From the NCBI GenBank assembly GCA_017476945.1, contig JAFUYV010000061.1, positions 1-11,138 of the forward strand: 11,138 nucleotides of DNA, read 5' to 3'. The position numbers and the translations under genes were made by a program. The DNA comes from Fretibacterium sp. Lineage in GTDB: Bacteria; Synergistota; Synergistia; Synergistales; Aminobacteriaceae. The notes under the pieces are model-generated. The model had not been told where the DNA came from. It ran no database searches and worked only from the letters and a program-made list of their open reading frames with translations. Below are positions 1-11,138 of the stretch, in pieces (positions within the stretch are counted from its first letter, which is position 1; the number at the start of each line of letters is the position of its first letter).

Positions 1-837
<837 letters not shown>

Positions 838-857
838 AAAAAGACCTCTTTCTTAAG

Positions 858-900
858 CAAAATTCTCAAATTTTTCCTATAGCATTTATTGTTTCCGGTA
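858..900 (-). promoter_or_regulatory. Possible sigma70-type promoter for alaS (extended -10 TGcTATAGG with an upstream TTTACC). The match is weak.
   Basis: The minus-strand sequence is GGTTTACCGGAAACAATAAATGCTATAGGAAAAATTTGAGAATTTTGCTTAAGAAAGAGGTCTTTTTGATG. TGn-TATAGG sits about 45 nt upstream of the alaS ATG, but the -35 match is poor. Only 73 nt separate the toxin stop from the alaS start, which leaves no room for a T-box leader. Confidence 0.2.
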
Positions 901-910
901 AACCTCGCGC

Positions 911-1159
911 CTATGGCCCCAGCCAGACGACAAGGACAATCAAGACGTCATCCTTTATCTGGCAGACAAGGCGGTAATCCCCAACGCGATACTTCCAAAG
1001 GCCGGAAAGCGAACCACGGAGCGGCGCACCTTTTGTGCGGGGATTGTCGGATTCACGCAGACGCCGGACATACTGCCTGATACGTTCTCTTGCGGTTCTG
1101 TCCAACCTCAGAAGCGCGTCTTGCGCCTTCTCCTGAAACTCTACTTTCCATCGCGTCAA
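911..1159 (-). CDS. Type II toxin, RelE/ParE (RelE_StbE) family; the C-terminus appears truncated by a +1 frameshift
   Basis: ORF 911..1231 (-) contains (L)[81 protein letters not shown]. This aligns along its whole length with E. coli RelE (YFLDFDERALKEWRKL...KLRGMPDCYKIKLRSSGYRLVYQVIDEKVVVFVISVGKRERSEVY). The RelE fold begins at WKVEF, so I place the start at TTG 1159, although no clear RBS precedes it. The ORF stops after ...VVWLGP. The next frame continues with [10 protein letters not shown], which is the canonical RelE C-terminal tail. Confidence 0.6.
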
Positions 1160-1247
1160 GAGCGTCTGGCGTCCGGCGGCTGGCCCTGCTCTCGAGGGCA
1201 AGGCGATCCGGAATGTCCGGCGCAACCTCAAAGGTCATCTGCGGCAT
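1053..1247 (-). CDS. Putative RHH-type antitoxin (RelB/ParD-like). Its 3' half overlaps the toxin ORF, so the extent is uncertain.
   Basis: A strong RBS AGGAGG sits 7 nt upstream of ATG (complement of 1245-1247). That ATG overlaps the SPFH gene stop as ATGA, which suggests translational coupling. The N-terminus [35 protein letters not shown] fits a ribbon-helix-helix pattern (beta-strand TFEV, then a helix PDIPDRLALESRASRR). The remaining sequence, [27 protein letters not shown], overlaps the toxin frame by 107 nt and looks non-native. Confidence 0.35.
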   Translation of the reverse strand: MPQMTFEVAPDIPDRLALESRASRRTPDALDAMESRVSGEGARRASEVGQNRKRTYQAVCPASA

Positions 1248-2050
1248 CACTGCCCCTCCTTCGTGCCAAACGCCTTGTCGACAAACGGCTTGAGCAGGTC
1301 CATTGGGACGGGGAAGAACGTCGTGGTGTTGCGGTCGCCGGAGATCTCGCGGATGGTCTGGAGGTAGCGGAGCTGGAGCGTGATGGGGGAGACCTCCATT
1401 TGACGCGCGGCCTCGGAGAGCTTGGTGGCGGCCTGGAGCTCGCCCTCGGCGGAGATGATCTTGGCGCGGCGCTCACGTTCGGCCTCGGCCTGGCGGGCCA
1501 TGGCGCGCTTCATCCCCTCCGGCAGCTCCAGCTCCTTCACCTCCACGGCGCTGACCTTGATGCCCCACGGGTCGGTGCGCTCGTCGATAATCTTCTGGAG
1601 CTCCTGGTTGATCTTCTCGCGGGAGGACAGCACCTCGTCCAGCTCCACGGAGCCGACCACGGAGCGCAGCGTCGTCTGGGCAAGCTGGCTGGTCGCGACG
1701 ACATAGTTCTCCACCTCGACGACGGACTTGGAGGGCTCCAGCACTCGGAAGTACACGACGGCGTTGACCTTGATGGCCACGTTGTCCTTGGTGATGACCT
1801 CCTGAACGGGCACGTCCAGCGTCAGGATGCGCAGGTCCACCGTCACGGCCCGGTCAATGATGGGGACGATGAACACAATCCCCGGCCCACGGCTGCCCAC
1901 CAGCCGCCCCAGGCGGAAGAGGACCAGCCGCCGGTACTCCGGCACGATGCGCACGGCCATGGAAAGCACAAACAGCAGGATGAGCCCCGCCACGAACAGG
2001 CTGCCGATCTGGGAGAAGACGGACCCGATGTCGCTGATATCGATAATCAT
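1247..2050 (-). CDS. SPFH domain / band 7 family membrane protein (stomatin/prohibitin-like, QmcA-like)
   Basis: The translation [90 protein letters not shown]...[45 protein letters not shown]... contains an N-terminal TM helix followed by the canonical SPFH core. It is collinear with E. coli QmcA/YbbK. I place the start at ATG (complement of 2048-2050), with AGGGGGAG 8 nt upstream. The ORF-track start at 2110 lacks an RBS and would add 20 non-conserved residues. The stop is TGA at 1247-1249. Confidence 0.9.
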
Positions 2051-2081
2051 AAAGAACACTCCCCCTTCAAGATTTAAGCCA

Positions 2082-2099
2082 GGGGGGTCAGGACCCCCC
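2082..2099 (-). promoter_or_regulatory. GC hairpin (GGGGGGT-cagg-ACCCCCC) in the 5' leader of the SPFH gene. It could be an attenuator or a weak terminator.
   Basis: A perfect 7-bp G/C stem with a 4-nt loop lies between the candidate -10 (2126-2131) and the RBS (about 2058-2065). No clear U-tract follows it. Confidence 0.3.
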
Positions 2100-2125
2100 G
2101 CAACCTCCAAGTTGATATGCCGGTT

Positions 2126-2154
2126 ATTATAGTTGAAGGGGGCGCGGGGCGCAA
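2126..2154 (-). promoter_or_regulatory. Candidate sigma70 promoter for the SPFH-TA(-alaS) transcription unit: -35 TTGCGC, 17-nt spacer, -10 TATAAT
   Basis: The minus strand has a perfect TATAAT (complement of 2126-2131). TTGCGC lies 17 nt upstream of it (complement of 2149-2154). The pair sits about 75 nt upstream of the SPFH start codon. Confidence 0.35.
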
Positions 2155-2245
2155 AGAGCCGGAACGGTGCGCTGTTTCACAAGAAGCGAGGTTGGACGTG
2201 ACGGGTGCGGCCTCCGGCCAGGGCTCGGTTCCCACCCGTTTCAAC

Positions 2246-2297
2246 AGCCCCGCGGCGCGAGCGCTCGGATAAGCCCCGCGGCGTGAGCGATTAGATA
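2246..2297. repeat. Tandem direct repeat of 26 bp, two copies: AGCCCCGCGGCGCGAGCGCTCGGATA / AGCCCCGCGGCGTGAGCGATTAGATA
   Basis: This is seen directly in the sequence. 22 of 26 positions are identical. The repeat lies in the intergenic region between gene A and the SPFH gene and abuts the palindrome at 2299-2332. The GATA end of each unit also begins the palindrome arm GATATC. Confidence 0.55.
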
Positions 2298-2298
2298 A

Positions 2299-2332
2299 GA
2301 TATCCCGCCGCCTTGGAGGGCAGCGGGATATC
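2299..2332 (-). terminator. Putative intrinsic terminator or palindromic site downstream of gene A: GATATCCCGC-N14-GCGGGATATC
   Basis: A perfect 10-bp inverted repeat with a 14-nt loop lies about 55 nt downstream of the gene A stop (2388) on the minus strand. A moderately T-rich TTATCTAAT follows it. The U-tract is imperfect, so it may instead be a protein-binding palindrome. Confidence 0.35.
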
Positions 2333-2387
2333 CCATTTCAGGAGGTTTTATAACAGATTAGATCGCACTTGTAATGAATGTGCCCGT

Positions 2388-5366
2388 TTACCATCGCTTC
2401 AACAAGGCCGCGCCGCCCAGCAGGGCCAGCCCAAGAAGGCCGCCGCCCAGCCCCGCGTCGCAGCCGCCGCTGCCATTGTTGCTGGTTGGGCTTTTCACTG
2501 ACGTCTCCTCGACGGTGATGTACTGATTGTACGTCGTCCCACCCTCAAGGTAGGCCGCCACGTTCAGCTCCGACGTTCCGTCGTACTCCTTTCCGTCAAC
2601 GACGTTCCCCTCGGTGTCCAGGAGCACCGCCGGCTCGCCCGTGTCGCTGGCGCCCGTGTCGGTGTCGGTTGCCGCTGTTTTGACGTCGGCCTCATCCAGC
2701 TTGCGGACATAGACGTACGGCTTGTCCCCCTTGTTCAAGCCCTTTGGCTTGCCAAGGCCGATGACGTGGACGCCCTCGTTCACCGCGGTGAACGGCACAA
2801 AGACAACCGCCAGTTTCTCCTTGGCGTTGTTGGTGTTCTTGAGCCCCTTATCGTCCTCCAGGTTCTTCTTGATATCCTGGTAGACGTTTTCAAGCTTCTC
2901 GGTCTCCGCCTCAAAGGGAGGGATGTCCTGGGAGCTCGCGAAGATCACCGGGGCGTCCTTCTGCTCGCTCGTCAGATTCAACCCCACGTAGGCCGGGGCG
3001 CTCTTGAAGTCCTCCGAAGTGGCGTACTTTGTCAACTTTGGAGCGTCGGCCACCGTGGTGACCGTCACGGAGTCGTCATCGCCCAGGTCCAGCGTCGTGC
3101 CCTCCTCCACGGGGTCCTCCGCGGGGGCGTAGACCGTGATGTCCACAGCGTAGAAGTAGGACGGATCCGACGGGTCGTTCACCGCCGCAAGGCGATAGGT
3201 GTTCGAGCCCGACGAGGGGACCGCGAGGCTGGCCGCGGCATTGCCGTCCGAGTCAAAGACCTTCGCCATGTTGGCGGGCGTCACGGCCCACGTTACAGTG
3301 GCGCCTCCCGTCGTCCCGGTGAAGTTGATGGCCGTGGCGGCCTCCTGCGCGCTGACGTCAGTATAAGCCAGGGAGCTCAGCGTCTTGCCGCCCAGGTCCG
3401 CCGAGGCCGCGGGGGCCACCGTGACCTCAAAGGCCTTGGTGTTTGTGCCCTGGGTCAGGGTGATGGTGATGGGCGTGAAAGCCGAGGACGGGATGTACTC
3501 GAAGGCGCCGATGCTGGGGGCGTTGGCGTTGCGCGCCCTGCCAAGCTGGTCCACCGACGGAGCCCCGCTTCCGGCGCCGCCCCTGATGAGGCTGGCGTCA
3601 GCGTTGGTGAGCTTGAAGTACGTCTGCTCGACGTCGTTCACCGTCTCGCTGGCGGACGCGCGGCCGCTCCAGCTCAGGTCCGTCACGCAGTCCGTGCCGG
3701 TGAGGGTGGTCGCCCCGGCTCCGTAAGCGCAGTTCGTCAGAGTCAGCGAGCCGCCATTGTAGGTGTTGACGCAGGGGGTTTTCTCGTTCCAGAGGATCGT
3801 GTTGACCAGGTTCAGCGTGCCGGTGGTGCTGTAGATCTCCGCTCCACCCTCAGCGGCCGTGGCCGTGTTCGACACAAAGGTGCAGTTCACGACCTTCGCC
3901 GTATCCTTGGTGACGTTGTAGCCGCAGACCCCGCCGCCATAGGTGGCCGTGTTGTCCGTGAAGGTGCTGTTCGTCACCGTGGAGGTCAGCTTAGAGTCCC
4001 CGTCGTCACGGAGCATCAGGCCGCCGCCCAGGGTCTCCACGCCGGTCACCGCGGCCGCCTTGTTGCCCGTGAAGGTGCAGTTCTCCACCATCGAGGTCAG
4101 CTTGTCGGCATAGGCACTGTCGAACATCCCCGCGCCGTAGGTCTGCGCGTTGGGGTTTGCGCCGTCCGGGGCTGTGTTCCTGATCTCATTGCCCTCAAAG
4201 CGGCAGTTCGTCACCGTGGAGGTCACGGGGCCGCCCACGGCCTCGTTGCAGATGCCCGCGCCGTTCGTGTCCGCCGTGTTGCCCTTGAACGTGCAGTTCT
4301 CCACCGTCACGGTGAGATCGTTGCCCTTTGTTAACTCAGCGTTCGTCTGGCTGTTGGCGGTGCCGTTCCAAATTCCGCCGCCGGACCCGCCGAAGGCCTT
4401 CGTTCCGTCCTTGGCCGCAACCGCCTTGTTGCCCGTGAACGTGCAGTCCTTGACGGTCACCTTCAGGACGCAGGCCTCCCGGCACCAATTATAGAGGCCG
4501 CCGCCTATGCAGGCCTCGTTGGAGTCGAACGTGCAGCCCGTCACCGTCGTGGTCAGCTTGCCGCCGGAGTGGATGGCGAAGTTGGCCATGCCGCCGCCGT
4601 CGTACCAGTTGCCTTTGTTCCCATCCGCGGTCTTGTTTCCCTTGAACGTGCAGTTCGTCACCGTGATGTCGATCTCGCCGTTCTGCTCCTCTGCGAGAAT
4701 CTTGGTGTCAATGGTGCCGTTGTACATCCCGCCGCCGTTGAAGGCCGTGTTGTCCTCGAAGGTACAGTTCGTCACCGTGGGCTTGAGGACGGCGCTGGTC
4801 GCCGCGCTGTGGGTGTACATCCCGCCGCCGTAGCCGTAGGCGCTGTTGCCCTTGAACGTGCAGTCCGTCACCGCGGGGGTGTAGGCGCCGCTCTGGGTCG
4901 CCGCGATCGCCAGGCCGCCGCCGTTGGCCCACTCCATGTGGCCGTCCGAGACGCTGACGGTGTCCGAGGTGTACTGATTGTTCTCAAAGATACAGCCCGT
5001 GATCGTCGGGCTGGCGTCCTCCACGTAGAGCCCCGCGCCTCCGTAGCCGTTGGCCTTGCTGTTGGCCGTGGAGTTCACGACCCCGCCCGTGATGGTGAGG
5101 TTCTTGATGGTGGCGTCGGCCGTGCACTTCAGGATACGGACGCTGCCGTTGCCCGTCAGCTTGTGGCCGTTGCCGTCAAGGGTGAGCGCACGCGTCACGT
5201 TCAGCGTCTCCGTCACGGTGATGTCCGCCGTCAGGGTGACGGTGCTGTCCGTGCCGGCAAGGGCCGTCTTGAGCGCGTCAAGCGTCCCCACCTCCGCCGC
5301 CCAGGCCGGCGGGGCCAGGAGCGCGCACAGCGCCAGGAGAAAAACCGCAATCCGCTTCGTCTTCAC
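2388..5366 (-). CDS. Large secreted cell-surface protein (992 aa). It has a Sec signal peptide, an N-terminal right-handed parallel beta-helix with polymorphic-membrane-protein (Pmp)-type repeats, Ig-like domains, and a C-terminal Cys-containing sorting signal with a TM helix.
   Basis: The start is GTG 5366, with an AAGGAGG RBS 9 nt upstream. The N-terminus is MKTKRIAVFLLALCALLAPPAWA|AEV. The protein has more than 12 repeats of the form TVTNCTF(K/E/T)GN...GGG(M/L)Y, which match the FxxN and GG[AG][ILMV] Pmp motifs. The beta-helix ends in ...DQLGRARNANAPSIGAFEY. The C-terminus is ...SNNGSGGCDAGLGGGLLGLALLGGAALLKRW*. Codon usage is high-GC throughout. Confidence 0.9.
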   Translation of the reverse strand: MKTKRIAVFLLALCALLAPPAWAAEVGTLDALKTALAGTDSTVTLTADITVTETLNVTRALTLDGNGHKLTGNGSVRILKCTADATIKNLTITGGVVNSTANSKANGYGGAGLYVEDASPTITGCIFENNQYTSDTVSVSDGHMEWANGGGLAIAATQSGAYTPAVTDCTFKGNSAYGYGGGMYTHSAATSAVLKPTVTNCTFEDNTAFNGGGMYNGTIDTKILAEEQNGEIDITVTNCTFKGNKTADGNKGNWYDGGGMANFAIHSGGKLTTTVTGCTFDSNEACIGGGLYNWCREACVLKVTVKDCTFTGNKAVAAKDGTKAFGGSGGGIWNGTANSQTNAELTKGNDLTVTVENCTFKGNTADTNGAGICNEAVGGPVTSTVTNCRFEGNEIRNTAPDGANPNAQTYGAGMFDSAYADKLTSMVENCTFTGNKAAAVTGVETLGGGLMLRDDGDSKLTSTVTNSTFTDNTATYGGGVCGYNVTKDTAKVVNCTFVSNTATAAEGGAEIYSTTGTLNLVNTILWNEKTPCVNTYNGGSLTLTNCAYGAGATTLTGTDCVTDLSWSGRASASETVNDVEQTYFKLTNADASLIRGGAGSGAPSVDQLGRARNANAPSIGAFEYIPSSAFTPITITLTQGTNTKAFEVTVAPAASADLGGKTLSSLAYTDVSAQEAATAINFTGTTGGATVTWAVTPANMAKVFDSDGNAAASLAVPSSGSNTYRLAAVNDPSDPSYFYAVDITVYAPAEDPVEEGTTLDLGDDDSVTVTTVADAPKLTKYATSEDFKSAPAYVGLNLTSEQKDAPVIFASSQDIPPFEAETEKLENVYQDIKKNLEDDKGLKNTNNAKEKLAVVFVPFTAVNEGVHVIGLGKPKGLNKGDKPYVYVRKLDEADVKTAATDTDTGASDTGEPAVLLDTEGNVVDGKEYDGTSELNVAAYLEGGTTYNQYITVEETSVKSPTSNNGSGGCDAGLGGGLLGLALLGGAALLKRW
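5298..5366 (-). other. Sec signal peptide of gene A (23 aa, predicted AWA|AE cleavage site)
   Basis: MKTKR is followed by a hydrophobic core IAVFLLALCALLA and then an AxA site (PPAWA). Confidence 0.55.
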
Positions 5367-5401
5367 TTTGAAAGACCTCCTTATAAATATGAAAGAAACT
5401 T

Positions 5402-5459
5402 GCCCCGAAGGGCGAAAAGACCTTCAGGGGAACCCCCCGCGGCCTGAGGGCCGCGGGGG
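5402..5459 (-). terminator. Hairpins in the B-A intergenic region. One is an 11-bp GC stem (CCCCCGCGGCC-tgag-GGCCGCGGGGG). A small GCCC-cgaa-GGGC hairpin follows it, and then comes T-rich sequence. Together they form a probable partial terminator or attenuator.
   Basis: The large hairpin begins 15 nt after the gene B stop (5474-5476). On the minus strand the small tetraloop hairpin is followed by AAGTTTCTTTCATATTTAT, immediately before the gene A RBS. Confidence 0.4.
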
Positions 5460-5473
5460 AAAACGCCCATTCG

Positions 5474-8400
5474 TCAGCCCCGCTTCCTCGCCAGGACGGG
5501 GAGCAACAGCAGCGCCAGGGTCGGGAGCCCGGCCGCGCACCCGCCGCCATCGTTGTTGGAGGAGACATCGCTGTTCTCGCCGCCGTCCCTGTCCTCGTCC
5601 GCGGGCGCGCCCTGCGTGAGGGAGACGTCCATCAGGACCTCCGCGCCGTCCTCCTCAAAGCCCGTCCGATATTGATAGGTGACCGCAGCCGGGGCCGAGG
5701 CAAAGCTGGCAACGCCCGTCTCGACGTCATAGATGACCGCGATCTCCCCGCCCGCGCTGTTGTAGCCCACGACACCCGTCACGTTGTCAAAGTCCGACGC
5801 GGAGAGCCGCGCCAGGCCGGCGATCCGCACCGTGCCCGCTCCCTCGGCCGCAACGACGGAGGCGCGGGTGTAAGCGCCGATGCGCACCTGGAAGACGTCT
5901 CCCTGCCTCTGGAAAGACAGGTCGGACCGCTTCTGCCCGCCGCAGTCCAGCCGCGTCAGGTAGGGGAAGAGGCTGCGGGGGACAAAAAGCGCGGCAAGGC
6001 CGTTGCCCTGGCAGAACAGCTCCTGAAGCTGGCGGCAGTCGTCCAGGCCCTTCAGGCTTGTCAGCTTGTTCGTGGAGCACTTCAGGCTCGTCAGCGACTT
6101 GCACTCCCTCACGTTCAGCTCCCCCAGCTTGTTGCTGCTGACGTCCAGCTCCGTCAGGTTTGTGCAGCCGCTCACGTCCAGGGACTCCAGCGCGCCGCAG
6201 TCGTTGGCCTTCAGCTCCGTCAGGGACTCGCAGTCCGCGGCCTTCAGCTCCGTCAGTGCGCCGCAGTCGCTCACGTCCAGCGTCTTGAGGTTCTCGCTGC
6301 CGCTGGCGTCCACCTTCTCCAGCACGGGGCTGCCCTTGGCGTCGACGGTCTCCAGGGCCTCGCATCCGCTCACGTTCAGGGACTTGAGGGACTCATTGCC
6401 GCTGGCGTTCACCGCCGTCAGATTCGGGCAGTCCCTCACGTTCAGCTCCGTCAGCGAGGGCAGCTCGGAGCCCGACAGGTCCACCTCGGTGATGTTCTCA
6501 TTTGCGGAGACCTCCAGCTTCGTGACCTCCTTCGCCAGCGCCTCACCCAGGTTGGAGACGAACTCGCTCACGCTGCCCGCCGACGCGTCGACGGCCAGGG
6601 AGAGGCCGCCGCCCGCCTCGCCGCCTGAGGGGGACTTGATGGCAAACGTGACCGTCTTCTTCCCCACCCCGCCCCCGCCGGTGGCCGTGACCACCAACGG
6701 ATAGGTCCCCGCCTCCGCCGGCGTGCCGGTGATGGTGTGGGTCACCGGGTCGAAGGTCAGGCCGCCGGGCAGCCCGCTCACGCTCCAGGCGTAGGACAGG
6801 CCGGCGGGACTGGCGGCCAGGGACATCTGCCCGGAGTACGCCTCCCCCGCCGTGGCGGAGGACGGGTTCAGGCTCGCCTGCGTGACGGAGACCTCCGCTG
6901 GGTTGACGGTGAGGGACAGAACCGCCTCGTTGGAACTCTCCCCTTCCACCGCGGCCCAGGCGTAGATGAGGAAGGTGCGGTTCGCCGTGGGCCTGCCGGA
7001 GATGGAGAACACGTCACCCGAGATCTTGCAGGTCATGCCCTCCGGGACGCCGCCCAGGACCCATTCGTACGTCATGCCCTCCGGCGCGACGGAGAGAGCC
7101 TGAGTGGCCGAGTACTCCTGGCCCACCGTCGCGTCGGGCAGGACAACCTGCGCGGGCGAGACCGTTATATCCTTAACCTCCAGCTCCAGATCTCTGGAGT
7201 CCACGCAGAGGACGCCGCCGTTGGTGAGCTGGGCCTCCACGTGAACGGTGTAGATCCCAGCGTAAAGGGGTTTGCCGCCGAGGACCGTCGTGCTCGTCTT
7301 CCCGCTCAGCGTCGTTTCACTGAGCGACAACAGGCCCTTTTCCTTGGAGATGAGTCTGTCGCTGCCCCTCACCAGCCATTTCATACTGCGCCCTGAGTCG
7401 CCGGCCACGTCCGCCTCCAGCAACGTGGAATACTCAAGGCCCCTAATGGCCGGAGGAAGGGACGTCGTCGTGATGGTGACAGCTGGGTTGACGGTGAGGG
7501 TAAACGTCCTGGTGTCCGAGAAGGACACGCCGTCCTTGCTGGCCGTGGCCCTGACGGTGATGAGGTAGGTCCCGACGGGGGTCGGGTGGCCGCTGATCTG
7601 ACCTAAATACCTATCCCCATCCAAATTGCCGATCGTCAGCCCCTCGGGTAAACCCTCGGCTTCCCAGCGCACATCCAAACCGGATGGGACCGTAGAAACC
7701 CACAGCGGATCGTTATAAGAGCTGCCCTCCTGGGTCGATTGGTCCCCCATCGAACTGGTGATTGTAACGCTGTACTTCCCGACGCTCACCTCGCCCCTGA
7801 GCGTTACCATCATGGCCTCGCCGCCCGCCAAGGCGGCTTCCGCCGGGGCCTTCGTGTCGTAGCGATAGGTGATGGATGTTGGCGCCGTGCCGTCCGCGAA
7901 CACAGCGACGCCCGTCGTGCCGTCGTAGGAGACGGCGGGGGTGCTTCCGTTCCACAGCACCTGGTCAACCCGGTCCAAAGCGCCCAGCGAGGACTCGACA
8001 AAGCTGCTGAGGTGGACCACACTGTCCACACCGGTGGTGGAGACGGTCAAACCGTTGGGGCGCGCCTGGCCGGAATAATCCACCGTGGTCAGCGCCGTGT
8101 TCTCCTCCAGCGCCAGGGCCGCGAGCTGGTTGTCCGAGCAGTCCAGCGTCTCCAGGCTCACGCAGTCGCTCAGGTCCAGCTTTGGCAGCGCGTTGGCGGA
8201 GCAATCCAAGGATGTCAGGTCGGCACACCCGCTGAGGTTCAAAACGGTCAATTTATTGCCAGAGCAATCCAAGCGCTCCAGGTTCACGCACGCGCTCACG
8301 TCCAGACGAGCCAGCTCATTGCCGGAGCAGTCCAGCTTCCTCAGGCCCTCGCACGTACTGAGGTCCAGCTCGACGAGCCCGTTGCCGGAGCAGTCCAGCT

Positions 8401-11138
8401 CCGTCAGGCCCTCGCAGCCGTCCAGCTTCAGCGACGTCAGCGCATTGCCGGAGCAGTCCAGCACCTCCAGCTTTTCACAGCCGCTGGCGTCCAGCTCCGT
8501 CAGGTTTTCGCAGCCGGTGATCCTCAGCTCCTTCAGGTTCGGAAAGGCCGCCAGCCCGGAGAGGCTGGTCAGGTTCCCGCCGCCGCGGAACGAGAGGCTC
8601 TCGATTTTGTCCAGCTCATACCGCCCCGCGTTGTCGATGAGCTGCTGGAGGTTCGAGGCGGAGGAGTTCTCGACGTCCAGCGCCGTCCGCGCCGTGATGT
8701 CGATGTCCAGCCTGGCTGTGGTCTCCCCGCCGGCAGCCTTCGCCGTGGCCGCCGCCACGAAATTCCCCGACGCCTGCGGCGTGCCGGTGATGGTCAGCGC
8801 ATTGGCCGAAAAGCTCCCGCTCAGGCCCGCGGGAAGCCCGCTGACGCTCCATTGATAATTGGCCTCTGGACTTATCGTAAAGGTGGCGGCAGCCGTATAC
8901 TCCTTCCCCGCTGTCCCCGATGGCAGCGTCACGGATGCGGGGGTGATTTTGATGTCAGAACTGAGGAGGATGATGGTGTGAGTCAGCGTGGCTGTGCCCG
9001 TTCCGCCGGGGCTGGCGGCCGTGACGCTGAGGTCGAAACCGCCGAGCTTGTTGGGTGTGCCGGAGGCGCTGAGCGTTCCATCCTTGATGGAGTAGTTCAG
9101 GCCGTTGTCCGGTGCGCTTGTGATGCTCCAGGTATAGTTCAAGCCCGCAGGGTCCACGGTGAGGGCGGTGGACTCCGAGAAGAAATTGCCCATCGAACCG
9201 TTCTTCAGGGACGCCGTGATTTTGACGTCAGCAGGGTTAACGATAACCCTCAGATCCGCCGTGGAGGACAGGCCGCCATCGCCGGCCGGGGCCGTCACCT
9301 TGACCGTGAGGGTGTAATCGTCCGCCGACGTGGGCGTGCCGCTGAGGATGAGCTCGCCCGGAGTGGTTGTGAACTCCGCGCTCATACCGGGGATGTCCGC
9401 CTTCTCAACTGCCCAGGTATAATCGGCGTTTGAAAAGTTGTTGACGCTGAGGGAGGAGACGGAAAAGACGGCCTTCTCCGCCGTGTAGTTCGTCCCCGCT
9501 GTCAGCGTCATGCTGGCCGGAGCGGCGACTGAGGGCGCGATGATGAGCGTCAGCTCCTTTGACGTGCTGTTCTGGCTGCCCCCCTCCCTGGCTGTGGCCG
9601 TCGCCGTGAGCGTGTAGATCCCGCTGCCTTCTGGTGTGCCGGAGACAGCACCGGTGGCCGGGTCGAAGGTCAGTCCTGCGGGAAGGCCGCTGAGCTCACG
9701 GACAAGGGCGCCGCCCGCAGCGTCCATGTCCACGGTGGCGGAATACGCCTCCCCGGCCTGGCCGTTGGGGAGGGAGGCCGTCAAAATTTTGACGCCCAGG
9801 GGTTCCACGGCGCCGATGGTCGGGCTTTCGACGTTCCGGGAATAGCCAAGCTGATCCAAACCTACAATTTCTTCATCTACAATGTAATTTTCCGTACTGT
9901 TCTTGTAAAATTCAAATTCTTTTATGAACTCATTGAAATTCGCCACGCTCTCGCCTGTCAGGGGTTTAGAACCCTCCGTCTCCACCCCGACCACCTTGAA
10001 AACAGTGTGAGGGACCCCGTTCACCGCATATTCTTTCTCTTCAAGGCGACCGCTCGATATTGTCACGCACCCATCATCCAAAACAACGTTGCCAGAAGAA
10101 TTTACGATGTGCTCCACCGTATTAACCGCATTTGTCATAAAGGCACAATGTCTCGCCCGAACATAGTCTTTATTCTGTGCGTTCACACGTACATAAAACG
10201 GCTTCTCAGCAAACGCCCCCGTATTCCAGACATAAGAATTAATAAAAGGATGCAAATAGCCTGTCTCGTTAGAGTTCGAAACCCCGTTAGCGGAAATATC
10301 GGCTCCATATTGGGCGCGGTTCTCAACAAAGGAACATTGAACCACTTTCGTGTTCTTGTTATATTTGTCGAAAAATATTCCCCCTCCACCAGTTGTTTCT
10401 TTTGTGCCTGTCGCCTCATTTTGCGTGAAGGTACAATTGATGAACGCCGGCCCCCCATCCGCGTACACTCCGCCTCCACTTGTTCCAGCCCTGTTCCCCT
10501 TAAAGGTACACTGAAAAATTCCGAAGCTTCCCTGGCCAGAGTGTATTCCACCACCCTGTGACCCCGCCTCATTCTCAATAAAGGCGCAATTGACAATATC
10601 AGGGTAAGTGCCCGTGCCATTAATAGCCAGGCCTCCACCCGGTTTTTCGCTCTTATTTTCTCTAAAAATGCAGTCTCTTACTTCCGTACTGGCAAGCACA
10701 AAGTAAAGGAAAACGCCCCCACCCCGACTTTGGGTTCCCTTCGTAGCGTTTTTTTCAAAAATGCAACTTATCAACCTGAGATTGTTTCCCTTCGCCGCAT
10801 ACAATCCACCACCGCCTGCGGCGGCCAAGCCAATATTAGTTACATTATTGGAGAATTTACAGTTTATTACCTCCGGGGCACCGACGCCCCCGACATAAAG
10901 CCCGCCGCCATAAGTATTCGATGTTGCCGTAAGCTCATTATCTTTAAAAACGCACTGTCTCACCGCCGGGCTGGCGTCAATGATGTACATTCCTCCGCCA
11001 TAGCTGTTTTTATTGCCGCTACCGCCTACTGTCCCTGTTCCTCCCGTGATGGTAAAGCCATCAATGCGGGTGTTCTCCGGCGTCGCATCAGGGTCTGTGC
11101 AGGTGACGACGGAGAACGCGCCACCGTTTGCGTCCAAG
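5474..11138 (-). CDS. Giant cell-surface adhesin-like protein (more than 1887 aa; the N-terminus lies beyond the window). It has a Pmp-like beta-helix module, multiple He_PIG-type Ig-like domains, two 21-aa leucine-rich-repeat blocks, and a C-terminal Cys-containing sorting signal.
   Basis: The frame is open from the window edge down to TGA 5474-5476. The beta-helix repeats (for example NCKFSNN, GGGGLY, CIFEKN, CTFKGNRAGTSGGGVY) occupy about 9850-11138. He_PIG-like domains follow, for example SLPNGQAGEAYSATVDMDAAGGALVRELSGLPAGLTFDPATGAVSGTPEGSGIYTLTATA. The first LRR block, (LTELDASGCEKLEVLDCSGNA)xN, is at about 8090-8660, and the second is at about 5998-6530. The C-terminus is ...SSNNDGGGCAAGLPTLALLLLPVLARKRG*. 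Confidence 0.9.
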   Translation of the reverse strand, partial: LDANGGAFSVVTCTDPDATPENTRIDGFTITGGTGTVGGSGNKNSYGGGMYIIDASPAVRQCVFKDNELTATSNTYGGGLYVGGVGAPEVINCKFSNNVTNIGLAAAGGGGLYAAKGNNLRLISCIFEKNATKGTQSRGGGVFLYFVLASTEVRDCIFRENKSEKPGGGLAINGTGTYPDIVNCAFIENEAGSQGGGIHSGQGSFGIFQCTFKGNRAGTSGGGVYADGGPAFINCTFTQNEATGTKETTGGGGIFFDKYNKNTKVVQCSFVENRAQYGADISANGVSNSNETGYLHPFINSYVWNTGAFAEKPFYVRVNAQNKDYVRARHCAFMTNAVNTVEHIVNSSGNVVLDDGCVTISSGRLEEKEYAVNGVPHTVFKVVGVETEGSKPLTGESVANFNEFIKEFEFYKNSTENYIVDEEIVGLDQLGYSRNVESPTIGAVEPLGVKILTASLPNGQAGEAYSATVDMDAAGGALVRELSGLPAGLTFDPATGAVSGTPEGSGIYTLTATATAREGGSQNSTSKELTLIIAPSVAAPASMTLTAGTNYTAEKAVFSVSSLSVNNFSNADYTWAVEKADIPGMSAEFTTTPGELILSGTPTSADDYTLTVKVTAPAGDGGLSSTADLRVIVNPADVKITASLKNGSMGNFFSESTALTVDPAGLNYTWSITSAPDNGLNYSIKDGTLSASGTPNKLGGFDLSVTAASPGGTGTATLTHTIILLSSDIKITPASVTLPSGTAGKEYTAAATFTISPEANYQWSVSGLPAGLSGSFSANALTITGTPQASGNFVAAATAKAAGGETTARLDIDITARTALDVENSSASNLQQLIDNAGRYELDKIESLSFRGGGNLTSLSGLAAFPNLKELRITGCENLTELDASGCEKLEVLDCSGNALTSLKLDGCEGLTELDCSGNGLVELDLSTCEGLRKLDCSGNELARLDVSACVNLERLDCSGNKLTVLNLSGCADLTSLDCSANALPKLDLSDCVSLETLDCSDNQLAALALEENTALTTVDYSGQARPNGLTVSTTGVDSVVHLSSFVESSLGALDRVDQVLWNGSTPAVSYDGTTGVAVFADGTAPTSITYRYDTKAPAEAALAGGEAMMVTLRGEVSVGKYSVTITSSMGDQSTQEGSSYNDPLWVSTVPSGLDVRWEAEGLPEGLTIGNLDGDRYLGQISGHPTPVGTYLITVRATASKDGVSFSDTRTFTLTVNPAVTITTTSLPPAIRGLEYSTLLEADVAGDSGRSMKWLVRGSDRLISKEKGLLSLSETTLSGKTSTTVLGGKPLYAGIYTVHVEAQLTNGGVLCVDSRDLELEVKDITVSPAQVVLPDATVGQEYSATQALSVAPEGMTYEWVLGGVPEGMTCKISGDVFSISGRPTANRTFLIYAWAAVEGESSNEAVLSLTVNPAEVSVTQASLNPSSATAGEAYSGQMSLAASPAGLSYAWSVSGLPGGLTFDPVTHTITGTPAEAGTYPLVVTATGGGGVGKKTVTFAIKSPSGGEAGGGLSLAVDASAGSVSEFVSNLGEALAKEVTKLEVSANENITEVDLSGSELPSLTELNVRDCPNLTAVNASGNESLKSLNVSGCEALETVDAKGSPVLEKVDASGSENLKTLDVSDCGALTELKAADCESLTELKANDCGALESLDVSGCTNLTELDVSSNKLGELNVRECKSLTSLKCSTNKLTSLKGLDDCRQLQELFCQGNGLAALFVPRSLFPYLTRLDCGGQKRSDLSFQRQGDVFQVRIGAYTRASVVAAEGAGTVRIAGLARLSASDFDNVTGVVGYNSAGGEIAVIYDVETGVASFASAPAAVTYQYRTGFEEDGAEVLMDVSLTQGAPADEDRDGGENSDVSSNNDGGGCAAGLPTLALLLLPVLARKRG
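8130..8462. repeat. Intragenic tandem repeats with a 63-bp period (at least 6 units) encoding the 21-aa LRR units of gene B
   Basis: The 18-mer TTGCCGGAGCAGTCCAGC, or close variants of it, recurs at 8130, 8193, 8256, 8319, 8382 and 8445, exactly 63 nt apart. Confidence 0.7.

Follow-up and report, generated by a model that had tools for sequence, protein, structure and literature searches.

The erosion of toxin-antitoxin (TA) modules, either by pseudogenization of the toxin or by pseudogenization of both genes, is described as frequent in passages of two reports (PMC13617665; PMC7167474). Pseudogenization of TA genes is documented in Photorhabdus (PMC13617665), the decay of ccdO157 in E. coli is the subject of a study cited in one of these reports (PMC7167474), and passages of both also document repeated TA acquisitions at one site (PMC13617665; PMC7167474). 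For the RelE toxin of E. coli, Neubauer et al. (2009) found that the R61A, R81A and Y87A mutations each significantly lower cleavage and that the R81A/Y87F double mutation almost abolishes it, and proposed that Y87 acts as the general base and R81 as the general acid of the reaction (PMC2807027).

The window analysed here is the whole of an 11,138-bp metagenome-assembled genome (MAG) contig from Fretibacterium sp., on which all genes lie on the minus strand (Table 1). Between an intact Band_7/SPFH gene and the 5' part of alaS it holds what is very probably an eroded type II relBE module, surviving as a pseudogene remnant that is fixed in one lineage of rumen Fretibacterium. The identity of the downstream flank is supported by a PF01411 (tRNA-synt_2c) match on the alaS counterpart in L091, a contig of the same lineage described below. 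The intact arrangement is seen at the same site in two relatives, L008 and L009, where the order is Band_7, an 86-aa antitoxin, a 91-aa RelE toxin (P0003) and alaS, and where Band_7 is 94-97% identical to that of the window (97% in L008). The remainder of the window encodes two surface proteins of very large size that are rich in repeats, some of them pectate-lyase-like/polymorphic and others forming leucine-rich-repeat-like blocks. At its C-terminus the larger one has a Synerg-CTERM sorting signal (TIGR02564-type domain TIGR04564; 25.6 bits, cut-off 22.5), and the 992-aa protein has a similar GGC...hydrophobic...KRW tail that scores below threshold.

Table 1. Positions of the features of the 11,138-bp window.
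Feature	Position	Strand	Basis or description
alaS 5' part (alanyl-tRNA synthetase)	2..836	minus	278 codons, intact to the window edge; translation; downstream flank
SD-like sequence of alaS, AAGAAAGAGG	845-854		
TA remnant	886-1247	minus	between Band_7 and alaS
Out-of-frame relic of the toxin C-terminus, HRREVYRKQ*	886..915	minus	CAT AGG CGC GAG GTT TAC CGG AAA CAA TAA
RelE/StbE-family toxin remnant	911..1159	minus	82 codons + TAG; PF05016 and TIGR02385 matches
G4 run of the coding strand (plus CCCC)	917..920	minus	one base more than intact relatives; +1 insertion
Deletion junction, CTTGACGCGATGGA	1147..1160	minus	141-column gap vs L008/L009; 14-mer shared with L010
RelB-like antitoxin remnant, first 30 codons	1158..1247	minus	tblastn vs L008 antitoxin
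Band_7/SPFH gene, 267 aa, intact	1247..2050	minus	upstream flank; PF01145 on orthologs
Surface protein, 992 aa	2388-5366	minus	
Surface protein, >1887 aa	5474-11137	minus	open at the window edge

The last codons of the toxin ORF, read on the minus strand, are GTC GTC TGG CTG GGG CCA TAG, with TAG at 911-913. Deletion of one G from the G4 run gives TGG CTG GGC CAT AGG CGC GAG GTT TAC CGG AAA CAA TAA, the last codon of which lies at 886-888. In a DNA alignment CTGGGGCCATAGG of the window stands against CTTGG-ACACAGG in L008 and L009 and CTTGG-CCACAGG in a further relative, L010, and the run of the window is longer by exactly one base than that of all three. The extra base shifts the frame eight codons before the natural end of the toxin and turns the tail into GP followed by a stop. 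The first-pass annotation had described the VVWLGP terminus with its TAG, and the tail one base out of frame with its TAA, as we find them; the GGCCCC run to which it had pointed is also present, though at 915-920 and not 914-920, position 914 being a T.

The toxin ORF is identical to P0001, recorded as 'MAG: type II toxin-antitoxin system RelE/ParE family toxin [Fretibacterium sp.]', whose protein cluster is a singleton. The NCBI annotation starts it at an internal TTG, which gives a protein reading MTRWKVEF...VVWLGP. An exact-protein look-up with the annotated 82-aa toxin returned no record, and a search of genome contigs and metagenome contigs for the exact toxin-internal 24-mer TTGGGGATTACCGCCTTGTCTGCC returned no matches.

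Even without repair, the ORF scores as a member of the RelE/StbE family with both PF05016 (38.0 bits, curated cut-off 23 bits) and TIGR02385 RelE_StbE (35.7 bits, curated cut-off 27.9 bits), and it covers positions 1-82 of 89 and 1-79 of 88 of the respective profiles. Full coverage is reached only after removal of one G, when the matches extend over positions 1-89 of 89 (45.0 bits) and 1-88 of 88 (39.4 bits); the window ORF as it stands lacks the complete domain with an in-frame G-H/K-R-x-x-(V/I)-Y segment. Such a tail is in frame in 119 of the 120 homologs listed: 113 match G-H-R-x(1-4)-(V/I/L)-(Y/F) near the C-terminus, another six carry GHRRE and vary at the last position, and the WLGP stop occurs only in the window's own P0001. 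Alignment of the repaired protein with 20 homologs shows an invariant G81 and conservation of 90% or more at H82, R83 and Y87. The positional ortholog P0003 encodes in frame exactly the tail that is hidden here, HRREVYRKQ. The window toxin keeps all invariant residues of the family, and the ORF has no internal stops. This correspondence between the hidden tail and the RelE family is far beyond chance, and upholds the earlier proposal that the tail represents the conserved RelE/ParE C-terminal motif.

Consideration of the solved structures gives insight into what the truncated product would lack. The closest of these is PDB 2KHE, an 89-aa toxin-like protein (E = 4e-20). Residues 6-87 of the repaired toxin align to residues 5-87 of E. 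coli RelE (4V7K chain y), with H82-R83 falling on K80-R81, Y87 on Y87 and R63 on R61. In comparison with E. coli RelE (PDB 4V7K/4FXE) the equivalent of R61 (within Y62-R63) is therefore conserved in the window toxin, whereas the equivalents of R81 and Y87 are present only after repair. Because these two lie beyond the premature stop, the encoded product keeps the fold core and the R61 equivalent and has lost two key active-site residues; the mutants of Neubauer et al. bear out the statement of the first-pass annotation that the C-terminal Arg and Tyr are catalytic in E. coli RelE (PMC2807027).

The partner gene has fared worse, and the lesion in it was overlooked in the first-pass annotation. 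By tblastn, the window is 80% identical to the L008 antitoxin (86 aa) over its residues 1-30 and shows no match beyond them, so that of an upstream, overlapping antitoxin of some 79-86 aa only residues 1-30 are left. The ATG of the remnant overlaps the TGA of Band_7 (TGATG), and its frame stays open to 1053, giving a 65-aa ORF (1053..1250) that overlaps the toxin ORF in another frame. The antitoxins of L010 and L008 end with a TAA within the first 4-9 toxin codons, and the window has no nearby stop. The intact antitoxins of L008, L010, L001 and L007 match NF048017 (antitoxin_RelB_like) with 44-55 bits; Pfam assigned no significant family to the antitoxins, whereas this NCBIfam model did match, and a profile search of the window remnant against Pfam and NCBIfam found no family. 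Alignment of the window with L008 and L009 leaves 141 gap columns (47 codons) in frame, and indicates that a 141-bp in-frame deletion has taken the C-terminal two-thirds of the antitoxin.

The deletion also bears on the translation of the toxin. The 14-mer at the junction, CTTGACGCGATGGA, is the sequence that joins the antitoxin end and the toxin start in L010 (...GAG CTT GAC GCG ATG GAG GGT TAA), and its first nine nucleotides are similar to the '(I)LDA' codons further upstream in L008. The toxin-start region reads GGAGAGGGAG...ATGAGCTTGACGCGATGG in L010, GAGGAAGCGTATGAATTGG in L008 and ...CAGACGCTCTTGACGCGATGG in the window. In L010 the start itself is GGAGAGGGAG-N-ATGAGC TTG ACG CGA TGG and in L008 it is GAGGAAGCGT ATG AAT TGG; the window has CAG ACG CTC TTG ACG CGA TGG, with ACGCTC where L010 has ATGAGC. 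Unlike L008 and L010, the window therefore has neither an ATG nor a purine-rich SD in its toxin start region, and the TTG chosen by NCBI falls on a Leu codon inside the L010 toxin gene. A start codon and ribosome-binding site of the toxin's own, placed within the antitoxin 3' end, are thus missing, and only the internal TTG remains. With the ancestral state reconstructed from two relatives, the same deletion probably removed the SD and the ATG of the toxin as well; these relatives are only 53-86% identical to the window in DNA at the junction, and it is from them that we infer where exactly the deletion begins and ends and that the original ATG is lost. At least two lesions have thus inactivated the module, and the frameshift was not necessarily the first.

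Identity to the ortholog is uneven along the module. When positions 911-1247 of the window are compared with L008:844-1351, DNA identity is 92% at the 3' end of Band_7 and 86% at the 5' end of the antitoxin, falls to 53% in the 5' half of the toxin, and is 85% again in its 3' half. We considered that the divergent 5' half of the toxin might reflect pseudogene drift, and rejected this, as all family-invariant residues are kept and the flanks are 85-92% identical. On these grounds the 5' half of the toxin is a different allele, and the central segment, which comprises the antitoxin C-terminus and the toxin N-terminus and forms the interaction interface, looks as though it had been exchanged between alleles and not decayed. 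Compared with the relBE genes of L008 and L009, the window shares the insertion site, the gene order and, with P0003, the C-terminal peptide of the toxin; it differs in this 53% identical 5' half of the toxin, and it alone has the 141-bp deletion and the extra base.

The Band_7 protein, scanned against species-representative genomes, gave 80 loci. At about 35 of these, mostly in rumen Fretibacterium/Synergistaceae MAGs, alaS follows Band_7 after 3-30 nt, and the two closest, L011 and L012, have this empty site with Band_7 94-95% and alaS 93-95% identical to the window. Since Band_7 abuts alaS in so many relatives, the relBE module is an insertion, a cassette acquired in the clade of the window, L008 and L009, intact in the latter two and eroded in the lineage of the window. 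Two other species have a different insert at the same Band_7-alaS junction (L051:3712-4966 and L056:4753-5794), in which inspection of the translated ORFs by eye suggests a Phd/YefM-like antitoxin together with a YoeB/Txe-like toxin and, in addition, a DUF4160-like/DUF2442-like pair. Given these different inserts and the roughly 35 empty gaps, the junction looks like a recurrent hotspot of TA insertion in rumen Fretibacterium. Human oral Fretibacterium (L001-L006) carries an intact relBE pair, 55% identical, with a 76-aa antitoxin and an 87-aa toxin (P0005), between a response-regulator gene and engB-lon-clpX, and we found this pair on 24 or more oral metagenome contigs; oral and rumen Fretibacterium thus hold related cassettes at different sites.

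A search for repeats around the locus gave none that is meaningful. Scans of the Band_7-alaS interval gave no sigma-70-like promoter and no terminator, and no Rfam family was found anywhere in the window. The absence of these elements is consistent with simple read-through into alaS, for which such scans are weak evidence.

A shift of frame at a G4C2 run in a MAG contig, with the hidden tail perfectly preserved, is also what would be expected of a sequencing or assembly error, in which case the true genome would read GGG and the toxin would be intact. An exact look-up of the Band_7 protein retrieved three more contigs of the same lineage: L091 (ENA, SAMN15829993), a 14.6-kb contig 99.96% identical to the window; L092 (a Logan assembly of SRR12529323), 99.95% identical; and L093 (ENA, SAMN15829988), 99.5% identical. 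Over the whole Band_7-alaS interval, GGGG-CCA-TAG and the antitoxin deletion are identical in all three, so that both lesions, the 141-bp deletion and the additional G, are found in four separate assemblies. L091 differs from the window by one SNP at 4512 and one indel near 2100, L092 by a single indel near 2100 as in L091, and L093 by nine SNPs, two of them within the toxin remnant (1082 and 1017); all of these differences lie away from the frameshift site. Because each contig differs from the window elsewhere, none is a copy of its assembly. We note that the three assemblies apparently come from one ruminant metagenome project and that the L092 run could be a shared sample; their independence is judged by these sequence differences and not by provenance, and the comparison is made at the level of assemblies. 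The same run length in three separate, non-identical assemblies leads us to reject the sequencing error that the first-pass annotation had offered as an alternative. In addition, the 10,282 bp of uninterrupted coding sequence in the window contain 142 homopolymer runs of at least 4 nt, with G/C runs of up to 7, and show no frame breaks, which implies a low indel error rate, and an intact toxin beside an antitoxin without its C-terminal two-thirds should be lethal. An error is extremely unlikely in the light of these observations. We conclude from them that the additional G belongs to a genuine allele, one that is fixed in the lineage as sampled, and they sustain the other alternative of the first-pass annotation, a single-base insertion that disarms the toxin of a decaying TA module.

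Two details of these contigs deserve mention. In L093, six of the nine differences fall within the last 40 nt of its contig (L093:1747-1774, window 579-606, in alaS), a cluster that probably reflects misassembly at the contig end or a junction between mixed strains and not true divergence. The indel near 2100 lies upstream of the Band_7 ATG (2050) beside a G6 run, where the window has GC-GGGGGG and L091 and L092 have GCAGGGGGG; no other indel separates the four assemblies, and this one falls outside the coding sequence provided that Band_7 does start at the ATG at 2050.

If the allele is real, the short protein might itself be functional, as a natural variant that does without the C-terminal Arg and Tyr or that has a ribosome-binding or antitoxin-decoy role. 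The ORF passes the family cut-offs, NCBI calls it a toxin, it shows no further visible decay, and the allele is fixed in the sampled lineage. However, its end is unique among the 120 listed homologs and its cluster has no other member, which tells against the short natural form that had been entertained previously; the canonical tail and its correct stop lie just out of frame, as after a recent shift and not as in an evolved terminus; the partner antitoxin has been lost to the deletion, as probably have the native start signals; and R81 and Y87 are jointly needed for catalysis by E. coli RelE (PMC2807027). We consider such a variant very improbable. A prfB-like programmed +1 frameshift, or slippage during transcription, at CUG-GGG-CCA-UAG could in principle still yield a little full-length toxin, since re-pairing of the P-site Gly tRNA from GGG to GGC would give WLGHRREVY and a stop codon stands one codon downstream. 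Yet the site is not conserved: with the tail encoded in frame in 119 of the 120 homologs listed, no relative uses recoding. Moreover, four Gs make a short run for slippage, we see no SD-like stimulator upstream, the toxin start signals are gone, and no antitoxin is left to control the product, so that recoding has next to no probability. There is a small chance that the remnant has been retained for a reason and is not neutral debris. It might serve as an obligatory read-through leader of the essential alaS, or, as a dead RelE stub, it might act as a decoy or anti-addiction element against incoming relBE modules at a hotspot whose antitoxin-C/toxin-N interface segments are exchangeable.

Taken together, these comparisons favor a fixed, eroded relBE remnant over each of the other readings, and suggest how the erosion may have taken place. 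As the junction resembles both the L010 site and the LDA codons of L008, the deletion likely arose between short direct repeats encoding LDA. The toxin would then be neither properly translated nor catalytically competent, and since it would be inert, the loss of the antitoxin would be tolerated. Two orders of events seem viable. If the frameshift came first, the antitoxin would have become dispensable; if the deletion came first, it would have taken the toxin-neutralising region of the antitoxin along with the translation signals of the toxin and so disarmed the module in one safe step, after which the frameshift would have been neutral. The erosion appears to be recent, because all invariant residues of the toxin are kept and the out-of-frame tail and its stop are still perfect. 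Within the lineage, two substitutions are seen in the remnant, both in L093. The remnant is presumably read through within a Band_7-alaS transcript.

We propose that the public record, which names the 82-aa ORF a RelE/ParE toxin, be marked as a pseudogene and left out of counts of active TA systems, because the toxin is disarmed and the antitoxin is gone. The locus offers a clean example of acquisition followed by erosion, with an empty site in most relatives, an intact sister lineage, and a module that has been hit twice here; a single deletion that takes the antitoxin together with the start signals of the toxin would be a safe, one-step way of disarming an addictive module.

In comparison with working RelE/StbE toxins, the window protein is eight residues short and has neither a native ATG and SD nor a functional partner antitoxin, features that mark it, on the evidence of the DNA, as a pseudogene remnant and not as a working member of the family. 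The comparison with the erosion of ccdO157 and of the Photorhabdus modules is closer. In both cases a cassette acquired in a conserved neighbourhood is lost through pseudogenization of the toxin and damage to the antitoxin, and different TA cassettes are found at the same chromosomal site. We see no difference in kind between them: the relBE remnant is the ordinary decay of a selfish cassette, of a known kind and not a new type of toxin, and adds a further instance from the rumen Synergistota.

What the first reader, a model, noticed from the sequence alone, without database searches (positions are those of the whole stretch)
2388..2480. Both giant surface proteins end in the same unusual Cys-containing tripartite sorting signal (N(N/D)GxGGCxAG, then a TM helix, then an (R/K)KR(W/G) tail)
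**What the sequence shows.** Gene A ends ...TSNNGSGGCDAGLGGGLLGLALLGGAALLKRW. Gene B (5477-5566) ends ...SSNNDGGGCAAGLPTLALLLLPVLARKRG. Neither has LPXTG, a PEP motif, an SLH domain or a beta-barrel.

**Established knowledge.** A signature motif followed by a hydrophobic helix and a basic cluster is the hallmark of substrates processed by a dedicated membrane sorting enzyme, such as sortase, exosortase/archaeosortase or rhombosortase.

**Inference.** The invariant Cys in a GGC(D/A)AG motif resembles the Cys-type 'Synerg-CTERM' class reported in Synergistetes and paired with an XrtG exosortase. That comparison is from memory and unverified. The implication is a cognate sortase-like enzyme elsewhere in the genome, and possibly lipid or thioether modification at the Cys.
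Basis: partly seen in the sequence, partly recalled or inferred. Interest (0 to 1): 0.75.

Follow-up and report, generated by a model that had tools for sequence, protein, structure and literature searches.

The report
Synerg-CTERM sorting tails on two adhesins
Two neighbouring giant surface proteins of a Fretibacterium (Synergistota) genome end in the already described Cys-containing "Synerg-CTERM" sorting signal, so this is an ordinary though unannotated example of a known system, and its predicted processing enzyme is a CAAX-protease-like myxosortase (MrtS), not an exosortase.

Summary
Gene A (window 2388-5366, minus strand, 992 aa) and Gene B (5474 to beyond 11137, minus strand, more than 1887 aa) both end in a Ser/Asn/Gly-rich motif that stops at one Cys. 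A short hydrophobic segment and a basic cluster follow, then the stop codon.

Gene B's tail passes the curated Synerg-CTERM model TIGR04564 when scanned alone (26.7-28.4 bits, cutoff 22.5). Gene A's Gly-rich, Pro-less tail is not reported by that model. It scores 30.3 bits on an independent profile of eight related tails, against 10.9 for the best of 500 shuffles.

NCBI assigns Gene A to a Fretibacterium sp. MAG, a genus already listed as carrying Synerg-CTERM. The same beta-helix passenger in other phyla ends in IPTL-CTERM or PEP-CTERM-like tags.

The XrtG exosortase pairing was wrong. Haft (2023) predicts MrtS, a CPBP/Rce1-type intramembrane protease, plus a dedicated type II secretion system. 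Only the sister enzyme MrtX has been tested experimentally (mBio 2025).

I could not test whether this genome encodes MrtS or that secretion system. Verdict: new members of a known kind, low interest, with a small annotation-sensitivity point.

The parts
2388..5366 (-). Gene A: a 992-aa secreted beta-helix repeat protein and putative adhesin (MBR1671699.1, 'hypothetical protein', Fretibacterium sp. MAG)
   Evidence: ORF and translation. Pfam Pectate_lyase_5 adhesive domain at 25.7 bits, weak Chlam_PMP, and weak choice-of-anchor Q. Exact match to the NCBI/ENA protein.
5298..5366 (-). Gene A N-terminal Sec-type signal peptide MKTKRIAVFLLALCALLAPPAWA, with predicted cleavage before AEV
   Evidence: Read directly from the sequence: basic n-region, hydrophobic core, and A-W-A at -3 to -1. 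No signal-peptide predictor was run, so this is an inference.
2460..2483 (-). Gene A signature motif S-N-N-G-S-G-G-C (residues 962-969). The invariant Cys969 lies at 2460-2462
   Evidence: GGCDAG is identical to the core of tails named SYNERG-CTERM by NCBI and JGI.
2400..2459 (-). Gene A hydrophobic segment DAGLGGGLLGLALLGGAALL (residues 970-989). It is Gly-rich, has no Pro, and is about 4 residues longer than in Gene B
   Evidence: Composition bias of 16.3 bits in hmmsearch.
2388..2399 (-). Gene A basic C-terminal cluster K-R-W plus the stop codon
5474..11137 (-). Gene B: more than 1887 aa, with the N-terminus beyond the window. It has beta-helix repeats, He_PIG Ig-like domains and two leucine-rich-repeat blocks, and is a putative adhesin
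   Evidence: Pfam LRR_4 1e-36, He_PIG 2e-28, LRR_EndoS. NCBIfam internalin-like LRR hits.
5537..5563 (-). Gene B signature motif S-S-N-N-D-G-G-G-C. The invariant Cys lies at 5537-5539
   Evidence: TIGR04564 alignment covers residues 1864-1886.
5489..5536 (-). Gene B hydrophobic segment AAGLPTLALLLLPVLA, Leu-rich with two Pro
   Evidence: It matches Haft's description of a Pro within a Leu-rich TM segment.
5474..5488 (-). Gene B basic cluster R-K-R-G plus the stop codon
5433..5460 (-). 12-bp G+C-rich hairpin just after the Gene B stop codon; a likely terminator or transcript-stabilising element between the two genes
   Evidence: strand folding gave -40.2 kcal/mol and z = -3.8, with 0 of 200 shuffles as stable. 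A terminator-like site was found at 5439-5425.
2295..2336 (-). 18-bp hairpin downstream of the Gene A stop codon; a likely terminator
   Evidence: strand folding z = -5.7, with 0 of 200 shuffles as stable.

Best explanation
Both tails are Synerg-CTERM-class C-terminal protein-sorting signals on two large secreted adhesin-like proteins of a Fretibacterium (Synergistota, diderm) bacterium.

Proposed pathway:
1. The N-terminal signal peptide sends the protein through Sec. This is read from the sequence for Gene A only.
2. The C-terminal hydrophobic segment and basic cluster hold the precursor in the inner membrane, with the passenger in the periplasm. This is inferred from the positive-inside rule.
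3. The invariant Cys at the periplasmic edge of the helix is modified, probably by a lipid, by an enzyme not yet identified. This is inferred by analogy only.
4. MrtS, a CPBP/Rce1-type glutamic intramembrane endopeptidase, cuts just after the Cys and removes the helix and basic tail. This is a comparative-genomics prediction for Synerg-CTERM. It has been shown experimentally only for the sister pair MYXO-CTERM and MrtX.
5. A lineage-specific type II secretion system moves the protein across the outer membrane, where the modified Cys keeps it on the cell surface. This is also predicted.

Gene A's Gly-rich, Pro-less tail is a divergent member of the same class that the short curated HMM fails to report.
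For: - Gene B's tail alone scores 26.7 and 28.4 bits on TIGR04564, above the 22.5 cutoff (E = 4e-6 and 1e-6).
- Gene A's tail scores 30.3 bits on an independent profile of 8 related tails built without Genes A and B. The best of 500 shuffles reaches 10.9 bits and the best unrelated C-terminus 5.5 bits.
- A profile of the tails retrieves proteins named 'SYNERG-CTERM sorting domain-containing protein [Synergistaceae bacterium]' by NCBI and 'Synergist-CTERM protein sorting domain' by JGI. They share Gene A's GGCDAG core.
- Gene A is deposited under Fretibacterium sp.. Fretibacterium fastidiosum is one of the named Synerg-CTERM species.
- P0002, a third protein with the tail, has a nearby accession in the same submission.
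- Natural control: among 80 loci encoding the same beta-helix passenger, GGGGC-type tails occur only in the Synergistaceae loci L025, L063 and L072. Homologues in other phyla end in IPTL-CTERM (26.9 and 29.4 bits) or PEP-CTERM-like tags.
- Pro-less P0016 passes TIGR04564 at 29.0 bits. Of the other obvious Synergistaceae tails, three score only 12-13 bits and one is not reported at all. Gene A's miss therefore reflects model sensitivity.
- Mechanism: Haft 2023 and Guo, Haft and Wall 2025, PMC11980579.
Against: - Gene A's tail gets no TIGR04564 hit even at E <= 10. It also lacks the Pro that Haft describes as invariant in the TM segment.
- Gene B in full length scores 20.3 bits, just under the 22.5 cutoff.
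- The independent profile includes P0002, a close relative of Gene A, which raises Gene A's score somewhat.
- No MrtS, CPBP or T2SS gene was seen in the window or in about 100 kb of Synergistaceae loci, and the rest of the MAG could not be read.
- No experiment exists for any Synerg-CTERM protein or for MrtS. Lipidation of the Cys is unproven even in Myxococcus.
Confidence: 0.82

Rival explanations
1. The tails are plain C-terminal transmembrane anchors. The proteins stay as unprocessed bitopic inner-membrane proteins, and the Cys-containing motif has no sorting role.
For: A hydrophobic stretch followed by basic residues is enough on its own for a stop-transfer anchor. There is no direct evidence of cleavage for any Synerg-CTERM protein. 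Gene A's tail fails the curated model.
Against: The Gly/Ser-rich motif ending in an invariant Cys directly before the helix is kept across unrelated passenger architectures: beta-helix, LRR/Ig and short proteins. It is lineage-restricted, and the same passenger carries other recognised processed tags in other phyla. Adhesin-like LRR, Ig and beta-helix domains make little sense trapped in the periplasm of a diderm. In the sister system the Cys is required for cleavage by MrtX.
Confidence: 0.07
2. One reading: the tails are substrates of an exosortase (XrtG) or rhombosortase-type enzyme, meaning a PEP-CTERM-like or GlyGly-CTERM-like system.
For: The same general three-part architecture is present. 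Gene A's tail gives trivial sub-threshold hits to PEP_CTERM (8.6 bits against a cutoff of 16) and to PFE-CTERM and PVV-CTERM.
Against: There is no PEP motif. No GlyGly-CTERM hit appears even at E <= 10. The only significant curated match is Synerg-CTERM. The literature ties that domain to a CPBP protease and never to an exosortase. From my own recollection, unverified here, XrtG is a Gram-positive exosortase family.
Confidence: 0.03
3. Gene A's Gly-rich, Pro-less tail is a functionally distinct subclass. It might be recognised less efficiently or by a different protease, or kept as a GxxxG-type membrane anchor. Only Gene B would then be a true MrtS substrate.
For: Gene A lacks the Pro described as invariant. 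It has a longer Gly-rich segment (GLGGGLLGLALLGGAALL, with small-xxx-small spacing) and no TIGR04564 hit.
Against: Its signature motif GSGGCDAG is identical to that of named Synerg-CTERM tails. Pro-less P0016 passes the curated model. P0002, a close relative of Gene A with the same pre-tail domain, has a Pro-containing tail, so the two forms interchange within one protein family. The curated model also misses other evident tails.
Confidence: 0.08

Closest known systems
Synerg-CTERM sorting domain (NCBIfam/TIGRFAMs TIGR04564) with predicted sorting enzyme MrtS (NF040589) and the Synerg-CTERM-associated T2SS (GspC/L/M/N: NF041616-NF041619). Source: Haft 2023, bioRxiv 10.1101/2023.06.07.544157
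   Same: A Ser/Gly-rich motif ends abruptly in one invariant Cys, with no spacer before a short hydrophobic segment, followed by a basic cluster at the extreme C-terminus. The organism is in Synergistota (Fretibacterium). Several tail-bearing proteins occur per genome, on large surface-protein passengers. Gene B has the Pro in a Leu-rich helix and passes the model.
   Different: Gene A has no Pro, has a longer Gly-rich helix and is not reported by the model. Gene B in full length falls 2 bits under the cutoff. Neither protein is annotated as Synerg-CTERM in the public record (Gene A is 'hypothetical protein'). The presence of MrtS and the T2SS in this genome was not verified.
MYXO-CTERM / myxosortase MrtX of Myxococcus xanthus (TIGR03901). 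Source: Guo, Haft and Wall, mBio 2025, PMC11980579
   Same: A three-part tail with an invariant Cys. Cleavage is by a CPBP-family intramembrane protease and depends on the Cys. Surface delivery is by a T2SS. This is the only experimentally tested relative and the source of the mechanistic model.
   Different: MYXO-CTERM is longer, often has a second Cys (GCGC), has no Pro or charged residue in the helix, and is restricted to Myxococcota. Neither window tail hits TIGR03901. There are only weak matches to the tail ends of two MYXO-CTERM-anchored protein families (E = 0.11 and 3.5).
GlyGly-CTERM / rhombosortase and PEP-CTERM / exosortase systems
   Same: The same overall logic: a signature motif, a helix and a basic cluster, removed by a dedicated intramembrane enzyme. 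For GlyGly-CTERM, surface display is T2SS-dependent.
   Different: The signature motifs and the enzyme superfamilies (rhomboid, exosortase) are different. No significant model hit was found for either tail.
Eukaryotic/archaeal CAAX processing by Rce1/MmRce1, and bacterial lipoprotein processing by Lgt/LspA
   Same: A Cys is lipid-modified first, and an intramembrane protease then cuts next to it. This is the analogy used for the proposed order of steps.
   Different: CAAX is a 4-residue cytosolic C-terminus, and the lipobox is N-terminal. Here the Cys lies on the outer face, before a C-terminal helix (inverted topology). The modifying enzyme is unknown.

Membership tests
Synerg-CTERM (TIGR04564) | Score at or above the curated cutoff (22.5 bits) on model TIGR04564 | tested here: inconclusive
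   Gene B tail alone scores 26.7 and 28.4 bits, which is met. Gene B in full length scores 20.3 bits, just under. Gene A gives no hit at E <= 10, which is not met. The model also under-scores evident tails in other Synergistaceae: 12.3, 13.4 and 13.4 bits, plus one with no hit.
Synerg-CTERM (TIGR04564) | Three-part architecture at the extreme C-terminus: a Ser/Gly-rich cluster ending in a single invariant Cys, no spacer, a hydrophobic segment, then a basic cluster | tested here: met
   Both tails have it. Gene A scores 30.3 bits and Gene B 26.0 bits on an independent 8-tail profile. Shuffles reach at most 10.9 bits.
Synerg-CTERM (TIGR04564) | Pro within a Leu-rich stretch of the TM segment (described as invariant in the seed logo) | tested here: inconclusive
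   Gene B has two Pro (LPTLALLLLPVLA), which is met. Gene A has none, which is not met. The feature is not strictly required by the model: Pro-less P0016 scores 29.0 bits.
Synerg-CTERM (TIGR04564) | Taxonomic restriction to Synergistales/Synergistota | tested here: met
   NCBI names Gene A as a Fretibacterium sp. MAG protein, MBR1671699.1. Fretibacterium is listed among the Synerg-CTERM genera. Among the 80 passenger-homologue loci, Cys tails occur only in Synergistaceae.
Synerg-CTERM (TIGR04564) | N-terminal signal peptide on the same protein (Sec export) | tested here: inconclusive
   Gene A has a clear n/h/c signal peptide with AWA|AE on inspection. No predictor was available. Gene B's N-terminus lies outside the window.
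Synerg-CTERM (TIGR04564) | Same genome encodes MrtS (NF040589, PF02517 CPBP protease) and the divergent T2SS (NF041616-NF041619) | not testable with these tools
   The window and contig L001 hold only AlaRS, RuvX, Band_7, a ParE toxin and a Na/Ala symporter. No CPBP-motif ORF was found in the Synergistaceae loci I held. The source genome is not among the representative genomes scanned. The rest of the MAG is not readable here.
Synerg-CTERM (TIGR04564) | Cleavage after the Cys, and modification of the Cys | not testable with these tools
   This needs an experiment. None has been published for Synerg-CTERM.
   No PEP motif is present. Gene A's tail scores 8.6 bits against a cutoff of 16, and Gene B's tail gives no hit.
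GlyGly-CTERM / rhombosortase | Hit to the GlyGly-CTERM model | tested here: not met
   No hit was reported for either tail at E <= 10.
MYXO-CTERM / myxosortase MrtX, MrtC | Hit to TIGR03901, and a Myxococcota host | tested here: not met
   Neither tail hits TIGR03901. The host is Synergistota.
LPXTG / sortase | LPXTG-like motif before the helix | tested here: not met
   No such motif is present in the sequence. There is no TIGR01167 hit.

The most novel reading that the evidence does not exclude
Gene A's Pro-less, Gly-zipper-like tail (GLGGGLLGLALLGGAALL) could be a distinct Fretibacterium subclass of the Cys-type signal. It might be handled differently from the canonical Pro-containing form, for example by slower or alternative cleavage, or by being kept as a helix-helix interacting anchor. 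That would give one cell two fates for proteins carrying the same GGC motif.
Probability: 0.08. Interest if true: 0.4.

Novelty: new member of a known kind. Interest (0 to 1): 0.2.

Why it matters
There are three modest points:

1. **Annotation.** Two very large adhesin-like proteins of a ruminant-gut Fretibacterium are filed as hypothetical or left unannotated. They can be re-labelled as predicted surface-anchored Synerg-CTERM substrates.
2. **Model sensitivity.** TIGR04564 misses Gly-rich or otherwise divergent tails, here and in other Synergistaceae. Counts of Synerg-CTERM substrates per genome are therefore probably underestimates, and a lineage-specific model is needed. Haft already noted the same problem for MYXO-CTERM.
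3. **Enzyme.** The finding corrects the expected enzyme. Anyone following it up should look for an MrtS-type CPBP protease and its T2SS, not an exosortase.

Fretibacterium includes periodontitis-associated species, so its surface adhesins have some applied interest. None of this changes how this class of sorting signal is understood.

Tried and rejected
- **Tail alignments for the genome scan.** I gave 10-sequence and 5-sequence tail alignments to the genome-collection scanner, to count tails per genome and map their taxonomy. Gly, Ala and Leu codons are too degenerate.
- **The one genome scan.** I spent it on the full-length beta-helix family alignment. It was diluted by beta-helix proteins from many phyla, did not recover the source genome, and returned only four Synergistaceae loci. 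It served as a natural control but not as a genome-wide count.
- **Looking for MrtS or the T2SS by neighbourhood.** I read the contigs carrying Gene A, P0121 and P0122. P0002 is not on record. A motif scan (EExxxR ... FxxxH ... HxxxN/D in hydrophobic ORFs) over all Synergistaceae loci found nothing. I had no MrtS seed sequence. The paper's supplementary tables are not held, so I could not run a homology search for MrtS.
- **Gene B's last 196 aa.** The word-indexed protein database returned no relatives at E <= 0.01, not even Gene B itself. This gave no information on conservation among Gene B's orthologues.
- **Alternative sorting systems.** I considered LPXTG, PEP-CTERM, GlyGly-CTERM, MYXO-CTERM and JDVT-CTERM membership and rejected them on the model scores.
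- **A possible lipobox.** I considered reading LALC in Gene A's signal peptide as a lipobox. I rejected it because Leu at position -1 is non-canonical and an AWA|A signal-peptidase I site follows. This was by inspection only.
Full report
The window carries two tandem genes on the minus strand. Gene A (2388-5366) encodes 992 aa ending ...TSNNGSGGCDAGLGGGLLGLALLGGAALLKRW*. Gene B (5474 to beyond 11137) is open to the window edge, has more than 1887 codons, and ends ...SSNNDGGGCAAGLPTLALLLLPVLARKRG*.

Each tail has three parts:
- an Asn/Ser/Gly cluster that ends in a single Cys;
- 20 (Gene A) or 16 (Gene B) mostly hydrophobic residues;
- a basic cluster, followed directly by the stop codon.

Gene A begins with a typical Sec signal peptide, MKTKRIAVFLLALCALLAPPAWA|AE (by inspection). 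Gene B's N-terminus lies outside the window.

The passengers look like adhesins. Gene A has a pectate-lyase-like adhesive domain and PMP-type beta-helix repeats. Gene B has beta-helix repeats, He_PIG Ig-like domains and two leucine-rich-repeat blocks. No LPXTG, PEP-CTERM, SLH or autotransporter barrel was detected.

**2. Test against the curated models.**
- Gene B's tail scanned alone matches NCBIfam TIGR04564 (Synerg-CTERM) at 26.7 bits (E = 4.4e-6) and 28.4 bits, above the 22.5-bit cutoff.
- In the full-length protein the same hit scores 20.3 bits, just under the cutoff.
- Gene A's tail gives no TIGR04564 hit even at E <= 10. It gives only trivial matches to PEP-CTERM, PFE-CTERM and PVV-CTERM, at 7-9 bits.
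- No GlyGly-CTERM, MYXO-CTERM or LPXTG model matched either tail.

**3. Gene A's tail belongs to the same class.** Four lines of evidence support this.
- Among Gene A's homologues, three proteins with the same beta-helix architecture end in the same kind of tail. They are P0002 (Fretibacterium sp., 51% identical), P0006 and P0016. On TIGR04564 they score 22.2, 19.2 and 29.0 bits. P0016 has no Pro, so the Pro is not what excludes Gene A.
- A profile built from five tails retrieved five more proteins from the 5.8-billion-protein database. NCBI names one 'SYNERG-CTERM sorting domain-containing protein [Synergistaceae bacterium]', and JGI names another 'Synergist-CTERM protein sorting domain-containing protein'. 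All carry GGGCDAGFG, the same core as Gene A's GGCDAGLG.
- I built an HMM from eight tails, leaving out Genes A and B, and ran it with HMMER's filters off. Gene A's tail scored 30.3 bits and Gene B's 26.0. The best of 500 composition-matched shuffles of each reached 10.9 and 7.4 bits. The best of 111 unrelated C-termini reached 5.5 bits.
- HMMER assigned Gene A a 16.3-bit composition-bias term. I infer that the bias filter is why the curated scan is silent.

One caveat: the profile contains P0002, a close relative of Gene A.

**4. Taxonomy and copy number.** Gene A is identical to MBR1671699.1, 'MAG: hypothetical protein IJ702_02105 [Fretibacterium sp.]'. It lies on a 14.6-kb ENA contig that matches the window apart from one 1-nt indel. 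P0002 is MBR1672594.1, also Fretibacterium sp. The close accession numbers suggest the same MAG submission, which would give that genome at least three tail-bearing proteins (this is an inference). Fretibacterium fastidiosum is one of the species listed as carrying Synerg-CTERM, and the domain is so far restricted to Synergistales.

**5. A natural control.** It returned 80 loci from many phyla. I scored the C-termini of all 3,433 ORFs of 100 codons or more in the loci I held. Cys-type tails (GGGGC, then a Pro-containing Leu-rich segment, then a basic cluster) appeared only in Synergistaceae loci. L072 alone has three within 21 kb.

Homologous passengers in other phyla end in different signals. 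I found IPTL-CTERM (26.9 and 29.4 bits) and, in a Planctomycetota MAG, PEP-CTERM-like tails. The tail is therefore a lineage-specific module added to a widespread passenger, as expected of a sorting signal.

The same call shows that TIGR04564 under-scores evident Synergistaceae tails: 30.2, 12.3, 13.4 and 13.4 bits, and one with no hit at all. Gene A's miss is typical of this short model.

**6. Mechanism and what is known.** Synerg-CTERM is described in one publication (Haft 2023, bioRxiv 10.1101/2023.06.07.544157). That paper describes:
- a Ser/Gly-rich cluster ending abruptly in an invariant Cys;
- no spacer before the TM segment;
- a Pro within a Leu-rich TM segment.

Partial phylogenetic profiling over seven Synergistales genomes gave top scores to nine genes of a divergent type II secretion cassette. 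It also gave a top score to one glutamic-type CPBP/Rce1-like intramembrane protease, WP_005661921. That protein is named MrtS and is modelled by NF040589.

The proposed order of events comes by analogy with Rce1/MmRce1: modification of the Cys side chain, cleavage after the Cys, then T2SS-dependent surface display. For the sister system this model now has experimental support. MrtX is required for C-terminal cleavage and surface anchoring of TraA, the cleavage needs the conserved cysteines, and it also occurs in E. coli when MrtX is co-expressed. The lipidation step and its enzyme remain hypothetical, with Lgt as a candidate (Guo, Haft and Wall 2025, PMC11980579). Nothing has been tested for Synerg-CTERM or MrtS.

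The general idea of a dedicated membrane sorting enzyme elsewhere in the genome, with a possible lipid on the Cys, agrees with the current model.

**7. What I could not test.** I could not determine whether this MAG encodes MrtS and the associated T2SS.
- The window and its contig carry only housekeeping neighbours: AlaRS, RuvX, an SPFH/Band 7 protein, a ParE-family toxin and a Na/Ala symporter.
- Other tail-bearing loci showed no CPBP gene. Haft notes that these enzymes are usually not encoded next to their substrates.
- I had no MrtS sequence to use as a search query.
- The tail itself was too degenerate for the collection scanner.

**8. Gene organisation.** A 12-bp G+C-rich hairpin follows Gene B's stop codon (5433-5460, z = -3.8). 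An AAGGAGG ribosome-binding site then precedes Gene A's GTG start. An 18-bp hairpin follows Gene A (2295-2336, z = -5.7). The two genes are probably separate transcription units (this is an inference).

**9. Verdict.** Both tails are Synerg-CTERM-class sorting signals on two adhesin-like proteins of a Fretibacterium. Gene B is canonical. Gene A is a divergent Gly-rich, Pro-less member that the curated HMM misses.

These are new members of a known kind. The remaining points of interest are small:
- a sensitivity gap in TIGR04564;
- the corrected enzyme assignment;
- a small chance (about 0.08) that Pro-less tails are a functionally distinct subclass.

Noticed in passing
window 9900-11100: G+C falls to 0.43-0.54, against 0.60-0.68 across the rest of the window. 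This region is the N-terminal beta-helix part of Gene B. The ORF stays open throughout, and the independent ENA contig (L001) ends inside it, at window 10173. It could be a mosaic or recently recombined 5' part of the gene, or an assembly join.
   Followed up: no
window 911-1231 (-): A ParE/RelE-family toxin ORF (Pfam ParE_toxin, 37.1 bits) lies between the Band 7 gene and alaS. It was not called as a gene on the ENA contig. A 65-aa ORF at 1053-1250 (-) overlaps it in another frame, has no Pfam hit, and may or may not be an antitoxin.
   Followed up: partly
L002 10001-10204, and the same gene in L003-L005: A 67-aa ORF (P0121) consists of little more than a linker and a Synerg-CTERM-like tail (…SPTSNKDSGGGCDAGFGGMALLALLGLIATKKH). 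It overlaps the end of a ParE toxin gene in several assemblies. It may be the remnant of a disrupted surface-protein gene, or a mini-substrate.
   Followed up: no
window about 2050-2110, compared with L001 about 8120: The window and the public ENA contig are identical over 10.17 kb except for a single 1-nt indel, near the start of the Band 7 gene. This changes the apparent start: 287 aa in the window ORF against 267 aa in the called gene.
   Followed up: partly
L072 (Synergistaceae MAG CAZJHH010000012.1), ORF ends at 8859(-), 12094(+), 14202(-): Three large ORFs within 21 kb all end in a GGGGGC tail with a Pro-rich helix and a basic cluster, but only one passes TIGR04564 (30.2 bits, against 12.3 and 13.4). 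Substrate genes cluster here, and the curated model under-counts them.
   Followed up: partly
window 5474-11137 (-), Gene B residues about 800-1130 and about 1530-1860: Gene B contains two similar modules. Each is a leucine-rich-repeat block followed by a domain of about 100 aa (…GQ.R….VSYD/IYDVETGVA.FA…TYQY/TYRY…). The last 196 aa found no relatives in the word-indexed protein database.
   Followed up: partly

Follow-up and report, generated by a model that had tools for sequence, protein, structure and literature searches.

A sharp in-frame composition step within a giant surface protein gene of ruminant-gut Fretibacterium, and its probable origin as a mosaic

In an uncultured ruminant-gut Fretibacterium (Synergistota), a giant gene for a cell-surface protein, gene B, has a 5′ part that is discontinuous with the host background in both GC content and codon usage. 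On balance it is probable that gene B is a genuine mosaic, whose native body has come to carry a head from a donor of ~45-50% GC. The window, by which is meant the whole stretch of DNA analysed, is one complete contig of 11,138 bp; it belongs to a Fretibacterium sp. MAG assembled from short metagenome reads. Four of its features set the scene.

5474-11137, minus strand: gene B, the giant cell-surface protein gene, its N-terminus beyond the contig end
5474..9844, minus strand: GC-rich body of gene B: He_PIG Ig-like domains, leucine-rich repeats and a beta domain in a twofold unit, then the sorting signal
9845..11138, minus strand: low-GC head of gene B, codons 1-431 of the partial ORF, its 5′ end past the contig end
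2388..5366, minus strand: gene A (MBR1671699.1), an adjoining beta-helix surface protein gene, used as internal control for composition and motif

The sharp drop in GC within gene B, which an initial annotation of this DNA had noted, is borne out: GC goes from 65.5% with a GC3 of 0.865 to 48.6% with a GC3 of 0.50, and both of the DNA strings that it quoted are present where it placed them. By direct count the GC fraction is 0.486 for 9845-11138, 0.655 for 5474-9844 and 0.643 for 1-9844. The sliding-window GC and codon usage check that it had proposed puts the step at ~9850, past which 300-nt windows fall from 0.62-0.69 to 0.45-0.53. Comparison by codon position shows the drop to be synonymous for the most part.

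Low-GC module of gene B: GC1 0.505, GC2 0.447, GC3 0.502
Body of gene B: GC1 0.588, GC2 0.515, GC3 0.865
Helix of gene A: GC1 0.512, GC2 0.528, GC3 0.915

Gene B has one GC3 changepoint, at codon 432, with an LLR of 114.5 (the maximum in 200 permutations was 9.3). The change is abrupt and without gradient, GC3 being ~0.33 over the 30 codons before the step and ~0.86 over the 28 after it.

9820..9853, minus strand: breakpoint support interval (codons 428-439), the 2-log-likelihood interval of the GC3 likelihood changepoint

A candidate second changepoint, back to high GC3 within the first 24-31 codons (~11065-11137), gave a permutation p of 0.08 and was set aside as not significant. That GC3 is 0.79 over 24 codons at the extreme 5′ end of the partial ORF had first been spotted by eye.

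The locus, of which 15.6 kb is known, has six other genes (gene A, Band_7, alaS, ruvX, a Na/Ala symporter and a 112-aa ORF), all GC-rich like the body of gene B, as had been claimed: their GC3 is 0.79-0.93, and 50-codon windows are never below 0.70. The housekeeping genes alaS, ruvX and Band_7 flank gene B, and their GC3 matches that of its body. Gene A, the record of which was found by exact look-up, is GC-rich from end to end (GC3 0.894, lowest 50-codon window 0.80), and the earlier statement that this holds throughout its beta-helix is correct. Compared with the six-gene background, synonymous codon usage in the head differs with chi2 = 519 (41 df, p ~4e-84), every synonymous family being shifted (e.g. 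AAA 0.60 vs 0.09, ATC 0.17 vs 0.83). FYMINK residues make up 0.30 of the gene B head vs 0.24 of the gene A helix.

The low-GC ORF is intact, with 0 stops in its 431 codons (expected by chance at ~1e-11); there are 17 and 34 stops in the two remaining frames. It is predicted with confidence, from an AlphaFold2 model and from family models, to fold as a parallel beta-helix.

10298..11080, minus strand: predicted right-handed parallel beta-helix with Chlamydia-PMP-type repeats (aa ~20-280; AlphaFold2 and Pfam)
9857..10270, minus strand: orphan C-terminal stretch of the head (aa ~290-427), low-GC and alignable to its gene A counterpart only

In the AlphaFold2 model, built on a 46-sequence alignment, pLDDT is 84-98 over aa 20-280, which form regular three-strand rungs. 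Pfam PF02415 (Chlam_PMP) scores 22.6 bits over three stretches of the head, above its cut-off of 20.6, and so counts the head as a member; TIGR01376 (POMP_repeat) falls slightly short, at 14.9 for a cut-off of 15. With phmmer, the head matches PMP-repeat beta-helix proteins at E = 1e-42 to 1e-115 and identities of 43% or less. The top Foldseek matches in the PDB are all beta-helix proteins, none of them significant (best E = 0.057), because low-confidence regions make up 40% of the model. By comparison with the family consensus, gene B lacks ~110-130 N-terminal residues, the signal peptide among them. The orphan tail of the head has a pLDDT of ~30; a dedicated search with this non-repetitive part, the last ~140 residues, retrieved no homologs, and the best matches of the head in an exhaustive search seldom reach past aa ~310.

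In its repeats, its modelled beta-helix and its D..G..R.....IGA.E cap the head resembles the PMP-repeat or 'choice-of-anchor Q' proteins (PF02415, PF13229; NF041518). From these proteins it differs in three ways: NF041518 misses the gene B cap, the final 140 residues of the head have no homolog, and the head is joined to He_PIG/LRR modules with a Synerg-CTERM anchor. Between genes A and B the helix modules are only 27-31% identical, and the B module is at least as close to proteins of other phyla, so that 'paralogous', the term used for them in the initial annotation, is loose.

It is in this motif that the composition step falls.

9803..9856, minus strand: C-cap motif D-Q-L-G-Y-S-R-N-V-E-S-P-T-I-G-A-V-E of gene B (aa 428-445), which holds the junction

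The gene B motif aligns, with identical spacing, with VDQLGRARNANAPSIGAFE of gene A, and the BLASTP HSP between the gene B head and gene A continues as far as DQLG. The consensus of the 46-sequence alignment terminates in '...D..G..R.....VDMGA.E', the motif being common to the whole beta-helix family. The earlier proposal that the switch coincides in frame with the beta-helix/Ig junction holds as to frame and not as to the exact boundary: the step is inside DQLG..R....P.IGA.E, which is the helix module's last conserved motif, and precedes the first He_PIG domain (start at ~aa 447) by 8-19 codons. Since the junction sits in a family-shared motif, homology-guided exchange would be expected there. 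The motif was seen by eye and by alignment; NF041518 (choice_anch_Q, cut-off 25 bits) gives no match in gene B aa 350-462 and a weak one of 21.2 bits, under the cut-off, on the gene A copy. At the motif, genes A and B have exact runs of only 9 and 10 nt in common, and no exact word longer than 12 nt occurs both in 9701-11138 and elsewhere in the window.

The body of gene B can be taken as native because of the signal at its C-terminal end, which is specific to Synergistales.

5480..5548, minus strand: Synerg-CTERM sorting signal of gene B (GGGCAAGLPTLALLLLPVLARKRG; TIGR04564)
10022..10024, minus strand: internal GTG, the start of gene B in the public annotation (P0121, 1516 aa)

The Synerg-CTERM family is confined to Synergistales, Fretibacterium included (bioRxiv 10.1101/2023.06.07.544157). 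TIGR04564, with a cut-off of 22.5, gives 27.4 bits on the isolated 35-aa tail, which passes, and 20.3 in a full-length scan. The tail has the invariant Cys, a transmembrane segment that is rich in Leu and contains a Pro, and a cluster of Arg/Lys. Its likeness to Synerg-CTERM proteins (TIGR04564; Haft, bioRxiv 10.1101/2023.06.07.544157), seen when the tail is scanned alone, is limited to this native end of the gene and is uninformative on the head. (The tail of gene A is laid out alike, yet TIGR04564 does not detect it.) Pfam matches in the body are to He_PIG, LRR_4 and LRR_EndoS, and its leucine-rich repeats have a periodicity of 33/63 nt. The public protein is 100% identical to the query and opens MNGVPHTVF; with its start at the internal GTG the beta-helix head is left unannotated, and the deposited protein is thus truncated, the entire head and the signal peptide being absent.

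A source for the head was sought widely. Nothing above 43% identity to it (432 aa) was found among 5.8 billion proteins, by exhaustive HMMER against 1.84 billion cluster representatives, or in plasmid and phage collections, and so no donor can be named. A DNA-level scan of 185,579 GTDB species genomes and of JGI metagenomes gave no close relative and no low-GC carrier, and no complete gene with this head was present among 5.8 to 15 billion proteins. The best matches, 26-43% identical, are spread over many phyla with no taxonomic signal. The only ortholog retrieved for the high-GC body is the gene's own truncated database entry, and the cluster of gene A is a singleton, with no ancestral head for comparison. 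The separate searches with head and body that the initial annotation recommended were thus run and gave no taxonomic contrast of the kind it looked for. With neither donor, close head relative nor body ortholog among their results, they offer no conflict of phylogeny between head and body and no earlier form of the gene to set beside it. No Rfam family or tRNA gene was found in the window, and therefore a signature of an integration site is absent from it.

Of the earlier suggestion of module replacement from a lower-GC donor, then, the foreign-looking composition, the in-frame switch and its position in a motif stand, and support from donor or ortholog does not; 'cassette swapping between strains' is without direct evidence, as neither a donor nor the original head was found. 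The step and its position, the intact ORF, the fold of the head, the native character of the body and the identical junction in two assemblies are what the analysis shows; from there we infer that the join is present in the cell, that the event was a replacement, and the following mechanism. Incoming DNA for a homologous beta-helix surface protein would have replaced the resident head by one crossover inside the family-conserved cap motif DQLG..R....P.IGA.E, the gene being foreign up to the first half of the motif. The crossover may have occurred via short homology or by homology-facilitated illegitimate recombination, and selection would have retained a product that was in frame and had one intact copy of the motif. 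The old stalk and anchor would thereby have gained a different ligand-binding head. The transfer was presumably recent, the synonymous sites of the head being essentially unameliorated.

Mosaic genes formed by interspecies recombination, including homology-facilitated illegitimate recombination, are familiar from pneumococcal pbp2x and pbp2b and from Neisseria penA and tbpB. There too a resident gene is partly replaced by a homologous segment of another lineage, as is proposed for gene B, and the gene B boundary is like theirs in being sharp and in frame with its breakpoint in a conserved stretch. However, in these classic mosaics donor and recipient are congeners with a DNA difference of a few to 20% and the donors have been identified, whereas the segments of gene B are 17 GC points apart, its head is at most 43% identical in protein to anything known, and its junction is known from metagenome contigs and not from an isolate.

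The chief rival, which the initial annotation had named as its alternative, is a chimera of assembly, in which the 3′ part of a Fretibacterium gene was joined to the 5′ part of another homologous beta-helix gene, from a lower-GC organism in the same samples or from elsewhere in the same genome, on a low-GC island. A short word common to both cap motifs would have been the point of joining, and the intragenic junction would then exist in no cell. Such an origin is unlikely, at a level that still calls for it to be weighed with care. The contig is from a short-read metagenome, the assemblers in the likely source study being MEGAHIT/IDBA-UD, of the short-read de Bruijn type (PMC8199421), and inter-species translocations are the commonest error class in metagenome assembly benchmarks and common among misassemblies (metaMIC, bioRxiv 10.1101/2021.06.22.449514). 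An abrupt change of composition near the end of a short-read contig is what metaMIC translocation misassemblies look like (bioRxiv 10.1101/2021.06.22.449514). A shared k-mer would also yield a join at a homologous motif, with frame kept automatically, and both the GC3 of the head, without any amelioration, and its place outside gene B in the public annotation fit an artefact. However, a de Bruijn join requires an exact common word of at least 21 nt, which is not to be expected of homologs this diverged, and at the motif gene B and gene A, its only available paralog, have at most 10 nt in common; genes of this sort are typically ~30% identical in protein, and the GC3 values differ by 0.37. Unlike metaMIC misassemblies, the gene B join is in frame at a homologous motif, is repeated in a second assembly and involves no long shared repeat that can be demonstrated; the head has no repeats that would explain either the join or the contig ends. 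The failure to find the low-GC module in any carrier at the DNA level, or a complete gene with this head, in the collections listed above also counts against a chimera.

The second assembly bears on this most directly. L001 (ENA ERZ28654714) crosses the junction identically, with 328 nt of the low-GC side, and, as the only longer record retrieved, extends in the opposite direction from the head; a look-up with Band_7 gave two further records, both with short contigs only. It is 99.92% identical to the window, with 7 SNPs and 1 indel, 6 of the SNPs being clustered within 276 nt (6422-6697) of gene B. There are 0 N characters in either contig, and hence no scaffolding gap. The organism is present in at least 2-3 sequencing samples, and the two assemblies may share or overlap in samples of one study, which would leave them short of full independence. 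A join missing from other assemblies would have pointed to a chimera, and in L001 it is present; assemblers usually break at a two-in/two-out node, yet two assemblies with different SNPs crossed this one alike. Both contigs end inside the low-GC head, L001 at 10173 (328 nt past the junction) and the window at 11138 (1294 nt), as a poorly covered chimeric partner would also lead one to expect.

These ends may be read in another way. Co-existing Fretibacterium strains might carry different cassettes on one stalk, recombining at the cap motif, with the contig ends due to branching of alleles in the assembly graph. This reading, which matches the cassette swap of the initial annotation, would be a special case of the mosaic gene, and it is improbable. 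Consistent with it are the ending of both contigs within the head, the breakpoint in a conserved motif, and the cluster of 6 SNPs in 276 nt, which shows recombination or strain patches in gene B. However, the known 15.6 kb is free of alternative heads, silent cassettes and flanking repeats and encodes neither a recombinase nor a reverse transcriptase, the collections searched yielded no second allele, and branching at the junction predicts breaks at 9845 and not past it. Gene B is accordingly unlike programmed cassette, inversion and DGR systems, with no repeats in its head and neither recombinase nor reverse transcriptase among its known neighbours. A wider version, in which the head would be an exchangeable cassette shared by the community, with beta-helix heads of diverse origin swapped at the cap motif onto a constant Ig/LRR stalk and Synerg-CTERM, is an equally long shot; several heads co-existing in the population would also explain why both assemblies break within the head.

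Low GC that arose in situ, by local selection or mutation bias (e.g. for expression control or through targeted hypermutation), has the absence of a found donor as its sole support and is rejected as very improbable because the boundary is knife-edge sharp and the codon shift is of a genome-wide style, with at least 1.3 kb shifted, all synonymous codon families affected and FYMINK residues raised, the equivalent head of gene A GC-rich throughout and no diversity-generating element nearby.

Mosaic genes are a well-known type of event; if real, the gene B mosaic is an ordinary one, and nothing mechanistically new is demonstrated. Were the step an artefact, it would show that composition steps near the ends of MAG contigs call for read-level checks before interpretation. 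If gene B is the mosaic that is favoured here, it would be a clean, unameliorated cross-lineage replacement of a module in an adhesin-like protein from a phylum that has been little studied, with the crossover confined to a 12-codon interval in a conserved structural motif. It would then be a useful case for how surface proteins gain binding heads and would mark recent gene flow into Fretibacterium of the ruminant gut.

The sharp fall in GC within gene B, the large surface-protein gene on the minus strand, which the initial annotation had noticed, is confirmed and highly significant. By direct counts GC is 0.486 in the N-terminal beta-helix part, or head (9845-11138), and 0.655 in the remainder of the gene, the body. 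The fall is chiefly synonymous, as is apparent from GC at the three codon positions, for which the helix of the neighbouring surface-protein gene A served as internal control.

GC content by codon position
Low-GC head: GC1 0.505, GC2 0.447, GC3 0.502
Gene B body: GC1 0.588, GC2 0.515, GC3 0.865
Gene A helix: GC1 0.512, GC2 0.528, GC3 0.915

A likelihood changepoint analysis places one GC3 step at codon 432 (support interval codons 428-439, window 9853-9820), with an LLR of 114.5 versus at most 9.3 in permutations. The step is abrupt: from about 0.33 in the preceding 30 codons, GC3 jumps to about 0.86 in the following 28. All synonymous families are shifted in the head (summed chi2 = 519, 41 df): for example, AAA accounts for 0.60 of Lys codons versus 0.09 in the background, ATC for 0.17 of Ile codons versus 0.83, and AGA for 0.33 of Arg codons versus 0.01. 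In the six neighbouring genes GC3 stays within 0.79-0.93 and falls below 0.70 in no 50-codon window. There is a hint, not a significant one (p = 0.08), that GC3 recovers over the first 24-31 codons, next to the contig end.

The window is one complete contig. A second assembly record, L001 (14,643 nt; ENA ERZ28654714, 'XIEF21-1_SAMN15829993_METAG-scaffold_6090'), agrees with window positions 1-10173 at 99.92% (7 substitutions, 1 indel) and reaches 4.5 kb past window position 1. Going by its name, it probably comes from the study of ruminant gastrointestinal MAGs by Xie et al. 2021, in which short reads were assembled with MEGAHIT and IDBA-UD (PMC8199421); the project accessions are probably PRJNA657455 and PRJNA657473. 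The gene order, all on the minus strand, is gene B, gene A (MBR1671699.1, locus tag IJ702_02105, Fretibacterium sp.), Band_7, alaS, ruvX and a Na/Ala symporter.

Features of the locus
836, minus strand: start of alaS, which continues off the window start
836-1246: 410-nt spacer upstream of alaS, of reduced GC (about 0.52)
2099: one-base indel following a run of C, in the spacer that separates the gene A stop from the Band_7 start
2391-2495, minus strand: gene A tail
5480-5548, minus strand: gene B Synerg-CTERM tail
5474-9800, minus strand: body, an internal duplication in which He_PIG Ig-like domains, a leucine-rich repeat (LRR) block and a beta domain each occur twice
6422-6697, within gene B: 276 nt where the second LRR block borders on a He_PIG domain
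9857-10270, minus strand: stretch of about 140 residues that links the beta-helix rungs to the cap motif
10022-10024, minus strand: internal GTG at which the public annotation of gene B begins
3-803, 2766-4334 and 7739-9433, plus strand, and others: long opposite-strand ORFs, usual in 65% GC DNA and rejected as genes

Neither an Rfam family nor a tRNA gene was detected in the 836-1246 spacer. The indel at 2099 (window CCCCCC-G, L001 CCCCCCTG) reflects either a true polymorphism or a mistake in assembling the window. A further record, L013, also differs from the window by a single gap, not necessarily at this site. The 6422-6697 stretch holds 6 of the 8 differences between the window and L001, with only two in the other ~9.9 kb, which suggests a strain-level recombination patch or another path through near-repeats.

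The body of gene B is native. Its codon usage is like that of the housekeeping neighbours and its tail, scoring 27.4 bits where the model cut-off is 22.5, is a member of Synerg-CTERM, a sorting signal confined to Synergistales and reported in Fretibacterium (bioRxiv 10.1101/2023.06.07.544157). The LRR block has a periodicity of 33/63 nt, and its units contain Cys ('LxxLDCSGNxL'). The gene A tail (SGGCDAGLGGGLLGLALLGGAALLKRW) has a Cys, a transmembrane segment and a basic end laid out as in gene B, and may be a divergent sorting signal; TIGR04564 was undetected on it and Pro is absent. The body is 100% identical to the public protein entry P0121 ('MAG: putative Ig domain-containing protein [Fretibacterium sp.]', 1516 aa), whose longest contig measures 11,138 nt. 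The start of that entry ('MNGVPH...') drops 371 in-frame beta-helix codons, leaving a surface protein devoid of a signal peptide; probably the gene finder rejected the atypical low-GC region.

The head is an uninterrupted reading frame of 431 codons (chance at its composition about 1e-11), its other two frames having 17 and 34 stops. Both the repeats and the fold place it in the PMP-repeat beta-helix family, and Pfam Chlam_PMP scores above threshold; it does not fit the choice-of-anchor Q model. Its matches run to thousands of right-handed beta-helix proteins with PMP repeats (PF02415, PF13229), drawn from many phyla, at 43% identity or less and essentially over residues 5-290 only. In an AlphaFold2 model (46 sequences), residues 20-280 form a beta-helix (pLDDT 84-98), residues 290-455 have no modelled structure (pLDDT ~30) and, after this low-confidence stretch, an Ig-like sandwich occupies residues 466-533. 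Residues 290-446 alone gave zero homologs as query. For the product of 9857-10270 no homolog was detected in any database, and weak motif-level similarity to gene A persists (N..(I/V)WN, FK(L/V)). Comparison with the family consensus indicates that some 110-130 residues at the N-terminus, signal peptide included, lie past the end of the contig.

Members of the beta-helix family share a conserved C-terminal cap, '...D..G..R.....(V/I)(D)(M/I)GA.E', which is VDQLGRARNANAPSIGAFE in gene A and LDQLGYSRNVESPTIGAVE in gene B with identical spacing; the first He_PIG domain of gene B follows from about residue 447. The changepoint interval, D428 to P439, is inside this motif, and therefore the high-GC side retains the second half of the cap. 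By implication, a head of the beta-helix family was present in the resident gene before the exchange, and homology guided that exchange, whether real or artefactual. Nucleotide identity of genes A and B at the cap is limited to CAGCTTGGC (9 nt) and CATCGGCGCC (10 nt), and the longest word common to 9701-11138 and the remaining window is 12 nt.

No close relative of the head was present among the proteins, genomes and metagenome contigs searched. The best matches were 39% identical among 5.8 billion proteins, 43% among representatives of 15 billion proteins, 32% in a DNA-level scan of 185,579 species genomes and 37% in JGI metagenomes, with zero matches in plasmids and phages. They are spread over Planctomycetota, Chloroflexota, Cloacimonadota, Hydrogenedentes, Synergistota (Aminivibrio, 33%) and others. 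A search for an ortholog of the body found none. Best-hit taxonomy and comparison with close relatives, the checks suggested in the initial annotation, were both uninformative.

Replacement of the module, as first proposed, is plausible and is the preferred reading, though not proven: gene B is, with modest confidence, a genuine mosaic. That its junction is an assembly chimera is unlikely. Though the contig derives from a short-read metagenome, and inter-species translocations were the commonest error of such assemblies in a benchmark (bioRxiv 10.1101/2021.06.22.449514), two assemblies with eight differences elsewhere have an identical junction and an identical 328 nt beyond it, and contain no Ns; reads may, however, be common to both. 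A de Bruijn mis-join requires that both partners contain one identical word as long as the k-mer (at least 21), and at true repeat nodes assemblers usually halt rather than cross. Homologs with about 30% protein identity and a GC3 gap of 0.37 are not expected to have such a word in common unless their DNA had recently been exchanged anyway. On the side of a chimera, the head lacks any amelioration, and both contigs stop within it, at 10173 and 11138. No repeat in the window accounts for either end. A low-GC organism with the head gene was unseen in any collection searched, though Fretibacterium sp. itself recurs in at least 2-3 sequencing samples. A variant of the mosaic reading, that the head is a strain-variable cassette, is quite improbable; features of programmed variation (cassettes, invertase, DGR) are absent from the known 15.6 kb. 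Compositional drift in situ can hardly be credited as the source of the low GC.

In a genuine mosaic, the cell would have taken up DNA from a donor of about 45-50% GC, with a gene for a homologous beta-helix surface protein, and the resident head would have been exchanged for a segment of it. On the downstream side the crossover may have occurred in the cap motif, via short homology or homology-facilitated illegitimate recombination, with selection keeping an in-frame protein with a single intact cap. Such an event would be similar to those behind classical interspecies-recombination mosaic genes; what sets it apart is the size of the compositional gap, and that in the classical cases the donors are identified. 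Even if true, it would be a new instance of an already known kind of event; the Ig/LRR stalk, anchored via Synerg-CTERM sorting, would have stayed the same and gained a new, putative binding head.
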